This document shows positions 1-64,000 of a stretch of 64,000 bases of DNA, in pieces. The DNA is from an uncultured Actinomycetota bacterium. GTDB taxonomy: Bacteria > Actinomycetota > Actinomycetes > Mycobacteriales > Nakamurellaceae. Below the pieces are notes generated by a model. It ran no database searches. It was given only the letters and a program-made list of their open reading frames with translations, and was not told the origin of the DNA. Location of the stretch: positions 890,430 to 954,429 of the forward strand of contig CAWCVW010000008.1 in NCBI GenBank assembly GCA_963798965.1, read 5' to 3'. The translations under genes and the position numbers were made by a program. The first letter of the stretch is position 1. Every line of letters begins with the position of its first letter.

Positions 1-2431
<2,431 letters not shown>

Positions 2432-2565
2432 GGGGTTCTCCTTGCTCCTGGTGGCGGCAGTCCCCCTGGCGGCGGTGCTCGGGGAACGTCGGGCCATTGT
2501 CCCGTGCGCCCCTTGCACAGGCTCCTTCGACCCCGGAATGGCTGCGGTGCAACGGCTCGGAGGTA

Positions 2566-2585
2566 AACAGTACGCTTGTCCTGTT
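2566..2585 (-). promoter_or_regulatory. AcnR (TetR family) operator upstream of acnA
   Basis: Minus strand reads aaCAGGACaagcGTACTGtt, matching the corynebacterial AcnR consensus CAGNACnnncGTACTG, about 135 bp upstream of acnA. Confidence 0.75.
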
Positions 2586-2735
2586 AGCAGTGCAAACGCG
2601 GCGGGAGGACAACATCGGCCCCGGACGCGAGGCGTCCGGGGCCGATGTGGGGAAGGTCCTCGTCCGCCCGAAGGCTGGAATCGGGACCGAGTTGCGGCGG
2701 CCGGCCCAAGTCGCGCGGCCGCCCGGTCAGCTGGG

Positions 2736-4370
2736 TCAGTTGCGCGCCAGGTTGATCAGGTAGTCGACGTCGCCCGGCTCGAGGCCCTTGAGCAGCGAGA
2801 GGAAGATGTCGGAGAACGACCGGACCGGACTGACGTACCACTGGCCGTCGACCTGAACGGTGACCACGCCGAGTCCGATGACCTGCTTGAACTCGCGCTT
2901 GATGACGTCCAGCAGCTGCGGGTCCAGGTCGCCCGAGCCGAGCGAATCGGCGAGGTAGGTGTCGATGGTCGATTCGTCGAGGGTCACGGCCGGCTGGTCG
3001 GGGACCGTGAGCGTGACCGAATTCGCGGCCGCGTCCCGGGTCAGGGTGACGGTCTGGCCGTCCGCGGTGAGCGTCAGCGAGGCGAGCGAGACCTTGGTTC
3101 CACCGGTGACCTCGGACGTCGTCCACTTGACATCGTCGACCTTCACCCCCAGATCGGTGACGTCCGAGCTCAGGCTTCCCGCGTCGCCCTGCTGGATCAG
3201 CAGCTTGCCGTAGTCGTGCAGCACGGCCATCTCCTGTGGCGACATCACGCCGATGACGCCTTCCAGGTTGCCGGCCGTCGCCTGCTTGATCAGCGCGTCG
3301 ACTGCGGCCTCGGGCGTGTCCGAACCGACCGGCGCGATCCGGTCCGCGGCCGTCGGGTTGGCCAGGCCGGCTTCGTGAACGGCGTTGTCGGCGATTGTGT
3401 AGAAGAGGCTGACGTACCACTGGTCGCCCCGCTGGACGGTGGCGATGCGGAACGGCTTGCCGTCGTTCTTGGCCACTTCGTCGGCGATGTTGATGGTCTG
3501 CGACTGCGGTTGGGCCTGATCGATGGTGCTGCCGAACGCGTCCTTGATCTTGTCGCTGAGTGGGATGTTCTTCGGATCGCTGGAGATGGTGACCGTTCCG
3601 CCGGTGAGCTTCACGATCTGCAGATCGGGATTGATGGTTTCGGTGGCCGGATCCACTGTCACGTTCGACACGGTGATGTCGGTTCCGGTCATGGTGTCCG
3701 CGGACGCAGCCGGGCTGAGGATCTCCAGCCGCTTGAGCTCGGTGATCACGTCACTGTTCAGGTCTGTGAACAGTGACGCCTCTGCGGGGTCCAGTTGGTC
3801 AGCCAGACCGATGGGATCGGAGTTGGACAGCGTCTTGAACAGACCGGTCACCGAGTCCTGCGGTGTGGTGGATCCGCTGGCAGTCGAGTTGTTGGTGTCG
3901 CGGATGGCGAAGAAGTACACCGCCGCGGCGGCCACCAGCGCGACCACGACGGCGATCGCGGTGATCAGCACCGGGGTGCGGCTCTTTCCCGTCGGCGTCG
4001 GCTCGGACGGAGTCGACCACGGCGCGCCCGGACCGCCGGGTCCGCCTGGCCCTCCCGGACCAGGTGGGCCGACAGGGCCGAACTGCTGGGTGGGCGAGGG
4101 CTGTTGCCACCCCTGCGGACCGGTGGGGTGCCCCGGTTGCGGCTGCTGCCAGGGTTGGGACGGCGCCGGTCCGTTCGGCCGGCCGGTGGCCGGTTGACCC
4201 GCGGCCGGCTGTTGCCAGCCCTGGGGGCCGGTCGGCTGTCCTTGCCACGGCCCGCCGGGCGGTGGCACGGGGTGGCTGCCCGGAACGGGTCCACCGGGCT
4301 GGCCGCCCGCGGGCCACGCCTGCTGCGGCCCGTCCGGGGCGGGGCGACCATAGGGCCCTTGCTCGCTCAT
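2736..4370 (-). CDS. Membrane protein: Pro/Gly/Gln-rich N-terminus, one TM helix, large extracytoplasmic domain
   Basis: ORF 2736..4502. Start placed at MSEQGPY (ATG 4370, GAAGGGAA upstream). TM segment [23 protein letters not shown]. Confidence 0.8.
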
Positions 4371-4594
4371 CTGTCTGTCGTTCCCTTCGAGGAAGATGAA
4401 CCCGCCGTTCGGGATTACCGGGCGGCGGAGTGGCTTGATCGGCGTGACACCGGCGGGCAGTCGCGGATTCGGGCCCCGACCGCCGCTCGGGATCGCCAGC
4501 ATTCAGGAGCGCTGTCGGTCCCGTTACGGACGTCGACCGTGGACGGCGCTGATGTGATCTACGTCTCAGTCACTGGCTCAACCCCCCGTGGCAA

Positions 4595-5080
4595 TCATGA
4601 CGGAAGATCACCATCTGGTCGAGTCTTTCTGCCGCCGAATGGGTGAACGTTGCCGAGCAGCAGTCCCAGGCCGCCACCGAGCAGCAGCAGGGATCCGGAC
4701 GCCATGATCGACGGTCCGATCGGATCGAGCCTGACAGTCAGGCCGACCTTTCCGGCGGCGACCCAGAGAATGCCGAACGACACCGCACCAGCTCCCAGGG
4801 CAACGAGCACGCACAGCGCACCGGCCAGCCGCCAGCGCCGGAGCAGTCCAGCGATGACCGGCGTCATCGACAGCACGCCGAACAGCGGCCACGCACTGAC
4901 CAGGGCACCGAGCAATCCTTCATCGCCGAATCCGAGACGCTCCGCCACTCCGATGACGGCGTAACTCGATCGGCGGACGCTGCCCGAGATGACCCACGGC
5001 AGAAACGATCCACTGATCACGAGCACCAGCCCCGAACCCGCCAGCAGGCACCACAGCACTCCGAGTCGGCGATTCCTCAT
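4595..5080 (-). CDS. Hypothetical integral membrane protein (about 4 TM)
   Basis: Hydrophobic ORF MRNRRLGVLWCLL...; start uncertain. Confidence 0.65.
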   Translation of the reverse strand: MRNRRLGVLWCLLAGSGLVLVISGSFLPWVISGSVRRSSYAVIGVAERLGFGDEGLLGALVSAWPLFGVLSMTPVIAGLLRRWRLAGALCVLVALGAGAVSFGILWVAAGKVGLTVRLDPIGPSIMASGSLLLLGGGLGLLLGNVHPFGGRKTRPDGDLPS

Positions 5081-5376
5081 GGCTGCGAGCACGACGGGGA
5101 AACCGTCATCCGTCCGTTCGTGGTCGACCGTGACGCTGCGCGGTGGTCGACCCTCTGACCTACCCCGGTGCGTGTAGCGGGCGCCCACTTGAGTGAAATA
5201 TTGCCCGGTATGTCCATTTTGTCCTTATTGGGACGGCTGGGTTTATCGTGACCACTGGCCAATAGCGGGACCAAAGTGGCATGGTTCAGCTGGCGTGTCG
5301 CCTTGACAGCTTCCGTCGCGTTGTTTGTGCGGTTTTGACCGACTGTCCGTGGTGATCCGCGGAGGAGGAGTCACGA

Positions 5377-7347
5377 GTGCCCGTCAACGTCCGACCACGC
5401 CCAGCACAGCACCCGGCAGCGTCCGGTGGCCGGAGGACACGCGTGCGGGCCGGCTCTTGGCTCGGCGCGGTGATCGCGACCTTCATCGCGAGCGCCCTGC
5501 TCGTCGGGACGGCGGTGCCCGCCGCGGCAGTACCGCCTCCGCCGGACAACCCGTCGGACCAGCAGATCCAGGACAGCCAGGATCAGGCGGCCGCATCGGC
5601 GACCGAGGTCGGACGGCTTGCCGGCCTGGTCAGCAAGACCGAGGGCGACATCGAGCGCCTGAAGAACGACATGGAACTCAAGGCCGAGCTCGCCAACAAG
5701 GCGGCCGTGGACCTGCAGGTGGCGCAGTCCGACGCCGCCTCCGCAAAGTCGGCGGCCACCAAGGCACAGGCCGACGCCGACGCGGCCGCGCAGGCGGTGA
5801 CGGCGGCACAGCAGAAGGCTGCCGCATTTGCCGCTGCGTCGTTCCGGCAGGGCTCCGTGCTGGGATCAGTGAGTGCGTTCGTCGGCACGACCAGCGCCGG
5901 TGACCTCCTGCAGCGCCAGGAGCTCCTCGGGCAGATGTCCGAGTCGCAGCTCAACGTCATCGGCAACCTCGAGGCAACCCGGACCCACCAGGCGAACCTG
6001 GATTCAGCCGCTCGGGCGGCCCTGGACGCGGCGAAGGCAGCGCAGGCGAAGGCAGACGCTGCCAAGGTGGCCGCCGACGCCGCCCAGCAACAGGCACAGG
6101 ATTCGTTGCAGGCGGGTCAGCAGCAGCTTGCCGCTCTACAGACACAACGCGATCAGCAGCAGGCAGCCTACGGCGCGGCCCTCCAGACGGTCGCCGGTCT
6201 GCAGAACCAGCGTCAGCAGTACAACCAGTGGCTCGCCGAGAAGAAGGCAGAGGAAGAGGCCGCGCGCAAGGCGGCCGCGGAGGCAACCCGACTGGCCGCC
6301 GAGCAGGCGGCCAGGGAGGCGGCCGCCGAAGCTGCGCGGCAGGCGGCTGCTGCCCAGGCCGCGGCTCGGCAGGCTGCGGCCGACCAGGCGGCCAGAGCGG
6401 CGGCGGCGGCCCGCCAGGCGGCAGAAGCCGAAGCGGCGGCCGAACGGGCCTCTGCGGAGCGGGAAGCACGCAATCAAGCCGCACGAGCGGCGCAGGAGGC
6501 ACAGGCCGCTCAGGCGAACGCGCCCTACTACTCCAGCTGTGACGCTGCGCGGGCCGACGGGCGCGGACCGATCTCCCGCGGGGAACCCGGGTACCGCTCT
6601 GCGCTGGACCCGAACAACAACGGCATCGCGTGCGAGGGGACGGCCGCGGCAGCGGCCCCTGCTCCCGCGGCGCCGGCACCGGCACCGGCACCGGCACCGG
6701 CACCGGCACCGTCGAATGACGGGACCTACTATTCCAACTGCGATGACGCGCGCGCGGCGGGCGCCGCCCCGATCTCTCGCGGTGAACCGGGCTACCGCTC
6801 TGCACTGGATCCCAACGGCAACGGCATCGCCTGCGAAGGAACGGCCGCAGTCGCGGTCGTCGACTCGCAGCCGTCGCCGAGCTACGACCCCGGTCCCAGT
6901 GCCGGCTCCGGTTCCGGAATGGGCCAGACCGTGGTCAACGCCGCCATGGCCTACCTGGGGACGACCTACGCCTGGGGCGGCGGTGACTCCTCGGGTCCGA
7001 GCCTCGGCATCCGCGACGGCGGCGTGGCCGACAGCTATGGCGACTTCATGAAGGTCGGGTTCGACTGTTCGGGCCTGGCCCTGTACTCCTGGGCGCAGGT
7101 GGGCGTCTACCTGCCGCACTACTCGGGCTACCAGTACTCGGGTCAACCCAAGGTGTCGCAGGGCGATCTCCAGCCGGGCGACCTGGTCTTCTATGCCTAC
7201 AACACCTCCGACCCGGGCACCATCCACCACGTGGCGATCTACATCGGCAACGACCAGATGATCGAGGCGCCGAATTCGGGTTCCTACGTGCGGATCTCGC
7301 CGATGCGATGGGACGGCTTCATCGGGGCGTCCCGACCCGGCGGGTGA
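5377..7347 (+). CDS. ripA: RipA-like NlpC/P60 peptidoglycan endopeptidase with coiled coil and two Excalibur domains
   Basis: Signal peptide, Ala/Gln coiled coil, YAWGGG...GFDCSG...HHVAIY..IEA catalytic motifs. Position between acn and moxR as in mycobacteria. GGAGGAG RBS. Confidence 0.9.
   Translation: MPVNVRPRPAQHPAASGGRRTRVRAGSWLGAVIATFIASALLVGTAVPAAAVPPPPDNPSDQQIQDSQDQAAASATEVGRLAGLVSKTEGDIERLKNDMELKAELANKAAVDLQVAQSDAASAKSAATKAQADADAAAQAVTAAQQKAAAFAAASFRQGSVLGSVSAFVGTTSAGDLLQRQELLGQMSESQLNVIGNLEATRTHQANLDSAARAALDAAKAAQAKADAAKVAADAAQQQAQDSLQAGQQQLAALQTQRDQQQAAYGAALQTVAGLQNQRQQYNQWLAEKKAEEEAARKAAAEATRLAAEQAAREAAAEAARQAAAAQAAARQAAADQAARAAAAARQAAEAEAAAERASAEREARNQAARAAQEAQAAQANAPYYSSCDAARADGRGPISRGEPGYRSALDPNNNGIACEGTAAAAAPAPAAPAPAPAPAPAPAPSNDGTYYSNCDDARAAGAAPISRGEPGYRSALDPNGNGIACEGTAAVAVVDSQPSPSYDPGPSAGSGSGMGQTVVNAAMAYLGTTYAWGGGDSSGPSLGIRDGGVADSYGDFMKVGFDCSGLALYSWAQVGVYLPHYSGYQYSGQPKVSQGDLQPGDLVFYAYNTSDPGTIHHVAIYIGNDQMIEAPNSGSYVRISPMRWDGFIGASRPGG
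6673..6711 (+). repeat. (CCGGCA)n hexamer repeat encoding a Pro-Ala linker
   Basis: About 6.5 perfect copies between the two Excalibur domains. Confidence 0.9.
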
Positions 7348-8045
7348 CCGACGACCCGATCGAGCCCATGCTCGACCGAGTGACGGATGCACCGACCGAC
7401 GAGTCGGCACTCGGCCAGCAGCAGATCCGGACCGAAGACACTGCTGCGGCTGGCGGGACCGGGTCACGCGGCGTCCCGTCGGCAGCGGTCATCCTCGCCG
7501 GTGGTCGCGGCAGCCGGCTGGGCGGCCGGGACAAGCCGGGTCTGCTGGTGGCCGGCAGGACGCTGCTGCAGGTCGCAGTGGACGCGGTCGGGAAGGGACC
7601 GATCGTCGTCGTCGGGCCGCCTCGCGCACTGCCGTCCGGCGTCAGGTCCGTCCAGGAGAACCCGCCCGGCGCGGGACCGGCAGCTGCCGTCGCGACCGGT
7701 CTGGCCGCTCTGCCCGAGCTCGATCAGGACGCCCTCGTCGGGGTCCTGGCGGCGGACCTGCCGGGCGTCAGCACCGACACGATCTCGCGACTGTGTGCGG
7801 CTGTCGTCCCCGCGGCCCACGGTGCCCTGCTCGTCGACCCGGCCGGCCGGCGGCAGTACCTGACCGGCGTGTGGCGGCTGTCGTCCCTGGCCGCCGCGGT
7901 CGATGCCCGCCCGGACTGGTCGGGTCGGTCCCTTCGCGAACTGCTGGCACCTCTGGTTGCCCTGGAGGTCGCTGGAACCGAGACGGAGACAGCCGATGTC
8001 GACACGGAGGACGACTGGGCACGCTGGCGCTCGGCGCCCGGGTGA
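7344..8045 (+). CDS. MobA-like NTP transferase (molybdenum cofactor guanylyltransferase family)
   Basis: ILAGGRGSRLGGRDK motif, LAADLP, DVDTEDD. GTGA overlap with the ripA stop; start could be 7368. Confidence 0.85.
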   Translation: MTDDPIEPMLDRVTDAPTDESALGQQQIRTEDTAAAGGTGSRGVPSAAVILAGGRGSRLGGRDKPGLLVAGRTLLQVAVDAVGKGPIVVVGPPRALPSGVRSVQENPPGAGPAAAVATGLAALPELDQDALVGVLAADLPGVSTDTISRLCAAVVPAAHGALLVDPAGRRQYLTGVWRLSSLAAAVDARPDWSGRSLRELLAPLVALEVAGTETETADVDTEDDWARWRSAPG

Positions 8046-8349
8046 GCTGCCGCCCGGCGCGAGAGCCGATCACCGACGGAGTGGTTCACGGCGGGCGATC
8101 CCGTCCCGCTCGGGCCGAGGAACACCCGGCAGATCCGGTGACCGTGAACAATGGGCCGGGGGACACGACAGACCCCGGCCGGGCCGCTCGGGTGGGATTC
8201 TCATGTTGCCCTGCTTCGGTGTACCGCAGCCGTGGCCGGGGTTCGCCCGGGCGCGGCCGCAGACCGCCGGACCGATGGGTGCGGGGCGCGGTACAGATGT
8301 ATCCAGGACGAGCAGAACGAGCGGCCACGGCCGACGCGAGGAGGACTTG

Positions 8350-9408
8350 GTGAGCTCAGAGGTGCGCAGTGGGGGAGCCGCGGTCGGAAGCCCGGCTCAC
8401 CGACCGCCGGTGCAGCACACCCCGGCAAGCGACGCCGCACTCCTGGAACGCACCGTCTTCGAGGTGAAACGGGTGATCGTCGGCCAGGATCGGCTGGTCG
8501 AACGGATGCTGGTCGGGTTGCTGGCCAGAGGTCACCTGCTCATCGAAGGCGTGCCCGGAGTGGCCAAGACGTTGGCGGTGGAGACCTTCGCCCGAGTCGT
8601 CGGGGGCACCTTCTCCCGGATCCAGTTCACCCCTGACCTGGTGCCGTCCGACCTGCTGGGCACCCGCATCTACCGGGTCGGTCGCGAGCAGTTCGACATC
8701 GAACTCGGACCCGTGGTGGCGAACTTCGTGCTGACGGACGAGATCAACCGGGCCCCGGCCAAGGTGCAGTCCGCGCTGCTCGAGGTGATGGCAGAGCGGC
8801 ATGTGTCCATCGGTGGCAAGACCTTCCCGATGCCGGACCCGTTCCTGGTGATGGCGACGCAGAACCCGATCGAGAACGAGGGCGTGTACCCGCTCCCGGA
8901 GGCCCAGCGGGACCGCTTCCTGTTCAAGCTGCTGGTCGGGTACCCCGAACCCGACGAGGAACGGGAGATCGTCTACCGGATGGGCGTCGTTCCGCCGGTG
9001 GCCAACCAGGTGCTGCCGATCGAAGAACTGGCCAGGTTGCAGCAGGTCGCCTCGAACGTTTTCGTTCACCACGCCCTGGTCGACTACGTCGTGCGCCTGG
9101 TCTTCGCCAGCAGGACCCCCGCCGAACACGGTTTGACCGAGGTGGCGGGCTGGCTCTCCTACGGCGCGTCACCGCGTGCCTCGCTCGGCATCATCGCCGC
9201 GGCGCGCGCACTGGCCCTCGTGCGTGGGCGTGATTTCGTCGTGCCACAGGACGTGATCGACGTCGCGGCCGACGTGCTGAGGCATCGACTGGTGCTGTCC
9301 TACGACGCGCTCGCCGACGGAGTTCCGGTCGAGGTCATCTTGAGCCGGCTGCTGCAGGCCATCCCGCTGCCCCAGGTCAGTCCGTACACCCACCCAGGGG
9401 CCGCCTGA
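8350..9408 (+). CDS. moxR: MoxR family AAA+ ATPase
   Basis: EGVPGVAKT Walker A, RIQFTPDLVPSD, DEINRAPAKVQSALLE, TQNPIE. GAGGA RBS before GTG 8350. Confidence 0.95.
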   Translation: MSSEVRSGGAAVGSPAHRPPVQHTPASDAALLERTVFEVKRVIVGQDRLVERMLVGLLARGHLLIEGVPGVAKTLAVETFARVVGGTFSRIQFTPDLVPSDLLGTRIYRVGREQFDIELGPVVANFVLTDEINRAPAKVQSALLEVMAERHVSIGGKTFPMPDPFLVMATQNPIENEGVYPLPEAQRDRFLFKLLVGYPEPDEEREIVYRMGVVPPVANQVLPIEELARLQQVASNVFVHHALVDYVVRLVFASRTPAEHGLTEVAGWLSYGASPRASLGIIAAARALALVRGRDFVVPQDVIDVAADVLRHRLVLSYDALADGVPVEVILSRLLQAIPLPQVSPYTHPGAA

Positions 9409-10400
9409 TGGCGCAGACCCCTTCCGGGTCCCAGCACACCCATCCCGGAGCGCCCAGCACCGCTGACCCGGCTCGACTGGACGCGGCTCTGGCGACGCTG
9501 GAACTGACTGTCCGGCGTCGCCTCGACGGGCTGCTGCAGGGCAACCATCTCGGGCTGGTACCGGGGCCGGGGACGGAACCGGGAGACGCCCGGCCCTATC
9601 ACCCCGGTGACGACGTCCGGCGGATGGACTGGTCGGTGACGGCCAGGACGACCGAGCCGCACATCCGCCAGACGGTGGCCGACCGCGAGCTCGAAACCTG
9701 GTTGGTGGCAGACCTTTCGGCGTCGCTGGACTTCGGTACCACCGGGTGCGAGAAGCGCGACCTGGTGGTGGCCGCCGCGGCCGCCGTCGGTCATCTCACC
9801 CGCGGCGGCGGCAACCGGATCGGCGCCGTCGTGGCCACGGGTGACGGTGTCAGCAGGATTCCGGCCCGCGGTGGCCGGCCGTACCTGCAGCACCTGCTGC
9901 GCGAACTGGCTTCCACACCGCGTTCGGGGCCGGGCGGGCGCGGCGATCTGGCAGCGGCCCTGGAGCAACTTCGCCGACCGCCGCGCCGGCGCGGGCTGGC
10001 GGTGGTGATGTCCGACTTCATCGGGCCGATGACGTGGGAGCGGCCGCTGCGTGCGCTGTCCGCACGGCACGACCTGCTCGCGGTCGAAGTGCTCGACCCC
10101 CGCGATGTCGAACTGCCGGCCGTCGGGCTTGTCACCCTGATGGACCCGGAAAGCGGTCGGACGAAGGAGGTCTCGACCACCCCTGAGTTGTGCAAGGCCT
10201 TTGCCCGGGCGGCGCAGGAGCATCGGGATCGGGTTGCGGTGGCGCTGCGCCGGGCGGGTGCGGCACATCTGGTGCTGCGGACCGACCGGGATTGGGTTGC
10301 CGACGTCATGCGCTTCGTGATGTCCCGCAAGCGTGGCTGGACCGGTGCCGCGACGGCACCTGCGGGTCCGGCGGGCGCCCGGGCCGGGGAGGCCTGGTGA
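9408..10400 (+). CDS. DUF58 domain protein (MoxR partner)
   Basis: RPYHPGDDVRRMDW, DLSASLDFG. TGATG coupling to moxR. Confidence 0.92.
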   Translation: MAQTPSGSQHTHPGAPSTADPARLDAALATLELTVRRRLDGLLQGNHLGLVPGPGTEPGDARPYHPGDDVRRMDWSVTARTTEPHIRQTVADRELETWLVADLSASLDFGTTGCEKRDLVVAAAAAVGHLTRGGGNRIGAVVATGDGVSRIPARGGRPYLQHLLRELASTPRSGPGGRGDLAAALEQLRRPPRRRGLAVVMSDFIGPMTWERPLRALSARHDLLAVEVLDPRDVELPAVGLVTLMDPESGRTKEVSTTPELCKAFARAAQEHRDRVAVALRRAGAAHLVLRTDRDWVADVMRFVMSRKRGWTGAATAPAGPAGARAGEAW

Positions 10401-11365
10401 ACTTCGCCCAGCCCTGGTGGTTCGCCGCAGGACTTCTCGTGCTGGCCCTGGGGATCGGATACCTCATCGCACAGCGCAGGACCCGGCGGCACACCCTGAG
10501 GTTCGCGAACCTCGAGCTGCTGGACAAGGTCGCGCCGCGCCGGCCCGGCCGGTGGCGGCACCTGCCGACAGCACTGGTGCTGGTGGGTCTGGTGCTGCTG
10601 ACCGTCGCGCTGGCCGGGCCGACCGCCGATACCAAGGAGCCGCGGAACCGCGCCACCGTCATGCTCGCCATCGACGTCTCGCTGTCGATGGAAGCCACCG
10701 ACGTCGCTCCGAACCGGCTGGCCGCGGCGCAGGAAGCCGCAACACAATTCGTCGACGACCTGACCCCGGGTGTGAACCTGGGCATCGTGTCGTTCGCGGG
10801 GATCGCCACCGTGCTGGTCAGCCCCACCACCGACCGGGCTGCGGCGAAGCAGGCCATAGCCGGCCTGACGCTGGACGAACGCACCGCCACCGGCGAGGCC
10901 ATCATCTCGAGCCTGCAGACCATTCAGCTGTTCTCCAAGTCGCTGCCGGGCCCGGCGGACGGCAGTGACCCCGGACCGCCGCCCGCCCGCATCGTGCTGA
11001 TGACCGACGGCAAGCGCACCGTCGGTCGCACCGAGCAAGACGCCGCTCAGCGGGCGGCGGACGCCAAGGTGCCCGTCTCGGTGATCGCCTTCGGCACCGA
11101 CAACGGGTCGATCACCGTCAATGACGAGACGATCCCGGTCCCGCTCGACACCGAGGCGATGCAGCAGATTGCGCAGATCTCCGCAGGCGATTTCCACACC
11201 GCCGCCACCACCGACGAACTGAAGTCGGTCTATGCGCAGTTGGGCGAGCAGATCGGATACGAGATCAAGCAGCGTGACATCTCACGACCGTGGATGATCG
11301 CCGGCACCGCGCTGGTACTGCTCGGGTCCGCGGCGGCGCTCGCGTTGACCAGCCGCATCCCCTGA
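10397..11365 (+). CDS. VWA domain membrane protein (BatA-like)
   Basis: MIDAS DVSLSM...T...MTDG, N- and C-terminal TM helices, GTGA overlap. Confidence 0.92.
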   Translation: MNFAQPWWFAAGLLVLALGIGYLIAQRRTRRHTLRFANLELLDKVAPRRPGRWRHLPTALVLVGLVLLTVALAGPTADTKEPRNRATVMLAIDVSLSMEATDVAPNRLAAAQEAATQFVDDLTPGVNLGIVSFAGIATVLVSPTTDRAAAKQAIAGLTLDERTATGEAIISSLQTIQLFSKSLPGPADGSDPGPPPARIVLMTDGKRTVGRTEQDAAQRAADAKVPVSVIAFGTDNGSITVNDETIPVPLDTEAMQQIAQISAGDFHTAATTDELKSVYAQLGEQIGYEIKQRDISRPWMIAGTALVLLGSAAALALTSRIP

Positions 11366-11627
11366 TCGGAGTCGTTGGGCGGCGCACTCCTCGCGGCCTT
11401 GTTGCTGGCGTCATCGGTCGAACCGTTTCCTGGCAGATGACGCCCACGCGGCCGCCTTCGGTCGGGCAACCGTTGGACAAATCGTTCGGCGGCCGGTGGT
11501 TCCCTGCCTACCCGGGCCGTCCGCTGCGGATAGGGTCGTTCCGCATCGGCAGCCCGGTGTGCCGGTCGGCCGGGCGGACAAGGGTGTCAATCCTGTGTCG
11601 TTCGGTGCCGGTCCGATCGAGGCAGTC

Positions 11628-11755
11628 GCACCGCAACCCAGTCGCACGGCAATCCAGTAGCACAGCAATCCAGAAGCACGGCAATCCAGAAGCACAGCAA
11701 TCCACAAGCACAGCAATCCAGTCGCAGGACGACCCAGACGCAGGATGACCCGGAG
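11628..11755 (+). repeat. Eight-unit 16-bp degenerate tandem repeat (GCAC(A/G)GCAATCCAGNN) immediately upstream of fabG
   Basis: Units start at 11628, 11644, 11660, 11676, 11692, 11708, 11724 and 11740. Confidence 0.9.
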
Positions 11756-11763
11756 GCAGAGAC

Positions 11764-12492
11764 GTGACCGTGCCAGCGCAGGCCGGATCAGGACGATCGG
11801 TGCTGGTCACCGGCGGGAACCGGGGCATCGGGCTGTCCATCGCCCGCTCGCTGGCCGCCGCCGGACACCGGGTGACGGTGACCCACCGATCCGGCGAACC
11901 CCCGCAGGGCCTGGCCGGCGTGATCTGCGACGTGACGGACGCGGCCGCTGTGGACGCTGCCTTCACCCAGGTGGAACAGAGCCAGGGACCCGTGGAGGTG
12001 CTGGTGGCAAACGCCGGCATCACCGACGACACCCTGCTGCTGCGGATGGGCGAGGACGCGTTCAGCTCGGTGATCGATGCCAATCTCACCGGCTCGTACC
12101 GGGTGGCCAAGCGGGCCGCCGGCGGGATGCTCCGCAAACGCTGGGGACGGATGGTCTTCATCTCCTCCGTCGTGGGGCTCTCCGGCGGCGCGGGCCAGGC
12201 CAACTACGCCTCCTCCAAAGCCGGCCTGGTCGGGCTCGCCCGGTCGATCGCCCGCGAGCTCGGGTCGCGCAACATCACCGCCAACGTCATCGCCCCCGGC
12301 TTCGTGGACACCGACATGACCCGCTCGTTGCCCGAGGCGCGGCGGGCCGAGATCATCGCGCAGGTGCCGCTGCGCCGCTATGCCGAACCTGATGAGATCG
12401 CCGCCGCAGTGGCGTTTCTGGCCTCCGACGGTGCCGCGTACATCACCGGCGCCGTCATCCCGGTCGACGGCGGTCTCGGCATGGGGCATTGA
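11764..12492 (+). CDS. fabG: 3-oxoacyl-ACP reductase
   Basis: TGGNRGIG, NAGIT, YASSK (YxxxK), APGFVDTDMT. Confidence 0.95.
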   Translation: MTVPAQAGSGRSVLVTGGNRGIGLSIARSLAAAGHRVTVTHRSGEPPQGLAGVICDVTDAAAVDAAFTQVEQSQGPVEVLVANAGITDDTLLLRMGEDAFSSVIDANLTGSYRVAKRAAGGMLRKRWGRMVFISSVVGLSGGAGQANYASSKAGLVGLARSIARELGSRNITANVIAPGFVDTDMTRSLPEARRAEIIAQVPLRRYAEPDEIAAAVAFLASDGAAYITGAVIPVDGGLGMGH

Positions 12493-12586
12493 CAGCGAGC
12501 CTGCGCCCCGTTACCCGACAGCACCGGAACCCCAGCGCACCGCCACCCGCCCACAGCACCATTCCCATCCAGGACAGGACCAGCAC

Positions 12587-13399
12587 ATGACCGACCAGCT
12601 CGGCACCGGACTGCTCGCCGGCAAGAACCTGCTCATCACCGGCGTCATCACCGAGGCATCGATGGCCTTCCACACCGCGCGGCTCGCGCAGCAGCAGGGC
12701 GCCAACGTGGTGCTGACCGGCTACGGCCGGTTGTCGCTGGTGGAGCGGATCGCCAAGCGGCTGCCCGAAGCGGCGCCGGTGGTCGAACTCGACGTCACCG
12801 ACAAGGCTCAGCTGGACAGCCTGGCCGATCGGGTGGGCGAATTCGCACCCCGGCTGGACGGGGTGTTGCACTCCATCGGCTTCGCCCCCGCCACCGCGCT
12901 GGGCGGCGACTTCCTGAACTGCCCGTGGGAGGACGTCGCCACCACGGTGCACACCTCGGCCTATTCGCTCAAGTCGCTGTCGGTGGCGGCGTTGCCGTTG
13001 ATGACCTCGGGCGGCAGCATCGTCGGGCTGGACTTCGACGCCAGGCAGGCCTGGCCCGCCTACGACTGGATGGGCGTGGCCAAGGCCGCGCTGGAGTCGG
13101 TGACGCGTTACCTGGCCAGGGATCTCGGCCCGCGCGGGATCAGGGTGAATCTGGTCTGCGCCGGTCCGATCAAGACCATGGCGGCCAAGTCGATCCCCGG
13201 GTTCACCGACCTGGAGAACGGCTGGTCAGGGCGCGCGCCGCTGGGCTGGGACACCTCGGATCCGACTCCGGTGGCCAGGGCAGCGGTGGCGCTGCTGTCC
13301 GACCTGTTCCCCGCCACCAGCGGATCGATGGTGATGGTCGACGGTGGTTTCCACGCCCTCGGCTTCGGCACCGCGGAGATCCAGCAGGCGCACGGTTGA
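12587..13399 (+). CDS. fabI: Enoyl-ACP reductase (InhA/FabI)
   Basis: TGVITEASMAF, HSIGFAP, YDWMGVAK, AGPIKTMA. Follows fabG. Confidence 0.95.
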   Translation: MTDQLGTGLLAGKNLLITGVITEASMAFHTARLAQQQGANVVLTGYGRLSLVERIAKRLPEAAPVVELDVTDKAQLDSLADRVGEFAPRLDGVLHSIGFAPATALGGDFLNCPWEDVATTVHTSAYSLKSLSVAALPLMTSGGSIVGLDFDARQAWPAYDWMGVAKAALESVTRYLARDLGPRGIRVNLVCAGPIKTMAAKSIPGFTDLENGWSGRAPLGWDTSDPTPVARAAVALLSDLFPATSGSMVMVDGGFHALGFGTAEIQQAHG

Positions 13400-13493
13400 C
13401 ACCTGCCGGGACGTGTCCTGAGCCATCGCCGGCAGCGCTGACGCAGAGTGCGCGCCCGCAGGGTAGATCCCGGCGCATCCAGTGCCGGCGGCT

Positions 13494-14315
13494 TCAGGAG
13501 GAGCGGCGGGACCGGCCACTGGAACGGGTCCGCTCGGCGTGCACCGCGGTGGCTTTCGGCTGGCTCAGCGCCGACACCGCAGCGCCGACCGCCGCACGGC
13601 GGCTCTCCCTGATCGCGATCGCCAGCGGCCGCAGCACGTCATCGACGGCTGCCATCTCGTAACTGGTCACCGCCGCGGTGTCCTGGCTGCTGGCGACCGC
13701 CAGCAGAGCGTGCAGTGAGATCGACGTCGCGAGCAGGGCCGACGCGGCCGGGGGAGTACCGGGCGGGCAGGTCACCGCCTCCTCCAGCATGACCAGCCGC
13801 ACCTGCTCCCGCGCCGTGTCCGATCCGCGGGCCACATCCAACGCGGTGAGCGAACGGGTGGCGCGTTGCACCGCTGCGTCGAGCATCTCGTGCGCCTGCC
13901 CCAGACCCGGTGCGGGATGTCGGGTGGAGCAGCCGAACACCCGCCACTGACCGTCGGTGGGCACCAGCGCGAGATCGTTGCCGGTCATCACCACGACAGC
14001 ACCGGTATCCAGGCCGGCCACCGTGAGCTCGCCACCGAGCGGCAGTCCGCGCATGTCTCCGGGGTAGGGCAGCAACAACTGCGGCAGGCCACCGGCACGC
14101 AACAGCGGAAGCAGGCTCGCCGATCCGGCACTCGGAGAACCGGGACCGGGCAACCCGGTGGCGTCGCTGATGTCGGCCGTGGCCGCGCGCACACCGGCGC
14201 GGTGGCCGGAGTCGTCGATGGCCGTGAGCACATCGTCGGCGCTGGCGCCGCCCTGCCACGCCGCAGCCCACAGGGCGAGCGTGGTGGCGGCGCGCAGGGT
14301 GCCGGGTGAAGACAT
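13494..14315 (-). CDS. Conserved actinobacterial hypothetical protein (position of Rv1486c)
   Basis: Long Ala/Leu-rich ORF. TACGGT -10 lies 7 nt before ATG 14315 (leaderless). Confidence 0.75.
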   Translation of the reverse strand: MSSPGTLRAATTLALWAAAWQGGASADDVLTAIDDSGHRAGVRAATADISDATGLPGPGSPSAGSASLLPLLRAGGLPQLLLPYPGDMRGLPLGGELTVAGLDTGAVVVMTGNDLALVPTDGQWRVFGCSTRHPAPGLGQAHEMLDAAVQRATRSLTALDVARGSDTAREQVRLVMLEEAVTCPPGTPPAASALLATSISLHALLAVASSQDTAAVTSYEMAAVDDVLRPLAIAIRESRRAAVGAAVSALSQPKATAVHAERTRSSGRSRRSS

Positions 14316-14474
14316 GTGGGCCACCGTACGTCACACCACCGTCGGTGGCGGTGTCGTCCACACAGCTGTACGCCGATCGTGAACGGAAGGGTTCGACGGC
14401 ACCGGTTCATCCCGGGCGCTTGCGTGGGCGTGGTTCCGACGGACGTCGGCATCGGACGCGTAAAGTGCTGCGGC

Positions 14475-15311
14475 GTGCCCATTTCCGGACAGCAGCCGAC
14501 CCGGTACACCGACAGCTACGGCCCTGACGTGCTGGCAGTCGGCCGCACGGCCAAGCAGATACCGGAGATCGCCGCGACGGCCGGGGTGGTGGCGGAGGAT
14601 CCGCTGTCCGGCTTCTGTGGCGCTGTCGTCGCCTGCACGTCGACCGCGGTGACACTCGAGGACCGGGGAGGTCGACGCAGGCTCTTTCCGTTGGAACGCG
14701 GCGCATTCCTGGTCGACGGGCAACAGGTCACGCTGGTGCGGCCGGTGGTCGAGGCCGGGCCGGTCCATTCCGCTTCCGGGTCCAGGATGGTGACCGGCGC
14801 GCGGGCGAGAGTGGCGCGGGCAGCACGAATCTGGGTCGAGGGCATCCACGACGCGGCGCTGGTGGAGCGGGTCTGGGGTCACGACCTGCGAGTGGAAGGC
14901 ATTGTCGTCGAACCGATCGACGGCTTGGACAACCTGCCTGCGGAAGTGGCGTCCTTCCAGCCGGGAGCGGGCCGCCGGCTTGGAGTGCTGGTCGATCACC
15001 TTGTGCCGAACTCGAAGGAAAGCCGAATCGCCGCAGGCGTTCTCGCCGAGCACGGCAGCGCGGTGCTGATCACCGGTCATCCCTATGTCGACATCTGGCA
15101 GGCGGTCCGGCCGGCGGCAGTCGGCATCTCCGGGTGGCCGCAGGTACCCAGGGGAGTGGACTGGAAGACCGGCGTGTGCGCCGCCCTGGGGATGCCCGAC
15201 ACCCGCTTGATGTGGGGCCGGGTCAACGGCGCCGTCCGGAGCTACCGGGATCTGGATACTCCCCTGATCACTGCGGTCGAGCAGCTCATCGACTTCGTGG
15301 CCGCCGAGTAA
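14475..15311 (+). CDS. DUF3097 family protein
   Basis: GFCGAVV...LEDR.GRRRLFP...ARIWVEGIHDAALVERVWGHDLRVEG. TAAAGT -10 lies 8 nt before GTG 14475. Confidence 0.88.
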   Translation: MPISGQQPTRYTDSYGPDVLAVGRTAKQIPEIAATAGVVAEDPLSGFCGAVVACTSTAVTLEDRGGRRRLFPLERGAFLVDGQQVTLVRPVVEAGPVHSASGSRMVTGARARVARAARIWVEGIHDAALVERVWGHDLRVEGIVVEPIDGLDNLPAEVASFQPGAGRRLGVLVDHLVPNSKESRIAAGVLAEHGSAVLITGHPYVDIWQAVRPAAVGISGWPQVPRGVDWKTGVCAALGMPDTRLMWGRVNGAVRSYRDLDTPLITAVEQLIDFVAAE

Positions 15312-15360
15312 CGCCCCGCGCGATCGCGGCTCGGCCGTCTGCCCGACCCGACGTGCAGGG

Positions 15361-15624
15361 TCAGCAACACCGCGCGCCGGGATGGCGATCCATCTCCGCG
15401 TACCGGTCACGCCAGTACTGTTTCTCGCTGGGCACCACCTCGCCCGGATGGTGCACGGCGAGGTGGGCGACATAACGGCGGTAGGCGTTGTCTCCCATCA
15501 CAGAGGAGAACCACCAGCGGACACCGCCCGTTGCCGTACGGACGGCATCCCGCCACGTGTCTCGGCCCTCCGGTAAGGGCACCGGCTCGAGCTCAGGAAC
15601 CGGTTCAGGAACCGGTTCAGCCAT
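15361..15624 (-). CDS. ybdD: YbdD/YjiX family small protein
   Basis: VMGDNAYRRYVAHL...HP...SEKQYWRDRY...ARCC; overlaps the cstA stop. Confidence 0.88.
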   Translation of the reverse strand: MAEPVPEPVPELEPVPLPEGRDTWRDAVRTATGGVRWWFSSVMGDNAYRRYVAHLAVHHPGEVVPSEKQYWRDRYAEMDRHPGARCC

Positions 15625-17863
15625 GACCCGCATGCGAGCGCGCCGGGGTGCGGCCGGCCGCCGCCCATTCCGCGGCCACTTCCTTCTCGGCCGGCGTCAT
15701 CACAAATCCACTGGGCGCGAACAGGTGTGACGGCTCGTCGGGTTCCTCGGTCGTCGGCAGCCCACCCACCCGGATGGACTTGATACACACGAAGATGGCG
15801 GCGATGACGACGATGATCACCAAGCCGGCGAACAAGATGGACAGTGTCCCCTGGATCATGGTGTTGCGGATGACGGCATCGATCGCCGCCGGGCTGGTGG
15901 CCGTGCCGAAAGACTCCCTGCCGGTTTCCTGCGCCTGCACAAATGCGTTGTGCTGGGCGAAGTATCCGATGGCGGGGACCGAGGAGAAGATCTTCTGATA
16001 CGACGCGGTCAGCGTGACCACCAGATCCCATACCAACGGCACCCCCGGGATCCAGGCCCACTTGTAGGCCTTCTTCTTGATCAGCACGGTGAACACCACG
16101 GTCAGTGCTATCGCCGCGAGCAGTTGGTTCGCGATGCCGAACAGTGGGAAGAGGGTGTTGATCCCGCCCAGCGGATCGGTCACACCCATCAGCAGGATCG
16201 CACCCCAGGCGAGCACCACCAGCAGCGAACAGGTCCAGGCCCCGATCCGCCAGGACGGATCCCGGAACTTGCGAGCGCCGGGGATGTTGCCGATCGAATC
16301 CGAGAGCATGAAACGGGCGACCCGAGTACCGGCGTCCACGGTGGTCAGGATGAACAGGGCCTCGAACATGATCGCGAAGTGGTACCAGAACGCCTTGAGG
16401 CCGGCTCCGCCGACGACCTCACTGAGTACTTCGGACATCCCGAAGGCCAGGGTGGGGGCACCGCCGGTGCGGGAGATGATCGACGCCTCGCCGACATCTG
16501 ACGCGGCCTGGGTGAAGTATTCCGGCGTGACAGCCGGGCTGGAGAGCCCGAGTCCGTTGACGTAGGCGGCCGCGGTTTCCGGGGTTCCGCCGGTCAGGCC
16601 GGCGGGTGCGTTGAGCGCGAAGTACAGGTGCTGATCGACGATGACCGCGGTGACCAGCGCCATGATCGCGACGAACGACTCGGTGAGCATGCCGCCGTAA
16701 CCGATGATGCGGGTCTGGCTCTCCTTCTCGATCATCTTGGGCGTCGTTCCCGAGCAGATCAGCGCATGGAACCCGGACAGGGCGCCGCAGGCGATCGTGA
16801 TGAACAAGAACGGGAACAGCGATCCGGCAAACGCCGGTCCGTTGCCCTCGCTGGCGAATGGGGTCACCGCCGGCATCTGCACGACGGGTCGCGCGATCAG
16901 GATGCCGATGGCCAGCAGCACGATCGTGCCGACCTTCATGAACGTGGACAGGTAATCCCGCGGCGCCAGCAACAGCCATACCGGCAGCACGGATGCCGCG
17001 AAGCCGTACACCACGATGCCCCAGGCGATGGTGACCTTTCCGAGGGTGAACCAGCTCTGGCCCCAGTCGGTTTCCGCCACCCAGCCACCGGAGATGATGG
17101 CCAGCAACAGCAGTGCCACGCCGATCAGCGACACCTCGGACACCCGACCGGGCCGCAGGTAGCGCAGGTAGACACCCATGAACAGGGCGATCGGGATGGT
17201 CATCAGCAGCGAGAAGACGCCCCAGGGGCTCTCGGCGAGCGCGTTGACCACCACCAGGGCCAGCACGGCGATGAGGATGATCATGATGACGAACACGCCG
17301 ACCATGGCAGCGATGCCGCCGACCCGGCCGAGTTCGTCCCGGGCCATCTGGCCGAGGCTCCGGCCGCGGCGACGGGTGGACAGCCACAGCACCAGGTAGT
17401 CCTGGACACCGCCGGCCAGCACGACCCCGATGATGATCCACAGCGTGCCTGGCAGATAACCCATCTGGGCCGCCAGTACCGGACCGACCAGCGGTCCAGC
17501 GCCCGCGATCGCGGCGAAATGGTGGCCGAACAGCACCCTCCGGTCGGTCGGATCGAAATCCTTTCCGTTCGAGTACTTCTCGGCCGGCGTCGCGCGCTCG
17601 TCCCTGGGTTTGACCACCTTGTACTCGATGAGGCGGGCATAGAACCTGAACGCGATGATGTAGGTGCAGACGGCCGCGAAGACGAACCAGACCGAGTTCA
17701 CCTGCTCGCCGCGGATGACGGCGATCATCACCCAGGCGAACGCGCCGAGCAGCGCGATCACCAGGTAGGTCACCCGGGCGGTCGGGGTGAGCGGCATTCG
17801 CCTGCGCACCGCCACCGGGGGTTCGTCGGGATCGGTGCGGATCAGATCGGTGTCTGTCGTCAT
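15617..17863 (-). CDS. cstA: Carbon starvation protein CstA (peptide/pyruvate transporter family)
   Basis: GHHFAAIAGAGPLVGP, PRDYLSTFMK, ITIACGALSGFH, LFILTTVDAGTR, LFGIANQLLA. Confidence 0.95.
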   Translation of the reverse strand: MTTDTDLIRTDPDEPPVAVRRRMPLTPTARVTYLVIALLGAFAWVMIAVIRGEQVNSVWFVFAAVCTYIIAFRFYARLIEYKVVKPRDERATPAEKYSNGKDFDPTDRRVLFGHHFAAIAGAGPLVGPVLAAQMGYLPGTLWIIIGVVLAGGVQDYLVLWLSTRRRGRSLGQMARDELGRVGGIAAMVGVFVIMIILIAVLALVVVNALAESPWGVFSLLMTIPIALFMGVYLRYLRPGRVSEVSLIGVALLLLAIISGGWVAETDWGQSWFTLGKVTIAWGIVVYGFAASVLPVWLLLAPRDYLSTFMKVGTIVLLAIGILIARPVVQMPAVTPFASEGNGPAFAGSLFPFLFITIACGALSGFHALICSGTTPKMIEKESQTRIIGYGGMLTESFVAIMALVTAVIVDQHLYFALNAPAGLTGGTPETAAAYVNGLGLSSPAVTPEYFTQAASDVGEASIISRTGGAPTLAFGMSEVLSEVVGGAGLKAFWYHFAIMFEALFILTTVDAGTRVARFMLSDSIGNIPGARKFRDPSWRIGAWTCSLLVVLAWGAILLMGVTDPLGGINTLFPLFGIANQLLAAIALTVVFTVLIKKKAYKWAWIPGVPLVWDLVVTLTASYQKIFSSVPAIGYFAQHNAFVQAQETGRESFGTATSPAAIDAVIRNTMIQGTLSILFAGLVIIVVIAAIFVCIKSIRVGGLPTTEEPDEPSHLFAPSGFVMTPAEKEVAAEWAAAGRTPARSHAGHG

Positions 17864-17898
17864 GGGTCCACTTCCCGCTCGAGGTGCCGGTGATCTTG

Positions 17899-17910
17899 CG
17901 GGTATACCCG
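17899..17910. promoter_or_regulatory. Perfect 12-bp palindrome CGGGTATACCCG upstream of cstA (possible operator)
   Basis: Palindrome seen directly, 36 bp upstream of the cstA start in an AT-richer divergent intergenic region. Regulator unknown. Confidence 0.35.
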
Positions 17911-18241
17911 ATTGGCTCACCGCAGCAAGAAATTGCCGGTTCATGCGTTGTGCCCTATTCGCGGCGCAAATCCGGCTGCATGATTCCCGACGATCCGGGT
18001 GCCGAAACATCTTTCTCTGTGGGGCAACCCGAATCAGTAGCGCAAATTTCACGCACACCTTCGCATGCTTCGACAGTCCACGCAGATCGCATGGAACAAA
18101 GGGACAGTTTGAGCAAGAAAGAGACGGATTGGGCGTATCGCGTCCTTCGGGCGGAATTCGAGACGGGGTGTCGCGCCATCCCGTCCCGCCCCGGCCGCCT
18201 TCGTCCCACTGGCGGGCGTGCCGCACTGGCATGATGAAGAT

Positions 18242-18673
18242 ATGTCCGGATGGATTTGGTTCAGCGGAGCAGTGCTGCTCTCCATCGCCGAGGTGCTCGG
18301 CGCGGAGTTCGTGCTGCTGATGCTGGGTGGCGGCGCGCTGGTCACGGCGGGCTTCGCCGCGTTCTTCCCAGACCTGTTGTGGGCGCAGCTGCTCGTTTTC
18401 GCCCTGTCCTCGGTTGCGCTGGTTCTCGGTTTGCGTCCGGTGCTGCTGCGCAAGTACTACCAGCCCTCGAAGATCCGTTCGGGGATCGAAGCCATCATCG
18501 GGTCGAAGGGCACCGTCGTGTCGACGGTCGACGCCGACGGCGGACAGGTCAAGATCGGTGGCGAGGTGTGGTCGGCCGTCAATCTCGAGGGTCACCGTGC
18601 ACTACCGCCCGGCACCACCGTCACCATCGTCGAGGTCCGCGGCGCAACCGCGGTCGTTATGTGGGGGCCATAA
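18242..18673 (+). CDS. NfeD family membrane protein
   Basis: TM helices plus GQVKIGGEVWSA OB-fold; paired with the SPFH gene. Confidence 0.9.
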   Translation: MSGWIWFSGAVLLSIAEVLGAEFVLLMLGGGALVTAGFAAFFPDLLWAQLLVFALSSVALVLGLRPVLLRKYYQPSKIRSGIEAIIGSKGTVVSTVDADGGQVKIGGEVWSAVNLEGHRALPPGTTVTIVEVRGATAVVMWGP

Positions 18674-18677
18674 ACAC

Positions 18678-20108
18678 ATGGATCCAGTTCTGATCGTTGC
18701 CATCGTCGTCGCCGTGCTCGTCGTGGTGACGCTCATCCGATCGGTCAAGGTGATCCCGCAGGCGCAAGCCGCGGTCATCGAGCGCCTCGGCCGGTTCAAC
18801 AAGGCCAGCGGCGCCGGCTTGGTGTGGCTGGTGCCGTTCATCGACCGGATCAGGGCGCGTATCGATCTGCGCGAGCAGGTGGTGTCGTTCCCGCCCCAGC
18901 CGGTCATCACCGAGGACAACCTGACGGTGTCCATCGACACCGTCGTCTACTTTCAGGTCACCGACCCACGGGCGGCGGTCTACGAGATCGCCAACTACAT
19001 CGTCGCAGTCGAACAGCTGACCACGACCACGCTGCGAAACGTCGTCGGCGGGATGAATCTCGAGCAGACGCTGACCAGCCGTGACTCCATCAACGGCCAA
19101 CTGCGCGGGGTGCTCGACGAAGCCACCGGCAAGTGGGGCATCAGGGTGGCCCGGGTGGAGCTCAAGGCGATCGATCCGCCGCCCTCGATCCAGGAGGCGA
19201 TGGAGAAGCAGATGCGCGCCGACCGTGACAAGCGCGCGATGATCTTGAACTCCGAGGGCCTGCGCGAGTCGTCGATCAAGACCGCTGAGGGTCAGAAGCA
19301 GGCAGCGGTGCTCACCGCCGAGGGTGCCAAGCAGTCGTCGATCCTGGCCGCAGAGGGCGAGCGCCAGTCCCGCATCCTGCGGGCCCAGGGCGAGCGGGCC
19401 GCCAGGTACCTGCAGGCACAGGGCCAGGCCAAGGCCATCGAGAAGGTGTTCGCCGCCGTCAAGGCCGGCAAGCCGACGCCGGAACTGCTGGCGTATCAAT
19501 ACCTCCAGACGCTTCCGCAGATGGCGCAGGGTGACGCCAACAAGGTGTGGATGATCCCGAGCGACTTTTCCAAGTCACTCGAGGGTTTCGCCAGGATGCT
19601 CGGTACCAAGGGCGACGACGGGGTGTTCCGCTACGAGCCGCCGGCCGACGATCCCGCGGACGCAGCACGCTCCCGCGCGGGCGACATCGACGACGATGTG
19701 GCGGACTGGTTCGAGGGGACGTCCGCGCAGGAGGTCGCCGAGGCGGTCCGGGCAGTCGAGCGTGAGGCGGCCGTGACCATCGAGGAGCAGGACGCCGCGC
19801 GGCTCGCCGCGAACCGGGACCGGGCCGAACTGGCCGGAGCACAGGAGCATCCGGCGATGCTGCCCGGGCGGCAGCAGGCACAACAGCCACAACTCGGTGG
19901 CTATCAGTCCGGGGGATACCCGACGCAGGGCTATCCGGGACGGGACACCCCCCCAGGATCGCCTGCCGGGTACCAACAAGGTCCCGGCCAGCAGCGACGG
20001 CCCGACATGCCGCCGCCGGGATATCCGCAGGGTCCGCCCCCGCCGCAGCCGCAGCAGGGCCAGCCGCCGTACCGCAAGCCCGACGACCCCCGTCCGGACC
20101 AGGGCTGA
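18678..20108 (+). CDS. SPFH/Band 7 (stomatin-like) protein with Pro/Gln-rich tail
   Basis: VIERLGRF, QPVITEDN, RVELKAIDPP, AEGQKQAAVL repeats. Confidence 0.93.
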   Translation: MDPVLIVAIVVAVLVVVTLIRSVKVIPQAQAAVIERLGRFNKASGAGLVWLVPFIDRIRARIDLREQVVSFPPQPVITEDNLTVSIDTVVYFQVTDPRAAVYEIANYIVAVEQLTTTTLRNVVGGMNLEQTLTSRDSINGQLRGVLDEATGKWGIRVARVELKAIDPPPSIQEAMEKQMRADRDKRAMILNSEGLRESSIKTAEGQKQAAVLTAEGAKQSSILAAEGERQSRILRAQGERAARYLQAQGQAKAIEKVFAAVKAGKPTPELLAYQYLQTLPQMAQGDANKVWMIPSDFSKSLEGFARMLGTKGDDGVFRYEPPADDPADAARSRAGDIDDDVADWFEGTSAQEVAEAVRAVEREAAVTIEEQDAARLAANRDRAELAGAQEHPAMLPGRQQAQQPQLGGYQSGGYPTQGYPGRDTPPGSPAGYQQGPGQQRRPDMPPPGYPQGPPPPQPQQGQPPYRKPDDPRPDQG

Positions 20109-20120
20109 GCTCAGGGCTCC

Positions 20121-20882
20121 GTGGAGCCGCAGGACCCGTTGATCGACCTCCCCTCGCCGCTCGCCGTCGTCGGCCGCGGTCGGCTGGGTACAGCGATCGT
20201 CCGGGCCTTGCGCGACGCCGGGCATCCGGTGTCCGGTCCGCACGGGCGTGGCTATCGTGGTGCGGGCGACACGGTGGTGCTGCTCTGTGTTCCCGATGGC
20301 GCCATCACCGCGGCCGCTGCCCTGATCGACCCGCCGGTGCTGGTCGGCCACTGCTCCGGAGCCTCGAATCTGGGCGTCCTCGGCGACCGGGAGGGCTTCA
20401 GCGTGCACCCGTTGATGACGGTCACGCAGCAGGGTGCCGAGCTGACCGGTGTGTGGGCGGCGGTGGCCGGGTCGTCGCCGAGGGCCGCGCAGGTGGCCAC
20501 TGCGATGGCGACCTCGGTCGGCCTGCATCCGGTCGTCGTTGCCGACGACGATCGGGTTGCCTACCACGCCGCTGCCGCGTTCGCGTCCAATTTCCTCGTG
20601 ACGTTGGAAGAGGGTGCGGCGCACCTGATGGCAACGGCAGGGTTGGGCCGGGAGGCGCTGGTTCCGCTGGCCGCGGCTGCCTTGCAGAACTGGGGGCGAA
20701 CCGGCCCGGCTGCGCTGACCGGACCGGTGGCCCGCGGTGACCACGGAACGGTGGAGCGGCACCGCGCGGTGATCGCCGAGCGTGCACCGGAACTGTCGGC
20801 ACTGTTCGACGCCCTGGTGACCGAGACGCAACGGATGGCCGATCGTGCAACCGCCGCCCGGCCGACCCAGACCGAGGAGTGA
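20121..20882 (+). CDS. Rossmann-like + DUF2520 protein (PanG-type ketopantoate reductase candidate)
   Basis: VVGRGRLG, HCSGA, HPLMT, YHAAAAFASNF, LTGPVARGD; adjacent to panC. Confidence 0.85.
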   Translation: MEPQDPLIDLPSPLAVVGRGRLGTAIVRALRDAGHPVSGPHGRGYRGAGDTVVLLCVPDGAITAAAALIDPPVLVGHCSGASNLGVLGDREGFSVHPLMTVTQQGAELTGVWAAVAGSSPRAAQVATAMATSVGLHPVVVADDDRVAYHAAAAFASNFLVTLEEGAAHLMATAGLGREALVPLAAAALQNWGRTGPAALTGPVARGDHGTVERHRAVIAERAPELSALFDALVTETQRMADRATAARPTQTEE

Positions 20883-20989
20883 CCGAGCGCGAAGCACGTC
20901 GACCGGCCCGGTGACCGAGAAGGAAGACGTGGACCGGCGGCATCGCTGCCCTCGGATGAGGACGCGACCGACCGGTAGAGTCCCGCCGG

Positions 20990-21874
20990 ATGGAGATCGT
21001 CCGAACGGTGCGTGAGCTGCGAGCCGCCTTGCGTCCCTTCCGTGATCGCCCGGACCTGCCCTACGGCGGCTCGGTCGCGCTGGTGCCCACGATGGGCGCA
21101 CTCCACGAAGGCCACCTGGCTCTGTGCCGCATGGCGCGGGCGGCGAACGACGTCGTGGTGATGTCGATCTTCGTCAATCCGACCCAGTTCAACGATGCTG
21201 CCGACCTCGCCGCCTATCCCCGTGACGAGGCGGCCGACGCCGCGATGGCCGCCGACGCCGGCGTCGACATCGTCTTCGCGCCGGCGACCGCAGAGGTGTA
21301 CCCACCCGGATTCACCGCCACCGTCGAACTGCACGGACCGATCGTCGAAGCGCTGGAGGGTGCACACCGCGGCGTCGGCCATTTCCGTGGCGTCACGACC
21401 GTCGTCAGCAAGCTGCTCAACATGGCCCGGCCCACTCGCGCCTATTTCGGGCAGAAGGATGCACAGCAGGCCAGGGTGCTCAGGGCCATGGTCACCGACC
21501 TCGACATCGACACCACGATCGTCACCGTGCCGACAGTGCGCGAGCCGGATGGATTGGCGATGTCCAGCCGCAACCGCCGGCTGTCGGAGGCGGACCGTGT
21601 CCGGGCCGCGGCCGTTCCCGCGGCTTTGTGGGCGGCCCAGGCGCTGGCCGCTTCGGGTGAGAGAAGCCCGCAGGCGATCATCGGAGCCGTCGTCGACCAC
21701 TGTGCGAAGGCGGGTCTGACACCTGAATACGTCGCCCTGGTCGACGCCGATACCTTCCTCCCGGTTCGCACACTCACCGACGAGCCCGCGCTGCTGGCCA
21801 TCGCGGTCGTCGTCGGCGGCGGCACCCGGCTGATCGACAATCTCCTGCTCGCGGCACCGGTCTCGACGAAGTAG
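20990..21874 (+). CDS. panC: Pantoate-beta-alanine ligase
   Basis: PTMGALHEGH, FVNPTQFN, FGQKDAQQ, REPDGLAMSSRN, RLIDN. Confidence 0.97.
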   Translation: MEIVRTVRELRAALRPFRDRPDLPYGGSVALVPTMGALHEGHLALCRMARAANDVVVMSIFVNPTQFNDAADLAAYPRDEAADAAMAADAGVDIVFAPATAEVYPPGFTATVELHGPIVEALEGAHRGVGHFRGVTTVVSKLLNMARPTRAYFGQKDAQQARVLRAMVTDLDIDTTIVTVPTVREPDGLAMSSRNRRLSEADRVRAAAVPAALWAAQALAASGERSPQAIIGAVVDHCAKAGLTPEYVALVDADTFLPVRTLTDEPALLAIAVVVGGGTRLIDNLLLAAPVSTK

Positions 21875-22199
21875 ACGGCATTCGCCTGGCCGACCGGAAC
21901 CGGCACATCCGGACCGGTGATGAGCAGCATTCGACGCGCCGATCCGATTTACCAGGGCCGCCGGGGTGGAGTCCGTCACAACCGCGCCCGCCCGGCTCGA
22001 CGCGTGCTCGCGCAACGAGCATGATCGCTGTTCAAGAAGGCCGTCCGGCCCGCAGAGCAGCACAGACGTCCAACCCCATCTGCGGTCGGCGGCCGATGTT
22101 CGTTGATGACCGCCACGGCGCTGTGGGCTCCTGACCGGGGCTCTGCAGCCGTCCCGGGTCCGCGCCGCGCATGGCACAGCGGAAGCAAAGGAGCAGCCG

Positions 22200-23132
22200 A
22201 TGTCCACCCGTCCAACTCCGCCGACCGTCCGGCGCCCGGTGAGCATTCCTTCGCTGCACGAGATGAAGCGCGATGGGCTGCCGATCGTGATGGTCACCGC
22301 CTACGACTATCCGAGCGCTCGCGCTGCCGAGGCTGCGGACGTCGACATGGTGCTGGTCGGCGATTCCGGTGCGATGACCGTACTGGGCCACCCGAGCACG
22401 GTAGCGGTGACCACCGACGAGCTGCTGGTCTTGGCCAAGGCGGTGCGGCGCGGCGTGCAGCACGCGCTGATGGTCGCCGATCTTCCCTTCGGCTCGTACG
22501 AGGTCAGTGACGAGCAGGCCATCGCGACCGCCGTTCGCTTCGTCAAGGAGGCCGGCGCCGACGCGGTCAAGCTGGAACGTGGTGACCAGAGCGCGGTCAG
22601 CCGGGCACGGGCCATCGTCGGGGCCGGCATTCCGGTCGTCGGCCATGTCGGATTGACGCCGCAGTCGGCGACCTCGCTCGGCGGCTACCGGGCCCAAGGC
22701 CGCACGGCGGAGTCCGCGATGCGGATCACCCGCGGAGCACTGGGTCTGCAGGACGCTGGCTGCTTCTGCATCGTGTTCGAGGCCGTGCCCACCGCGGTGA
22801 CGGCGGACATCATGCCGCGCATGACGGTGCCGGTGATCGGCATCGGCGCCGGACCGGCCACCGATGGCCAGGTGTTGGTGTTCCATGACCTGCTGGGCAT
22901 CCGGGACGGCGCGGGGGCGAAGTTCGTCCGCCGGTACGCGGATCTGCAGGACGCGATGAATGAAGGGGTCGCGCGGTACGCCGAAGACGTCCGTAGCGGG
23001 TCGTTCCCGGGCGTCGAGCACGGCTACGGCATCGACCAGACCGAACTCGCCCGGTTCCGCGCGCTGCAGAATGGGCTGCCGGGTGGCGCCGTCACCACCA
23101 GCCCGCTGATCCGGCCCGCTCAGATCGGATGA
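22200..23132 (+). CDS. panB: 3-methyl-2-oxobutanoate hydroxymethyltransferase
   Basis: VTAYDY, LVGDS, ADLPFGSY, GHVGLTPQS, IGIGAG..DGQVLV. AAAGGAG RBS. Confidence 0.97.
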   Translation: MSTRPTPPTVRRPVSIPSLHEMKRDGLPIVMVTAYDYPSARAAEAADVDMVLVGDSGAMTVLGHPSTVAVTTDELLVLAKAVRRGVQHALMVADLPFGSYEVSDEQAIATAVRFVKEAGADAVKLERGDQSAVSRARAIVGAGIPVVGHVGLTPQSATSLGGYRAQGRTAESAMRITRGALGLQDAGCFCIVFEAVPTAVTADIMPRMTVPVIGIGAGPATDGQVLVFHDLLGIRDGAGAKFVRRYADLQDAMNEGVARYAEDVRSGSFPGVEHGYGIDQTELARFRALQNGLPGGAVTTSPLIRPAQIG

Positions 23133-24226
23133 CCGATCGGCCCGGCCCGCACAACAGTCTCACCGATGTGGCCGGGCTCGCCGTCGGGCACCACACCGTC
23201 ACAACTGCAGGATTCCTCACCGGTACGACAGTGGTGCTCGGACCCACCGGCGGGATGGTGGCCGGCGTCGATGTACGCGGCGGCGGTCCGGCCACCCACG
23301 AAACCGATCTGCTGAATCCGGCCGCTGCCGTCGAGCGGGTGCACGCCGTCGTGCTCAGCGGCGGGAGCGCGTTCGGCCTGGTGACCTGTGCCGGCGTGCT
23401 CAACGGACTGGCCGAGCGTGGCATCGGCCTGTCGGTGGCTCCCGATCCCGCGGCGGTCGTCCCGTTGGTCCCCGGGGCGGCCCTGTTCGACCTCGGTCGC
23501 GGCGGCGATTTTGCTTCGCGTCCGACAGCGGACTTCGGCACCGCAGCGCTGAAGGATGCCCTTGCCGATCGGGACAAGCCGGGTCCGGTGGCGCTGGGCG
23601 CCGTCGGCGCGGGCACCGGTGCGGTGATCGCAAACCTGAAGGGCGGCATCGGCAGTGCCTCGGTCATCCTCGAGTCGGGCATCACCGTGGCCGCTCTGGT
23701 GGCGGTCAACGCGGCTGGTTCACCCCTGGACCCCCGCAGCGGAGAGTTGCTGGGGGCCCGACTGCTGTTACCGCAGGACGGCGACGCACCTCGACCCGGC
23801 ACCGCCGCCCGCGATGCGCTGCTCGTGGCGACTGCGCCCAGACCCATTGCCATCGCATTCGGTCGGGACGGTGCCGCCGGTGCGGACGACGCCGCAGCGA
23901 TCAAGAACACCACCCTGGCCGTGGTCGCCACGGATGCCACGCTGACGAAAGCGCAGTGCACCAAGATGTCTCAGGTCGCGCAGGACGGTCTCGCCCGCGC
24001 GATCAACCCCGTGCACACGATGTTCGACGGGGACACGGTCTTCGGATTGGCGACAGGGACTGGACCCGCGCCCGATCCGATCGGTTTGTTCGGCATCGTT
24101 GCTGCCGCCGCCGATGTGGTCAGCAGGGCCATCGTTCGCGCGGTACTGGCCGCTCCCACCACGACCACCGACGCGGGCAGCTGGCCGTCGTTGCTCGACG
24201 TGATCGCCGGTAGCCTGCCGGAATGA
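23129..24226 (+). CDS. P1/S58 (DmpA-NylC) family Ntn hydrolase
   Basis: NSLTDVAGLAVGH, DVRGGGPATHET, SGGSAFGL, GAGTGA, KNTTL autoproteolysis site, HTMFDGDTVF. ATGA overlap with panB. Confidence 0.9.
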   Translation: MTDRPGPHNSLTDVAGLAVGHHTVTTAGFLTGTTVVLGPTGGMVAGVDVRGGGPATHETDLLNPAAAVERVHAVVLSGGSAFGLVTCAGVLNGLAERGIGLSVAPDPAAVVPLVPGAALFDLGRGGDFASRPTADFGTAALKDALADRDKPGPVALGAVGAGTGAVIANLKGGIGSASVILESGITVAALVAVNAAGSPLDPRSGELLGARLLLPQDGDAPRPGTAARDALLVATAPRPIAIAFGRDGAAGADDAAAIKNTTLAVVATDATLTKAQCTKMSQVAQDGLARAINPVHTMFDGDTVFGLATGTGPAPDPIGLFGIVAAAADVVSRAIVRAVLAAPTTTTDAGSWPSLLDVIAGSLPE

Positions 24227-24897
24227 TGTCCGGTTCGCCCGCAACCCCCAGCAGGTGGGCGCGTGGCGGACGTGGTTGGTTGACCACCGCTCGTTGGATC
24301 GCGGGAATCGGCTGGCTGCTCTGGATTGCGATGCAGGTGATCGCGAAAGATCCCTTTCCGCCCAAGATCTCGCTGTCGCAGTACGGACTGGGTGGGGCTG
24401 GTTTCGTCTTCACGCTGTGGGCCATCGGGCTCGGGGTGGTGCCGCTGTTGCTGCTGCGATACCGGCCTGTGGAGGGGCCCGCTCTGCCGGTGGCGTGGGT
24501 TGCCTTTATCGGCGCGCTGCTCACCGGACTGGTCAGGACCGACGAGGGCGGCCTGCAGCTGTCGTTGGCCGCCAAGGTGCACCAGGTCGTGGCTGTGGTC
24601 GCTCTGGTGATGTTGCCGCTGGCCGTGCTGTTCGCGATGATGACGGCGGATCGCCGGTGGTGGCGGTTGTCCGTAGGGATCTCCTTCACCACCGCCGGGG
24701 TCGGTGTGCTGGTGTTGCTGTCCGCGGCCGGGTTCGACACCGCCGGCCTCGGCGCCCCCGCATCCTGGGCGCTGTGGGAGGGCACGCTGGGCGTGCTGGA
24801 GATGCTGCTGGTCAGCGTGTATGCGGCCGCGGTGACGACCGTCGGTCGGCGGGTGGCTCGTCACGAGTCAGTTCCGCCGGTACAGTCGGCGGGCTAG
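24223..24897 (+). CDS. Integral membrane protein (DUF998-like)
   Basis: About 5 TM helices, ISLSQYG, KVHQ. ATGA overlap with the peptidase. Confidence 0.7.
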   Translation: MMSGSPATPSRWARGGRGWLTTARWIAGIGWLLWIAMQVIAKDPFPPKISLSQYGLGGAGFVFTLWAIGLGVVPLLLLRYRPVEGPALPVAWVAFIGALLTGLVRTDEGGLQLSLAAKVHQVVAVVALVMLPLAVLFAMMTADRRWWRLSVGISFTTAGVGVLVLLSAAGFDTAGLGAPASWALWEGTLGVLEMLLVSVYAAAVTTVGRRVARHESVPPVQSAG

Positions 24898-25033
24898 TGA
24901 GCACTACGACCGTTTAAGCACCGGCGCTTTCGGACACCTACCCAGCGGCTCGCTCCTGTCCGCCCGCAATGCGCTGCCGATGACCCCGACGGTCGGGGCG
25001 ACCGGTCCAGCACGCGTTCAACCCGAGGAACTG

Positions 25034-26353
25034 ATGATGACCAGCCCATCGAACAACCCTGTTGGCACGTCGACTGCTCGTCGGCGCCCGCACGTCGTCA
25101 TCATCGGCGGCGGTTTCGGCGGGTTGACCACCATCAAGGCTCTGGCGAAGTCGGACGTCGACATCACGCTGATCGACCGGCACACCTACAACGCCTTCCA
25201 GCCGTTGCTGTACCAGGTGGCCACCGCCGGGCTCAATCCGGGCGACGTGACGTTCTTCCTGCGGGCCACCAGGATGCGGCAGAAGAACGTCAGCTTCCGC
25301 CAGGGCGAGGTCACCGGCGTCGACACGGAGCAGCAGCTGATCACGTTCCACGACGGCGGAACGATGGAGTACGACTACCTGGTCATCGCCACCGGCGCCA
25401 CCACGAACTACTTCGGCACGAAGGGCGCGGAGGAGAACTCCAGGGCCATCTATACCCGCAAGCAGGCTCTCAAGTTGCGGGACGAGATCTTCACCAACCT
25501 CGAGCATGCGGCCGCATCGAACACGGGTCGGGACCTGGCCATCGTCGTCGTGGGCGCCGGCCCGACCGGCGTCGAGATGGCAGGCGCGCTGGCCGAATTG
25601 CGCAACGACGCGATGGCATCGATTTATCCGGAGCTCGATCCCAGGCGGACGCACATCGTGCTGGTCGAGATGGCCGACAAGGTGCTGGCACCGTTCGCCC
25701 CGTCGCTGCGGGAGTTCGCCGCGAAGGCGCTACGCGAGCGAGGTGTCGAGCTGCGGCTGAACACCTCGGTCCAGGAGGTTCGCCCGGACGGTGTGGTCCT
25801 CGGCGGCGGGGAGTTCCTCGAGGCCGGCGTCGTCATCTGGGCGACCGGCGTCGCGGTGCCCAAGGTGGTTGGCTCCTGGGGCCTTCCGCAAGGACGCGGC
25901 GGCCGCATCGAGGTCGAGTCGGACCTGCGGGTCAAGGGCTTCAACAACATCTTCGCGATCGGCGACGTCGCTCTGCTGCCCGATCCACTGCCACAACTCG
26001 CACAGCCGGCGCTGCAAGGCGGCAAGCATGCAGGCAAGCAGATCGCCGCGCTGGTCACGGGACGACCGACCCACCCGTTCCACTACCACGACAAGGGAAC
26101 GATGGCGACGGTCGGCCGGCGCGCGGCCATCGCCGACGTCGCCCTGGCCAAGGGCAAGTCCATCCGGTTGACCGGCACCCTCGCCTGGCTCGCCTGGCTG
26201 TTCGTGCACATCGTGATGCTGCTCGGTAACCGCAACCGGCTCGCCACGCTGGTCAACCTGTCGACGAAGTACTTGGCGCCCTCGCGCCGGACCAACCCGA
26301 TCGTCGGAGACGTCCCGGTGTTCGAGCACCAGATCCCCGAGTACGAAGGCTGA
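25034..26353 (+). CDS. ndh: Type II NADH dehydrogenase
   Basis: IIGGGFGG, FQPLLYQVATAGL, VVGAGPTGVEMAG, AIGD, QLAQPALQ, KGTMATVG. Confidence 0.9.
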   Translation: MMTSPSNNPVGTSTARRRPHVVIIGGGFGGLTTIKALAKSDVDITLIDRHTYNAFQPLLYQVATAGLNPGDVTFFLRATRMRQKNVSFRQGEVTGVDTEQQLITFHDGGTMEYDYLVIATGATTNYFGTKGAEENSRAIYTRKQALKLRDEIFTNLEHAAASNTGRDLAIVVVGAGPTGVEMAGALAELRNDAMASIYPELDPRRTHIVLVEMADKVLAPFAPSLREFAAKALRERGVELRLNTSVQEVRPDGVVLGGGEFLEAGVVIWATGVAVPKVVGSWGLPQGRGGRIEVESDLRVKGFNNIFAIGDVALLPDPLPQLAQPALQGGKHAGKQIAALVTGRPTHPFHYHDKGTMATVGRRAAIADVALAKGKSIRLTGTLAWLAWLFVHIVMLLGNRNRLATLVNLSTKYLAPSRRTNPIVGDVPVFEHQIPEYEG

Positions 26354-26503
26354 CCGAATCGCCGTGTGGATCCGGCGGTGGGGACGCCGGATCGCCGCCG
26401 GATCCCACGCGGTCGCGGCGGGCGCTGCCGTGCTGCAGGCTTTCCTGACGGGACGGCCACCGGCCCGGCGGAGCAAGGTCGGACGGGCAGAGAAGGGGGT
26501 GGT

Positions 26504-27136
26504 GTGGACGTGACCGCGGTGGATTGGTTGACGCCCGATGAGTCGCGGGCCTGGCGTGCCCTGCAGCGGTTGCACACACCGCTGGCGGCGGCGCTCAACC
26601 GGCAGCTGCTGCGCGACTCCGCGCTCTCCAGCGCCGATTACGAGGTGCTCGTCGTGCTGTCGGAGACCCCTGAGGGTGTGCTCCGGGCCGGCGAGCTTGG
26701 CCGGGCGACCGGCTGGGAGAAGAGCAGGCTCTCCCACCATCTCAAGCGGATGGAGGCCAGGGGACTGGTCGAACGCCGCGACTGCGTGACCGATGGCCGG
26801 GGGTTGATGGTCGCCGTCACCGAGGTCGGCCGGACGGCGATCGCGGAGGCGGCCCCAGGTCATGTCGCGGCGGTCCGCGAGTACGTCATCGACGTTCTGA
26901 CGCGCGAGCAGCTGCGGGTGCTGGCAGAGATCGGCGAGGCAGTCGGTGCGCGACTGACGGCCGAGAACTGCCGGGCTGCCGCCGAGGGTTGCACAGGCGA
27001 CAGCGAGGGCCTGGCCGCGATTCGTGACGCGGGCGATGAGGTCGATGAGGTCGATGGTTGTGCAGCTGCCGACGATGACGTCGCGCGGACGGCCGTCAAG
27101 ACAGTGCCCACAGTCGAGCGCCTCCCGGCTCGATGA
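26504..27136 (+). CDS. MarR family transcriptional regulator with acidic C-terminal tail
   Basis: LSSADYEVL..LSE, WEKSRLSHHLKRMEARGLVER, DGRG, AAPGHVAAVR. Confidence 0.88.
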   Translation: MDVTAVDWLTPDESRAWRALQRLHTPLAAALNRQLLRDSALSSADYEVLVVLSETPEGVLRAGELGRATGWEKSRLSHHLKRMEARGLVERRDCVTDGRGLMVAVTEVGRTAIAEAAPGHVAAVREYVIDVLTREQLRVLAEIGEAVGARLTAENCRAAAEGCTGDSEGLAAIRDAGDEVDEVDGCAAADDDVARTAVKTVPTVERLPAR

Positions 27137-27990
27137 CCGATTCTGACCCGACGAACGGAGGGCCCGGTACGGGTGGATCCGTGGAGCGCCCGGTCGAGCC
27201 CGAGGCCATCGAAGAGACGTCCGAGCAACGTGGCACCGCGCCGGAGGCGAAGCCGGCAGGCGACGGGTCGTCACCAGGAGACCGAGCCGGCCTCGGCATC
27301 GCTCGACAACGCGGCCGGAGCATTGATCTGGTCAAGTCTCAACCTGCACTTGACGGTGATACTGAGTCCCTGGAGTCATCGGTCGAGCCGGTCTCCCGCA
27401 CGCGGCGGGTGCTGGCGGCAGGCGCCACGGCGCGCGACCGCGGTCTGCAGCAGCTCGTTGCGCTGCTCGTGCCGCTGATCCGCGCCACCCGGTATCCGAC
27501 GCTCGCGGTGGTCCTCATCGCGGCGGTGCCGGCACTTGCCGCCGTGGTGATCTCGCAATTGCGCCGGGGGCCCGACGATCCGTTCTGGCTGTTGCTGGGC
27601 GGTATCGGATTGGTGCTGTCCGGATGGTTGGCCCTTCGCCGCCGGCAGTTGCTCGCGGTGGCGAAGGACCCGGCCGCCCTGACCGATGCCCTGGCCGGCG
27701 TCATCACCGGGCGGGAGATGTGGGACCAGTTGGTGCGCAACGCCTCTGCCGGCAAGATCGGCGCCAGGGTGGTCCGCCGCTCGCGCCCTCTACGCATCCT
27801 CGGAGGGCTCTGGCGAGGGGTGCAGATGACCGGCGTGCTCGCCCAGATCACCGACCGGCCCGAGCTGCAACCGCTGTTGCCGGGCCGGTTGCGCGGGATC
27901 TGGTTCCTGGGTATCGCCTGCCTCGTCTCGGGTGTGGTGCTGACGGCGGCCGTGCTGGTCGAGGTCCTGCTCTACCTGCTCGGTGCGTGA
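27133..27990 (+). CDS. Hypothetical membrane protein
   Basis: 285-aa ORF with 3 hydrophobic segments; ATGA overlap with marR. Confidence 0.7.
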   Translation: MTDSDPTNGGPGTGGSVERPVEPEAIEETSEQRGTAPEAKPAGDGSSPGDRAGLGIARQRGRSIDLVKSQPALDGDTESLESSVEPVSRTRRVLAAGATARDRGLQQLVALLVPLIRATRYPTLAVVLIAAVPALAAVVISQLRRGPDDPFWLLLGGIGLVLSGWLALRRRQLLAVAKDPAALTDALAGVITGREMWDQLVRNASAGKIGARVVRRSRPLRILGGLWRGVQMTGVLAQITDRPELQPLLPGRLRGIWFLGIACLVSGVVLTAAVLVEVLLYLLGA

Positions 27991-28140
27991 GCGCCGGGTG
28001 CCGGGGAACTTTGGGCGGGTCAACGCGGCGACTACGGTTGACCGGAGCGGGCGGCACCAGATGGTCGTCCGCACCGATGGACGAGCGATGGCCGTGAGGG
28101 CGAACAGCGGAACGCCAAGACGGCGTCACAGGAGGCATAG

Positions 28141-28566
28141 ATGAGCCAGATCGACGAAACACAACCAGGGTCCGACGTCGACGACCGCTCGACCGACCAC
28201 GACGTGATCAGTGAGGGTGACGCCGGCAGCGGTCAAGACGACTGGCTGGACACGGGTTACAACCCGCCGGACCGTGAACCGCGGGTGCACGTGCCAACTG
28301 AGGACGAGGAAGAGCGCGGTGAGAGCCTGGACACCCTTCTCTCGGCCGAGGAGCCGGAGGTCTGGGTCGAGGACGAGAACAACTTGTTCGACGAGTCCGG
28401 CAACGAGGTCGGCGGTGATCGCTCCGGCCGCCTGGTCGATGCCGGGTCGGACGGCATCGCCGATACCGAGTCGGACCTCGTCGCCGAGGATGTCGGTATC
28501 GACGGAGCAGCCGCCAGCAGTGAAGAGGCGGCCATGCACGTCATCGACGAGTACGACCAGCGCTGA
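28141..28566 (+). CDS. DUF5709 family acidic protein
   Basis: LDTGYNPPDR, ESLDTLLSAEEPE, RSGRLV...DLVAEDVGIDG.AASSEEAAMHVI. AGGAGG RBS. Confidence 0.85.
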   Translation: MSQIDETQPGSDVDDRSTDHDVISEGDAGSGQDDWLDTGYNPPDREPRVHVPTEDEEERGESLDTLLSAEEPEVWVEDENNLFDESGNEVGGDRSGRLVDAGSDGIADTESDLVAEDVGIDGAAASSEEAAMHVIDEYDQR

Positions 28567-29050
28567 CCCTGCCCGTGGCGACAAGGCAAGGTCGCCGTTC
28601 CTGCCCGGGGGACAGGGCCCTGAGGTGATCCGTCGTCCCGGACCGATGGCGGGCTGACGCTGCGGACAGGCTGGCACATGCTGTGGCCGAGCCGCCGGCA
28701 CTGGGGCTGATTCGTGCGTTTTCGGCTGACGCCCGGGCTCTGACGGCTGCGTTGGCTCGTCCAGGGACCGAGCCATGGATATGGCGGCACAGTGCCCTCG
28801 CAGCTGACCGCTGAGCCATGTCTTGGTGACTGGCCCTTGCGCTCACAGGCGTGTCTGCCGGCTTCGGCGCGGCGACGAAGCAGACCTCGCGCCGCCGTTT
28901 TGACCAAAGGCGTGACCTGGCACGGCATGTCACGCAAGCGACCGATTCTTGTCCGGTTCATCGCGCACACCCGGCCACAGTCACGGATCGCGGCGGACAG
29001 GCCCTCGCCCGCCTCGCTGTCAGCCTTCCTCCGCTTCCGGCTGAAAATCG

Positions 29051-29079
29051 TTGCGATCGGTCTGCCTGGCCAGTACTTT
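29051..29079 (+). promoter_or_regulatory. Housekeeping-sigma-type promoter TTGCGA-N17-TACTTT
   Basis: -35 at 29051-29056, -10 at 29074-29079, exact 17-nt spacer. Confidence 0.65.
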
Positions 29080-29085
29080 CGGCGG

Positions 29086-29346
29086 TACACGAGGAAGGAG
29101 GTGGTCCCACGTTGAAGACGTTCAGGACACGTGAGGTGGCTGGCCGCTAGGCCGCCGCTCCCCGTCGGACCAGATCCGGTTCTCCGAACGAATCGGATAC
29201 CGCGCCCACCACCGATTCCGCCTCGAGCGGCGACATCGATGTCAGGGACGGCGGTCTGGCACAACCGGACAGTCACCCGACCCCCGGGCGGCCGACAATT
29301 GTCCAGTCGGCCCTGCTGAGCACATCAGCAGAGCAGCCCGGGGGTT
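29086..29346 (+). ncRNA. Candidate structured RNA carrying the micro-ORF
   Basis: Stems 29174-82/29190-98, 29279-89/29336-46 enclosing hairpins 29290-29312 and 29313-29331. No long ORF on the sense strand. Confidence 0.5.
29112..29150 (+). CDS. Candidate 12-aa micropeptide MKTFRTREVAGR
   Basis: AAGGAGGT at 29095-29102, 9 nt before TTG 29112; directly downstream of the promoter. Confidence 0.5.
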   Translation: MKTFRTREVAGR

Positions 29347-29371
29347 GTCCGTGCCCACGGCAGCCGCCCGA

Positions 29372-30799
29372 TCAGAGCCCGTGCTCGACCGGCACCGCCC
29401 CCCGCTTGGCCGCGTCCACCAGCGCGCTGTGATCGGCCTCGGTCTGGTCGGCGTACAAGCGGGCAAACGCAGCCATCGCCAAGTCGACCTTGTCCGATTT
29501 GCCCATGTAGCCGGCGATCATCGACGCGCCGCTCGTCCGGGCATGGCCCTTGGCCAGCAGGTGCCCGACGATGCCCGCGTAGTCGGCCAGCGCGGAACCG
29601 TCGATCGAGTCCAACGCGACGCTGCCCTTCATGTTGCGGAACTGCCGAACGTAGTACTGCCGGCCGTCGGCGCTGGTCCAGCCCAGCAGGGGATCGCTGA
29701 CCGTCTGCAACGCCTGCTGGTACTCCACCACCCGCTGGCCCTGGTGCGCGTGCCACGCCGATTCACCGTGCACGTACTTGGCCAGTACAGACCGCCGCGC
29801 CTGTTTGAGCTGCAGGAACACCACGTCATCCGGGCTGCTTCCCTCCAACAGCGCCACATAGGCCCGCAGCCCGACGCTGCCCACCCCGACGACCTTGTGC
29901 GCGATGTCGACGATGGTGTAGCCGCCGAGCGCGCGGCGCCAGTGCGGCGCCAAGGTGTCCAGGTAGCTGTCCAGAGCCTGCGCGAGCATGTCGGCATCCG
30001 CCGGACTGACCCTCGTGATCAGCGGCGGCTCCTCCACGATGTGCCGGCGGCCGTGGTCTTCCCGGGTGAAGCGGGGCAGTGCGCGGTCACTGGTCCTGGT
30101 CCTGGCCTGCCGGGCTGCTCGCTTGATCTCGGCGCGCAACGACCGGTGCGAGGTCGTGTCCCGCAACTCGTCGACGTCGACCCGTTGGTAGGACCTGGCC
30201 AGCAGCGGCATCTCGGACAGCTCGCGCACCTCGGTGCGGTAGGCGGCGACGCACTGCACGACCGCCGACTCGAGGTCGTCCTCGGTGGCACCGTTCTGCC
30301 GCCCGGCCACCCAGATGCTCGCGACCAGGCGCCGCAGGTCCCATTCCCAGCCGCCCGGGTGGGCCTCGTCGAAGTCGTTGAGGTCGATGACCAGATCGCG
30401 CTCGGGCGAGGCGTAGAAGCCGAAGTTGCCCAGATGTGAGTCACCGCAGATCACCGGGGTGATGCCGGTGGACGGAAGCCCGGCGACATCCTCGGCCATC
30501 ACGACCGCGGTTCCGCGCAGGAATCCGTAGGGAGTCGCCGTCATCCGGCCGACCCGCAGCGGGATGAGCCAGTCCAGCCGTCCCTCGTGCGATTCGTTGA
30601 TCAACTGCACCGGGTCGGGGCGATCGGCGGGCGGCGACCATTCACCCAACGAGCGGCGGGGCACCTTGCCGCGCAACGCTTTCCCCATCCGGTGTCGGTC
30701 CGAACGGGCCGTGGGACGACGCCGCAGCGACGCGAACGCCTGACTGTCGGCGGACGCCAGGACGACGTGGGAATGCGCTGACGCAACCGGATCGGCCAT
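29372..30799 (-). CDS. DUF2252 family protein
   Basis: RMTATPYGFLRG, CGDSHLGNFG, DLNDFDEA, KVVGVGSVG, FLQLKQA, YYVRQFRNMKGS. Confidence 0.92.
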   Translation of the reverse strand: MADPVASAHSHVVLASADSQAFASLRRRPTARSDRHRMGKALRGKVPRRSLGEWSPPADRPDPVQLINESHEGRLDWLIPLRVGRMTATPYGFLRGTAVVMAEDVAGLPSTGITPVICGDSHLGNFGFYASPERDLVIDLNDFDEAHPGGWEWDLRRLVASIWVAGRQNGATEDDLESAVVQCVAAYRTEVRELSEMPLLARSYQRVDVDELRDTTSHRSLRAEIKRAARQARTRTSDRALPRFTREDHGRRHIVEEPPLITRVSPADADMLAQALDSYLDTLAPHWRRALGGYTIVDIAHKVVGVGSVGLRAYVALLEGSSPDDVVFLQLKQARRSVLAKYVHGESAWHAHQGQRVVEYQQALQTVSDPLLGWTSADGRQYYVRQFRNMKGSVALDSIDGSALADYAGIVGHLLAKGHARTSGASMIAGYMGKSDKVDLAMAAFARLYADQTEADHSALVDAAKRGAVPVEHGL

Positions 30800-30978
30800 G
30801 CATAGCTCCTTCAGTGCAGCAGCGGGATCCGGGTGTGACGAGCCGCAACAGCCTGCAGCAACACCGACTCAACTGCAGCGATGCCATCGGGCCTTGCTTC
30901 CGGACGCGCTTACGCTAGCGCGTCGAGCTGAAGAGGTCGCGCGCCTCCGCCGGGGGCCTCCTGCGATCCCGCAGCCAA

Positions 30979-31038
30979 CGTCGAACCCGCGGCCACCTGC
31001 CAACACGATGCACAGCACTCTCGGGACTCGCGTCGGGA
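30979..31038 (-). pseudogene. Possible N-terminal remnant of a GlgC-like nucleotidyltransferase
   Basis: Reads LPTRVPRVLCIVLAGGRG, then loses similarity. Confidence 0.35.
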
Positions 31039-31135
31039 GCCTTGATCGTCTGGACGGCCGGCGACGATCCCACATCGCTGTCACGGCAGAGGGTATCGGC
31101 GTCAGCGAATCGCTCGGTCGGTACGAGAGGGATGA

Positions 31136-32944
31136 TCACAGCGGCGTGTCGTCGGCCTCCATGGGGTCACCGGGCAGGCTGGGCGCGCGAACTCCGGGCG
31201 GCAGGTGACCATGCCGCTGCTGGTACGCCTCGAGATAGGCCGCGACGGCCGTCGGCAGGGTGGGGAAGATCCGGTGATTGCCCACGCTGTCCACCAGCCC
31301 GGCCTGGACGAGATCGTCGCGCAGGTCCTGCTTGACCCTGGCCATCGCGAAAGTCATTCCCCGGTCGTTGATCTCGGTACGCAATTGCTCCAGTGCGTCC
31401 GCGGCGGTGATGTCGATCTCGACGTTGGCTTCGGCGTTCAGCACGAACCACTCCACCGGGGCCGGCTCGTGCAGTTGACCGTGGATGTCCACCGACTCGC
31501 CGGCCAGTTCGATGGCACCCAATGCCCGGCGACGGAAGTTCTCGGCGTTGGCGAAGCAGAGCGGGGCGTCATAGCGGTACACGACCAGTCCCGGGACCTG
31601 ACGGGCTCCGGGGTAGTCGTCGACGTCGTGCATGCCGGCCATCTTCGGCACGTAGCCGAGGATGCCGTCGTGCGGCCGGGCGACCCTGCGCAGCAGATCC
31701 AGGATGGACAGCGCCACCGCCGCCAGCACCCCGTACAGGACGCCCAGGGCGAGGACGGAGACCGTCGTGAGGGCGGCGAGGAGCAGTTCACTGCGCCGGA
31801 ACTTGGCGATCCGTCGAATCTCCTTGACGTCGATCAGCGTGACCGCGGCGAAGATCACCAGTGCGCCGAGCGCGGCACTGGGGAACTGCGCCAGCAATGG
31901 GCCGGCCACCACCAGGGTGAGGATGACCAGCCCCAGCATCACCAGCGAGTACAGCTGGGTCTTGCTGCCGACGGCCGCGCCCAGCGCGGTCCGGCTGCCG
32001 CTGCAGCTGACCGGGAAACCCTGAGAGAAGGATGCGACGACGTTGCCGGCGCCCAGCGCCGTCCATTCCTGGTTGGCGTCCACCTGCTGGCCGCCGGCCC
32101 GGGCGGCGAAGACCCGGCCGGTGAGCACGATGTCGGTGTAGCCGACGAAGGCGATGCCCAGGGCGGGAACGAGCAGCATCCCGAGGTCGGTCAGGCTTGG
32201 CACCGAAGGGGTCGGCAGGCCGACGGGCACGCTGCCGACGACCTTGATGCCGCGGTCCTGCAGTGCGAGCACCCACACCACGACCGCTGACAGCGCCACG
32301 GTGATCAACGGCCCGGGCAGTCGCGGCGCGAACCGCTTGAGCGCGAACAGCATCACCACCAGGATCGTGCTCATGACCACGGTGGGCCAGTGGATGCCGC
32401 TGATCCCCTCCATGAAGGTCTCGATCTGCGGGATGAACTCGTCGCCGGTCACCTTGACGCCGCTGATCTTTCCCAGCTGGCTGGACATCATGATCACCGC
32501 GACACCGGCCATATATCCCACCAGCACGGGCTTGGACAACAGGTCGGCGAGGAAGCCCAGTCGCGCCAGTCGAGCCAGGAAGCACAACCCGGCGACGGCG
32601 AGCGCGAGCGTGGCCGCCAGCGTTGCGTACCGCGCGGGGTCTCCTGCCGCGATGGGCATCAGCACCACGGCCGTCATCAGCGCAGTCGTGGACTCCGGAC
32701 CGATGGACAACTGCCGCGATGTCCCCAGGACTGTGTAGACGGCCAGCGGGCCGACGATGCACCACAGGCCGGTGACCGGCGGCAGGCCGGCGAGCTCTGC
32801 ATAGGCCATCACCTGCGGGATGAGGTACGCCGCGACGGTGAAACCGGCCAGGATGTCACCGCGCAGCCAGCTGCGCTGATAGCCGCGGAACTGGGCGAGC
32901 CCGGGAAGCAGCCGGATGACGGTGGAGCGTTCGGCGATGGCCAT
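31136..32944 (-). CDS. SulP family anion permease with STAS domain
   Basis: DILAGFTVAAYLIPQVMAYA, GPESTTALM, DANQE, GSRTA, YRYDAPLCFANA STAS domain. Confidence 0.95.
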   Translation of the reverse strand: MAIAERSTVIRLLPGLAQFRGYQRSWLRGDILAGFTVAAYLIPQVMAYAELAGLPPVTGLWCIVGPLAVYTVLGTSRQLSIGPESTTALMTAVVLMPIAAGDPARYATLAATLALAVAGLCFLARLARLGFLADLLSKPVLVGYMAGVAVIMMSSQLGKISGVKVTGDEFIPQIETFMEGISGIHWPTVVMSTILVVMLFALKRFAPRLPGPLITVALSAVVVWVLALQDRGIKVVGSVPVGLPTPSVPSLTDLGMLLVPALGIAFVGYTDIVLTGRVFAARAGGQQVDANQEWTALGAGNVVASFSQGFPVSCSGSRTALGAAVGSKTQLYSLVMLGLVILTLVVAGPLLAQFPSAALGALVIFAAVTLIDVKEIRRIAKFRRSELLLAALTTVSVLALGVLYGVLAAVALSILDLLRRVARPHDGILGYVPKMAGMHDVDDYPGARQVPGLVVYRYDAPLCFANAENFRRRALGAIELAGESVDIHGQLHEPAPVEWFVLNAEANVEIDITAADALEQLRTEINDRGMTFAMARVKQDLRDDLVQAGLVDSVGNHRIFPTLPTAVAAYLEAYQQRHGHLPPGVRAPSLPGDPMEADDTPL

Positions 32945-33248
32945 CAGAGCACTGATCTCGAGAGAGCTGTGCCCGCGCCGCTCGGTGCGGCCGATGACAG
33001 GGCCGGTGATCCTGGACCGACGAGCCGGCCGACGGCTGACCCACTGGGGGCGCTGATCCACCTGGAGAGCGCGGCAGGGAAACCGTGACCGGTGGTGTGA
33101 CCGAGTCGGCTTCGACCGGATCGATCGCGGGTGGTGCTCCCCCGATCGGGTGAAATTCGGCAAATTCTGCCGGTCCCGGAACGGCCGACCACGCGCACCC
33201 GCTGCACCCCAAGCAATCTGCGGAAACACTGCTTTTCGTCGGCCATGA

Positions 33249-34436
<1,188 letters not shown>

Positions 34437-34484
34437 GCAGTTCCCGCATCGTCCTGACGATGCAGCGCAGCCGTGCAGCAACAT

Positions 34485-34604
34485 GCACTTGGGCAACACA
34501 ACAGAGCACTTCGGCAACACAGCAGCACGGCGATGCAGCAGAGATACAGCAACAGAGCACTACAGCAACAGAGCACTACAGCAAGACGGCAGGACAGCAG
34601 TACG
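34485..34604 (+). repeat. A/C-rich 16-bp-period degenerate repeat in the rpf 3' UTR
   Basis: GCACTTGGGCAACACA, GCACTTCGGCAACACA, GAGATACAGCAACAGA, GCACTACAGCAACAGA, GCACTACAGCAAGACG, GCAGGACAGCAGTACG. Confidence 0.8.
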
Positions 34605-34605
34605 T

Positions 34606-34640
34606 AGAGGCGCCGACCGCACCAGTGGTCGGCGCCTTCT
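34606..34640 (+). terminator. Intrinsic terminator-like hairpin after rpf
   Basis: AGAGGCGCCGACC-gcaccagt-GGTCGGCGCCTTCT. Confidence 0.7.
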
Positions 34641-34800
34641 GCGTTCGCTGGTCAAGGTCCGCGCGCCGTCCGTGAGCGAGTGCGGCCATCCGGCCTGTTG
34701 GTCGGGAGCACGCCCGGCGGGCGCTGCCCTCGGACGCGCGTTGTCCCGACTCGAATCGAACTCCCGGGTCCGGCACACAGATGCGGCTACCATCCCGTCC

Positions 34801-35586
34801 ATGACGACCGGTACGGAGCCGACACCGTGTGCGGGTACCGGCCGACCACGACGGGTGCCTTCTCGACGGGTACCTGCTCGACGGGCGCGGCGCGGGCACG
34901 CGGTACTGCGCTGCGGCGTCGCACTGCTCGCCATAGCCGTGCTCGCACTGGGTGCAGGGTGCACATCATCCAGCGGAACCGCCACCGCAACCGCCGTCAC
35001 CCCCGCCGCAGCGACCCTGCTGGCCGATTCCGCCACCGCCATGTCGGCGGTCACCAGCGCCAGTTTCGAACTGACGGTCACCGGCGACCTCCCGGCCGTC
35101 CCGGTGCAGCAGGCGACCGGTCAGCTCACCGCGACCGGTGACGCCAAGGGGTCGGCCACCATCAGCCAACTGGGCCAACTGGTCGAGGTGGAGTTCGTCC
35201 TGATCGGCGGAGAGCTGTATCTCAAGGGTGCGACCGGAGGGTTCACCAAGGTGCCGTCGGCACTGGCCGGTGCCCTGTACGACCCGTCGGTGATCCTGAA
35301 CCCCGACAAGGGTGTCGCCGCCGCGCTGTCCGCCGCGCAGGGCGCGACCGTGACCGGCACCGATGGTGAGGCGTGGTTGGTGTCCGCGACCGTGCCTGCT
35401 GCGGTCGCCGGCGGCCTGATCCCCGGCATCACCACTGATGTCGCCGCGGTTTTCACCATTGCGATGGCCGGCAAGCAGTTGACGGCGGCGACGCTGACGT
35501 TGAGCGGTGCCGACGGGCAACCGGCCACCGTGACGGTCACGCTCTCCGACTTCAACGAGCCGGTTTCGATCAGCCCGCCGGGGTGA
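34801..35586 (+). CDS. lprG: LppX/LprAFG family lipoprotein (LprG-like)
   Basis: Lipobox [31 protein letters not shown]; paired with a P55-like MFS transporter. Confidence 0.85.
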
Positions 35587-37118
35587 GAGGAAGCCGCAGG
35601 CTCGCCATCGGCGCTGCGGGTGCCGCGGTGCTACTGGCCGCGCTGGATGCCTACGTCGTCGTCGGTGTGCTGACCGACATGGTGCGGGACCTGGGGATAC
35701 CGGTCAACCGGCTCGAGCGGGCAACACCGATCATCACCGGATTCCTGCTCGGGTATGTCGCGGGCATGCCGTTGCTCGGACAGATCTCGGACCGGATCGG
35801 GCGACGCCCGGTACTGCAAGGCTGCCTGCTGGCCTTCGCGATCGGCTCCACCGTGACGGCCGCCGCCGAACAGGTGCCACTGCTGGTTGCCGGCCGCCTG
35901 CTGCAGGGGCTGGCCGGTGGTGCGCTGCTGCCGATCTCGATGGCCCTGGTCGCCGACCTGTGGACCGACCGGAAGCGGTCCACCGCCCTGGGCTTCGTCG
36001 GTGCGGCACAGGAGCTCGGCAGCGTTTTGGGCACGCTGTACGGCGTCGGCATCGCCGCTCTCGCCGGCGCGTGGAGCGTCACCGCCCAGCTGCAGCCGGA
36101 GAGCTGGCGCTGGATCTTCTGGATCAACCTGCCGTTGACGGCCGCGGCGATGCTCGTGGTCCAGCTGACCGTTCCGACCGGGACCCGCTCGCCTGACCGG
36201 TCACCGCCCGGCATCGATGTCGTCGGCGGTGTGCTGCTCGCGTTGGCGCTGGCCCTGCTGGTGCTGGGGTTGTACAACCCGGATCCGTCACGAAGTGTGT
36301 TGCCTCCGTGGGGCCCGGCGGTCATCGCTGCTGCGGTGGTCGTGCTGGTGGGGTTCGTGGTGTGGGAACGTCGCGCGAAGGTCCGGCTGCTCGACCCCGA
36401 AGGGGTCGCCATGGGCCGGTTCATGGCCACGCTGGGGGTCAGTGCGGCGGCCGGTGCGGCATTGCTGGTGACGCTGGTCAACGTCGAACTGTTCGGCCGG
36501 ACCGTGCTGGAACTCGATTCCTCCGGATCGGTCCTGCTGCTGGTCAGGTTTCTCCTGCTGCTGCCCGTCGGCGCGGTCCTCGGCGGTGTGCTGACCGCCA
36601 GGCTGGGCGAGCGGGCAGTTGCAACGACGGGACTTGCGCTGGCGGCCGCCGGCTATCTGCTGATGTCCAGATGGCCCGCCGACGTCCTGGCGGCCGTGCA
36701 TCCCCTTGGACTTCCCGTCGCCGACACCGACCTGGCCATTGCCGGTCTCGGTCTGGGCCTGGTGATCGCACCTGTCTCGACGGCCGTGTTGCGGTTGGTG
36801 CCGGCCGGTGCGCACGGCGTTGCATCGGCGGCCGTCGTCGTCGCCAGGATGACCGGCATGTTGGTCGGCGTCGCGGCGCTGTCCGGGTGGGGGTTGTACC
36901 GCTTCGGGGTGCTGACCGCGACGCTCAGCACGCCGCTGCCCGTCGGTGTCACGCAGGAGCAATTTGCCGCTCAGATCGCCGAGTACAACCGAGCGGTCTC
37001 GGCAGCCCTGCTCACCGAGTACCGGGAGATCTTCGCCCTGACCGCGGTCATATGCCTTGTCGGCGCCGGGCTTTCGCTCTTGTTGCCGACCCGCCGGCGG
37101 GTGTCTCAGCCTGGATGA
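35583..37118 (+). CDS. P55-like 14-TM MFS transporter (Rv1410c family)
   Basis: [54 protein letters not shown] overlap with lprG. Confidence 0.9.
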
Positions 37119-38037
37119 GCCGGCTCCCTAGGAACGCCTCCAGCACCGCGGCGAACCGGTCCGGCTCGTCGAGGTGCGGGAAGTGCCCGGACCTGTCGAA
37201 GATCTCCACCATTGCTGACGGCAGTGCGGCCCGTGCCGTCTGCAGGTGGGACGACGGGACAATCCGGTCGCGCGCGCCCCACACCAGCAGGCTCGGCACA
37301 GAAGCCAGCCGCGGCAACCGGTTCTGCGCAGAGACCGTCTGTCCGAACAGGTCGATGACGGACCTGCTGGTGGCCAGGAAGGCTGACCGGGTGGGGGCGT
37401 CCGCAAGGGTGGACAGGTTGCGCCAGGCCTCGTCCGAGCTGGGACTGATCGGCGGCAGCCCCAGCTTGCCCCAGTAGTTCAACGCGGTGTCGCCGACATC
37501 TCTCAGCCACCTGGAGGCGATCAGCGGCAGCACCAGTTCGCTGCCCGGCAACGTTGCGATCCGGAGCAGCGGGTTCAATTCCTTGCCGAGGCCGCCGCTG
37601 CTGACCAGCACGAGCGCGTCCACCCGGTCCGGGAACAGGTAGGCGAACTGCAGCGAGATGCCGCCGCCGAGTGAGTGTCCGACCACGATCGCCCGGGGGA
37701 TGCCCAGTTCGTCCATCAGGTCGCGCAGCGTCGCAGCGTGCGAGCTCAACGAGTAATCACCCGCGGGCTTGTCGGAATCGCCGTGGCCGAACAGGTCCGG
37801 TGCCAGGACGCGACGGTGACCCGCCGTGCGTTGGATTTGTGCGGACCAGGTTCGCGATGAGCTCATCAATCCGTGGACGAACAGCACGGGCGGCAGATCG
37901 GACTGGCCCGGAGCCGCCGGCAGGTCGGTGTAGGCCAGCCGGTGGCCGTGCAGGACAACCTCGTACCGACCATCGGGCGGCGGTGCGGCGGTCGGGTCTG
38001 CGGGCGCCGACGACGGCAGGGGTGCGGGATATGGCAC
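37048..38037 (-). CDS. Alpha/beta hydrolase
   Basis: [33 protein letters not shown]. Confidence 0.9.
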
Positions 38038-38050
38038 GGTCGGCCGCCTG

Positions 38051-38066
38051 GTTACTCGTCGGTAAC
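38051..38066. promoter_or_regulatory. GTTAC-N6-GTAAC site (GlnR/MtrA-type box candidate)
   Basis: Palindromic and matches GTNAC-N6-GTNAC; 14 bp upstream of the hydrolase start. Confidence 0.35.
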
Positions 38067-38129
38067 TTCCGGACAGGAGCAGCGTACGCGGCACCAGTGG
38101 GGTGTGCCGGACACCGTCTTGCGTCGGGG

Positions 38130-39005
38130 TCAGCGGCCGAGCGTCACCTGCTCGGCGATCCGGGTGAGTTTGTCGGGGTTGCGCACCGTGTAGATGCCGG
38201 AGATCAGAGCGTTCTCCACGCGCACCGACACGACCCCTTCGACGTTCCCGTCCAGGCGCAGCAGCAGGGCCGGCCAGTAGTTGAGATCTATCGGTTCCAA
38301 GGTCATCGCATCGCCCACGGTCGCCATGCCGGCGATGAGCAGGCGGGACACCTTGTCGATCCCGACGACGGGTCGCGGCAGCGCTCTCCGGATCCCGCCA
38401 CCGTCGCCCAGGGCGACCACATCCGGGGCGAGGACGTCGGCCAGCGCCTGGATGTCACCGGTCACCAGGGCGCGCTTGAACGCCTCGACGGCTTGCCGGG
38501 CCTCGGCGCGGGAAACCCCACCACGAGGTCGGCGTTCGGCCACCCGAGCGCGCGCCCGGTGCGCGATCTGGCGCACGGCAGTTTCGGATTTGCCGACCGC
38601 CCGCGCCACCTCTTGATATCCCAGGTCGAAGACCTCCCGCAGAACGAAGACCGCACGCTCGGTCGGCGTCAGCGTCTCGAGTACCAACAGCATCGCCGTG
38701 GACAAGCTGTCGGCAAGCTCGACGTCGTCAGCCGCGTCTCCTGCCGTCAACAACGGCTCCGGCAACCACGGCCCGATGTAATCCTCGCGGCGCCTGGCCA
38801 CCGTTCGCAGCTGGTCGAGCGCCTTGCGCGTCACCATCCGGACCAGGAACGCCCTCGCGTCGCGCACCGCGGCGTGGTCCACGTCCTTCCATTTCAGCCA
38901 CGTCTCCTGCACCACGTCCTCGGCATCGACCGCCGAACCCAGCATTTCGTAGGCCACCGTGAACAGCAGCCGGCGATGGGTGAGGAAGGGGTCGGTCATC
39001 GACAT
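38130..39005 (-). CDS. ECF41 (SigJ-like) sigma factor with SnoaL-like C-terminal extension
   Basis: RRLLFTVAYEMLGSAVDAEDVVQE, YIGPWLPEP, ERAVFVLREVF, GDGGG, RNPDKL. Confidence 0.93.
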   Translation of the reverse strand: MSMTDPFLTHRRLLFTVAYEMLGSAVDAEDVVQETWLKWKDVDHAAVRDARAFLVRMVTRKALDQLRTVARRREDYIGPWLPEPLLTAGDAADDVELADSLSTAMLLVLETLTPTERAVFVLREVFDLGYQEVARAVGKSETAVRQIAHRARARVAERRPRGGVSRAEARQAVEAFKRALVTGDIQALADVLAPDVVALGDGGGIRRALPRPVVGIDKVSRLLIAGMATVGDAMTLEPIDLNYWPALLLRLDGNVEGVVSVRVENALISGIYTVRNPDKLTRIAEQVTLGR

Positions 39006-39613
39006 CAGGGTCGGCGCCGTACTGAGATGTCGTCGAGCGGTGCCAGTCCGCAACTGGCGGCGTAGTGCTCCGAACTGATGCCGAGGGCGATGTTGGACCG
39101 CGCGCTCGCGTTCATGAAGGCAACCTTGGCCGTCAGCTCCACCAGTGCGGGAGCCCCGAGATCCTCGAGCAGTGCGGCCGACATGTCGTCGGTGACCGTC
39201 GGCGTGCTCTGGCACATTGCCTCTGCGTACTCCATCACCCGTCGTTCCGCCGGTGTGAACACGCTCGACTCGCGCCACCGCGGAACCTCGCGCGCCTTGA
39301 CTTGGTCCAAGCCGCGGTGGTGAGCCAGGAAGTAGTTGAGGTCCAGGCAGAAGCTGCACCCGATCTGGGCTGCAGCGGCCATGCTCGCGAAGCAGGAGAG
39401 GTTCCTGTCGAGCCGGTCCCATTTTTCCGTGCGACGCCCGAACTTCATCATGTCCTTGAAGACGCGCGGGTTCTGCCAGGACACCTCGACTCCCGCCGGC
39501 ACGCCGCCGAACATCTTGCGCATCGCCGACTTGAGGAGCCTTGCGTAGATCCCCGTCATCTCGGCACGGGGGACTCGAGTGTGGTTCGTGGCTTGCTTGC
39601 CGATGGTCGTCAT
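39005..39613 (-). CDS. Carboxymuconolactone decarboxylase/AhpD-like protein
   Basis: GCSFCLD CxxC, WRES.VFTPAER..MEYAEAM; TGATG coupling to ECF41. Confidence 0.88.
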   Translation of the reverse strand: MTTIGKQATNHTRVPRAEMTGIYARLLKSAMRKMFGGVPAGVEVSWQNPRVFKDMMKFGRRTEKWDRLDRNLSCFASMAAAAQIGCSFCLDLNYFLAHHRGLDQVKAREVPRWRESSVFTPAERRVMEYAEAMCQSTPTVTDDMSAALLEDLGAPALVELTAKVAFMNASARSNIALGISSEHYAASCGLAPLDDISVRRRP

Positions 39614-39622
39614 GTACATGCA

Positions 39623-39649
39623 GACGCGGCCGGACGGCGTTCTGTGACA
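39623..39649 (-). promoter_or_regulatory. ECF41-dependent promoter TGTCACA-N16-CGTC
   Basis: Exact match to the ECF41 consensus on the minus strand, ending 10 nt before the CMD ATG. Confidence 0.85.
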
Positions 39650-39724
39650 GGTCGGCCTCGATGCGGCCCGGGGCTGCCGGCGGCATGAAATCTGGTGGGC
39701 ACATTTCGTGACTAGGCTCAGCGT

Positions 39725-39745
39725 TTCCGGACGGGCCGTCCGGAA
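39725..39745. repeat. Perfect 10-bp inverted repeat TTCCGGACGG-G-CCGTCCGGAA
   Basis: Seen in the divergent intergenic region; function unknown. Confidence 0.6.
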
Positions 39746-39770
39746 CGGCCGGGGACGGAGAACAACACTG

Positions 39771-40649
39771 ATGGGTTCCAGGCAGGTCAGCATCGGCTGC
39801 GATTTCGCGTATGACGCTCAGGTGGACACACCGGCGGTGTTCCAGGTGACACCGCTGGGTGTGGACGGGGTCGCGATCTCCGGCGAGGAGTGGATCAGCA
39901 CCCCCAACCAGGACTGGCACGAATATCGGGACCTGTACGGGAACCGTTGCCAGCGGCTGATCCTGCCGGCCGGTGAGTCCCGGATCTCCTATCGCGCGCT
40001 GGCCACGGTGCCCGACGCGACGGAGGACGCGGACTTCGAGGCGCCGGAACTGCTGCCGCACGATCTTCCCGACGACGTGCTGGTCTACCTGATGCCCAGC
40101 CGGTACTGCCTGCCCGACATGCTGGGCACCGAGGCGTGGGCGCGGTTCAGCGCCGTGCCGCCGGGGTATGGCCGGGTGCAGGCGATCTGCCAGCACGTGA
40201 ACGATCACCTCAAGTTCGCGTACGGGAGCAGTTCGGCGACATCGACGGCGGTGGACGTCAATGCGTCGGGCTTCGGCGTCTGCCGGGACTTCACCCACCT
40301 GGCCATCACGTTCTGCCGCGCGATGAACATCCCGGCGCGGTACGTGTTCGGCTACCTGCCCGACATGGACGTGCCGGCCGATCCGTCACCGATGGACTTC
40401 GCCGCCTGGATGGAGGTATGGCTCGGTGACCGGTGGTGGACGTTCGACCCGCGGAACAACATGCGGCGCAAGGGCCGGATCCTGATCGGCCGCGGACGCG
40501 ATGCGTCCGACGTGGCGATGGTGACCTCGTTCGGCGGCCCGACGCTGCAGTCGATGACGGTGACCGCGCAGGAGGCGGTGGCAGAGCATCCGGTGGCCCA
40601 GTCGTCGGTGGCCCAGTCGTCGGTGGCGGCGTCGTCAAGAGCTGAGTGA
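39771..40649 (+). CDS. Transglutaminase-like cysteine protease family protein
   Basis: YLMPSRYC, GVCRDFTHLAITFCRAMNIPARYVFGYL, DFAAWMEV, FDPRNN, RGRDASDVA. Confidence 0.92.
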   Translation: MGSRQVSIGCDFAYDAQVDTPAVFQVTPLGVDGVAISGEEWISTPNQDWHEYRDLYGNRCQRLILPAGESRISYRALATVPDATEDADFEAPELLPHDLPDDVLVYLMPSRYCLPDMLGTEAWARFSAVPPGYGRVQAICQHVNDHLKFAYGSSSATSTAVDVNASGFGVCRDFTHLAITFCRAMNIPARYVFGYLPDMDVPADPSPMDFAAWMEVWLGDRWWTFDPRNNMRRKGRILIGRGRDASDVAMVTSFGGPTLQSMTVTAQEAVAEHPVAQSSVAQSSVAASSRAE

Positions 40650-40794
40650 ACGGGTGCGTGATCGAGCGGTGCCCCGGTGAGCGCCGCGTGAGTGGATAGC
40701 CGCGTCGTCGATGGCGGTGGGACCAATGCCGGGTTGCGCACTCGGCGGGGATGCGGTGGGCCGGGGGGCAGCGGGCTTGGGCAACAATGACGTC

Positions 40795-41313
40795 ATGCCC
40801 ATCAGTTCGGAGTCGGCGGGCCGTCCGCCGTCAGGTCAGCGGGGGCGGGACCGCGACGATGCCGGGCGCGCCCGCAACGCACGTCCGCGGGACGCATTGG
40901 GTCGGCCATTGCCGTACGGGTCGCCGGACATCGCCCGTCAGCCGGAAGGTGTGGTGCGTACCCCCGCGCAGACCCTGGCGGAGGCGCAACGCCTGCTGGA
41001 TCAGCGGCTCCCGTTCCATGCGCACGAGGTGTTCGAGGATGCATGGAAGTCCTCCACCGGCGCAGCGGACCGCGCGCTGTGGAAGGGGATGGCCCAGTGG
41101 GCGGTGGGTCTGACCCACCTGGCGCGCGGCAACCGACGGGGAGCGGTGACCCTGCTGACCAGGGGCCGTGACGCGATCGCGATGTTCGACGGAGATCCGC
41201 ATGGCGTCCACATCGATCGGCTGGTCGGCTGGGCGTCGGCGCTCATCGACGAGCTGGAGTCGGCGGAGTCCGATGCGGATGTCCGCTGGGTCGTGCCCGC
41301 GTTGACCCGGTGA
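40795..41313 (+). CDS. DUF309 domain protein
   Basis: RNARPRDALGRPLP, FHAHEVFEDAWK, QWAVGLTH. Confidence 0.88.
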   Translation: MPISSESAGRPPSGQRGRDRDDAGRARNARPRDALGRPLPYGSPDIARQPEGVVRTPAQTLAEAQRLLDQRLPFHAHEVFEDAWKSSTGAADRALWKGMAQWAVGLTHLARGNRRGAVTLLTRGRDAIAMFDGDPHGVHIDRLVGWASALIDELESAESDADVRWVVPALTR

Positions 41314-41336
41314 CAGGCGGCCTGCCCCGCGAGGTG

Positions 41337-41963
41337 TCAGCGGTGCTTGAACCAGATCGGTGCCACCCGGAGCCAATCCCGGTCCCACTCGGCGCTGCGG
41401 CGGCGATCGAACTTGTTGGCGCTGAGCTTGAGCACGCCCGCCAGCAGCAACGCCCAGAAGATCATCATGCCCAGCGCGACCAGCAGTCCGTCGACGACCG
41501 CGCCACTCGTGCTGTGCGGCGCATCTGTCAACGCCCCCGAGCGATCGGTCCAGATCTGCACCCTGGTGCCCACGACAGACCCTGCCTCGGCGGGGACCTG
41601 ACCGTAGCGGGCGGTGCCATCGGTCGCCGCCCATTGCGCCGGGACCGCGGTGGTTCCCAGCACCGGCACGCCGGAGGCGGTGAACACCATCGCCGGCGCA
41701 GCCTTGGTGAGGACGGCGGTCGTCGCGAACCGGTCGTGGGACTGCGCCCGTGCCCTGTCCAGCCCGTCAGCGGACGCCAGGTAGCCGGTGACCGCGGCGA
41801 CCGGCAGCAACAGAGTCCACAGGGTGATCAGCACCCTTCGCAGGCAGGCGTGCCACCGGTCGACGTCACGGGCGAGCGGGTTACCCCAGACCGCGGTCAA
41901 CCAGTTGCGCTTCGCGAGCATGCGTGTGACCCCCGCGCCGTCACCAGAGTCGTTGGTGCGCAT
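41337..41963 (-). CDS. Rv1733c-family membrane protein (DosR-regulon type)
   Basis: NPLARDVDR, two TM helices, GTRVQIWTDRSG, WDRDW tail. Confidence 0.8.
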   Translation of the reverse strand: MRTNDSGDGAGVTRMLAKRNWLTAVWGNPLARDVDRWHACLRRVLITLWTLLLPVAAVTGYLASADGLDRARAQSHDRFATTAVLTKAAPAMVFTASGVPVLGTTAVPAQWAATDGTARYGQVPAEAGSVVGTRVQIWTDRSGALTDAPHSTSGAVVDGLLVALGMMIFWALLLAGVLKLSANKFDRRRSAEWDRDWLRVAPIWFKHR

Positions 41964-42019
41964 CAAGTCTCCTGTCGGGCTGCGTCGGTCGGTCGAAGGA
42001 GCTGTTGCGAGATGTGCTG

Positions 42020-43123
42020 TCAGTCCAGGCTGGCGGGCCGGACGACCACGACGGGGCACACTGCGTGACTGATCAGGGATTGACTGGTGGAGCCGAGTAC
42101 CATCCCCGCGAATCCACCGCGGCCGCGGCTGCCGACGACCAGCAGTTGCGCGGTTCGTGCCAGCGACAACAGCACTGCGGTGGCTTTGCCGTGCAATACC
42201 TGTTGCCGGACAACGACATCCGGGTACTTGTCGTGCCAGGGCGCCAGCTCGTCGGCCAGCCGTAGCCGTTCCGCGCGATCCATCGACGGAAGATCCAAAA
42301 TTCCCTCCTCGGAGGGCCTGGGGTGATTCCAGGTGTGCACGGCGACGAGTTCGGCACCGCGAACGGCTGCCTGTTCGAACGCGAAGCGGATGGCGACCTC
42401 GTTCGTCGAGGATCCGTCGACGCCGACCATGACGGCGCCGTCGTGCGGCCAGCCGGGTCCTTCGGTGGGGATGACAGCGACCGGTGCGGTGCCGTGGGCC
42501 GCGACGGCCATGGCGACCGACCCCAGCAGAACCCCGGCCATCCGGCCGTTCCCCCGGGATCCGACGACGGTCAAGCGTGCCCTGGCAGACTCCCGGCGCA
42601 AAGCGAGGACCGCGTCGCCCTGGATCAGTCGGGTGTCCACGGCGAGGTTCGGATGCTGTGCCCGGATTTCTTCCGCGACGGCGGTCAACATCTGATCCCC
42701 CTCGGCGCGCATGATGTGACCCAGGTCGTCGGGGGCCATCGAGTAGCCCGCGTATCCGGCCACCGGCAGCGAATAGGCGTACACCAGCCGCAGTGCTGCG
42801 CCCCGGAGATCGGCCTCGAAGGCGGCCCAGCGGGCTGCCATCGCAGCATGTGCGGACCCGTCCAGTCCGACCACCACCAACTCGGCGCGCGGACGCCCGA
42901 TGTCGTCGGCCGGCACGGAGGTGATCTCCACCGGTGCCGGTGTGACTGCATGAACCGGCGGCGGTGCCACCCAACCGTCCCAAGCACTGTCGCGCAACGA
43001 CTCGTGTTGGGCAGTCCCGAGATAGCGTTTGAGGGCCGCGTCGTGCCTGGACAGCGGTGTGGTCGCATGCACCACCGCGTTCTTCGCGTCGCGGGTCGCT
43101 CGGTGACTTTCGTGGTCGCTCAT
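42020..43123 (-). CDS. Tandem universal stress protein
   Basis: Two Usp domains: VVGLDGS..VVGSRGNG and MVGVDGS..VVGSRGRGGF..GSTS. Confidence 0.92.
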   Translation of the reverse strand: MSDHESHRATRDAKNAVVHATTPLSRHDAALKRYLGTAQHESLRDSAWDGWVAPPPVHAVTPAPVEITSVPADDIGRPRAELVVVGLDGSAHAAMAARWAAFEADLRGAALRLVYAYSLPVAGYAGYSMAPDDLGHIMRAEGDQMLTAVAEEIRAQHPNLAVDTRLIQGDAVLALRRESARARLTVVGSRGNGRMAGVLLGSVAMAVAAHGTAPVAVIPTEGPGWPHDGAVMVGVDGSSTNEVAIRFAFEQAAVRGAELVAVHTWNHPRPSEEGILDLPSMDRAERLRLADELAPWHDKYPDVVVRQQVLHGKATAVLLSLARTAQLLVVGSRGRGGFAGMVLGSTSQSLISHAVCPVVVVRPASLD

Positions 43124-43210
43124 GGTTTCCCTTCGCCGATCCGGGTGGACGGCACGCACCGCACAAGCGGTGCCGAACCCAACTTTTCACCGGTGGGAAT
43201 GCGGCGGACA

Positions 43211-43224
43211 GGGCCGAAAGACCC
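43211..43224. promoter_or_regulatory. DosR/DevR-like box GGGCCGAAAGACCC
   Basis: Fits the GGG.C-N4-G.CCC core; lies between divergent usp and CBS genes; 13/14 identical to the box at 61691. Confidence 0.6.
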
Positions 43225-43393
43225 GCAAACGGACACCCGGCACTCTGATCAGAGTGCGCCGGGAACCACGGGCGGCGCAGGTGCCGAAGGGCCCGGGAGG
43301 TCGGGACCTCCGCTCGCTGCGACCGCCCGTCCGTCCGACCTACCGTCAGCAGCGGGGGACGACGTCGTCTGCCACAGGACAGGAGCGCTCACC

Positions 43394-43993
43394 ATGCGGG
43401 TCCGGGACATCATGACCAAGTCCGTCCTCACCGTCCAGCCGGCGGTGACGGTCGCCAAGGCGGCAGAGTTGTTGGCCTACAGAGGGTTCAGTGCGATGCC
43501 GGTAGTCGACGAGAACGGCGACCTGCTCGGCATCGTCAGCGAGGCCGATCTGATCAGGAACAGATTCCCGGCGGGTGGGGTGGAGGCGAAGGCGCGGCCC
43601 GCGCGGACGGTGGGCGAGGTGATGACCAGTCCGGTGAAAGGCGTCGGTCACGATGACGACGTGTCGGTTCTCGCGGCTGCGATGCTGGAAGACAAGCGCC
43701 GGTGCGTTCCGATCGTCGACGGCAGCCGGCTGGTCGGTGTCGTCACCAGGCGCGACATGCTGCGGATGTTGTCCCGGTCCGACGCGGAGATCGCGACCGA
43801 TGTCCGGCGTCATCTCCAGGTGCTCGGCGGCCAGGCCCGCTGGTCGGTGCACTGCGTCGACGGCGTGGTGACCGTGAGGGATCAGTTCGACGAGGCCTCC
43901 GACCGCACCGTCGCACAGGTCCTGGCCGAGGCGGTGCCCGGCGTCCTGCGAGCCACGGTGCTCGCAAGGGATCCAGCGGCCGCCGGGAACTGA
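43394..43993 (+). CDS. CBS-pair protein with BON-like C-terminus
   Basis: VRDIMTK, PVVDENGDLLGIVSEADL, VGEVMT, GVVTRRDML. AGGAG RBS. Confidence 0.9.
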   Translation: MRVRDIMTKSVLTVQPAVTVAKAAELLAYRGFSAMPVVDENGDLLGIVSEADLIRNRFPAGGVEAKARPARTVGEVMTSPVKGVGHDDDVSVLAAAMLEDKRRCVPIVDGSRLVGVVTRRDMLRMLSRSDAEIATDVRRHLQVLGGQARWSVHCVDGVVTVRDQFDEASDRTVAQVLAEAVPGVLRATVLARDPAAAGN

Positions 43994-44040
43994 GGCGGTC
44001 TGCGCCCTGCCCGGCCTGGTACGCGGGCGCCATCCCTACG

Positions 44041-44529
44041 ATGACGTCCGTGGACATCCTGTTCTGGGTCGTTGTGATCGTGGCGGCCGCGTTGATCGCG
44101 CTGCTGATCGTCAGCAGGTCGGCAGCACGCTCCCGCATCGACCCGACCGAGGTCACCATCGATCCGGCGGTCGCCACCGAGGTGCGCAGCCTGTACGCGC
44201 GCGACAGGAAAGTCGAGGCCATCAAGGTCCTGCGGGCCGCGACCGGACTGGGACTGGCCGACGCGGTGCGGATCGGCGACAAGTTGGCCGCGAGCCGCAA
44301 ACCGCCGCGTGCAGCCGGCGCCGCGTCGCCGGCTTCGACGACGTCCGCGCCGGACGTTCCCAATGCAATCAACTCGGGTGCAATCGACTCAGGTGCAGTC
44401 GGACCAGGCGATCAGCAGAAGATCCGGGCTCTGGTGGCCGACGACAGGAAGATCGATGCCATCAGGATGGTCCGTGAGCTGACGGGAATGGGGCTGAAAG
44501 AAGCCAAGCGCTACGTGGAGTCCCTCTGA
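44041..44529 (+). CDS. Membrane-anchored protein with two ribosomal L7/L12 C-terminal-like repeats
   Basis: N-terminal TM; RKVEAIKVLRAATGLGLADA and RKIDAIRMVRELTGMGLKEAKRYVE. Start may be GTG 44050. Confidence 0.8.
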   Translation: MTSVDILFWVVVIVAAALIALLIVSRSAARSRIDPTEVTIDPAVATEVRSLYARDRKVEAIKVLRAATGLGLADAVRIGDKLAASRKPPRAAGAASPASTTSAPDVPNAINSGAIDSGAVGPGDQQKIRALVADDRKIDAIRMVRELTGMGLKEAKRYVESL

Positions 44530-44625
44530 CACCCTGGTGGAGTCGGTGCGCCCGCCGACGGCGTGATCGGTCCCAATCGGACACCTGCCGGTGCAGGCGG
44601 AACTCGCCGCCCCGATGATGGGCCG

Positions 44626-45684
44626 GTGAATACTCTGCTGGCCGGCATCACTGCCCGGCGTCTGAAGACCGATCGGCTGACCGTCAACCTGCTGGAGATC
44701 GACGGCCGGGTCGGCGTCCCGGTCCTGTTCGTGCATGGCAATGTCTCATCCAGCCTGTTCTGGCAACCCCTGATGCTCTCGCTACCGGAGCGCTTCCGTC
44801 CGATCGCGGTCGACCTTCGCGGATTTGGCGACACCGATCCCGCGCCGATCGACGCGACCCGCGGCGTCCGCGACTTCTCCGACGACATCGCAGCCGTGGT
44901 CGGCGCTCTCGACCTCGCACCGGTTCATGTCGTCGGCTGGAGCATGGGTGGTGGCGTGGTGCTGCAGTACCTGGCTGACTCGCCCGCGGACCTGGCGTCG
45001 GTGACCCTGGTCAACCCGGTGTCGCCGTTCGGTTTCGGCGGCACCACCGGGGTGGAAGGGCGGTTGGCCGACCCGCCCGGTGTGGGGTCCGGTGGCGGGT
45101 GCGCCAATCCCGCATTCGTCGCCAAGCTCGAGGCGGGCGACCGGACGTCGGAGTCACCGCTGTCGCCCCGGCAGGTACTGCTGTCCCAGTACGTGAAGCC
45201 GCCGTTCGTTCCCGAGCACCTGGACATCTTTGTCGAATCGATGCTGTCGACCCGGATCGGCGACGATCACTACCCGGGTGATTCAGTGCTCACCCAGGCC
45301 TGGCCGGGAATGACGGCCGGGACGCGTGGCGTGCTCAACACCATTGCGCCCAACCATTTCCGGATCGAAAGCCTGACCGGACCCGGTCCGAAGCCGCCGA
45401 TTCTGTGGGTCCGCGGCGATGCCGACGTCATCGTCTCCGACACCTCGCTCTACGACTTCGCCCACCTCGGATCACTCGGCGTGGTTCCCGGGTGGCCGGG
45501 AGCGCAGGACTGGTCGGCGCAGCCGATGGTGTCCCAGACCCGAGCGGTGCTCGACGGGTACGCCGCGGCCGGTGGCTCCTACCGTGAGGTGGTGATCGCC
45601 GACACCGGGCACTCACCGTTCCTGGAGAGGCCGGCGGAATTCGGCGCGGCCTTCGTGGCGGCACTGGACGGTGCCGCCGGCTGA
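44626..45684 (+). CDS. Alpha/beta hydrolase
   Basis: VHGNVSS, DLRGFGDT, GWSMGG, TGHSPF. Confidence 0.88.
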   Translation: MNTLLAGITARRLKTDRLTVNLLEIDGRVGVPVLFVHGNVSSSLFWQPLMLSLPERFRPIAVDLRGFGDTDPAPIDATRGVRDFSDDIAAVVGALDLAPVHVVGWSMGGGVVLQYLADSPADLASVTLVNPVSPFGFGGTTGVEGRLADPPGVGSGGGCANPAFVAKLEAGDRTSESPLSPRQVLLSQYVKPPFVPEHLDIFVESMLSTRIGDDHYPGDSVLTQAWPGMTAGTRGVLNTIAPNHFRIESLTGPGPKPPILWVRGDADVIVSDTSLYDFAHLGSLGVVPGWPGAQDWSAQPMVSQTRAVLDGYAAAGGSYREVVIADTGHSPFLERPAEFGAAFVAALDGAAG

Positions 45685-45779
45685 CCCCGGACGTGACCGG
45701 ACGGCGGCGCTGGTCCGGCGACCCACGCCAGCACCTGCGTCGCCGACGCCGACCCGGGTCCTCGGGCCGGACGAGTCGA

Positions 45780-46790
45780 TCAGGCGGGCCGCTGTTGCGG
45801 GGCGTTGCGCGCCGTCATCTCCGGATCGGTGATCACGACATCACCGAGCACATCGTCGATGCGCCGCAGGACGTCCGCCGGAAGGCGGACGCCCGCGGCC
45901 TTGACGTTCTCGTGAACCTGCTCGGGGCGCGAGGCCCCGACGATGGCCGCCGCGACGTTGTCGTTGCTGAGCACCCACGCCACCGCCAGCTGCGCCATCG
46001 TCAGCTCGGCCTCCTCGGCGATCGGGCGGAGCCCGGCAACGGCCGAGAGCAGGTCGTCCCGCAGGAAGCGCTTGATCATGTTCGCGCCGCCCTTGTCGTC
46101 AGTTGCCCGCGATCCCGCCGGAAGTTCGGCGCCCGGCCGGTACTTGCCGGTCAGCACGCCCTGGGCGATCGGCGAGAAGACGATCTGCGAGAGTCCCAAC
46201 TCGGCCGACGTCGGCACGACCTCCTCCTCGATCACCCGCCAGAGCATCGAGTACTGCGGCTGGTTGCTCACCAGTTGGATGCCGAGCTCGGATGCGAAAG
46301 AGGCACCGGCCCTGATCTGCCCGGCCGTCCATTCACTGACCCCGATGTAGAGCGCCTTGCCCTGGCGGACGATGTCCGCGAACGCCTGCATCGTCTCCTC
46401 GAGCGGCGTCTCGGTATCGAATCGGTGCGCCTGGTAGAGGTCGACGTAATCGGTCTGCAGCCGACGGAGCGAGGCGTTGACCGACTCGGTGATGTGCTTG
46501 CGGGAGAGGCCCACATCGTTGTGCCCGCGCGGCCCGGTGGGCCAATACACCTTGGTGAAGATCTCCAGCGACTCGCGGCGCTCGCCCTTGAGCGCGTCAC
46601 CGAGTACGGACTCGGCGGCGCCGTTGGCGTAGACATCGGCGGTGTCGAAGCTGGAGATGCCGGCATCCAGGGCGGCGCGCACACATTGTGTGGCGACATC
46701 GTTCTCGACCTGGGAGCCATGAGTGAGCCAGTTGCCGTAGGTGATGGCGGAAATCTTCAGGCCGGACCGGCCGAGGTGGCGGAATTCCAT
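45780..46790 (-). CDS. Aldo/keto reductase
   Basis: GRSGLKIS, FDTADVY, IFTK, DLYQAH, YIGVSEW, NQPQYS, FSPIAQG. Confidence 0.95.
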   Translation of the reverse strand: MEFRHLGRSGLKISAITYGNWLTHGSQVENDVATQCVRAALDAGISSFDTADVYANGAAESVLGDALKGERRESLEIFTKVYWPTGPRGHNDVGLSRKHITESVNASLRRLQTDYVDLYQAHRFDTETPLEETMQAFADIVRQGKALYIGVSEWTAGQIRAGASFASELGIQLVSNQPQYSMLWRVIEEEVVPTSAELGLSQIVFSPIAQGVLTGKYRPGAELPAGSRATDDKGGANMIKRFLRDDLLSAVAGLRPIAEEAELTMAQLAVAWVLSNDNVAAAIVGASRPEQVHENVKAAGVRLPADVLRRIDDVLGDVVITDPEMTARNAPQQRPA

Positions 46791-47005
46791 CCGCCCACCG
46801 TAGGTGCTGGCAACCGTCCTCCTTGTCCACGCTGGGCCGGTCGGGTGACCCCGCGCCCCGTTCGGAGCCTTTTCGAAGCGAGCGGATCAGGGTTTGCTGG
46901 GACCTCACCTCACGGCATCATGTTCGTTACAGAGGCGTGCGTCACACTTCTCCCGACAAGCGCTCGATGTCCGCATCGGCCAGGATGCCTCCAGGAGGTA
47001 GACAA

Positions 47006-48883
47006 ATGGACGATTACGAGAAGGTATTCCGGGCCAGTGTCGATGATCCGGAATCGTTCTGGCTCGACGCAGCCGCCGCCATCGACTGGAAGGTGAAACC
47101 GACCACCGCTCTGGATTCCAGCAAGCCACCGTTCTACCGCTGGTTCCCGGACGGGGAGCTCAACGTTTCCTACAACGCGCTGGACCGCCACGTCGACGGC
47201 GGACGCGGCGACCAGGCGGCGCTGATCTACGACAGCCCCGTCACGGGCACCACCAAGACCTACAGCTACCGCGAGTTGCGCGACGAGGTCGCACTTTTCG
47301 CCGGTGTGCTGGCCGGTCTGGGTGTCGTCAAGGGTGATCGTGTGGTGATCTACCTGCCGATGGTGCCGCAGGCGGCGATCGCCATGCTGGCGTGCGCCCG
47401 ACTCGGCGCGGTGCACTCGGTTGTGTTCGGCGGTTTCGCACCGAAGGAACTCGCGATCCGCATCGACGACGCAGAGCCCAGGGTCATCGTCTCCGCATCC
47501 TGCGGCATCGAGGGCAAGCGGGTGATCGAGTACAAGCCGTTGCTGGAAAAGGCGATCGAACTCGCCACCCACAAGCCGGAATCGTGCGTCATCCTGCAGC
47601 GGCCGCAGGCGACCGCTGTGCTGGGACCGAGCGATGTCGACTGGGCAGAGGCAGTCAAGACCGCGACCCCCGCCGAACCGGTGACGGTCAAGTCGACCGA
47701 CCCGCTGTACATCCTCTACACCTCCGGTACGACCGGAAAGCCAAAGGGCGTCGTCCGCGACGGCGGCGGCTACGCCGTGGCGCTGGCCTGGACGATGCCG
47801 AACGTCTACGACATCGGGCCCGGCGAGGTCATGTTCACCGCGTCCGACGTCGGCTGGGTCGTCGGCCACTCGTACATCGTCTACGCCCCGCTGCTGGTAG
47901 GGGCCACGACGATCCTGTACGAGGGCAAGCCAGTCGGAACGCCCGACGCCGGCCAGTTCTGGCGGGTGGTGGCCGATTACAAGGCGAAGAGCATGTTCAC
48001 CGCGCCGACCGCCTTCCGTGCCATCAAGAAGGAAGACCCGAAGGGCGCCCTGCTCGCCGACTACGATGTCTCCGGCTTGAAGTACCTGTTCCTGGCGGGG
48101 GAGCGACTGGATCCCGAGACCTACCACTGGGCCTGTGACCTGCTGCAGATCCCGGTCATCGATCACTGGTGGCAGACCGAGACCGGCTGGCCCATCGTGG
48201 CCAATCCCGCCGGGATCGAATTGCTGCCGATCAAGCCAGGATCGCCGACGAAGGCGCTGCCGGGCTGGGACGTGCGGGTGCTGGACACCTTCGGCAAGCC
48301 CGTTCCGCCGGCCGAGGACGGTGCCATCGTCATCAAGCTGCCGCTGCCACCCGGCTCGCTGCCGACGCTGTGGAACGACGATGAGCGCTTCGTCAATTCC
48401 TACATGTCGGTGTACGAGGGCTTCTACCTGACCGGTGACGGCGGGCGGGTGGACGAAGACGGGTACGTCTTCGTGATGGGACGGACCGACGACGTGATCA
48501 ACGTTGCCGGACACCGGCTCTCGACGGGCAGCATGGAGGAGGTGCTGGCAGGTCACCCGGACGTCGCGGAGTGCGCCGTGATCGGTGTCGCCGATCAGCT
48601 CAAGGGTCAGATCCCACGCGGCCTCGTGGTGCTGAAGTCAGGTGTTGTCCGTGACCCGGTCGAACTGCAGGCAGAACTCGTCGGCATGGTTCGTGCGCAG
48701 ATCGGCGCGGTGGCGGCGCTCAAGGACGTCGCGGTGGTTCCCGCCCTGCCCAAGACCCGGTCCGGCAAGATCTTGCGGAAGACGATGCGGGGCATTGCGG
48801 ACGGGGCGAACGAACCGGTGCCGTCGACCATCGACGACGCCAGTGTCCTGGACACGCTGCGGCCGATCCTGCGTCGTAGCTGA
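47006..48883 (+). CDS. prpE: Propionyl-CoA synthetase (acetate/propionate-CoA ligase family)
   Basis: YTSGTTGKPKG, SDVGWVVGHSY, DHWWQTETG, GDGG, KTRSGKILR. AGGAGG RBS. Confidence 0.88.
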   Translation: MDDYEKVFRASVDDPESFWLDAAAAIDWKVKPTTALDSSKPPFYRWFPDGELNVSYNALDRHVDGGRGDQAALIYDSPVTGTTKTYSYRELRDEVALFAGVLAGLGVVKGDRVVIYLPMVPQAAIAMLACARLGAVHSVVFGGFAPKELAIRIDDAEPRVIVSASCGIEGKRVIEYKPLLEKAIELATHKPESCVILQRPQATAVLGPSDVDWAEAVKTATPAEPVTVKSTDPLYILYTSGTTGKPKGVVRDGGGYAVALAWTMPNVYDIGPGEVMFTASDVGWVVGHSYIVYAPLLVGATTILYEGKPVGTPDAGQFWRVVADYKAKSMFTAPTAFRAIKKEDPKGALLADYDVSGLKYLFLAGERLDPETYHWACDLLQIPVIDHWWQTETGWPIVANPAGIELLPIKPGSPTKALPGWDVRVLDTFGKPVPPAEDGAIVIKLPLPPGSLPTLWNDDERFVNSYMSVYEGFYLTGDGGRVDEDGYVFVMGRTDDVINVAGHRLSTGSMEEVLAGHPDVAECAVIGVADQLKGQIPRGLVVLKSGVVRDPVELQAELVGMVRAQIGAVAALKDVAVVPALPKTRSGKILRKTMRGIADGANEPVPSTIDDASVLDTLRPILRRS

Positions 48884-48897
48884 CCGGCCGTCGACTC

Positions 48898-48929
48898 ACG
48901 ACCGGGTGCTCAGCCGAGCACCCGGTCGT
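48898..48929. terminator. 14-bp hairpin between convergent prpE and FBP genes
   Basis: ACGACCGGGTGCTC-agcc-GAGCACCCGGTCGT. Confidence 0.7.
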
Positions 48930-49482
48930 TGCCGGACACCGGACCGGACGGCGCGCCGTGACGTCCCGTGCCGTCGTCCTTCCTCGACGTGGCCGGTGCG
49001 TTCAGCACCCGGTCCACGAAGGCCGACGCCCTGCGATGGAGGGAAGAGAGTCGCTGCGGCACGTCAAGGCCCGGGTCCGGAGCAACTGCAGCGGTGGCCT
49101 TGAGCATCCTGGCGTAGCCAGAGCAGGCAAGGTCGGCACAGATATAGGTTCCGACCGTGTTGCCGTTGCGCCCGGCGTCACCGCCGCGACGGGCGACGAA
49201 CAGGGCCACGTTCCCGCCGGTGTGCGTGGACCGGCACAAGGTGCACATCATCGATTTGCGGGACGCTCCCTCCGGCGCGCGCAGCACCAGCCCGACCAAT
49301 CGGTCGCCCATCCACAGCACCAGATAGCCGCGCTGAGGGGCCTTCGGGTCACGCCAACCGAGATACTCCAACGCTGAGAAGTCAGCGTCGGCAAGGCCTG
49401 CAGGCAGGTTGATGCGCTGTGCCTCGCCCTTGCTGCAGTTTGCCATCGCCTGACGAATGGCCTTCGGGTCTGCGGGTTTCAT
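48910..49482 (-). CDS. FBP domain protein (FusB-like treble-clef zinc finger)
   Basis: NCSKGEA, LGWRDPKAPQRGYL, CTLC...GNTVGTYICADLAC. Confidence 0.88.
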   Translation of the reverse strand: MKPADPKAIRQAMANCSKGEAQRINLPAGLADADFSALEYLGWRDPKAPQRGYLVLWMGDRLVGLVLRAPEGASRKSMMCTLCRSTHTGGNVALFVARRGGDAGRNGNTVGTYICADLACSGYARMLKATAAVAPDPGLDVPQRLSSLHRRASAFVDRVLNAPATSRKDDGTGRHGAPSGPVSGNDRVLG

Positions 49483-49620
49483 GGCACGCCTCGTTCACAT
49501 CCCAGCAGCCTGGGCATCATCCTGTGGCGGCATCCTGGTGGGACGGCCGAGCGCGGGGTTGCGCCGGAGCGTGACAGTACAAGGCGGCAGAGCGCAGCCG
49601 CCAACAGGTTTCGGCGCAGT

Positions 49621-49911
49621 TCAGCCTTCGACGACAGTGCCCGGACGAGAGCGACGACGCGCGACCGCACGCTCTTCGTCCAGCGCCTTGTCCAGGGTCA
49701 TCATGTTGATCGCCCGGTCCAGCACGGCGACGGTGTTGTCGTCCCCCTTCTCGACACTGGACAACCGCATCTCGAACAGGATGTTGGACGGTGATGTCGC
49801 ATTTTCGGCTGCCAGTCGCAGTGCGTCCAGGTACACCTGAGAGATGAGCCCGGCCTGGTTCACTGCGACAGCGGCCGGGTCATAGCGTGTCGAGCCGTGG
49901 TTGATCTGCAT
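49621..49911 (-). CDS. Small hypothetical protein (96 aa)
   Basis: Protein-like composition and GC3 bias; AGAGAGG upstream of the ATG. Confidence 0.55.
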   Translation of the reverse strand: MQINHGSTRYDPAAVAVNQAGLISQVYLDALRLAAENATSPSNILFEMRLSSVEKGDDNTVAVLDRAINMMTLDKALDEERAVARRRSRPGTVVEG

Positions 49912-50084
49912 GACCCTGCCTCTCGTTTCGCTGAGGGTAAGGCGAACAGGCGCGAAGTAAGGGCGTTTTGCGCTGGTTTAACCGTTTCGTTACACGAAAG
50001 ACTTGTATGACCCGTTGTATTGCCCTCGGTTTGCTCGCAAACCGGACGCAACAGTTGGTTGCCGGTCTCGGATGTGCGCGCTGG

Positions 50085-50245
50085 GCCGGTTGAAACCGGC
50101 GGCGCGGACGCGCTCTTCCTCCCGTGGTTCGCGGGAGGAGACCTCGCGTTGCAGTCGCGCGGCGAGGAACTCATCATGGGTCCACGACTCCGCCTGGGCA
50201 CGTTCGGCCGGCCGGTCGACCACCCGGCGCAGGACACTGGCGGAT
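50085..50245 (-). mobile_element. istB: IS21-family istB N-terminal remnant
   Basis: Reads ERAQAESWTHDEFLAARLQREVSSRE....RVRAAGF, then loses similarity; no Walker A and no intact istA. Confidence 0.7.
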
Positions 50246-50966
50246 CGGCAACCACACGTCGACCGGCCCGAAATTGATGAAGGCGTTGCAGGTCTGCCCA
50301 GACGCAGACCTACCCGCCGTGTGCCGCGTCCGGTGGCGGCAATCCTGCACGCATCGGCCTCGGCGCTCGACGAGGAGTCGGCCGGCTCGACGCCGGGCGT
50401 ACGGGACCGGCGCATTCATCGCTCACATCGACTGGTCTGTGACCGACGTTGCGCAGGCGGAAGCCGTCGAGCGGATCAAGTCGGCGGAAGCGCTCACACC
50501 GCAGGTGGGGCGGTCGCTGAGAGATCGTCACGCACCTGTCAGGTCATTGCCATGCTGTTGCCGCCACACTGGGTTGGAAGGCTTCGTCGGGATTATTCCT
50601 TGCGAATCGTCAATCTCCTGTGGTTCGCAAAGATTGAGAGCAATTGCCAATCTTGATCAGCTGTAGACAATGGGGTGACCAAGCTTGTTGAGGCTCGCCG
50701 CTCGCTTCCCGCCGAGTTTGTCAAAGGATTCTCGGCGGCTGTCCACGGCAATCTGCCGGGACAGTGCCAGTGGTGCGCTGAAGAGCGGTTGTGCCGCCTC
50801 CGCCCCGGTCATCGTCGGGGCAGATGTGCTCGCCGGTGCATGGCGTCAGCCGGCTGCGGCCTCGGCAGCCTGAGATGATGTGTCCGGCAGGTCCTCTCGC
50901 CCGGGTGGGCTTGGTTTCGATCGGAAGGCGTGACAACGAAGCGCTCAGTGTTGGTGGGGACGAGGG

Positions 50967-51409
50967 ATGAGAGCCTCAGATTGCGGGCCGGTTGCCGGCC
51001 TTCCCGCAGGGGCATACGCGGAGGCGATGCGGCGGGCAGCGACGCGGAGCTCGGCGGCCGAATCGTTGGCGGCAGTGGTCGACATGGCAGTGAACAGCGG
51101 GACGTGCGATGCGGCCTCGATAACGTTGGGCACCGGGCGGTCGGTGGAGTCGGTCGCCGCTTCCAGTGAGCTGATTTCCCGAGCGGACCAGCTGCAACAC
51201 GAACTGGGTGAGGGACCGTGCCTGGACGCGGTCCGGACCGACGCGGTCTTCGTTGTCCCAGATCTTGCCGCGGACAGCCGGTGGCCGAGGTGGGCTCCCG
51301 CCGCGGCCACCGGCTGGGCGTCGGCGGCTCGGTGTCGGTGCACCTGCTCACCGACACCGCCTCGGGGTCGTTGAACCTTTACTCGATGCACCCGCGGCCC
51401 CACGGGTAG
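50967..51409 (+). pseudogene. GAF(-ANTAR) protein pseudogene
   Basis: QLQHELGEGPCLDAV..DLAADSRWPRW, frameshift near 51313 into GVGGSVSV..GSLNLYS, stop at 51409, ANTAR domain absent. Confidence 0.75.
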
Positions 51410-51667
51410 CAGCTGACCGCTATCGGTGTGCTGCCTGACTGGGCTGCGGATGATCCCGACGATGTGCCGGCACCGTGGGAATGCCACTGATCCCAGCGCG
51501 AGTCAGAGCCGGGGTTGACGGTCCCCATCGCCGTGTGATCACGGCTTGAGCGTCGTGCACTATCGCTTCCGGACCGGTTCACCGCCTGTCGAGGCGAAAC
51601 AAGACAAGCACGCGGCATGACCCGGCTACGGACTCTGCTGTGGATCCGTTGCCGGCGGTCCCGTCGG

Positions 51668-52549
51668 TCACGGCGCGGGCTGCAATGTGAAGTACGCGAC
51701 CTGGGGTGGCGCGTTGATCCGGATGGGCACCACGCTGAAGCCGATGCCGCAGGTGACGAACATCCGGTTGCCGTCCTCCCCGTAGCCCTCGGGGGCCCAT
51801 CCGTCGGCGACGACCTTCTCCTCGCTGTTCAGCGCCAGGTATGACCAGTCGGGAGTGCCGGGGAGGGCCACCTGGCCGCAGTGGGTGTGCCCAGCGACGG
51901 TGAGCGGGGCACTGCCCGCCGGAAGCTGGTCGAACACGGTCGGGTTGTGCATGAGCACCACCCGGGGAGCGCCGTCGGGTACGTCGGCCAGCGCGGCATC
52001 CACGTCGACCAGATTCGGCACCTCTGGGCCGATCCCGACGACGTACAACTGCTTGGCCGGATCATCGCCACTTCCGAGAGCCGGGACGGCCGCGTTGCGC
52101 AGAACGGTGACTCCCGCGTCTTCCAGCGCCGTGGTGAGCTCGGCGGCTCCGTCCGCCTCGTAGTCATGGTTGCCCATCACCGCGTAGGTCGGAATGCCGG
52201 ACGCCAGCAGCGGGTCGAGCAGGTCGAGGAGCGTGTCGGTCTGGGTCTGGATGCCCGGGTCGGAGCTGTACACGAAGTCGCCTCCGAGCAGCACGATGTC
52301 CGGTTTGGCATCAACTGTTGCCTGCACGGCACGTTCGACCATGCCGTGGTTGGCAAACCACATGCCGAGCTGGAAATCGGACAGGACTGCGACCTCGGTG
52401 CCTGCGAGATCGTCGGGCAACCGCGGCAGGGTCACCTCGGCGTGCGCCTCATCGAGGATCAACCGGGGCTCGATCAGTACGCCGTACACCAGCAGGAGAA
52501 CCAGGAAGCCCGCGATCGCCAGGCCGATGCGCTTGAGCCAGCGGGTCAT
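51668..52549 (-). CDS. Membrane-anchored metallophosphoesterase (YkuE-like)
   Basis: SDFQ (DxH variant), GGDF, GNHD, MHNP, GHTHCGQ, GIG; N-terminal TM. Confidence 0.9.
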   Translation of the reverse strand: MTRWLKRIGLAIAGFLVLLLVYGVLIEPRLILDEAHAEVTLPRLPDDLAGTEVAVLSDFQLGMWFANHGMVERAVQATVDAKPDIVLLGGDFVYSSDPGIQTQTDTLLDLLDPLLASGIPTYAVMGNHDYEADGAAELTTALEDAGVTVLRNAAVPALGSGDDPAKQLYVVGIGPEVPNLVDVDAALADVPDGAPRVVLMHNPTVFDQLPAGSAPLTVAGHTHCGQVALPGTPDWSYLALNSEEKVVADGWAPEGYGEDGNRMFVTCGIGFSVVPIRINAPPQVAYFTLQPAP

Positions 52550-53559
52550 CGTGTGCTCCGTTCGTCGGAATCGGCTCGGATCCTGGCCAGGAGTTGTTCC
52601 AGTGCCGAGTTCACCGTGTCCGGGTGGGTGAGGTTCACCATGTGCCCTGCGCCGTTCACCAGGACGAGCGTGGCCAGATCACCGATCTCCTCGGCCAGCC
52701 GTTCTGCCGAGCGGGCCGGAATGGTGGCGTCGTCGGTGCCGGCGAGGACGAGCACGGGAACGGCACGCAGAACGTCGACGGCGTGCCGCTGGTCATATCG
52801 GGCCAGGCCGGTCAGGTAGGCCGACAGGACACCGGCCGGAATGGCGGCCGACATCCTCAACACGGCCCTGACCGCAGATCGAGGCGGGTCCCCGGCGAAC
52901 AGCCGGCGGCCCACCAGCCGCTTTGTCCAGTTGGCCCGAACCGGCCGGAGCATCCCGATCAGCGGTGCCGCGAGCCAGATCAGCCACGCTCCGGCGGTGA
53001 ACAGAGCCATTCTCACCCGCGGTGGGCCGGCCGTGGACCCGACCTCGGGAAGCGGTGCAGCGCGGGTCGAGAGCAGGGCCACTCCGGCGATCCTGGTACC
53101 GAAGAGCTCCGGCCTTTGACCGGCGAGTGCCAGCACGGCCATACCACCCATCGAGTGCCCGGCGAGAACGACGGGACCGTCCCCGGTCAACTCGTCGACG
53201 AGTTGCCCCAGGTCGCGACCCAGCCGGTCCACGGTGGCCGACCGGGGCCCCGCCCAGCCACTGGAGCCGTGCCCCCGCTGGTCGTAGCGGATCAGCCGGG
53301 CGCATCCGCCGAGCGCCGACCACTGCGGGCCGAACATCGTGGCTCTCGCGCCGAATCCGTGGGAGAGCACGACCGTCACCGGCGCGTCGGACGATCCTGC
53401 GGTCTCCACGTGCAGATGTACCCCATCGTCGGTCCGGAAGGCCGGCGGTGACCCCTTCACCCGATCGGCCAGCGCCCGCGCCCGTGCCCGACGCGCCGCC
53501 ATCCCGGCCACCAGGACCGCGCCGGTGACCGCGACAGCCGGGAGACGGCGGACGCTCAT
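52546..53559 (-). CDS. Alpha/beta hydrolase
   Basis: SHGF, YDQRGHGSS, GHSMGG, GTDD, AGHMV. ATGA overlaps at both ends. Confidence 0.88.
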   Translation of the reverse strand: MSVRRLPAVAVTGAVLVAGMAARRARARALADRVKGSPPAFRTDDGVHLHVETAGSSDAPVTVVLSHGFGARATMFGPQWSALGGCARLIRYDQRGHGSSGWAGPRSATVDRLGRDLGQLVDELTGDGPVVLAGHSMGGMAVLALAGQRPELFGTRIAGVALLSTRAAPLPEVGSTAGPPRVRMALFTAGAWLIWLAAPLIGMLRPVRANWTKRLVGRRLFAGDPPRSAVRAVLRMSAAIPAGVLSAYLTGLARYDQRHAVDVLRAVPVLVLAGTDDATIPARSAERLAEEIGDLATLVLVNGAGHMVNLTHPDTVNSALEQLLARIRADSDERSTR

Positions 53560-55046
53560 CGGGACCTCACCTCCAGTGCTTTCGCAGGCGGGGTGTCGTT
53601 CGAGGAGTAGCGGCGGGACGGTGCGAGCAGCAGGTACGCGCAGGTGGCCACCCAAACCCCGCCGAGCAGGAAACCGGCCAGGACATCCGTCGGGTGATGG
53701 GCCGCAACGTAGATCCGGGAGACGCCGATCAACGGGGCGAGGAGCAGCGGCAGCGCCAGGACCGTCCATCGCCACCGGCTCCGAGTATGGGTCAGGACCA
53801 CAGCGGCGATGGCTCCGTACAACGCGACCGACGCGGCAGCGTGACCGGACGGCCAGCTCGCCGCGACGGGAAGCTCACCGGTGAGGTCCGGCACTCGGGG
53901 ACGGAGCCGGCCGACGGCCTGGGCGCTGAGCAGGTACAGCAGCACCTCACCGACCAGGGTGATCAGGACGAAGAGGACGGGACGCCATGATCGTGTGACC
54001 GCCAACGCCAGCACGGCCACCGACAGTCCCACGGAGATCACCGTCCAGGTTCCGGACAGCATGCCGACGGTCTGCATGACCGTGGTCAGATCGCTGGTGC
54101 GGAGCTGGACGAACCACCGCACCACTTGGCGGTCGAACTGGCCCAGCCAGGTGGTGCCCAGCACATTGGTGACCAGCAGACCCAGCGCACTGATCCCGGC
54201 CAGCAGTGCCGCCGCCGCGGTCAGCAGCCGCCCGATTGTTGCCCGGCCCTGAGGTAGCACGGGCTCGGGGGATGAGGCCGGCTGGATCGCCCGTTCCGGC
54301 TCGAGGTGCAGGGGGTCGAGGGGCTCGTCGGGGTCCACTCCCCGGTCGTCCTGCCAGATCTGAAATGCCGCGACGGTGACGGCAAGCCATCCTGCACCCA
54401 GCGCCCACCCGGCGAGCACATCGGAGACGAAGTGGACGCCGAGCGCGAGCCTGGTGAGGGCGACGGCCACCACGACCACCGCCGTGCCGGCGATCAACCA
54501 CGGACGCGCTCCACGGCTGACGCCAGGTAGCGCCAGCAGCAACAGCATGCCGAAGGTCACCAGCGCGGTCGTCGCGTGTCCACTGGGAAAGCTGGCATTG
54601 GAGGGCGTGTCGACCACCGGCGAGGCGACCACCGGCCGCGCGCGGTCGACGATCGCTTTGGTGACCGGCACCAGCACCGACAGACCGATTCCCGTTGTCG
54701 CCACGAACACTGCCAACCGGCGGCGGCGTCTGACGATCAGGAACAGGGTGGCCAGACTGAACAGCAGTACCGCCGTTTCGGTCCCCCCAAGGGTGGTCAG
54801 CGCCGTCAGCACGCCGACCGCTACCGGTGACTGGCTCACGACGGCATTCAGATCGGCGGCAACATCCCCGTCCAGCACCGCCAGTGGCGCCCAGGCGTTT
54901 TGCATGAGCAGCCAGAGCAACAAGAACGGAGCAGCACCGAGTACCACGGCCATCCAGCCGACGATGGCCCGGGTCTCGAACCGTCGGAAGCCGACGGTGC
55001 TGTGCACATTGTCGGCGCGATCGCCGGAACGCAGAACTGGTTGCAT
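53556..55046 (-). CDS. Tandem (double) PAP2 phosphatase membrane protein
   Basis: K..DRARP..SFPSGH..TRLALGVHFVSD, then RLRP..SWPSGH..SRIYVAAHHPTD. Confidence 0.9.
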   Translation of the reverse strand: MQPVLRSGDRADNVHSTVGFRRFETRAIVGWMAVVLGAAPFLLLWLLMQNAWAPLAVLDGDVAADLNAVVSQSPVAVGVLTALTTLGGTETAVLLFSLATLFLIVRRRRRLAVFVATTGIGLSVLVPVTKAIVDRARPVVASPVVDTPSNASFPSGHATTALVTFGMLLLLALPGVSRGARPWLIAGTAVVVVAVALTRLALGVHFVSDVLAGWALGAGWLAVTVAAFQIWQDDRGVDPDEPLDPLHLEPERAIQPASSPEPVLPQGRATIGRLLTAAAALLAGISALGLLVTNVLGTTWLGQFDRQVVRWFVQLRTSDLTTVMQTVGMLSGTWTVISVGLSVAVLALAVTRSWRPVLFVLITLVGEVLLYLLSAQAVGRLRPRVPDLTGELPVAASWPSGHAAASVALYGAIAAVVLTHTRSRWRWTVLALPLLLAPLIGVSRIYVAAHHPTDVLAGFLLGGVWVATCAYLLLAPSRRYSSNDTPPAKALEVRSR

Positions 55047-55889
55047 CGGGGAGTGACTCCCTGGTGACTGATTGTTCCCGAACTGACAATGCTGTGTTTC
55101 CAACAGTCAGTTTCCGCAGCGGAACATCGGACTTGTGTACCTGACATGACCGATGCAGATCCCGCTTCGCACTTCTCCGGGTAAATCTTACGCGGTGCTC
55201 GGTTCGATCGATCCGGTGTGCCTTTGACGACGAATTCCCCGGCGTATTCCCCGGTCCGGACTCTCCGATCCGGTCATCAGCGCTCCGACCGCACATTTGC
55301 CCGACTGGCGCGTCGGTTCGTGTCGCCGCGCGGTCACGTATCGATGATATGAATTGTTGTGAGTCATGCAGGCGCGTCCGGTTTGTCACGTTGAACCGCG
55401 ACGGACACATTGCGCCCTGACCGCGACAGAATGGCAGCCATAGTCGATCCCAACCGGCAGAGCGGCGATCGACCTCGGCCCCGTTTGCCAGATGGTGCGT
55501 CGCGGCGAGCCGGCAGCTGATGTCACGCCTGCAGCTGTGGTGGCCGCGGCGGATGAGGTCCGCGAAAGTGCTTCCCGCCAGGCAATGTCGCGACGATGTG
55601 CTCGGGTGCCTTGTCCGCAAAAGTGCCGTCTGTTCCTGGTGGGCAGCTGCCACCTGTGTTGATTGTGTCGACCCGCCGCCCCCACACATCGGAGAGCAGG
55701 CCGTTGACGGGATTTGCCTGCGCTGCAACCCTTGCGACCCAACAATGATTGCGGTTGGATATGAAACGCCCATCCAGGTGGGCCGTCACGTACCGGCCCG
55801 GGTCATGTTGCCGGGTGTGATGCCCGCCGCGAACGTTGGTTCACACGGCGGAGAACGAGGATGCCGCCTTCGGGCAAGGGAGTCTGCAC

Positions 55890-56807
55890 ATGGTCAACCC
55901 GTCCGGTGAGCAGCACATCGTGCAGTTCGGTCGGCAACGCGCCGTGGTGGTCGAGGTCGGCGGCGGCATCCGAGCCTTCACCGACGGTGACAGGGCAGTG
56001 CTACAGGATTATCCGGTGACGGCCATGTGTGACGGCGCGCATGGCGCTCCACTGATTCCTTGGCCGAATCGGCTCGGCGACGGTCGGTATCAGTTCTTCG
56101 GGGCCGACCATCAACTGCCGTTGACGGAGCCGGCCAAGCACACTGCAATCCACGGCCTCCTCCGATGGCGTTCGTGGCGGGCGGTGCGGAAGGAGCCGGA
56201 TCGGGTCGTCATGGGCATCCGGTTGCACCCCGTGCCGGGGTATCCGTTCGCTCTGGATGTCGAGGTGTCCTATCAGCTCGATGCGGCGGGTTTGACCGTT
56301 CGAACCACGGCGACCAACGTGGGTGATGCCGCCTGTCCGTTTGCCTGCGGTCAGCATCCCTATCTGTCACCGGGGCACGGCTTGATCGACGGATGCGAGT
56401 TGGAACTACCGGCCCGGACCCGCATCGTGACCGATCCGGAGCGGCAACTTCCCACCGGCTGCGAGCAAGTGGGCGGCACGGCGTTCGATTGGCGTCGCCA
56501 GCGCGCAGTGGGACAAGCGCGTCTCGACGACGGCTTCACCGATCTGGAGCGCGACAGCGACGGCCGGGCATGGGTGACTCTGCACCGCCCTGACGGCTGC
56601 CTGGTGCAGGTTTGGATGGACGACGCGTATCCCATCGTCGAGCTGTTCACCGGCGACACGCTGACAGCCGATCGCCGTCGGCGCGGTCTGGGTGTGGAGC
56701 CCATGTCGGCGCCACCGAACGCATTCCGCAGTGGTGAGCTGGTCCACACGCTGCGGCCGGGAGAGTCGTGGTCCGCCGAGTGGGGGGCTCGCCTGCGAGC
56801 CGCATGA
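55890..56807 (+). CDS. Aldose 1-epimerase family protein
   Basis: LIPWPNRLGDGRY, AIHGL, GQHPYL, DDGF, GVEPM. Confidence 0.9.
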   Translation: MVNPSGEQHIVQFGRQRAVVVEVGGGIRAFTDGDRAVLQDYPVTAMCDGAHGAPLIPWPNRLGDGRYQFFGADHQLPLTEPAKHTAIHGLLRWRSWRAVRKEPDRVVMGIRLHPVPGYPFALDVEVSYQLDAAGLTVRTTATNVGDAACPFACGQHPYLSPGHGLIDGCELELPARTRIVTDPERQLPTGCEQVGGTAFDWRRQRAVGQARLDDGFTDLERDSDGRAWVTLHRPDGCLVQVWMDDAYPIVELFTGDTLTADRRRRGLGVEPMSAPPNAFRSGELVHTLRPGESWSAEWGARLRAA

Positions 56808-56911
56808 TGATCAGATCGCACCATCGGCCGACAGCGATGGCGCTCGGTGGCGCCTGGCCGACCTGGGTCATGGCCGTGCTGTGACACACCAGAGGCAGTT
56901 CGTCGGTTCGC

Positions 56912-58042
56912 TCAGGTGAAGTACAGCACCTGCGCACTCGGCAGCACGGCGGCCAGTTCGCTACTGAACCACGACTTCAACTCGGCCATCACGGGCGCGG
57001 GATACACGAACTTCACCGCGCCGAACTTGCCCCGCTTCTGCCGCCGCAGATCTTCGGCCATTTCCAGATGCGTTCTGGGGTACCACCCGAGCAGGACATC
57101 CCGGCTCCGGCGGGTGAACCGATGAGTGATCAGCTCCACCGTCAGGTCGACATCCGGGACTGCCGCGAGTTCGGCGTGAACGGCTCGCAGGAGGGCGCCG
57201 TATTCCTCCTGCCAGCCGTCCACCGGCATGATGGGCGCAATCGTGAGACCGACCGGGTATCCCGAGAGCGCCAGCCGGCGCAGCGCGAGCAGGCGGCGCT
57301 GCATCGACGCCGTGCCGCCTTCGAACCGGTCACCCACCGATGCGGCATTGACCGACATCCGGATCCGGGTCCGCCCGCGGTGGTCGAGGCCCAGCAATGG
57401 CTCGACGTCATCGAACTTGGTGGTGGCCCGCAACTGCACCGGCCCGGCCCAATCGTGTCGCCCGAAGTGAGTGACAGCCGCACTCAGCGAGCCCGTGACG
57501 GCCTCGATGCCGAGCGGATCGGTGTAGCAGGACGCCTCGAAGGTGGTGCCCTCCGCATCCCGCGCCCGAGATCCGGTCGTCACCGTGCTGGCGCCGACAT
57601 GGGAGTCGAGACCGCCCAGGATCTCGTCGATGTTCGCGTAGGCCCTGATCACCGGGGGGCCTGTCAACGAGCCGGCGAGATAGCAGTACTGGCAGTGCGC
57701 CGGGCAACCCTCGGCCAGGTCGAAACGCCAATCCGCACTGGGCGGGATCGGCTGCAGCCGGAGCTTCGACGGCGGCGCCACGACGACCGCCATCGTCGAC
57801 TTGGCCCGCCCGTATCGGTCACGGGGATTGTCCCCGGCGACAGCGGGCGGCCGGTCCGCGGTGAGCAAGGTGATGTCGGAGACACCCGCCGCCTCGCAGC
57901 GCTGCACGATGTCCCGGCCATGCGGTCGTTCGTAGGCCGACCTGGTCACCAGGACGTGTTGGGGCCTCCACCTGCGCGGGCCGGTGCCGCCGGCACCGGG
58001 CTGCGCGGTTGGCACGGTGGCGGGCGTCGAACTTGTTGCCAT
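56912..58042 (-). CDS. splB: Spore photoproduct lyase (radical SAM)
   Basis: GCPAHCQYCYL, FEASCYTD (H-donor Cys), TKF, GYPVG..IAPI, ELITHRFT, K.GKFG..KFVY, C-terminal YFT. Start uncertain (58042-58108). Confidence 0.88.
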   Translation of the reverse strand: MATSSTPATVPTAQPGAGGTGPRRWRPQHVLVTRSAYERPHGRDIVQRCEAAGVSDITLLTADRPPAVAGDNPRDRYGRAKSTMAVVVAPPSKLRLQPIPPSADWRFDLAEGCPAHCQYCYLAGSLTGPPVIRAYANIDEILGGLDSHVGASTVTTGSRARDAEGTTFEASCYTDPLGIEAVTGSLSAAVTHFGRHDWAGPVQLRATTKFDDVEPLLGLDHRGRTRIRMSVNAASVGDRFEGGTASMQRRLLALRRLALSGYPVGLTIAPIMPVDGWQEEYGALLRAVHAELAAVPDVDLTVELITHRFTRRSRDVLLGWYPRTHLEMAEDLRRQKRGKFGAVKFVYPAPVMAELKSWFSSELAAVLPSAQVLYFT

Positions 58043-58104
58043 CACGACTGTTCCAACGTCCGTCATCCGGTGGTTAGTCCGGCTCACTGATGCCGTTCGG
58101 GTGG

Positions 58105-59850
58105 TCACCGGGTGAAGACGCTCACCACCAACGGCGTGTCCGCGGCGACCGGTCTGCCTGCGGGAATCGACTGCGTCGCCACCCGGCCGGACCGCCCGCG
58201 GGGTGCGGGCGCCCGGACGGCGTCCTGCGACCGACCTGAGAGACCGGGCATCACCATCAGCGCGTTGTTCGAGACCGTGACGGCGACCGTCGAACCGGGA
58301 CGGACCTGGGATTGCGCGGACGCATTCTGAGCGATGATCTTGCCCTTGTCGGCATCCGAAGAGGCCTTGAGCTGCTGGGCGTACAAGAGCTTCACCGCAG
58401 CCAGCCGTGCGCGCGCCTGGCTTGTTGTCGAACCTACGAGGTCCGGCACGACGACAACCGTGACCCCGCGCCCGATCTCGATGGAGACAACGGTGTTGCG
58501 GTCGACCTGTGTCAGCGAGGACGGCCGCTGGTCCACCACCTTGCCTTTCGAGGGGTCGCTCGACTCGACCCGGCTGGCGACGCCGAGGGTGAGCCCACGT
58601 TCGCGAAGGATTTCGGCTGCCTGCTGGGGGTGCGCCCCGACAGGTCAGGAACGGCCACCAGTGGAGGCGGCGGGGCGGCGGTCAGCACAGCGCCGGTGAC
58701 CTGCGCAGCACCGAAGAGGGCACATGCACAGGCTGCGGCGAGCACCCACCGCCCCCAGCGGGTCGGGCGCGGAAGATCGGTGGAATCTGACTCCGGTGAA
58801 TCCGCCACGCCGGCCACCAGGTCCGGTGGCTGCAGCAGGAGTGGTTGCAGCAGCGGTGGTGCCGGGACGGTTGCCGCCGCCAGTCGCCTTGGACGTCCGA
58901 GTCCGCGGTTGCTCCAGGACGTCGGTACCGCCGGCTCCATCCGTGTTCGTGCTCCCGCCGACCGCGGGCAACGATCTGCCGGCTCATCGCGGCTCGCACG
59001 GCGATGCGCATCTCGGTGGCGGTCTGATAGCGATCCAAGGGTGTGATCCGGGTGGCCTTCCGCACGATGTCGACGAGCTCGGCAGGGACCTGCGCAGCTC
59101 CTGACAACCCTGCAGTGATTGCGGAGAGGTGTTGTGTGGCCAGCGCCGCGGGGGAGTCGGCATCGAACAGCGGTCGCCCGGTGAGCATCTGCCAGAGCAG
59201 GCAGCCGCAGCCGTACACGTCGGATCGGCCATCCAGCGGTGCGCCGATCAGTTGTTCGGGCGAGGCGCACTGTAGGGCCGGGATCTGCGGCGGTCCACCG
59301 GCACCCGCACCGAAGTCCATCACTTTGGGTACACCGCTGCCGTCCAGCATGACGGTCGCGGCGGAGAGTCCGCGGTGCACCACCCCGTGTCGGTGCGCAA
59401 ACTCCAGAGCCTCCAGAATTCCCACCGTGACCTCCAGGGCTCGCGGTGCCGGATGCCTGCCCTCGTGGGCGAGGACTGCTTGCAATGTGTCCCCGTCGAC
59501 GTACTCCAGGACGATGTACGGGACGGGTCGTGCGTCGTCGGCGCCGTCCCCCGCGTCCTGGTTGCGGTCGTGCCGGGTTCGGTCGTGCGGGGTGTGGTCG
59601 TGGTCGATCCGGCTCTGCTGGACGCGGGTGTCATTCCCGGCGTCGTATTCGCCGGTGTCATAGATGCCCACGATGCCCGGATGGTCCAGGGCACAGGCGT
59701 TGTCGGCCTCACGGCGGAATCGCGTCACCGCTGTTCGGTCGGCCGACATCGTGGTTCGCAGAACCTTGATGGCGACCTTGCGGCACAGCCGCGAGTGGCC
59801 GGCTCCGTCGGTTCCCGTTGGTAGGGACCGTGTAGCGGCCACTGTCCGCC
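58105..59850 (-). pseudogene. Frameshifted PknB-like Ser/Thr kinase-TM-PASTA gene
   Basis: VAIKVL, RFRREA, HPGIVGIYDTG, YIVLEYVDG, DFG, SPEQ, DGRSDVY in one frame; TM and VPDLSG in a second; PASTA repeats in a third. Catalytic loop reads HRGLSAATV. Confidence 0.8.
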
Positions 59851-59878
59851 GGGAGCTCGCGCGACGCAACAGCAGTTG

Positions 59879-60781
59879 TCAGGTGTCAGGCCGAGGTGTC
59901 CGCGCCACCACGACCGGACAACCGCTGCGGTGCAACAGGCTCTGCCCGGTCGCCCCGAGGAACGGTCCGCTGTTCACCCCGCGGCCGGTGTCACCGATCA
60001 CCAGCAGGTCCGTCCGCCGGGAGAAGTCGAGCAGCGTGGCGGTGGGTGAGCCGAAGAGCACGATCGGGGTGACAGGTACGCCTGGGTATCGGATCTGCCA
60101 TGGCGCCAGCTGGTGCGCCATCACAGCTCGCCCCTCCGCGTCCTGGCCACCATGGCCACCGGGATCCGTGCCGGCCGACGGCATCGTGTCCCCCACCAAC
60201 TGGTAGGGGAAGGCGCCGTCGATGGACGCGTCATGCCTGACGTGTAGCACCAGCAGGCGCACGTTGCGGCGCTGCGCCGCTGCGAACGCGACGTCCAACC
60301 CTGCCTTTGGCACCGCGATGCCGTCCATCGCGACCGCCACCGGACGGCGCGCCGATGAGGCGTGCTCCGGACGGACGACCACCACCGGACTGCGGCTGGT
60401 CGACGCCACGAAGAAGGCCACCGACCCCAGCGGAGCGCCGGGCGCCCGGCCCGCGCCCCAGGAACCCACCACTGTGAGCAGCGCGTCGTCCGCGATGTCC
60501 ACCAGAGATGCGGCGGCCGGCGGATCGGTCAATACGGCGGTGATCGGAACCGACGGATGCCGTTCGACCAAACCTGCGACAGCGTCATCGAGCAACGCCC
60601 GGCCGCGGGTTTTTCCCTTGCTGTGATCCCGCCCGACCGAATACACCAGGCGGAGCCCGGCTCCACAGCCTTCGGCTTCGACCGCAGCCCATTCCGCAGC
60701 GTGCCGCGAGCACTCCGACCCATCGAACCCGGCGATGAGATGTTCGGCGCCAGTGGCGGTTCGGCGGTCGTCTGGTCTCAC
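59879..60781 (-). CDS. Tandem universal stress protein
   Basis: AGFDGSE, VVGSWG, GSVA, VIGDTG, GCPVVVA. Confidence 0.85.
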   Translation of the reverse strand: MRPDDRRTATGAEHLIAGFDGSECSRHAAEWAAVEAEGCGAGLRLVYSVGRDHSKGKTRGRALLDDAVAGLVERHPSVPITAVLTDPPAAASLVDIADDALLTVVGSWGAGRAPGAPLGSVAFFVASTSRSPVVVVRPEHASSARRPVAVAMDGIAVPKAGLDVAFAAAQRRNVRLLVLHVRHDASIDGAFPYQLVGDTMPSAGTDPGGHGGQDAEGRAVMAHQLAPWQIRYPGVPVTPIVLFGSPTATLLDFSRRTDLLVIGDTGRGVNSGPFLGATGQSLLHRSGCPVVVARTPRPDT

Positions 60782-60793
60782 GGCCGGCGGCGC

Positions 60794-61588
60794 TCAGGAG
60801 GTGGGCGAGCCATCCGGTGATCCGCCCAACCGGATCACCGATTGCGGCCACAGGCCACCGCCGATCGCGTCCCGCATCCTCATCCGCTCCTCGACGCCGG
60901 ACAGCGGTGACGGCAGGACGTCGGTGTGCACATCGGCAGCCACCGCGGTCAGCAGCACCCGCTCGAGTGCCTGCCCGGCCTGTAGACGAGCTGTCGGGAG
61001 GTCCCGGAGCGAGCCGACCACCGCCGTGATGCCCGAGCGCAGATCCGGCAACGTAGGGGAGCGGTGCGCGCCCCACAGCGCAATGACCTGCTCCTCGCTC
61101 AACGTCGCCAACCAAGCCTGCTCGATCTTCGCGGACTGCCGGAGGCGGGTCATCGTTGCCGCCGGCACTCCGCTTCGGGTGACAGCATGTTGCAACTGGT
61201 CCCGCACCAGCGGGATGGCTTCCAGCAGAGCCAGATCCTCCGGGGCAGGCACACCCTGGCCCTGGGGTTGGACGACCGCGATCAGGTCAGGCTGCTCGCT
61301 GTCGGGCAGGAGATGGACCGTCGCATGCACCCCGAGGGCGCGTACCGCCACCCGCAGATCGAGGATCACCCGGCCGCATTGGATCAGTAGTTCCCTGCCT
61401 TCCGCGCCCGCCGCCGGGCGGGCGCCAGTCGTGTGCCCGGCCGCCGCGGGGGATCGCAGTTCGAAACCCCGGCTACTGCATTCCACGGTCCATTCGACAT
61501 CGTGCTGATGGAGATGGACGACCGAGTCGAGGACGAAGCGGACCTCGTCACTTGCAAGGCTGCCGACCGAAGCCTCGATGGAGTACAC
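60794..61588 (-). CDS. Degenerate Acg-family nitroreductase-like protein
   Basis: RELLIQCGRVILDLRVAVRALG, PDLIA, LQAGQALERVLLTA, WPQSVIRLG. Confidence 0.7.
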   Translation of the reverse strand: MYSIEASVGSLASDEVRFVLDSVVHLHQHDVEWTVECSSRGFELRSPAAAGHTTGARPAAGAEGRELLIQCGRVILDLRVAVRALGVHATVHLLPDSEQPDLIAVVQPQGQGVPAPEDLALLEAIPLVRDQLQHAVTRSGVPAATMTRLRQSAKIEQAWLATLSEEQVIALWGAHRSPTLPDLRSGITAVVGSLRDLPTARLQAGQALERVLLTAVAADVHTDVLPSPLSGVEERMRMRDAIGGGLWPQSVIRLGGSPDGSPTS

Positions 61589-61690
61589 CGGAACACCCTC
61601 CGTTCGCGTGACCGGACTTACGTGCGGCCCCCCGCCTGTCGCCCGGTCCTACTCGGCCTCACTGTCCACCTCAGGCGCATTCGGTCAGTA

Positions 61691-61724
61691 GGGCCGAATG
61701 ACCCGGCATGGCGCTGAAAGTGCC
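61691..61724. promoter_or_regulatory. DosR/DevR-like box GGGCCGAATGACCC plus a weak second site 20 bp downstream
   Basis: Between divergent acg-like and dosS-like genes; near-identical to 43211-43224. Confidence 0.6.
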
Positions 61725-61772
61725 CGATGTTCGGTGCGGCGCAGGTCGCGGCCGGTGTGCCACAGTGAGCCA

Positions 61773-63332
61773 GTGAGCGACGGAGCCGCTGTGGTGAGCC
61801 GGGTGGATGCCTTGCTCGACGCTGTGATGGCCGTGTCGTCCGGGCTCGACCTGGATGTCACCCTGCGCAGCATCGTGGACGCGGCTATGCAGTTGGTCGA
61901 CGCGCGGTACGGCGCATTGGGGGTGGTCGATGACGACGGCGCGCTGACCCGGTTCGTGGTCGCCGGCATCGACGAGGAAACCAAGAACTTGATCGGCGCG
62001 ACCCCCACCGGGCAAGGCCTGCTGGGCACCGTCATCCGTAACGGCCATCCCATCCGTCTCGACGACCTCAGCACGCACCGGGCGGCTGTGGGGATGCCGC
62101 CACACCACCCACCGATGAAGACCTTTCTCGGTGTCCCGGTACGCGGCCGGCGGGCCATCGTCGGGCGGCTCTATCTGACCGACAAGAACAACGGCCGGTC
62201 GTTCACCGCCGAGGACGAGGCGTTGGTGATGTCACTGGCGGCGGCCGCGGGTGTGGCCATCGACAACTCGACCTTGTACGAAGACGCGCGAGGGCGGCAA
62301 CGCTGGCTGGAGGCGACGGCCGACGTGACGGCCGTGCTCCTCGCAGGCAGCGAGACCAGTGACGCTCTGCACCTCATCGCGAGCCGGGCCCACGACATGA
62401 CCGGAGCCGATCTGACGCTGATCCTGCTACCGGCGGCGAGGGCGGTGCCGGACGACCATGCCGACGGCATCGATCCCGAAGAGCTTCAGATCGTCGTGGC
62501 CGTCGGGGAGGCCGCAGATGCTTTCTCCGGTCGGCGCGTCCCGGTGCGCGGGACGACATCCGGTGCGGTGTACGGAGATCACGTCCCACGCAACGTCCAC
62601 CATCTCGCGGGGAGGTTGGAGGAGGCGACCGGGGTGAGACTGGGGCCTGCCCTCGTGCTGCCCCTCGGCTCCGACGACGGACCGGGCGGGGTGCTGCTCG
62701 CCGTCCGCAGGGACGGCGCGGCGCCGTTCAACGACACCGAGCTGCAGGTGGTGTCCTCCTTCGCCGATCAGGCGGCGCTGGCACTACAGCGCGCAGATGT
62801 GCAGACGTCCCGGCGTGAGCTCCAGGCGCTGACCGAGCGGGACCGCATCGCCACCGATCTGCACGACCACGTCATCCAGCGTCTGTTCGCGGTGGCAATG
62901 GCGATGGAGGGCACGCAGCGTCGGGTCGATGCACCGCAGATCGCGGCCCGGCTGGCCGACCACGTCGACCAGTTGCACCGGACGATCCTGCAGATTCGCA
63001 GTGCGATCTTCGACCTGCGCCACGAACCCGCGCCGGTTCCGCCGCTGCGCACAACACTTGCGGAGCTCGTTCTCTCGATCACCGCGGGCCACCAGGCGAC
63101 GGTCACGGTCACCATGGCCGGACCGGTCGATGCCGTACCGGCGGACGTCGCTGCGCAGGCGGAGGCGGCGCTGCGCACGGGCCTGTCCGACGCGATCGGC
63201 GAACCGGGTCTGACTTCCCTCACCGTCACCATCGCCGCCGCCGACACCCTCGATGTGAGCATCTCGACCGAGTCCGGCGGGCGCGTGCGCGCGGATGGGG
63301 TACGGCTGCGGTGGTCGAGCCCGCTGCCGTGA
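61773..63332 (+). CDS. DosS/DevS-like double-GAF sensor with intact HisKA_3 and degenerate ATPase domain
   Basis: ARYGALGV, GMPPHHPPMKTFLGVPV, GRLYLTDK, DLHDHVIQRLFA; N and G boxes eroded or deleted. Confidence 0.85.
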   Translation: MSDGAAVVSRVDALLDAVMAVSSGLDLDVTLRSIVDAAMQLVDARYGALGVVDDDGALTRFVVAGIDEETKNLIGATPTGQGLLGTVIRNGHPIRLDDLSTHRAAVGMPPHHPPMKTFLGVPVRGRRAIVGRLYLTDKNNGRSFTAEDEALVMSLAAAAGVAIDNSTLYEDARGRQRWLEATADVTAVLLAGSETSDALHLIASRAHDMTGADLTLILLPAARAVPDDHADGIDPEELQIVVAVGEAADAFSGRRVPVRGTTSGAVYGDHVPRNVHHLAGRLEEATGVRLGPALVLPLGSDDGPGGVLLAVRRDGAAPFNDTELQVVSSFADQAALALQRADVQTSRRELQALTERDRIATDLHDHVIQRLFAVAMAMEGTQRRVDAPQIAARLADHVDQLHRTILQIRSAIFDLRHEPAPVPPLRTTLAELVLSITAGHQATVTVTMAGPVDAVPADVAAQAEAALRTGLSDAIGEPGLTSLTVTIAAADTLDVSISTESGGRVRADGVRLRWSSPLP

Positions 63333-63366
63333 GGAGTGGGTCTTCTGGGGCGATACGGTCACGGAC

Positions 63367-64000
63367 GTGTTCGTCCTGTTACCACCCTCGGAAACCAAGG
63401 CCACCGGTGGCAACGGCCCACCGCTCGATCTGGAGCAGTTGCGATTTCCGGAGTTGACCGGACCGCGGACGATGGTCATCGAGTCGCTGACAGCGCTGTG
63501 CATCGACGTCGAGCGAGCCCGGCGGGCACTGTCGGTGGGTCCGGGAAAAGACGCTGAGATCGCCGCGACCGCAGGACTGCGGGCGGGGCCGACGCTGCCT
63601 GCGCTGCAGCGTTACACCGGTGTGCTCTACGAGGCGTTGGATGTCGCTCATCTGCCCAGCTCGGCGCTGGCACGGGCAGCGGACCGGCTGCTCGTCACGT
63701 CTGCACTGTTCGGCGTCATCGGCGCCGCCGACCGGGTGCCCGCATACCGGTATTCGGCGGGTTCCACCATCCCTGGGTTTCCCCGGCCCGCCGCCTTCTG
63801 GCGTCCGTACCTGACCGGCCATCTGACTGCGCTGGAGAGGCCGGTACTCGACCTGCGATCCGGCGCCTACACGGGTTTCGCGCGGCTCCCCGGCGCCGTC
63901 ACCGTGCGGGTGCTGTCCGAGGACTCAGCAGGTCGACGAAGCATCGTCAGCCACACCAACAAGGCCGCGAAGGGCCGCCTCGCCCGCGCATTGGTGATCA
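63367..64000 (+). CDS. yaaA: Peroxide stress protein YaaA (DUF328), truncated by the window end
   Basis: LLPPSETK, RYTGVLYEALD, SALFG, YRYS, DLRSGAY, SHTNKAAKGRLAR. Confidence 0.88.
   Translation, partial: MFVLLPPSETKATGGNGPPLDLEQLRFPELTGPRTMVIESLTALCIDVERARRALSVGPGKDAEIAATAGLRAGPTLPALQRYTGVLYEALDVAHLPSSALARAADRLLVTSALFGVIGAADRVPAYRYSAGSTIPGFPRPAAFWRPYLTGHLTALERPVLDLRSGAYTGFARLPGAVTVRVLSEDSAGRRSIVSHTNKAAKGRLARALVI

What the first reader, a model, noticed from the sequence alone, without database searches (positions are those of the whole stretch)
29051..29346. Unannotated transcription unit: consensus promoter, very strong SD, 12-codon ORF and a multi-stem RNA
SEEN: in a roughly 800-bp gap lies TTGCGA-N17-TACTTT, then AGGAAGGAGGT 9 nt before TTG-AAG-ACG-TTC-AGG-ACA-CGT-GAG-GTG-GCT-GGC-CGC-TAG (MKTFRTREVAGR). 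A second SD-like GAGGTGG sits inside the ORF and pairs into a hairpin whose loop holds the stop codon (29136-29158). Downstream are a 9-bp hairpin (29174-29198), a long-range stem (about 29152-62/29245-54) and a clean three-way junction (29279-89/29336-46 enclosing 7-bp hairpins 29290-29312 and 29313-29331). No same-strand gene follows; the next gene is convergent. INFERENCE: a stand-alone micropeptide/sRNA dual-function transcript, or an RNA that titrates ribosomes through SD-like motifs. I cannot assign it to a named Rfam family.
Basis: partly seen in the sequence, partly recalled or inferred. Interest (0 to 1): 0.8.

Follow-up and report, generated by a model that had tools for sequence, protein, structure and literature searches.

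The report
Ribosome-docking mini-mRNA (Ms_IGR-5 family)
The flagged stretch is this genome's single copy of Ms_IGR-5, a catalogued but functionally unexplained actinobacterial small RNA: its 5' end can pair with the whole free tail of 16S ribosomal RNA, and its 12-codon reading frame has conserved start and stop positions but not a conserved peptide.

Summary
This scan has also met the family before on other DNA (27 earlier notes).

It is not Ms1/6S-like. In M. smegmatis, IGR-5 and Ms1 are separate loci.

Points tested here:
- **Copy number and spread.** It is single-copy in this genome and was found in 35 of 41 relatives. A pattern scan found it in 118 more Actinomycetota genomes.
- **Reading frame.** In all 148 copies the frame is exactly 12 codons. 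The start is TTG, ATG or GTG and never CTG. All three stop codons occur at codon 13.
- **Peptide.** Variation falls on first and second codon positions as often as on third. The ribosome's passage, not the peptide, therefore looks selected.
- **16S pairing.** RNA nt 6-21 pair 16/16 with the genome's own 16S 3' tail (about -27 kcal/mol). This is unique in 5 Mb apart from the antisense strand of the rRNA genes.
- **Fold.** The fold is supported by covariation.

The closest studied analogue is the rreB/rreR small mRNAs of alpha-proteobacteria. The biological role remains unknown.

The parts
29044..29079 (+). Promoter-like region: an A-rich stretch (GAAAA), -35 TTGCGA at 29051-29056, a 17-nt spacer and -10 TACTTT at 29074-29079.
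   Evidence: Sequence. The same layout (AA, TTGnnn, TAnnnT) sits at a fixed distance in 145 distinct homologous upstream regions. The E. coli-type scan does not call it.
29087..29353 (+). Ms_IGR-5 RNA, about 267 nt. The transcription start is inferred at the A of ACAC (29087).
   Evidence: Rfam RF02471 match, 73.9 bits against a cut-off of 45, model positions 1-184 of 184. Single copy in the genome. The start is inferred from promoter spacing and the model start; it was not measured.
29092..29107 (+). Extended Shine-Dalgarno element (SD1): 16 nt able to pair with the entire free 3' tail of this genome's 16S rRNA (14 Watson-Crick and 2 G-U pairs).
   Evidence: The own 16S tail was read. Duplex energy is -27.3 to -27.7 kcal/mol, against -8.7 for GGAGG alone. 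It is the only 16-nt site in 5.03 Mb apart from the antisense strand of the rRNA genes. Positions facing 16S U residues vary only between A and G in 145 sequences.
29104..29128 (+). Hairpin P1: GUCC pairs with GGAC, and the SD-to-start spacer pairs with codons 3-4. The start codon lies at the loop.
   Evidence: The four outer pairs are invariant. The inner pairs show changes on both sides (helix 2).
29112..29150 (+). Micro-ORF: TTG start, 12 codons (MKTFRTREVAGR), TAG stop.
   Evidence: The frame is 12 codons in 148 of 148 homologues. Among the 118 pattern-found genomes the start is TTG 60, ATG 47, GTG 11, CTG 0 and the stop is TAG 107, TAA 6, TGA 5. Variation shows no three-base periodicity.
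29133..29139 (+). Second SD-like motif GAGGUGG (SD2), inside the ORF and 8 nt before the stop codon.
   Evidence: It is invariant in the 30 relatives found with the Rfam model. In the 118 genomes of the pattern scan most of this motif was required by the search pattern, so those genomes do not test its conservation. In the fold it is paired with the downstream linker (-18.2 kcal/mol).
29135..29277 (+). Long helix P2. ORF codons 9-12 and the stop codon (29135-29157) pair with 29249-29277. The 3' strand includes the linker GGACAGUCACC. The apex (29158-29248, containing hairpin 29174-29198) is of variable length.
   Evidence: helix 3 is 94.4% paired with 4 pairs changed on both sides; helix 4 is 78.8% paired. 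The apex ranges from absent to about 90 nt among relatives.
29278..29347 (+). 3' domain P3, a three-way junction. The closing stem is 29278-89/29336-47. Hairpin P3a is 29290-29312, with an invariant GUCC in its loop at 29301-29304. Hairpin P3b (29313-29331) is variable.
   Evidence: helix 5 is 98.8% paired and 9 of its 12 pairs show changes on both sides; helix 6 is 83.8% paired. The GUCC is invariant.
29348..29353 (+). 3' tail UGUCCG, with no U-tract. The 3' end is presumed to lie here.
   Evidence: This is where the Rfam model ends. No canonical intrinsic terminator was called. The M. smegmatis homologue is annotated as a 179-nt transcript.
28141..28566 (+). Upstream neighbouring gene (DUF5709). 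Not part of the RNA.
   Evidence: Pfam PF18970, E = 6e-18.
29372..30799 (-). Convergent downstream neighbouring gene (DUF2252). Not part of the RNA.
   Evidence: Pfam PF10009, E = 3e-130. It adjoins the RNA in only 8 of the 30 loci compared, all of them genomes of the same genus (G000 included).

Best explanation
Window 29087-29353 is the genome's single Ms_IGR-5 gene (Rfam RF02471). It is an independently transcribed small mRNA-like RNA of about 267 nt.

**Proposed mechanism**
1. A few bases from its 5' end, 16 nt can pair with the complete single-stranded 3' tail of 16S rRNA, so the RNA docks very tightly on 30S subunits.
2. Docking must open hairpin P1, which presents the TTG start codon.
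3. The ribosome then reads a 12-codon frame. The second half of that frame, and its stop codon, are buried in the long helix P2. Each passage of a ribosome therefore has to unzip the RNA's central helix.
4. What is selected is this ribosome loading, transit and release at fixed positions, not the peptide.
5. By analogy with the rreB small mRNA, ribosome engagement probably governs the RNA's own conformation and lifetime.

**Status of each part**
- Shown: family membership, conservation, pairing potential and the fold.
- Inferred: docking, translation and the structural switch.
- Unknown: the cellular role.
For: **Membership**
- Searches give 73.9 bits and full model coverage.
- The gene is single-copy.

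**Distribution**
- It is present in 35 of 41 relatives, including 16 of 17 genera sampled (each from a different family).
- It is present in 45 of 151 genomes sampled across the phylum.

**16S pairing**
- The own 16S tail was read.
- All 16 positions can pair, at about -27.5 kcal/mol.
- The site is unique in the genome.
- Leader positions opposite 16S U residues are A or G only, and the position opposite C is always G.

**Frame boundaries are selected**
- Every copy has 12 codons.
- The start codon alternates among TTG, ATG and GTG and is never CTG.
- All three stop codons are used at codon 13.

**The peptide is not selected**
- Codon 5 position 1, codon 11 position 2 and codon 12 position 1 vary freely, giving R/W/G, V/A/G/D and R/S/G.

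**Fold**
- z = -4.81.
- 84.9% of cells are paired, against 30-45% when partners are slid.
- 28 pairs carry changes on both sides, against 13.1 in shuffles (0 of 500 reach the observed value).

**Literature**
- MS_IGR-5 homologues carry ribosome-protected reads in M. abscessus and M. smegmatis Ribo-seq (PMC4974804).
- The S. lividans and S. avermitilis homologues are expressed transcripts.
- rreB has a 17-nt 16S complement and a 14-codon frame. It co-sediments with 30S, is weakly translated, and is destabilised by its start codon (PMC5711450).
Against:
- In rreB the over-long SD impeded translation. Over-expression gave no growth phenotype, and ribosomes greatly outnumber the RNA. A simple titration role is therefore unlikely, and real translation could be very low.
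- Residues T6, E8 and V9 are invariant. RNA-level and peptide-level constraint cannot be separated at these positions, because the same bases form SD2 and helix P2.
- P1 partly occludes the 3' half of SD1.
- The simple scans recognise no canonical promoter or terminator.
Confidence: 0.6

Rival explanations
1. The 12-residue peptide (consensus M-x-x-x-R-T-R-E-V-A-x-R) is the functional product. The RNA is simply its highly structured mRNA.
For: - The start and stop positions are strictly conserved.
- T6, E8 and V9 are invariant.
- The third base of the Thr codon is free.
- Ribosome-protected reads are reported for homologues.
Against: - Variation is not concentrated at third codon positions. 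Chemically unrelated residues alternate at position 5 (R/W/G), position 7 (R/C), position 11 (V/A/G/D) and position 12 (R/S/G/H), and residues 2-4 are unconstrained.
- The conserved codons coincide with SD2 and with the P1 and P2 pairing, and a rare GCU codon is kept.
- The RreB and RreR peptides were unstructured, and over-production of RreB had no effect on growth.
Confidence: 0.12
2. It is a trans-acting base-pairing small RNA, or a dual-function RNA. Conserved single-stranded parts (the GUCC loop, the linker, C-rich stretches) would target other mRNAs, with the micro-ORF only tuning its availability.
For: - It was first recovered as an sRNA and is listed in Rfam as 'Gene; sRNA'.
- The GUCC loop of P3a and the linker are invariant.
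- It has stand-alone gene architecture.
Against: - No target is known or was predicted here.
- The most conserved element is the 16S-tail complement, which points to the ribosome itself as the partner.
- The invariant loop can equally pair in cis with the GGAC of the ORF (-7.6 kcal/mol).
Confidence: 0.12
3. It is an Ms1- or 6S-like RNA that binds RNA polymerase.
For: - It has a long, rod-like fold.
- It is a conserved actinobacterial intergenic RNA.
- The name is similar to Ms1, and this was my first guess.
Against: - In M. smegmatis, IGR-5 (ncMSMEG15794c, 5,862,475-5,862,653) and Ms1 (6,242,371-6,242,646) are different loci.
- Ms1 is syntenic with a HAD hydrolase gene. This RNA instead lies beside Aminotran_4 and THAP4-like genes, or beside DUF2252.
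- No Rfam 6S match was found.
Confidence: 0.02
4. It is a cis-acting element of a neighbouring gene: a leader-peptide attenuator, or simply the (bidirectional) terminator of the convergent DUF2252 gene.
For: - P3 is a strong GC-rich stem about 25 nt beyond the DUF2252 stop codon.
- A short ORF followed by a stem resembles an attenuator.
Against: - No same-strand gene follows, either here or in most relatives.
- DUF2252 adjoins the RNA in only 8 of the 30 loci compared, all from genomes of the same genus, whereas the whole RNA is conserved phylum-wide with other neighbours.
- It has its own conserved promoter.
Confidence: 0.04

Closest known systems
Rfam RF02471, Ms_IGR-5 (Actinobacteria sRNA; M. 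smegmatis IGR-5 = ncMSMEG15794c)
   Same: - The window matches the full length of the model above the curated cut-off.
- It shares the 5' leader, the micro-ORF region, the P2 base and the P3 junction with 30 relatives.
- It is a single-copy, stand-alone intergenic gene.
   Different: - This copy is longer: 267 nt, against 179-186 nt in mycobacteria. The difference is a roughly 76-nt expansion of the P2 apex shared with a few same-genus genomes.
- It has left the widespread Aminotran_4 / THAP4-like neighbourhood and now lies beside DUF2252.
- The Rfam entry and the papers found do not describe the frame or the 16S complementarity.
rreB / rreR small mRNAs of alpha-proteobacteria (Hahn et al. 2016, PMC5711450)
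   Same: - Both are stand-alone small transcripts with a sigma-70-type promoter.
- Both carry 16-17 nt complementary to the whole free 3' end of 16S rRNA, placed near the 5' end.
- Both have a very short frame with a non-ATG start (14 or 18 codons in rre, 12 here).
- In both, the RBS is partly folded into a hairpin and the genomic context is not conserved.
- The function of both is unknown.
   Different: - No sequence relationship was tested.
- In rre the complementarity is perfect and runs into the first base of the start codon. Here it includes two G-U pairs and ends 4 nt before TTG.
- This RNA has a much larger 3' structured domain, with the ORF's 3' half buried in a long helix.
- 30S binding and start-codon-dependent decay were shown only for rreB.
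Ms1 (MTS2823, scr3559), the RNAP-core-binding RNA of Actinobacteria
   Same: Both are abundant-type, conserved, structured intergenic RNAs of Actinomycetota, about 200-300 nt long.
   Different: - It is a different locus in M. smegmatis.
- It has different synteny, beside a HAD hydrolase.
- No micro-ORF or 16S complement is reported for Ms1.
- It is not the same family.

Membership tests
Rfam RF02471 Ms_IGR-5 | Covariance-model score at or above the curated gathering score (45 bits) | tested here: met
   73.9 bits; E = 1.8e-14 over the window and 3.1e-16 over the local region.
Rfam RF02471 Ms_IGR-5 | Full-length match to the model, with its helices formed | tested here: met
   Model positions 1-184 of 184, not truncated. 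The helices are supported on an alignment of 29 homologues.
Rfam RF02471 Ms_IGR-5 | Expressed as a discrete small transcript | not testable with these tools
Homologues are reported as expressed in M. smegmatis (179 nt), S. lividans and S. avermitilis.
rre small mRNAs (rreB/rreR) | At least 16 nt complementary to the 3' end of the organism's own 16S rRNA, upstream of a short ORF | tested here: met
   16 contiguous pairs with the own 16S tail, of which 14 are Watson-Crick and 2 are G-U. Hahn et al. required perfect complementarity, so this criterion is met only if G-U pairs are allowed.
rre small mRNAs (rreB/rreR) | The complementarity region extends into the first base of the start codon | tested here: not met
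   Complementarity ends at 29107 and TTG starts at 29112. The spacer is 4-6 nt in all homologues.
rre small mRNAs (rreB/rreR) | Predominant association with 30S subunits, and start-codon-dependent instability | not testable with these tools
   These are experimental properties, shown for rreB only.
rre small mRNAs (rreB/rreR) | Sequence homology to rreB or rreR | not tested
Ms1 RNA | Located beside the HAD-hydrolase ('inhibition of morphological differentiation') gene, and identical to the M. smegmatis Ms1 locus | tested here: not met
   The neighbours here are DUF5709 and DUF2252. In other families they are Aminotran_4 and THAP4_heme-bd. IGR-5 and Ms1 are listed as separate loci.
6S RNA | Match to the Rfam 6S models | tested here: not met
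   Only RF02471 matched the region, even at E <= 1.

The most novel reading that the evidence does not exclude
Ms_IGR-5 RNAs may be dedicated partners of the small ribosomal subunit: RNAs that occupy the entire 16S 3' tail and are cleared only by a short, obligatory round of translation. Possible roles include testing or licensing newly made or idle 30S subunits, protecting the tail, or temporarily withdrawing the anti-Shine-Dalgarno sequence and so shifting the balance between SD-led and leaderless translation, which is common in Actinobacteria. That would be a new functional class of ribosome-directed RNA, shared in principle with rre genes.
Probability: 0.15. Interest if true: 0.8.

Novelty: new member of a known kind. 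Interest (0 to 1): 0.35.

Why it matters
The locus itself is ordinary: it is one more copy of a catalogued RNA family. The family is nevertheless worth attention.

- It is single-copy in this genome and present in nearly all complete genomes of this order, and it is widespread in Actinomycetota, including mycobacteria and streptomycetes.
- It carries the longest possible ribosome-binding sequence in the genome.
- Evolution has preserved where a ribosome starts and stops on it, but not what peptide is made.

No function has been assigned to it or to the analogous rre genes. The tests needed are simple and can be done in laboratory strains such as M. smegmatis mc2 155 or S. coelicolor.

Tried and rejected
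1. **Ms1 identity.** My first guess was that Ms_IGR-5 is Ms1/scr3559. I rejected it because the synteny differs and M. smegmatis has separate loci for the two.
2. **5'-3' end pairing.** The minimum-energy fold pairs CACG with CGUG (helix P0). Only 56.9% of cells are paired across homologues, so this is not supported.
The hairpin with the stop codon in its loop is not conserved. The stop lies in helix P2.
4. **E. coli-type scans.** The promoter and terminator scan found nothing.
5. **Lost gene in the upstream gap.** I looked in the 480-nt upstream gap for a remnant of the extra gene that some relatives carry there. None was found.
6. **Other long 16S-tail complements.** Sites of 14-15 nt elsewhere in the genome have no fitting short-ORF architecture and were not pursued.
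7. **Earlier notes by sequence.** That look-up returned nothing; the look-up by words did return notes.
9. **Original paper.** Li et al. 2013 is not held in the library.
10. **Naming the organism.** The named loci with the most similar RNA are Geodermatophilaceae (Blastococcus, Modestobacter, Geodermatophilus).

Full report
**What is there**

- TTGCGA is at 29051-56, followed by 17 nt and TACTTT at 29074-79.
- AGGAAGGAGGT is at 29092-29102, 9 nt before TTG at 29112.
- A 12-codon frame ends in TAG at 29148-50.
- A second GAGGTGG is at 29133-39.

The unit lies in an 805-bp gap between a DUF5709 gene (28141-28566, +) and a convergent DUF2252 gene (29372-30799, -).

The RNA strand folds far better than shuffled controls: -133 kcal/mol, z = -4.81, and none of 200 shuffles does as well.

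**It is a known family**

A scan of the window against Rfam gives a full-length match of 29087-29353 (+) to RF02471, Ms_IGR-5 ('Actinobacteria sRNA'). The score is 73.9 bits against a cut-off of 45, with E = 1.8e-14.

The genome has one copy. The family is found in 35 of 41 sampled relatives, including 16 of 17 genera sampled (one per family). All five same-genus genomes without a match are 79-93% complete. Across the phylum, 45 of 151 sampled genomes match, 23 of them above the cut-off; the genomes listed without a match are mostly small, 1.3-3.7 Mb.

I first suspected identity with Ms1, the RNA-polymerase-binding RNA. That is wrong.
- Ms1 lies beside a HAD-hydrolase gene.
- In M. smegmatis, IGR-5 (ncMSMEG15794c, 179 nt, 5,862,475-5,862,653) and Ms1 (6,242,371-6,242,646) are separate entries of the same table.

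**The micro-ORF is conserved as a frame, not as a peptide**

In all 30 homologues from relatives, a start codon lies exactly five codons before an invariant ACN-CGU-GAG-GUG, and a stop lies at codon 13.

A degenerate pattern left free the first base of the start codon, codons 2-5, and everything after codon 9. They include Mycobacterium, Streptomyces, Micromonospora, Nocardioides, Cellulomonas, Kineococcus, Parafrankia, Geodermatophilus, Amycolatopsis and Actinomadura. In these genomes:
- the free first base gives TTG 60, ATG 47, GTG 11 and CTG 0;
- the frame is 12 codons in 118 of 118;
- the stop is TAG 107, TAA 6, TGA 5, so all three stop codons occur and a sense codon never does.

The variation has no three-base periodicity.
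- Codon 5 varies at position 1 (R/W/G).
- Codon 7 varies at position 1 (R/C).
- Codon 11 varies at position 2 (V/A/G/D).
- Codon 12 varies at position 1 (R/S/G/H).
- Codons 2-4 are unconstrained.

The bases that are fixed are the ones that form RNA helices or SD-like motifs. Selection therefore acts on where a ribosome starts and stops, and on the RNA, not on the peptide.

**The 5' end matches the ribosome's mRNA-docking tail**

The genome's own 16S genes end in GGAUCACCUCCUUUCU. RNA nt 6-21 (29092-29107) can pair with all 16 of these bases: 14 Watson-Crick and 2 G-U pairs, at about -27.5 kcal/mol. A plain GGAGG gives -8.7 kcal/mol.

In 5.03 Mb this is the only 16-nt site apart from the antisense strand of the three rRNA operons.

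Among 145 distinct homologous leaders, the three positions that face 16S U residues are A or G only. The position that faces C is always G. The base opposite the terminal U is free. That pattern is what pairing with an unchanging partner predicts.

**The fold**

I counted pairs on an alignment of 29 homologues (A2), using a structure taken from this window's fold.
- 84.9% of cells are paired, against 30-45% when partners are slid by 1-3 columns.
- 28 pairs carry changes on both sides, against 13.1 +/- 2.1 in shuffles (0 of 500 reach the observed value).

The individual helices are as follows.
- **P1 (29104-29128)** pairs the SD-to-start spacer with codons 3-4 and places the start codon at the loop.
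- **P2** pairs codons 9-12 and the stop codon (29135-29157) with 29249-29277. Compensatory changes occur here, for example G-C to U-A and C-G to U-A. The P2 apex is a variable expansion, and it is about 76 nt longer here than in the model.
- **P3 (29278-89/29336-47)** is 98.8% paired, and 9 of its 12 pairs covary. It closes a three-way junction.
- **P3a**, one hairpin of that junction, has a loop with an invariant GUCC.

The linker strand of P2 (GGACAGUCACC) resembles the 16S tail and pairs with the internal GAGGUGG at -18.2 kcal/mol.

**Transcription signals**

The A-rich stretch, the TTGnnn element and the TAnnnT element keep their spacing in homologues, and the conserved ACAC follows 6-7 nt after the -10. 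The start at 29087 is inferred from this, not measured.

The E. coli-type scan calls neither a promoter nor a U-tract terminator, so 'consensus promoter' overstates the case.

**Context**

DUF2252 adjoins the RNA in only 8 of the 30 loci compared, all of them genomes of the same genus.

In many other families the RNA lies after a class IV aminotransferase gene and before a convergent THAP4-like haem-binding gene. GCV_T-like and rhodanese genes lie nearby.

The RNA is therefore a self-contained, movable gene. It is not a leader and not the terminator of DUF2252.

**How it probably works**

The closest studied case is rreB of Bradyrhizobium (PMC5711450).
- It is a 165-nt small mRNA with 17 nt complementary to the 16S 3' end and a 14-codon GTG frame.
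- It co-sediments with 30S subunits.
- It is translated only weakly, because of the over-long SD and the GTG start.
- It becomes more stable when its start codon is removed.
- Its role is unknown.

For Ms_IGR-5, a paper reports ribosome-protected reads in M. abscessus and M. smegmatis (PMC4974804).

My best reading, at about 0.6, has four steps.
1. The RNA docks on 30S through the 16S tail, which opens P1.
2. A ribosome then reads the 12 codons and must unzip P2.
3. It terminates with the internal SD-like motif placed about 6 nt behind the P-site codon.
4. This cycle controls the RNA's conformation and decay.

The pairing potential, the conservation and the fold are shown. Docking, translation and switching are inferred. 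The cellular role is unknown.

**Limits**

The original description (Li et al. 2013) is not in the library. I could not name the genus; the named loci with the most similar RNA are Geodermatophilaceae.

**Earlier notes of this scan**

A look-up by words returned 27 earlier findings on this family in other genomes.
- One note supplied the 'rre' lead. I then read that paper.
- One supplied the ncMSMEG15794c lead. I checked it in the paper's supplement.
- Another reached the same 'ribosome loading, not the peptide' reading. I tested that independently here.

**Verdict**

This is a real feature and was correctly observed. It is a new member of a known Rfam family, and the scan has already met that family repeatedly.

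Noticed in passing
window 33401-33605 (+): A full-length c-di-AMP riboswitch (ydaO/yuaA leader, RF00379; 48.9 bits against a cut-off of 38).
   Followed up: no
window 28567-29043: About 480 nt between the DUF5709 gene and the RNA's promoter carry no Rfam match. Close relatives have either an 83-nt gap here or an extra gene of about 290-315 aa. No remnant of that gene is detectable.
   Followed up: partly
window 27133-27990 (+): A 285-aa ORF conserved in a same-genus relative has no Pfam family at E <= 0.001.
   Followed up: no
window 28257-29276 (-): A 339-aa open frame on the opposite strand overlaps the RNA gene. It is probably a shadow frame of GC-rich DNA.
   Followed up: no
G001:C101:3340-3430 and G061 (two places): One same-genus genome shows a second, partial match of 44.7 bits, just below the 45-bit cut-off. 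One distant genome shows two matches, both below the cut-off (43.9 and 41.1 bits). These could be extra or truncated copies.
   Followed up: no
phylum sample: In this sample, 22 genomes have matches below the curated cut-off (E from 1e-8 to 1e-3). All are from other classes of the phylum and all span model positions 1-184. The Rfam model therefore seems to under-detect divergent relatives.
   Followed up: no

Follow-up and report, generated by a model that had tools for sequence, protein, structure and literature searches.

We describe a relative of the mycobacterial sensors DosS and DosT that retains a predicted heme pocket and an intact phospho-acceptor histidine next to an ATP-binding (CA) domain reduced to a degenerate stump. 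To the view that it is a functional pseudo-histidine kinase kept by selection, in which heme gates a kinase-dead DHp that would most likely act as a phosphatase of a phosphorylated DosR-type response regulator, we give an even chance.

DosS, DosT and DosR serve as the model system for mycobacterial dormancy and for the sensing of hypoxia and NO, and the separation of kinase and phosphatase output and the heme gating of the two sensors are still debated. The protein described here is a natural DosS/DosT relative that has discarded its kinase half, while sensor, signalling helix and DHp are constrained more strongly than in a kinase-competent paralog. It may offer a clean phosphatase-only or transfer-only scaffold for following how heme ligation reaches the DHp. 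It also exemplifies how two-component networks could gain negative or buffering nodes through duplication and partial domain death. Degenerate histidine kinases are already known; we found no description of an apparent member within the DosS/DosT family. The direct physiological impact is narrow, since the gene belongs to a small clade of uncultured soil and freshwater Mycobacteriales.

Gene model and sensor domains

The longest form of the open reading frame spans 61698..63332 (+) and encodes 544 residues; residue numbers refer to this frame. Of the possible start codons, only the GTG at 61773 is conserved across the seven orthologous loci; the ATG and GTG candidates upstream of it are not. 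The 519-residue product starting there is the best-supported gene model. The predicted domain order is GAF-A (heme), GAF-B and HisKA_3, followed by a CA stump of about 100 residues. Pfam detects GAF/GAF_2 twice and HisKA_3 once (residues 380-443). All sequence statements of the original prediction, covering the reading frame, the motifs, the deletion and the terminal strand, held when re-checked. In annotation pipelines such proteins come out as 'GAF domain-containing protein' or 'sensor histidine kinase', which should be taken as a warning.

Table 1. Features of the kinase-dead sensor gene and its upstream region. Coordinates are those of the window, the whole 64,000-nucleotide stretch of DNA that was analysed.
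Feature	Position	Strand	Basis or remarks
Kinase-dead DosS/DosT-like sensor gene	61773..63332	+	519 aa from conserved GTG; ORF list and translation
GAF-A, predicted heme-binding domain	61803..62291	+	residues 36-198; Pfam GAF_2 at 1.3e-28
Proximal His137	62106-62108	+	GAF-A
Distal Tyr159	62172-62174	+	GAF-A
GAF-B and signalling helix into DHp	62292..62807	+	second Pfam GAF/GAF_3 stretch
DHp (HisKA_3)	62808..63032	+	Pfam HisKA_3 at 8.5e-10
Phospho-acceptor His389	62862-62864	+	H-box
DxxxQ phosphatase motif, Asp390 to Gln394	62865-62867 (Asp390), 62877-62879 (Gln394)	+	directly after His389
CA (Bergerat) stump: helix, strand, former N-box helix, two strands	63033..63269	+	weak match to DosS/DosT CA domains
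Degenerate N-box	63177-63203	+	T494, D498, G501, E502 replacing E, N, R, H
Short unconserved linker	63270..63299	+	replaces about 30-40 canonical residues (G1 glycines, lid, G2 helix, one strand); alignments
Retained last β-strand of CA fold, V-R-L-R-W-S-S-P-L-P	63300..63329	+	aligns to terminal strand of 3zxo/3zxq
Acg-family (nitroreductase-like) gene, 264 aa, divergently transcribed	60794..61588	-	NCBIfam Acg family, 94.9 bits (below cut-off)
Conserved leader	61660..61769	+	CACTGT (61660-61665), AGGGCCGAA-like block, CACAGTGAGC (61760-61769) just before start codon; intergenic alignment of 7 loci

A DosS-type heme-ligand motif, PPHHPPMKTFLGVP, had been reported in GAF-A. It is present there, with H137 as the predicted proximal and Y159 as the predicted distal ligand-pocket residue, and neither residue varies among 90 homologs, orthologs included. 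GAF-A matches the heme GAF-A of DosT (PDB 2vzw) at E 1e-51, with about 60% identity in the structural alignment, and GAF-A of DosS at E 1e-47. Its AF2 model superposes on DosS GAF-A with a TM-score of 0.92 and an rmsd of 1.6-1.7 Å. Gly75 occupies the position of Glu87 in DosS and Gly85 in DosT. GAF-B corresponds to that of M. smegmatis DevS (2vjw, E 5e-17). The heme pocket is retained in alignment and model, and domains, PDB matches and pocket residues agree with the heme sensor of DosS/DosT type that was originally predicted.

The H-box, DLHDHVIQRLF, is likewise intact and keeps the phospho-His H389 together with D390 and Q394. The segment H389-D390-H-V-I-Q394 shows no variation among 90 homologs or in any ortholog, and the DHp is near-invariant across the 10 orthologs. 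In HisKA_3 kinases, whose bifunctional kinase/phosphatases include NarX, DesK and DevS, DxxxQ is the phosphatase motif (PMC3510030).

The ATP-binding domain and selection on the gene

No Pfam match to HATPase_c was found in the protein even at E<=0.1; the three DosS-like paralogs in the same genome all pass the cut-off for this domain. Alignment to the DosS and DosT CA domains (3zxo/3zxq) pairs residues 467-526 with residues 23-82 only; some 30 residues are then missing before the last strand, RLRWSSPL, re-aligns. These alignments bear out the earlier description of an in-frame degenerate domain with altered N-box and G1, missing lid and G2, and a preserved last strand. At the nine ATP-contact positions defined for M. 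tuberculosis DosS (PMC10312584), E499 is replaced by T, N503 by D, R506 by G, H507 by E, D529 by T and T568 by V, while G531, G533 and S541 are deleted; the G3 Thr to Val change lies in the retained last strand. All nine are substituted or deleted in each of the 10 orthologs, and the substitutes differ among them, so these positions are under no constraint. The 12 tabulated canonical homologs all keep the N-box E, N, R and H and the G1 D, G and G. The G2 Ser and G3 Thr are kept in 11, the DosR-adjacent paralog having His and Val there. Because the degenerate pattern is common to the 10 orthologs and occurs in none of the canonical homologs examined, it is not due to chance. In DosS, D529N alone abolishes binding of the nucleotide AMP-PNP and H507F weakens it 16-fold (PMC10312584). 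Judged by sequence, the ATP site is gone and the protein cannot bind ATP.

The stump itself is predicted to still fold. Its AF2 model (pLDDT 87.6) contains two helices and four strands. In Foldseek the best match is the DosS CA domain 3zxo (E 7e-6, TM 0.71) and the nearest structures are the CA domains of DosS, VraS and DesK, although the AF2 alignments include canonical CA domains and bias the model towards a Bergerat-like fold. W539, within the predicted strand 534-542, is invariant in 90 homologs. The linker ranges from about 5 to 27 residues among orthologs without sequence conservation, and contains a tandem duplication in ortholog L013.

The original prediction called for orthologs with the same deletion and for their dN/dS, and would have given way to a strain-unique deletion under relaxed selection. 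The same architecture is found in 10 orthologs, from 7 of the 77 species of one uncultured Mycobacteriales genus and three metagenome proteins, so that at least seven species carry the deletion. They form one clade (100/100) in a tree built without the CA region, come from a small group of soil and freshwater MAGs and share conserved synteny. Whole-gene dN/dS is 0.13-0.22 by Nei-Gojobori estimates, whose absolute values are rough at a dS of 0.5-1.0 in a GC-rich genome. A strain-unique loss under relaxed selection is clearly contradicted; the CA loss is an old one that the whole clade inherited.

Across three independent pairs, the DHp has the lowest dN/dS of the domains (0.04, bootstrap 0.02-0.07), followed by GAF-A (0.09) and GAF-B (0.10). 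The CA stump stands at 0.28 (bootstrap 0.20-0.39), a rate 3-7 times that of the other domains. An all-pairs estimate for the canonical paralog group was dropped as a control, dS being saturated, and a comparison within the same genome pair was used instead, giving 0.131 for this gene versus 0.113 for the canonical paralog. Within the five-gene locus, the sensor gene has the lowest value in four of five ortholog comparisons; against L013 the Acg-like gene (0.12-0.25) is slightly lower. Purifying selection is strong on the sensor and the signalling helix, and most of all on the DHp with His389, Asp390 and Gln394.

The sister protein P0012, which stands alone, has already lost the N-box within a CA domain of full length. 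A search for its relatives found none, the next match being 62% identical and canonical. Should P0012 mirror the ancestral state, catalytic function was lost before the deletion occurred. Independent CA-less DosS-like lineages were sought with a GAF-GAF-DHp query among the best 150 representatives from 1.84 billion proteins. Most short matches among these 150 were contig-end fragments or had out-of-frame tails; P0167 is an additional member of the kinase-dead clade, and in P0259 (43% identity) the N-box is intact and the segment from G1 to G3 may have been deleted independently.

Genomic context and possible functions

The absence of an adjacent response regulator, noted originally, was confirmed by a whole-genome GerE scan: the window contains none, and downstream of the gene the nearest is about 26 kb away. 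Receiver genes are absent from the window and from the 6-kb flanks examined at the orthologous loci. This is not unusual in itself, because M. tuberculosis DosT is also an orphan and the canonical, kinase-competent sister gene has the same conserved neighbourhood, again without a regulator. The conserved neighbours are the Acg-like gene, a USP gene and a gene for an STPK-like protein without the catalytic Asp, which is frame-shifted in the window. The Acg-like gene adjoins the sensor gene in all five orthologous loci tested and also in the canonical sister locus.

The outer elements of the conserved leader, CACTGT and CACAGTGAGC, are inverted repeats. A structured leader or riboswitch was rejected: Rfam returned only a spurious miRNA match (E 0.2), and RNAalifold on seven leaders gave a weak consensus of -15 kcal/mol, to which covariation contributed a positive and thus unfavourable term. 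A promoter and terminator scan yielded nothing useful. The DosR-box palindrome GGGAC-N4-GTCCC, with one mismatch allowed, occurs at three sites in the window against 8.4 expected, none of them near the gene.

Elsewhere in the genome there are three canonical DosS-like kinases, of which the closest is an orphan with 55% identity. A DosR ortholog (E 2e-70 to 3c3w) adjoins a canonical paralog, and three other genomes with a sensor ortholog encode it at 94-97% identity. The genome also has several NarL-type regulators and a second regulator resembling DosR (48% identity). The canonical kinases and the DosR ortholog can make phosphoryl groups.

We propose that the protein would not autophosphorylate but would depend on other kinases for the phosphoryl groups on which it acts. 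Most probably it would carry out gas- or redox-gated dephosphorylation of a DosR-type regulator through DxxxQ, and such a phosphatase-only sensor would set the threshold of a dormancy-type response. In DesK-type kinases, CA domains pack on the DHp in the phosphatase state. The stump probably packs on the DHp here too, holding or switching its conformation. The invariant DxxxQ favours a phosphatase role, and DevS/DosS is bifunctional in vivo, working as kinase and as phosphatase (Kaur 2016 and Sharma 2019, cited in PMC12757749). Since the whole DHp is invariant, however, conservation of the His and DxxxQ alone cannot separate phosphatase action from phosphotransfer or mere partner binding. PhyT also calls for caution about a phosphatase role: it was taken for a phosphatase at first and then shown to be a phosphotransferase (PMC5898713). 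The DHp is 47% identical to that of the DosR-adjacent kinase versus 63.5% to that of the orphan paralog, so DosR may not be the partner. Among the roles first suggested (phosphatase, phosphate sink or dominant-negative partner), and on whether DosR is the target, nothing in these data discriminates decisively.

The nearest alternative to a phosphatase would be reverse or forward transfer through His389, a possibility in which we have limited confidence. As a histidine phosphotransferase or phosphate sink like PhyT, ChpT or Spo0B, the protein would be charged at His389 by a phosphorylated regulator or receiver domain and would pass on or drain the phosphoryl group, with heme gating the flow. 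Its DHp-His and degenerate Bergerat architecture is that of ChpT, whose C-terminal domain is closest to the CA of DesK, also of HisKA_3 type (PMC3433190), and that of PhyT, which keeps its sensor and relays phosphate (PMC5898713). The invariance of His389 and the several NarL-type and second DosR-like regulators fit as well. However, no single-domain receiver or second regulator is linked in any of the seven loci, a search at E<=1e-45 failed to find the second DosR-like regulator in one ortholog-bearing genome that is 99% complete, and DxxxQ, unneeded for pure phosphotransfer, is still invariant.

Somewhat less probable is a modulator of a partner kinase, in heterodimer or complex with a canonical DosS-like kinase, either as a hemi-kinase, trans-phosphorylated by the CA domain of its partner and integrating two sensors, or as a dominant-negative inhibitor like RetS or RocA. 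Precedents are RetS-GacS (reviewed in PMC12757749) and the pseudokinase RocA with CovS (PMC7028121). Three canonical paralogs are available, the closest shares the DHp identity given above, and the extreme DHp conservation fits a protein-protein interface. A heterodimer with the closest paralog is weakened by the failure to detect that paralog type in two ortholog-bearing genomes, G017 (99% complete) and G010, and the remaining paralogs reach only 40-47% DHp identity. Heterodimers are usually avoided in the evolution of paralogous kinases. In addition, the His is dispensable in RocA but invariant here.

It is improbable that the protein is a phosphorylation-independent heme sensor whose DHp serves only dimerisation or docking, sequestering a regulator or controlling the Acg-like, USP and pseudo-STPK neighbours. 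The conserved synteny is in keeping with this, as is the negative role of PhyT, which consists in sequestering unphosphorylated regulator (PMC5898713). The kinase-competent sister shares the synteny, however, which leaves the CA loss unexplained, and the catalytic His, Asp and Gln would be free to drift, yet are invariant over a dS of about 0.9.

Autokinase activity through a non-canonical nucleotide site is very hard to sustain: besides the retained His, its sole argument is that DosS was once thought unable to bind ATP owing to a short lid (PMC10312584), whereas here all nine contact residues are lost and variable and the protein physically lacks the adenine-binding Asp, the lid, the G2 helix and one strand. 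An incipient pseudogene or assembly artefact, to which the fast-evolving stump, the linker indels and duplication and the frame-shifted STPK-like neighbour might point, is refuted by frames open in seven independent genome assemblies and three or four metagenome proteins and by the dN/dS values, including the stump's upper bootstrap bound and the low rank within the locus, and has next to no probability.

More broadly, and tentatively, the clade may show how, in nature, a gas-sensing kinase turned into an ATP-independent phospho-switch gated by heme. As a phosphatase or a bidirectional His-phosphotransferase, such a switch would couple O2, NO, CO or redox state to the phosphorylation of a regulator that other kinases charge. 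Beside the conserved Ser/Thr pseudokinase, the locus could then be a node of two dead kinases.

Comparison with known systems

The protein shares with M. tuberculosis DosT (Rv2027c) and DosS (DevS, Rv3132c) the order GAF-A(heme)-GAF-B-HisKA_3, the H-box and DxxxQ, the proximal His and distal Tyr, and a DosR ortholog in the genome. It resembles DosT in GAF-A (about 60% identity), in the Gly at the DosS Glu87 position and as an orphan gene beside USP and Acg-type genes. It differs from both in a CA domain without the nine ATP-contact residues and with about 30 residues gone (G1 loop, lid, G2 helix, one strand), so reduced that Pfam no longer detects HATPase_c.

DivL, RocA and RetS, too, are homologs of histidine kinases in which intrinsic kinase activity has been lost or does not matter; they act by protein contacts with other two-component proteins (PMC4211667, PMC7028121, PMC12757749). 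In contrast to the strictly conserved His and DxxxQ described here, DivL has a Tyr in place of the His. RocA can do without its His, a residue conserved in all our orthologs, and RetS, a hybrid kinase, carries receiver domains.

PhyT (formerly PhyP) of Sphingomonas melonis is the best-studied sensor-bearing degenerate histidine kinase; it controls a response regulator but does not itself make the phosphate, and turned out to be a sequestering regulator as well as a phosphotransferase (PMC5898713). Both proteins combine a sensor and a DHp carrying a phosphorylatable His with a degenerate ATPase domain (PMC5898713). PhyT, however, is membrane-bound, of HWE/HisKA2 type and acts on PhyR, whereas the present protein is predicted to be soluble, with heme-GAF input and a HisKA_3 domain with DxxxQ.

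The dimeric phosphotransferases ChpT of Caulobacter and Spo0B of Bacillus likewise join a DHp four-helix bundle with an active His to an atypical, non-ATP-binding Bergerat domain, which in ChpT most resembles in structure the CA of DesK, a kinase of the same class (PMC3433190). This hallmark of histidine-kinase-derived phosphotransferases, a DHp with its His beside a Bergerat-like domain predicted not to bind ATP, is found here in sequence and model. ChpT and Spo0B have no sensor and a full-size pseudo-CA with a filled pocket, whereas here both GAF domains are kept and the CA is shortened by deletion.

Loss of the ATP site in the sensor protein

The residues of the sensor are numbered below in the frame of the longest open reading frame, which encodes 544 residues. 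In the upstream-region alignment of seven orthologous loci, the GTG at 61773 is the sole conserved start codon, so the best gene model begins there and encodes 519 residues, in agreement with the coordinates originally predicted. Pfam identifies two GAF domains and a HisKA_3 phospho-His domain (DHp, residues 380-443), and no HATPase_c match is found in the protein even at E<=0.1. In PDB searches, GAF-A matches the heme GAF-A of DosT (2vzw, E 1e-51) and DosS (E about 1e-47), GAF-B matches DevS GAF-B (2vjw, E 5e-17), and the tail has a weak, partial match to the ATP-binding (CA) domains of DosS and DosT. Residues 467-526 align with residues 23-82 of solved CA domains. After residue 526 about 30 residues are missing before the terminal strand aligns again, as was expected from the predicted in-frame loss of the lid/G2 segment.

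The DosS CA domain contacts ATP through E499, N503, R506 and H507 (N-box), D529, G531 and G533 (G1), S541 (G2) and T568 (G3); D529N abolishes nucleotide binding, and H507F weakens it 16-fold (PMC10312584). We mapped these positions onto the homolog alignment. In the sensor, the N-box contacts are replaced by T, D, G and E, D529 by T and T568 by V, while the positions of G531, G533 and S541 are deleted. Every homolog examined that has an intact CA domain (canonical), the genome's own three DosS-like paralogs among them, retains the N-box contacts E, N, R and H as well as D, G and G in G1. At the G2 Ser and G3 Thr positions the only exception is the DosR-adjacent paralog, with His and Val. All three paralogs pass the HATPase_c cut-off, thus their short-lid CA type is detectable by Pfam. 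The mapping substantiates the degenerate N-box and G1 motifs noted previously and indicates, at the level of sequence, that the ATP site is gone. The protein has all the sensor and DHp features of its class and lacks the catalytic domain of a histidine kinase.

Structure prediction had been proposed as a check. The AlphaFold2 model of the whole sensor has a mean pLDDT of 83.3 with the C-terminal 100 residues confidently predicted, and the C-terminal 104 residues alone reach 87.6 (pTM 0.75), in both cases from input alignments that contain canonical CA domains. The 104-residue model comprises a helix, a strand, a long helix (the former N-box helix), two strands, a loop and the last strand. Since its nearest Foldseek neighbours are the CA domains of DosS (3zxo, E 7e-6, TM 0.71), VraS and DesK, it is predicted to be a Bergerat-fold stump in which the G1 loop and lid are absent along with the G2 helix and one strand.

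Descent and selection

A search of 5.8 billion proteins returned eight more proteins without a HATPase_c match (68-83% identity by BLAST); all matches at <=57% identity carry the domain, except the homolog P0012. Counting also the loci from further genomes and from MAGs with the label Mycobacteriales or uncultured Actinomycetota, ten distinct orthologs share the deletion, plus one fragment (P0167), and the gene is present in 7 of the 77 species representing the genus. The linker replacing the lost segment is about 5 to 27 residues long and has no conserved sequence. In the closest ortholog, L013, a Thr/Ala run expands a GAF-B loop and an 8-residue unit is tandemly duplicated in the CA linker, both in frame, which suggests that these two regions are unconstrained.

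The maximum-likelihood tree was built from GAF-A to DHp only and is hence independent of the CA feature. The CA-reduced orthologs form one clade (support 100/100) with P0012 as its sister; P0011 and P0013, both canonical kinases, branch next. P0012 has a full-length CA domain, yet E499, N503, H507, G533 and S541 are already substituted; catalytic death may have preceded the deletion. No close relatives of P0012 were found, leaving it a single lineage. A separate protein, P0259 (519 aa), is 43% identical to the GAF-GAF-DHp part. Its N-box is intact, and everything between G1 and the last strand appears to be deleted. P0259 is possibly an independent DosS-like CA deletion, and could be a frameshift artefact.

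dN/dS by region (Nei-Gojobori for the 15 pairs; codon bootstrap for the independent pairs); absolute values are rough because dS is 0.5-1.0 and the genes are GC-rich and codon-biased
Region	All 15 pairs of six orthologs	Three phylogenetically independent pairs (bootstrap)
Whole gene	0.19	
GAF-A	0.13	0.09 (0.06-0.13)
GAF-B	0.17	0.10 (0.07-0.15)
DHp	0.057	0.04 (0.02-0.07)
CA stump	0.43	0.28 (0.20-0.39)
Tail	0.52	

The ranking of the domains is robust. An incipient pseudogene, with a strain-unique deletion under relaxed selection, was the outcome that would count against the original prediction; ten orthologs, a whole-gene dN/dS of 0.19 and a DHp value of 0.04 indicate otherwise. Between genomes G000 and G023, dN/dS is 0.131 for the sensor gene and 0.113 for a kinase-competent paralog. 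The sensor DHp evolves at half the rate of the paralog DHp (dN 0.034 vs 0.070), and the stump about 1.6x faster than the paralog CA (0.215 vs 0.133). Within the five-gene locus, the sensor gene has the lowest dN/dS in 4 of 5 comparisons, the Acg-like gene being slightly lower against L013. The ortholog alignment shows no substitution at the heme His, distal Tyr, His389, Asp390 or Gln394, and the DHp is near-identical throughout, the inter-helix loop excepted. By sequence, the sensor part, signalling helix and DHp are intact and constrained.

The locus and its neighbours

Features of the locus and of related loci
Feature	Coordinates	Strand	Remarks
Longest ORF	61698-63332	+	
Sensor gene, best model	61773-63332	+	
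STPK-like gene	58682-59869, remnants to about 58114	-	orthologs in L008, L011, L013
STPK-like gene, sister locus L030	482-2605	-	
Acg-family gene	60794-61588	-	264 aa
yaaA	63295-63999, off window end	+	peroxide stress protein, PF03883
Leader inverted repeat, first arm	61660-61665		CACTGT
Leader inverted repeat, second arm	61760-61769		CACAGTGAGC
Further conserved leader block	near 61689-61703		
L013 low-complexity expansions	about 6600-6680 and 7620-7680		
Kinase and second DosR-like regulator, G007	G007:C1:2211067-2214301		

In the orthologous loci, three minus-strand genes (STPK-like, USP, Acg-like, in this order) precede the divergent sensor gene, and yaaA follows it. The first three lie in the same order around the canonical P0011, whose contig stops short of any yaaA, so the neighbourhood is older than the CA loss. 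The predicted absence of an adjacent response regulator holds: none is found in the window, and the nearest GerE-type gene lies about 26 kb downstream.

The HRD-loop catalytic Asp is absent in every copy of the STPK-like protein (the motif reads HRG in the window, HRH, HGS or HRA among the orthologs, and HRN at the canonical sister locus), while the VAIK Lys and DFG are kept, making it a conserved Ser/Thr pseudokinase. The window copy alone appears broken, with its kinase domain out of frame with the TM/PASTA part, no Gly-rich loop and a shorter PASTA region than the ~700-residue orthologs. The Acg-family protein is shorter than the 338-residue copy of the canonical sister locus, with an internal gap of about 27 residues and a shortened C-terminus. 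It scores 94.9 bits, below the NCBIfam cut-off of 199 bits, has no sequence match in the PDB, and is under purifying selection (dN/dS 0.12-0.25).

The start of yaaA overlaps the sensor stop codon or lies within about 30 nt of it, an arrangement shared by four orthologous loci. Co-transcription is therefore probable and would join a heme sensor to a peroxide/iron-stress gene. The arms of the leader inverted repeat are 101-127 nt apart, and the second ends 3 nt before the conserved GTG. The repeat is invariant in 7/7 loci, wobble-equivalent positions included. The leader has no Rfam match and its consensus folding is weak; the repeat could be an operator pair or a stem that sequesters the start codon.

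Possible activity and relation to known degenerate kinases

The three canonical DosS-like kinases elsewhere in the genome are 55, 40 and 39% identical to the sensor. The 39% paralog adjoins a DosR ortholog (E 2e-70 to 3c3w), and a second DosR-like regulator (48% identity) is present; by sequence, the genome encodes kinases and regulators able to supply phosphoryl groups. Three other genomes that carry the sensor ortholog also encode the DosR ortholog and its adjacent kinase (94-97% identity), and the 55% paralog type was not detected in two of these. G007 belongs to the genus and lacks the degenerate gene; its canonical kinase of the closest paralog type lies immediately downstream of a second DosR-like regulator, which is 56% identical to DosR. 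This adjacency suggests that the closest-paralog subfamily may partner a DosR paralog rather than DosR itself.

Both the phospho-His and DxxxQ, the HisKA_3 phosphatase motif (PMC3510030), are conserved in the sensor orthologs. The protein could be a sensor that, gated by heme, serves a DosR-type regulator only as a phosphatase or only in phosphotransfer, and the stump may persist because it clamps the DHp structurally. Kinases of the DesK type, when in the phosphatase state, have their CA domains packed against the DHp. We give the heme-gated reading roughly an even chance, and a phosphatase ranks first among the activities it allows. Of the main rivals, a His-phosphotransferase or sink resembling PhyT or ChpT is rather doubtful. 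PhyT itself is a direct caution: of comparable architecture and once called a phosphatase, it later emerged as a phosphotransferase and a regulator that works by sequestration (PMC5898713). Somewhat less probable is that the protein partners a canonical paralog, either modulating it or being trans-phosphorylated, and a docking role independent of phosphorylation is improbable. Decay, an artefact and residual autokinase activity are each very unlikely.

Degenerate histidine kinases are already known, namely Spo0B and ChpT (PMC3433190), PhyT (PMC5898713), DivL (PMC4211667), RocA (PMC7028121) and RetS (PMC12757749). Full-text literature searches found no description of a DosS/DosT pseudokinase or of a GAF-HisKA_3 protein without HATPase_c. 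The DosS-like sensor, predicted to be kinase-dead and known here from its sequence, is real and conserved, and it is suggestive as to mechanism; its range is limited to one small clade of uncultured organisms. It differs from the six known proteins in belonging to the DosS/DosT heme-sensor family, in retaining two cytoplasmic GAF sensor domains together with the HisKA_3 His and DxxxQ, and in a CA domain that is shortened by deletion, beyond mutation.
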